Shown here piece by piece: positions 1 to 6,041 of a stretch of 6,041 nt of DNA; position 1 is the stretch's first letter; each line of letters begins with the position of its first letter. The DNA is from a virus. Taxonomy: Monodnaviria > Loebvirae > Hofneiviricota > Faserviricetes > Tubulavirales > Inoviridae. Made by a program: the position numbers and the translations under genes. Location of the stretch: the IMG/VR virus record IMGVR_UViG_2645727593_000001, positions 1 through 6,041 of that record. The stretch is one strand, 5' to 3'. Under the pieces are notes generated by a model. That model ran no database searches. It saw only the letters and a list, made by a program, of their open reading frames with translations, and had not been told where the DNA came from.

Positions 1-525
<525 letters not shown>

Positions 526-526
<1 letters not shown>

Positions 527-981
527 CAGTCGTTCTCCTGCATCAATTGTTGGTATTCAAGTGCAAAAAGCTGGGCCAGTGTACGGACTTTGCCCTCGGT
601 GATTACTCCACCAGACAACACACTCTCCGCAGCAACCAGTTGTTGAGTCTTGGCACGACGCTGCCATTGTGCTTGTATTGCCTCGAGTTGCTGTAACCGT
701 CGTTCGATGTCGGCCAGTCTGGTCTGGTAGTCAGGCTGATGTTGTGTAAGTTGGGTCAACTTCGAATGTGCTTGCATGTTTTGCCATACCGGATTGGTAC
801 CCAATGCTTTGGCTCGAATCAGTGCCAGCGCAGGCGTCGCCAGGATGTAATACTTGGCAACAGTAAGTGAGGTATGTCCCAGAATATGCGCAATTTCTTC
901 GGCGCTGCCCCCTTGCTTTAACATAATATACATTATGCGCACTGTTATCAGGACTGATGAAAACCGAAGGCCAGTCATCAC
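526..981 (-). CDS. Hypothetical protein with an HTH-like or tyrosine-recombinase-C-terminus-like segment and a coiled-coil tail; true start uncertain
   Basis: The 151-aa frame begins at GTG 981 and its codons 13-22 are encoded by the dif-like site itself. Alternative ATG starts lie inside dif at 933-931 and 924-922. 'SAEEIAHILGHTSLTVAKYY' resembles both a helix-turn-helix and the LGH...Y region of a tyrosine recombinase, and 'QTRLADIERRLQQLEAIQAQWQRRAKTQQ' is coiled-coil-like. No confident family assignment. Confidence 0.4.
916..943 (-). other. dif: dif-like XerC/XerD recombination site; putative prophage attachment junction
   Basis: Minus strand reads AGTGCGCATAA-TGTATA-TTATGTTAAAG. Compared with E. 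coli dif as I recall it (GGTGCGCATAA-TGTATA-TTATGTTAAAT) that is 26 of 28, with an identical 6-bp central region and mismatches only at the outermost base of each arm. It lies ~260 bp beyond the stop of the last phage gene. Confidence 0.8.
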
Positions 982-1202
982 CAGAATTGCTGTAACCCAT
1001 CAATTTCATCAACTGGCCACATCAATGCATGGACGACTCACGCCTTGCGTCGTTCGTCTCGATAGCTGCCCTTTAAAAGCGGCCTGGCAGGAAGCGCGTT
1101 GCGCTGTCTCCTGCTGCTCTGTAATTTCTCCCTGGCTTCGGCGGTCAGGCAGCTGCATCACATGAAACATCATCATGCCGCCTTACATGCCGCGTTGCGG
1201 CA

Positions 1203-3517
<2,315 letters not shown>

Positions 3518-3528
3518 AAATCACCCTC

Positions 3529-3819
<291 letters not shown>

Positions 3820-3833
3820 TCACCACCTGATTA

Positions 3834-5483
<1,650 letters not shown>

Positions 5484-5487
5484 TTCA

Positions 5488-5658
5488 TCACCAGTAAAAA
5501 CTAAATGGTTTTACAATTCGACGGAAATCCTGATCGGCTTTTTCAAGGATAACTGAAACAACATATTCTTCAATGGTTGCATTTTTATTGTAAATAATTC
5601 TTTCTATCTGCTCGATAGTGTATTCCGGCAATTTAACTTTAAATTCTTGAGTAGACAT
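5488..5658 (-). CDS. Small hypothetical protein (56 aa) between the major coat gene and pIII; possible accessory (moron) gene
   Basis: Hand translation from ATG 5658-5656 to TGA 5490-5488 gives [62 protein letters not shown] Shine-Dalgarno about 4 nt upstream. The stop lies 4 nt before the pIII ATG. It is absent from the supplied ORF track, presumably for length. The protein is hydrophilic and charged, not coat-protein-like. Confidence 0.5.
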
Positions 5659-5750
5659 AAAACCTCACAAATTAGATTTAAACCCAATGACGCAACATAA
5701 CCCACAAAGGGAACCAAACATCATAAAAATAAAATCAAACATAAATATCC

Positions 5751-5777
5751 AAAAAAAGGGCGGAATATCCGCCCTTC
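5751..5777 (-). terminator. Rho-independent terminator downstream of the major coat protein gene
   Basis: On the minus strand a GC-rich stem GGGCGGA / TCCGCCC (7 bp, extendable to 9 with AA/TT) with loop TAT is followed by TTTTTTT. It begins about 16 nt after the pVIII stop. Ff phages have a strong terminator at the equivalent position. Confidence 0.75.
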
Positions 5778-5792
5778 CTCATAAAAAACAAC

Positions 5793-6041
5793 TCAGATAC
5801 TTCTGATGGCTCCCCATACTTTACGAACGCCAGCAAAAGTCAGATAAACTGTAACTCCTGCAACACCGATAGAAAGAATAACAGCAGAAACAGAAGACAT
5901 ATCAATGCTGTTAGTCAATGATGAAAAATCGACTGTACCAGCAAAAGACGGAGATACAGCAAGAGCAGAAGCAGCGGAAAAAGATAAAGCTGCAACTTTC
6001 TTATCAACACCCTTAAAAAAATTGGTCATTTTTGCAAACAT
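5793..6041 (-). CDS. pVIII-like major coat protein precursor
   Basis: 82 aa. Signal-like N-terminus ending 'ALAVSPSFA', then a mature region with an acidic/polar N-terminus, a hydrophobic core 'VSAVILSIGVAGVTVYLTFAG', and a basic C-terminus 'VRKVWGAIRSI', the typical inovirus major coat architecture. Followed by a terminator. The start codon is at the window edge. Confidence 0.8.
   Translation of the reverse strand: MFAKMTNFFKGVDKKVAALSFSAASALAVSPSFAGTVDFSSLTNSIDMSSVSAVILSIGVAGVTVYLTFAGVRKVWGAIRSI

Follow-up and report, generated by a model that had tools for sequence, protein, structure and literature searches.

Filamentous phages of the CTX class carry an attP made of two sites, attP1 with a 12-bp centre and the inverted attP2 with a centre of 5–7 bp. 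Neither site is usable as a duplex, and the folded attP(+) serves as the substrate (PMC4246890). In the model for this class XerC swaps one pair of strands, pairing beside the XerC site sets the specificity of the exchange, replication resolves the intermediate, and the reaction is irreversible (PMC4246890). YpfPhi and CUS-1 have been placed in the same class (PMC4246890). In a further set of inoviruses, the UPPhi901 group, the internal junctions of the repeats agree with dif over only its first 15 bases or so (PMC7307601).

We analysed a 6,041-nt stretch of inovirus DNA (the window; IMG/VR record IMGVR_UViG_2645727593_000001), which begins in host DNA and ends inside a prophage. A sequence-only reading of this stretch had pointed to a near-canonical dif site and had proposed that it marks the boundary of a prophage integrated by host XerC and XerD. 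Our results support the view that the 28-bp sequence is the true chromosome-terminus dif, rebuilt as a phage/host hybrid by the insertion of a filamentous phage. The features on which this view is based are collected in Table 1.

Table 1. Positions of features in the window and, where a locus is named, in related sequences
Feature	Position	Strand	Basis or remark
Retron-type reverse transcriptase, 5' third	1–389	+	RVT_1, 8e-11
Decayed island remnant	388–915	-	Two fragments joined via 2.47- and 2.58-kb deletions
Hybrid dif, pIV-side prophage junction	916–943	-	E2348/69 empty site differs only at base 943
XerD-binding arm TTATGTTAAAG, from host	916–926	-	Outermost G is the last base of the integrase-gene fragment
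6-bp central region TGTATA, from host	927–932	-	Same as K-12
13-nt identity of host dif and phage attP, ACATTATGCGCAC (plus strand)	930–942		Window compared with empty site and tandem junction
XerC-binding arm AGTGCGCATAA, outermost A (943) from phage	933–943	-	A in tandem-copy attP, G in E2348/69
Non-coding phage DNA, attP XerC arm to pIV stop codon	944–1202	-	
pIV secretin, last gene of the prophage	1203–2462	-	PF00263, 1.9e-25; phrog_1012 'protein IV of M13', 1.8e-116
pI / Zot-like assembly ATPase	2459–3517	-	Pfam/PHROGs
pVI-like minor coat protein (DUF2523)	3529–3816	-	Pfam/PHROGs
pIII-position ORF, 549 aa, putative adsorption protein	3834–5483	-	(GSGTGT)n linker
pVIII-like major coat protein	5793–6041	-	Prophage runs past the right window edge
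attP-type hairpins on E. coli plasmids, examples	L008 3995–4075; L012 2502–2595		
Phage-borne KOPS	L003 7763, 15715; L018 27508, 35460; L026 21427, 31427		

The dif site and its empty counterpart

On the minus strand the site reads AGTGCGCATAATGTATATTATGTTAAAG, which divides into AGTGCGCATAA-TGTATA-TTATGTTAAAG and has the 11-6-11 architecture of dif, with a 6-bp centre between XerC and XerD arms of 11 bp each, and is close to the species consensus. No other sequence in the window lies within three mismatches of E. coli dif, GGTGCGCATAATGTATATTATGTTAAAT, and no match at this threshold arose in dinucleotide-preserving shuffles of the window (0/200). The reference sequence was confirmed as exact in MG1655 (NC_000913.3, 1590750–1590777), where it lies 76 bp from hipA. 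The window site shares 26 of 28 bases with K-12 dif, including the entire TGTATA centre. The two mismatches are G>A at position 1, the outermost base of the XerC arm (window 943), and T>G at position 28, the outermost base of the XerD arm (window 916). Comparison with MG1655 dif thus bears out the sequence-only reading, which had described a dif that differs only at the outermost base of each arm and keeps its centre intact. Its estimate that the site lies about 260 bp past the pIV gene was also accurate, as 259 bp separate base 943 from the pIV stop codon.

Four chromosomes of the E2348/69 lineage (EPEC) are identical to the window from position 1 to 942 (100% identity) and diverge from there on. 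These chromosomes are phage-free, and hold a plain GGTGCGCATAATGTATATTATGTTAAAG at the place where the phage part of the window begins, followed by 79 bp and then by hipA-hipB. Identity with the host stops within the XerC arm, one base before the end of dif. As E2348/69 identity ends at window position 942, inside dif, we conclude that dif is the insertion boundary, as had been proposed. Two features of CTX-type prophages are therefore present at this locus: a dif-derived sequence bounds the prophage and the empty site is a plain dif. The phage part of the window (917–6041) recurs as prophages of 99–100% identity in about 27 other complete E. coli genomes. A survey of 5,426 complete E. coli genomes did not yield the exact combination of left flank and phage seen in the window, and the exact 46-nt junction had no match in the genome or metagenome contig collections, which points to an E2348/69-like source strain outside these collections.

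The host side of the site was compared with the phage-free strain NT1F34 (locus L004). Window 775–916 corresponds to L004 11865–12006, and window 917–943 to L004 14584–14610. A 2.58-kb deletion (L004 12007–14583), which also removed dif position 28, left dif fused to an integrase gene broken in its middle. This scar predates the phage, base 916 being already G in phage-free E2348/69. The suggestion that the outer-base changes reflect a phage/host hybrid site consequently holds for the A at position 1, which is of phage origin, and fails for the G at position 28, which is the scar of a host deletion.

The flank also records other events. In NT1F34 and many other E. coli strains an island lies 147 bp from the XerD side of dif; its intact version (L004 8705–14436) contains two tyrosine-recombinase genes (466 and 516 aa) together with ORFs of 788 and 144 aa that have no Pfam match. 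A minus-strand ORF of the window (526–981; 151 aa) was considered as a tyrosine-recombinase gene with dif inside it and was rejected, as the comparison with NT1F34 showed that two deletions had fused a pair of gene fragments with dif there. TOK-001 has a full-length 'retron St85 family' gene whose start matches the reverse transcriptase fragment at the left end of the window at 100% identity; in the window the gene is truncated at base 389 by the adjoining remnant of the island. Just upstream, E2348/69 carries an ABC-three-component defence system.

Junctions and attP in full-length lysogens

The far junction and attP lie beyond the right edge of the window, and the anatomy of the whole element was extrapolated from lysogens carrying a phage 99–100% identical to that of the window. 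Five such lysogens were compared (JNE21-003, AST240, AST20, RIVM_C037166 and 48956). JNE21-003 carries two tandem copies of a 7,952-bp phage unit, flanked by a LysR gene and hipA. AST240 has a single copy, AST20 and RIVM_C037166 have two each, and 48956 has three or more, such that tandem copies occur in four of the five lysogens. In the 48956 array (L026 22158–25546, and from 32158 onward), IS21-family istAB sits in the pIV gene of copies 2 and 3 and is absent from copy 1; the array therefore arose from duplication of a disrupted copy, or else its copies were homogenised.

The pIV-side (left) junction reads AGTGCGCATAA-TGTATA-TTATGTTAAAT followed by host DNA in all five lysogens, and is always an 11-6-11 hybrid. 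The junction between tandem copies reads AGTGCGCATAA-TGTGACACGCG-TTATGTTGAAAA. At the hipA-side (right) junction, available in four lysogens, the sequence is GGTGCGCATAA-TGTGACACGCG-TTATGTTGAAAA with host DNA beyond the XerC arm, i.e. a half-dif with an 11-bp spacer; the fetched 48956 locus ends within its array, and its hipA-side junction thus lies outside that locus. The outer base of the XerC arm is A in the tandem junction, where it comes from the phage, and G in the hipA-side junction, where it comes from the host. The left host flank is ATGGTGGG in three lysogens and GTGGTGGG in two, while the right host flank is AACATAAACC, replaced by AAAATTATAG in RIVM_C037166.

A full 28-mer dif is found once per array and once in each of the 22–45-kb lysogen loci examined. 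No second dif turned up in these loci when ungapped 28-mers were allowed as many as eight mismatches. The far junction escapes such a search because its spacer is 11 bp long, and it was found by reading the junctions and then searching with the XerC arm alone. The second dif-like site that the sequence-only reading had expected at the other end of the prophage is thus present in lysogens of the same phage, in the form of a half-dif. For annotation purposes, the far end of such prophages can be recognised as XerC arm, TGT, 8 nt and TTATGTTGAAAA, a pattern that ordinary 28-mer dif searches miss.

The reciprocal hybrid junctions are the pattern expected from a single exchange on the XerC side, as in CTX-type integration, with only one of the two products being dif-like. 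Because host dif and phage attP are identical over window 930–942, the crossover lies within those 13 nt, which are made up of the XerC arm minus its outermost base and the TGT that opens the centre. The site therefore pins the prophage boundary to within 13 bases. XerC cleaves between its arm and the centre (PMC4246890), which corresponds to 932|933 here and falls inside the 13-nt identity.

In the relatives attP lies between the tandem copies and comprises two inverted dif-like sites. Site B has the tandem-junction sequence given above, with its 11-nt spacer. Site A, AGTGCGCACAA-TGGCG-TTATGTATAAAA, has a 5-nt spacer and lies in inverted orientation about 55 nt from site B. Between the two is a 10-bp GC stem, GGCCGCTGCG, with an 11-nt loop. 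The morphogenesis and replication genes of the phage are all on one strand, and in Inoviridae the strand that codes for these genes is, as a rule, the packaged (+) strand. The 116-nt attP in (+) sense was predicted to fold with an energy of -42.9 kcal/mol, compared to -14.1 ± 2.5 kcal/mol for shuffled sequences (z = -11.6). In the predicted hairpin the duplex XerC arm and a further 2 bp are separated by a 6-nt bulge from another 3 bp, after which come the duplex XerD arm and the GC stem. Identical phage copies therefore have the elements of a CTX-type attP, namely an inverted dif-like pair and a predicted (+) hairpin with an irregular centre.

Matches to the hairpin region, at 81–98% identity, are present in about 900 E. 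coli genomes. Nine of these E. coli hairpin loci were fetched, and they represent the ends of other inovirus prophages or prophage remnants, situated by hipA or in tandem arrays, with one on a plasmid. Nearly the same 94-nt hairpin occurs in Y. pestis NCTC5923 (L021 3806–3900) and in Lelliottia, Phytobacter, Kluyvera and Erwinia tracheiphila (L019, L020, L023 and L024). In Yersinia, Lelliottia and partly in Erwinia, where the hairpin is nearly the same, the phage proteins compared are less than 50% identical to those of the window, indicating that conservation is much stronger in the attachment module than in the phages around it.

When 10 variants from different phages were placed on the predicted structure, 94.5% of the cells were paired. 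The (+)-strand XerC arm, TGT and the XerD arm were essentially invariant among these variants, while the partner strand and the loop drifted. Diversity was low for an analysis of covariation: most pairs were invariant, and a true compensatory change was seen at one internal pair only. An apparent covariation at pair 1–95 was set aside as partly an artefact, base 1 being host-derived in the right-junction copies. The predicted attP hairpin is thus supported by folding energy, conserved architecture and precedent rather than by covariation.

Matches to the hairpin extend beyond chromosomal prophages. About 487 places on plasmids match its site A and stem-loop and at least part of site B, mostly beside remnants of IS200C or ISNCY. 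These copies on large plasmids have the appearance of fossil inovirus attachment regions. One of the E. coli plasmids in Table 1 (L008) also carries a dif-like site with four mismatches at 1286–1313. A single match, in a MAG contig assigned to 'Candidatus Nanosynbacter', probably reflects contamination during binning.

Route of integration and the copy that serves the chromosome

Very probably the hybrid dif of the window was produced by CTXphi-type integration through host XerC and XerD. This type of integration, as described for CTX-phi, CUS-1 and Ypf-phi, had been put forward by the sequence-only reading, and it is supported by the reciprocal junctions, the attP architecture and precedent. 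No integrase or recombinase gene was found among the 10 annotated genes of the 7,952-bp unit or when the window genes were scanned against Pfam and PHROGs. The coding strand of the phage is collinear with the top strand of dif, as predicted by exchange with (+) single-stranded DNA.

In the packaged (+) single strand, sites A and B would pair to form one long hairpin, in which both the XerC arm and the XerD arm are duplex and flank a centre containing a 6-nt bulge. If the CTXphi precedent applies, XerC would cut after ...GCGCATAA in both the hairpin and dif and swap one pair of strands, a step that is consistent with all of the junctions. The common TGT would then stabilise the exchange, and replication would resolve the intermediate. 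The product at the pIV end combines the phage XerC arm with the host centre and the host XerD arm, and this is the site read in the window. The product at the other end is a presumably dead half-site made of the host XerC arm, the 11-nt phage spacer and an XerD-like arm, again as read in the junctions. Xer-mediated excision of the duplex prophage would not be expected, and we infer that it does not occur; progeny would be made by rolling-circle replication across tandem copies, with which the arrays in four of the five lysogens are consistent. By analogy with CTXphi, the exchange substrate would be the single strand rather than the duplex, and XerC alone would catalyse the exchange.

The single-stranded hairpin step rests on the CTXphi precedent, because the sequence by itself fits an exchange at duplex site B equally well. 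Exchange of a duplex is the route of VGJphi-type phages, whose replicative form recombines through a single dif-like attP in a reversible reaction that leaves a XerCD-excisable prophage. The junctions read here would fit an XerC-side exchange between dif and duplex site B, and phages of the VGJ type likewise use XerC first and replication second (PMC4246890). We nevertheless consider this route unlikely. VGJ attP is a single 29-bp site with a 7-bp centre, whereas the phage studied here has an inverted pair with spacers of 11 bp (site B) and 5 bp (site A), and the inverted pair and its stem-loop have been kept across phages that are less than 50% identical in protein. Moreover, the long and short centres of CTXphi are reported to be unsuitable for Xer recombination as duplexes (PMC4246890). 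No lone duplex attP of this kind, about 29 bp long and with a centre of 7 bp, was found in the phage copies, nor was the degenerate XerD arm with XerD-first exchange that distinguishes the TLC type; the crossover interval lies in the XerC arm and TGT. A different explanation altogether is that homologous recombination imported a segment containing prophage and dif from another lysogen, with no de novo Xer integration. The phage is 99–100% identical across unrelated strains, as import would predict. However, the E2348/69-specific flank, including scar base 916, reaches dif, and import would need a crossover within the 26-bp dif core. A Xer event at dif is the simpler reading, and we regard import as highly improbable.

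With CTXphi-type integration as the preferred route, one junction would be usable by the host and the other would not. Of the two, we predict the window copy to be the working dif and the site at the far end to be crippled. The window site is predicted to be functional because it keeps the 11-6-11 layout, the native centre and the native XerD arm. By the same prediction it is the chromosome-dimer-resolution site of the lysogen and the landing site for further phage copies. The comparison of the two junctions thereby points to the one that the cell must still use for chromosome separation.

Both outer-base variants also occur separately from the phage. The position-1 variant (A1) is found in the native dif of phage-free NT1F34, and also in the host-derived XerC arm of CUPF09, where the attP hairpin is kept but the 5 kb fetched have no annotation of an intact phage gene. 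The position-28 variant (G28) is carried by phage-free E2348/69 in its sole dif-like site within the 50-kb terminus region, and appears to be tolerated. E. coli would thus tolerate changes at both outermost dif positions, one brought by the phage and the other derived from a neighbouring deletion. No other complete E. coli genome had the double variant A1+G28, and outer arm positions contribute to recombinase binding (PMC2731167). It is conceivable on these grounds that the two changes weaken binding of XerC and XerD and that the hybrid site is crippled, with poor dimer resolution there. We find this quite unlikely, given that A1 or G28 singly is present in the sole native dif of a phage-free strain, and that natural variation of dif within species concentrates at these very positions (nt 1–4 and 27–28), with a centre that is always 6 bp (PMC2731167). 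In addition, the centre and the inner arms are unchanged, and the arrays offer no alternative other than a site with an 11-bp spacer. A dif with both variants may still be measurably less active, which would link prophage carriage to chromosome-segregation fitness.

The expected location at the replication terminus was upheld in relatives with the same flank by synteny with the K-12 dif locus (ydeQRS ... dif-hipAB), a switch in GC skew and convergence of KOPS. Over 50 kb of E2348/69, GC skew is +0.012 before dif and -0.046 after it. KOPS counts (plus:minus) were 4:0 to the left of dif and 0:1 to the right in the same 50 kb (Fisher p = 0.2), and 4:0 to the left and 0:4 to the right in lysogen AST20; the counts per locus are too small for statistics and were used only as evidence of the same direction across loci. 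In the lysogens, KOPS converge on the hybrid site from both sides. Most phage copies contain exactly one KOPS (GGGNAGGG; Table 1), which points to the rebuilt dif, and none is in the blocking orientation. Neither of the two phage copies in RIVM_C037166 (L025) contains a KOPS. The presence of one KOPS per phage copy may be due to chance, as about one is expected per 8 kb, both strands together.

The phage lineage and its described relatives

The pIV, pI and pVI proteins are 32–49% identical in amino-acid sequence to those of Ypf-like prophages in Y. pestis and E. coli (TUM14759) and of a Lelliottia prophage. No meaningful nucleotide match was obtained with megablast or blastn against deposited phage genomes. 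In tblastn searches of the same phages the best match to pI was a gut metagenomic inovirus (39.5% identity), and pI had no IKe-like or I2-2-like match among them. A literature search returned no description of this lineage. We tentatively suggest that the phage could belong to an undescribed lineage of CTX-type E. coli inoviruses with a portable, Xer-dependent attP hairpin module. The result would then add a distinct E. coli inovirus lineage to the class of CTXphi, Ypf and CUS-1. The mechanism is already known for this class from CTXphi, CUS-1 and YpfPhi, and the view of Xer-mediated integration is unchanged.

Several other properties of the phage were noted. An 18-bp unit repeated 13.2 times (96% matches) at window 4205–4442 codes for the (GSGTGT)n linker of the pIII-position ORF. 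The length of this gene differs among lysogens (1578, 1614, 1632, 1650 and 1668 nt), and the repeat number therefore varies. A sister phage is present far from the terminus in E. coli E600003 (L007 14001–22636, between ybiB and hcxB). Its pIV-to-pVIII block is 98.7% identical to that of the window phage from position 998 onward, and a different 'replication endonuclease' gene and an IS110-family transposase replace the RstA-like replication gene and the dif-type attP, in what looks like a swap of the integration/replication module. About 11 genomes share the left boundary of this sister phage. Homology to the IS110-type sister begins only at 998, and window 944–997 is specific to the dif-integrating module. 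In NZ_OZ547048.1 the phage matches lie at about 640.9 kb and about 1,428.5 kb, roughly 790 kb apart, and several other genomes have matches at 4–10 places.

The site itself is closest to E. coli chromosomal dif, with which it shares the locus adjoining hipA, the 11-6-11 layout, an identical centre and 26 of 28 bases. It differs from chromosomal dif in the phage-derived A at position 1 and in the G at position 28 that comes from the neighbouring deletion. The UPPhi901 group resembles the window phage in consisting of E. coli inoviruses that form tandem repeats at dif; unlike the window phage, its members are kin of IKe and I2-2 and have GGGES repeats in g3p (PMC7307601). YpfPhi of Y. pestis and CUS-1 of E. 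coli O18:K1:H7 are, like the window phage, dif-integrated enterobacterial inoviruses with an inverted XerC/XerD pair and tandem copies (PMC4266046). They also have the same gene order, and there is base-for-base alignment between the Y. pestis hairpin and the hairpin family of the window phage. In contrast to YpfPhi and CUS-1, the window phage does not have two accessory ORFs between pIV and the junction, its replication protein has a different family annotation, its XerC arm begins with A instead of G, and its spacer is TGTGACACGCG instead of TGTACGACTCG. Judged from these sequence comparisons, the window phage is distinct from CUS-1, Ypf and UPPhi.

The closest parallel in mechanism is CTXphi of V. 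cholerae (Val et al. 2005, via PMC4246890). Like the window phage, CTXphi has no integrase and carries an inverted dif-like pair with a long centre (12 bp, compared to 11 here), a short centre (5–7 bp, compared to 5 here) and a (+)-strand fold. In both phages the crossover is on the XerC side, with a usable dif rebuilt at one end and a dead site left at the other, and both form tandem arrays and have a small divergently transcribed gene beside attP. The window phage differs from CTXphi in its host, E. coli, and in the distance between its attP sites, which is about 31 nt compared to about 90 bp in CTXphi. It also has different genes and no toxin cargo, and its dependence on Xer is presumed by comparison with CTXphi.

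Follow-up and report, generated by a model that had tools for sequence, protein, structure and literature searches.

A conserved small gene at the coat-adsorption protein junction of Escherichia coli filamentous prophages is predicted to encode a ribbon-helix-helix protein

To our knowledge, the Ff phages encode nothing between gene VIII and gene III, and in inoviruses outside the Ff group the majority of genes have no assigned function. The locus considered here raises the question of what a small open reading frame is doing at exactly this junction. The window, meaning the whole stretch of 6,041 nucleotides that was analysed, carries on its minus strand the morphogenesis half of an E. coli filamentous (inovirus) prophage, and a hydrophilic ORF of 56 codons, referred to below as g56, separates its major coat gene from its pIII-like gene (Table 1). 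Chromosomal prophages at least 99% identical to window positions 917–6041 are present in 27 of 5,426 complete E. coli genomes, and the majority of carriers of these E. coli filamentous prophages are isolates from humans.

Table 1. Positions in the window of g56, its signals and the surrounding morphogenesis genes
Feature	Position	Strand	Basis
Major coat protein gene, pVIII-like, 82 aa	5793..6041	-	phrog_2186 virion structural protein, E=2.9e-14; weak Pfam Phage_Coat_B match
pVIII intrinsic terminator	5749..5780	-	Fold and inverted repeat I2; kept in both clades
25-aa hydrophobic ORF, MFDFIFMMFGSLCGLCCVIGFKSNL	5665..5742	-	ORF; clade B counterpart; pS versus pN
Shine-Dalgarno GAGG of g56	5663..5666	-	Sequence; 4 nt 5′ of the ATG
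g56, 56-aa ORF, hydrophilic, predicted ribbon-helix-helix fold	5488..5658	-	
pIII-like adsorption/minor coat gene, 549 aa	3834..5483	-	phrog_7187 and phrog_3942 matches on the C-terminal domain
pVI-like gene (DUF2523), downstream in the same gene string	3529..3816	-	Pfam DUF2523, 2.9e-9; phrog_974
pI/Zot assembly ATPase gene	2459..3517	-	Pfam Zot, 1.3e-22
pIV secretin gene	1203..2462	-	Pfam Secretin, 1.9e-25

The outline of the gene given in the original prediction holds up well. The ORF is present on the minus strand with an ATG start and lies, as claimed, downstream of the pVIII terminator, which has a GC-rich 9-bp stem and a T-run and is found after the coat gene; the GAGG of Table 1 bears out the good Shine-Dalgarno sequence. 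The frame was said to end 4 nt before pIII, and the TGA stop is indeed followed by 4 nt (TGAA) and then by the pIII ATG at 5483. The product had been described as hydrophilic and unlike a virion or membrane protein, consistent with its GRAVY of -0.34, its pI of 5.3 and the lack of any hydrophobic segment, and its hydrophilic sequence rules out both of these classes. Proteins of the pVII/pIX type are very small with a single dominant membrane-spanning segment, a description that the product of the 25-aa ORF fits and that of g56 does not. A point to be corrected is that the ORF was called unannotated, since RefSeq has it in most carriers as the hypothetical protein WP_000107046.1. In a few genomes it is intact yet uncalled by RefSeq, and a literature search for WP_000107046 returned no mentions. 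The Shine-Dalgarno sequence overlaps the TGA stop (5665–5667) of the 25-aa ORF, and this region is kept as GTGAGG in clade A, formed by the window and its close relatives, and as GTGAGT in clade B, formed by other E. coli inovirus contigs. The pIII ATG of clade B has no good Shine-Dalgarno sequence 5′ of the start.

Several lines of evidence establish that g56 is a real, conserved and lineage-restricted gene. Only 0.8% of composition-matched shuffles leave its frame open, the other two frames contain many stops, and the frame is kept in every copy examined among the close relatives in clade A, where the single indel of the region lies in the T-run of the terminator. In clade B, where frame and start are likewise kept, the gene encodes 58–64 aa with about 46% identity to clade A and occupies the same site, 3′ of the terminator and the 25-aa ORF and directly 5′ of the pIII ATG, with a gap of 4 nt to pIII where the junction was read. 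Between the clades 25 of 35 synonymous sites differ, which is saturation, compared with 47 of 133 non-synonymous sites, so that dN/dS is about 0.2 (Fisher p=2e-4). Disruption of the frame among relatives, or the absence of a synonymous-site pattern, had been named as grounds for dismissing the gene; both comparisons came out in its favour, and the selection pattern and the shuffle test rule out a chance ORF. In indexed public assemblies the five commonest intact variants occur in 700, 157, 139, 93 and 56 contigs, and only two disrupted (frameshifted) variants, P0003 and P0004, were found, in one contig each.

Relatives of g56 fall into these two clades only, both in a word-indexed search of 5.8 billion proteins and in an exhaustive phmmer search of 1.84 billion representatives, and all named sources are E. 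coli or Enterobacteriaceae. A eukaryotic repeat protein (P0006) returned by the exhaustive search was a spurious match. No g56 relatives were found in a GTDB scan with one genome per species, and a phage database searched at the DNA level contained no close relative of the morphogenesis module. The nearest deposited inoviruses, D_HF5_61 and Dulem virus 52 (39% Zot identity), agree with a lineage-specific gene in that their coat gene is followed directly by pIII, and the intervening gaps of 51 and 83 nt contain no g56-like ORF. As a single sequence g56 has no significant match in Pfam, PHROGs, NCBIfam or PADLOC. The family is new at the sequence level and unnamed in Pfam and PHROGs; its predicted fold is of a known kind, and the place of the gene is unusual for one of that kind.

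The DNA between the terminator and g56 is itself largely coding. The terminator hairpin spans 5756–5776, with a 9-bp stem (AAGGGCGGA/TCCGCCCTT), a 3-nt loop and seven T, as found by RNA folding and an inverted-repeat search; that a simple terminator scan missed it is a quirk of the tool. The A/T-rich spacer at 5660–5750 had been regarded as free DNA in which a promoter might be mapped, and turns out to be occupied by the conserved hydrophobic 25-aa ORF (GRAVY +1.5), whose clade B counterpart at the same place reads MWEFIFMMYGSLCGLCCVMGFKSNM. Comparison of the clades gives a pS of 0.73 and a pN of 0.14 for this ORF (p=6e-5), and it is without annotation in the RefSeq records inspected. Its product is likely a small inner-membrane protein or a pVII/pIX-like minor protein, and may be a PfsE-like membrane peptide. 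In both clades the 25-aa ORF and g56 are in one frame, with a TGA and two codons between them (window 5656–5667; locus L023, 136–147). That read-through of this TGA might give an 84-aa, membrane-anchored fusion of the two products is pure speculation.

The suggestion of a promoter in the spacer was not borne out, as scans of the coding strand from the terminator to g56, and on to pIII, gave no sigma-70-like site in either clade; expression is therefore probably due to read-through of the terminator or to a non-canonical promoter. Promoter-like hexamers, TTTACA and AAGAAT separated by 18 nt and with 9 of 12 matches, occur within g56 at 5565–5594 on the minus strand and might serve pIII. Such sites are no more numerous in this region than in shuffles, and the scan of a clade B locus reported none on its coding strand. 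Repeat searches covering the local region and the whole phage revealed no operator-like conserved repeat. The sole palindrome, at 5671–5688, is imperfect, is confined to clade A and is mutated at synonymous sites within that clade. A scan of the whole window against Rfam found no RNA families.

Structure prediction indicates that the g56 product very probably takes the ribbon-helix-helix (beta-alpha-alpha) fold of the DNA-binding domains of Arc, CopG, Mnt and type II antitoxins. The AF2 model, a single-chain prediction built from a 22-sequence alignment (19 sequences of clade B and three of clade A), has a pLDDT of 83.6 and consists of an extended N-terminus with a strand at about residues 4–10, helix A at 12–22, a turn N26-x-T28, helix B at 29–49 and a conserved tail at 42–56. 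The model thus shows the beta-alpha-alpha topology, with an alternating strand and two packed helices, by which this fold is recognized. A model made without an alignment is poor (pLDDT 63), and a Foldseek search of the PDB with it gave no matches. Among the top 50 Foldseek matches in BFVD, eleven named proteins are of ribbon-helix-helix type (CopG-like, RHH, HicB, NikA, DUF1778, repressor) and no other functional names occur. The closest structural neighbours are the antitoxins TacA1, ParD, RelB, MazE6 and KacA.

Profile comparisons yield sub-threshold matches to the same superfamily. In a profile search of the PDB, Arc (E 0.43–0.71) and KacA (E 0.73) rank among the top 3–5 of 177,635 sequences, both sub-threshold, with alignments spanning the strand through helix B of g56. 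The PHROG 'Arc-like repressor' matched 19 of 19 clade B sequences and 0 of 3 clade A sequences, again below threshold (best E 0.0056). A direct hhalign comparison of g56 with Arc gave a probability of 6%, and no curated ribbon-helix-helix profile in Pfam or NCBIfam scored below E=0.1. The profile and structure searches that had been recommended therefore divide, with structure pointing to a ribbon-helix-helix protein and the curated profiles of Pfam and NCBIfam giving no match.

Conservation along the predicted fold is uneven. Identical residues between clades A and B number 3 of 11 in the strand, 5 of 11 in helix A, 2 of 6 in the inter-helix turn (N26 and T28) and 5 of 13 in helix B, and the C-terminal tail (D-x-DFR-x-IVKPFSF) is the best conserved part, with 11 of 15. 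Nineteen residues are invariant. N26 and T28 are located exactly between the helices and are invariant in the 22-sequence alignment, and N26S variants occur within clade A. The 16 protein variants of clade A differ mostly at helix positions, and their strand and tail are almost invariant. In clade B the ends are variable after PFSFDF and fall at a G-run in the DNA, a coincidence that suggests frameshifting there. The pattern of substitutions points to a recognition surface that is diverging, while the tail attached to it stays conserved for partner binding or oligomerisation.

The genomic context of g56 places a further constraint on its role. The original prediction treated the ORF as possible cargo inserted at a module boundary; it is instead a fixed member of the morphogenesis module that co-diverges with the N-terminal region of pIII. 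The module has the order 57-aa ORF, pVIII, 25-aa ORF, g56, pIII, pVI, pI, pIV and a region after pIV, and shows 83–98% DNA identity over aligned parts among phages of three replication/lysogeny modules. These comprise a Rep_trans initiator with a 70-aa divergent ORF (locus L001), a 667-aa 'replication endonuclease' accompanied by an IS110-family transposase, and a third, distinct Rep of 411 aa whose module includes an XRE-like repressor candidate. Because g56 is joined to three unrelated Rep/regulator modules, it is neither a lysogeny repressor nor a Rep accessory factor, for which linkage to the replication/immunity module would be expected, and any DNA target of its product therefore lies in the morphogenesis module or in the host. 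A Xer-activating or excision factor is likewise rejected, as g56 occurs also in the backbone with the IS110-family transposase.

Within the module, divergence between the clades is concentrated around g56. The proteins pVI, pI and pIV are 96–98% identical (dS 0.13–0.27), whereas a block at about 4040–5760 on the minus strand, made up of g56, the N-terminal two thirds of pIII (about 4040–5483) and, to a lesser degree, the 25-aa ORF, has 52–81% DNA identity per 100-nt window compared with 87–100% in the rest of the module. In this block dS is saturated for g56 and 1.2 for pIII. The C-terminal domain of pIII is conserved between the clades, and its N-domain forms two E. coli protein clusters only, at 100% and 63% identity. 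The region after gIV, which is common to all backbones, has 81–82% identity between the clades as against 93% for gI–gIV. Over shorter distances, between the window and locus L002, no unique sequence is more diverged than g56 together with the stretch upstream. Here g56 differs at 8 of 171 nt, 7 of the changes being non-synonymous but conservative, compared with 0–1 differences in gI and gIV; the short-term pattern in pVIII is similar, with 0 synonymous and 3 non-synonymous changes.

Taken with the predicted fold, these features lead us to propose, tentatively, that g56 may well encode a dimeric ribbon-helix-helix DNA-binding regulator, probably an autoregulator, of the distal morphogenesis gene string. 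A regulator, an anti-defence factor and a superinfection-exclusion protein were among the roles originally listed; regulation is the best supported because the predicted fold is ribbon-helix-helix, and anti-defence has neither a PADLOC match nor other evidence in its favour. In the proposed mechanism g56 would be translated in series with the 25-aa ORF and pIII, at stop-to-start distances of 6 nt and 4 nt, to yield a small cytoplasmic protein. By analogy with the superfamily, the homodimer would insert its paired N-terminal strands, with E5, K7 and K9 facing outward, into the DNA major groove, and the N26-x-T28 turn would cap helix B against the DNA backbone. The bound protein could (auto)regulate transcription of the 25-aa ORF, g56, gIII, gVI, gI and gIV and so hold the toxic membrane proteins pIII, pI and pIV low, and the tail DFRxIVKPFSF might make dimer-dimer contacts or bind a conserved partner. 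Arc-type autoregulators sit near the head of their operons, as in the Arc/Mnt and CopG operons, and g56 comes close to this, with a single short ORF between it and the start of the gene string after the terminator. Against this, the lack of a sigma-70-like site between the terminator and g56 leaves no obvious promoter for g56 to regulate, and the slightly acidic character of the protein counts against DNA binding. The tail is also better conserved than the putative DNA-reading strand, which suits a protein-binding role at least as well.

A protein-binding tail would be central to an alternative in which g56 encodes an adaptor for assembly or packaging. The ribbon-helix-helix-like domain would bind a double-stranded hairpin of the phage ssDNA, for example the packaging signal or the region after gIV, and the tail would dock on the cytoplasmic domain of pI/Zot or on the 25-aa peptide. 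The constancy of the morphogenesis module whatever the replication module, the conservation of the tail alongside near-identical pI, pVI and pIV, the in-frame arrangement with the 25-aa ORF in both clades and the region after gIV, present in all backbones and more diverged between the clades than gI–gIV, are each consistent with such a function. We nevertheless judge it unlikely, since the nearest inoviruses lack g56, so that assembly machinery of this type can work without it, and since the fusion to the 25-aa peptide is speculative. In addition, we know of no inovirus that uses a soluble DNA-binding adaptor, and assembly in Ff begins with the membrane proteins pVII, pIX and pI. The shared divergence of g56 and the N-terminal two thirds of pIII points in another direction, to a host-directed factor for superinfection exclusion or receptor down-regulation that represses or binds the host function used for entry through the cognate pIII N-domain receptor. 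Inheritance of the two as a single cassette would then be accounted for, and the idea draws on the depth of the diverged block, with dS above 1, on the predominance of non-synonymous changes in g56 between the window and L002, and on the precedent that filamentous phages encode small exclusion proteins such as PfsE of Pf4. The co-divergence may, however, reflect recombination breakpoints only, the non-synonymous excess is drawn from 8 substitutions, with a similar pattern in pVIII, PADLOC gives no match, and the exclusion factors known from inoviruses are either pIII or membrane peptides rather than cytoplasmic ribbon-helix-helix proteins, so that this function too seems improbable. A wider version, also doubtful in our estimation, is that the 25-aa peptide, the ribbon-helix-helix protein and the receptor-binding part of pIII constitute a single exchangeable 'entry/exclusion' cassette, in which the ribbon-helix-helix protein, alone or anchored by the peptide, would determine either superinfection immunity specific to the phage type or how the assembly operon is controlled. 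If true, such a regulator would be of a type so far undescribed within the structural operon of an inovirus.

Two further explanations appear far less probable. The g56 peptide could be a leader without a function of its own that simply delivers ribosomes to the pIII start, as might be supposed from the 4-nt stop-to-start distance kept in both clades, the poor Shine-Dalgarno sequence of clade B pIII and the mostly non-synonymous changes within clade A. A foldable beta-alpha-alpha pattern, 19 invariant residues and a dN/dS of about 0.2 after synonymous saturation make this very hard to sustain. It is similarly most improbable that g56 belongs to a toxin-antitoxin pair as its ribbon-helix-helix antitoxin, the toxin being the 25-aa hydrophobic peptide or the product of another neighbour. 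The closest structural neighbours are indeed antitoxins, a ribbon-helix-helix domain followed by a conserved C-terminal tail is an antitoxin architecture, and a gene for a small hydrophobic peptide is located directly upstream. But the neighbours of g56 are the 25-aa ORF and pIII, neither with a toxin domain, and there are no matches to PADLOC or to toxin-antitoxin families; it differs in this from TacA/KacA (DUF1778), ParD/PrpA and RelB, as pIII is the next gene and no toxin is adjacent. The toxins of type II systems, moreover, are soluble enzymes, and it is antisense RNA that normally controls membrane-peptide toxins.

Comparison with known regulators shows where the proposed DNA-binding regulator is conventional and where it departs from precedent. 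At about 50 aa the g56 product resembles Arc and Mnt of phage P22 and CopG of pMV158, ribbon-helix-helix repressors of 45–83 aa, and like theirs its gene is near the head of a gene string. It shares with Arc the strand-helix-turn-helix order, an alignment in register from the strand through helix B, and a strand of alternating hydrophobic and polar residues that runs into a proline (FKVKLP in g56, FNLRWP in Arc). The g56 product differs from these repressors in its lack of significant sequence similarity, its slight acidity and its extra conserved 15-residue aromatic tail, and our search found no operator or promoter for it. The location is also different, an inovirus structural/assembly operon rather than an immunity or copy-control region. 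A filamentous-phage example is ORF13 of the Pseudomonas phage PMBT54, an omega-like ribbon-helix-helix protein with database similarity to omega, which the paper takes up following the genes for assembly and egress and for which it considers a possible role in episome maintenance or copy control (PMC10534721). As far as its description allows comparison, ORF13 is like g56 a filamentous-phage ribbon-helix-helix protein with a proposed regulatory or maintenance role (PMC10534721), whereas g56 is placed at the junction of pVIII and pIII, and no sequence relatives of it can be detected beyond its own lineage. Both this phage and Ff (M13/fd/f1) have a strong intrinsic terminator after the coat gene and, beyond it, the genes gIII, gVI, gI and gIV, which are expressed at a low level. 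The present phage differs in adding two conserved genes, of 25 and 56 aa, at the VIII–III junction and in having no recognisable sigma-70 promoter after its terminator.

An Arc-like protein encoded in a structural operon and inherited with the receptor-binding half of pIII is a concrete and cheap hypothesis. It bears either on how an assembly operon with the toxic products pIII, pI and pIV is regulated without the Ff arrangement, or on phage-type-specific exclusion. The gain for annotation is small but real, in that 'hypothetical proteins' of the WP_000107046 type become putative ribbon-helix-helix proteins, and the conserved 25-aa gene upstream of g56 is one that annotation currently misses.

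Several observations concern the surroundings of the module. The left flank of the window (1–942) is 100% identical to EPEC E2348/69, in which the phage is absent at that place, and its junction with the phage was seen in no complete genome of the collection. This flank contains the first 133 codons of an ORF with a reverse-transcriptase domain (Pfam RVT_1, 8e-11) and the C-terminal part of a tyrosine-recombinase-like ORF (526–981, minus strand). At 914–941 the prophage ends at what we take to be an E. coli dif site, near-perfect in sequence and reading GTGCGCATAATGTATATTATGTTAAA on the minus strand. In its free form the L001 phage has two inverted dif-like arms (15883–15898 and 15967–15982) on either side of a hairpin, an arrangement resembling CTXphi-type XerCD-dependent integration. 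Loci L001 (8001–21125), L002 (1840–10250) and L024 hold the same morphogenesis module with differing replication/lysogeny modules, and the chromosomal insertion sites differ, one being next to a LysR-family gene and another between ybiB and hcxB. The L001 prophage is a tandem duplication with a period of 7,952 bp. The 70-aa divergent ORF of its Rep_trans backbone (15182–15394, plus strand; phrog_2503, unknown function; TTVRINENRKLELKRRVLEIGNKTGELLKPSEIVNHLIDNYL) resembles by eye a strand-helix-helix protein, and was rejected as a g56 paralogue at an hhalign probability of 0.1%. Finally, pIII contains an 18-nt tandem repeat encoding (GTGSGT)n at about 4133–4496 on the minus strand (L001, 11217–11580), the copy number of which varies by strain, and pIII ranges from 537 to 569 aa across loci.
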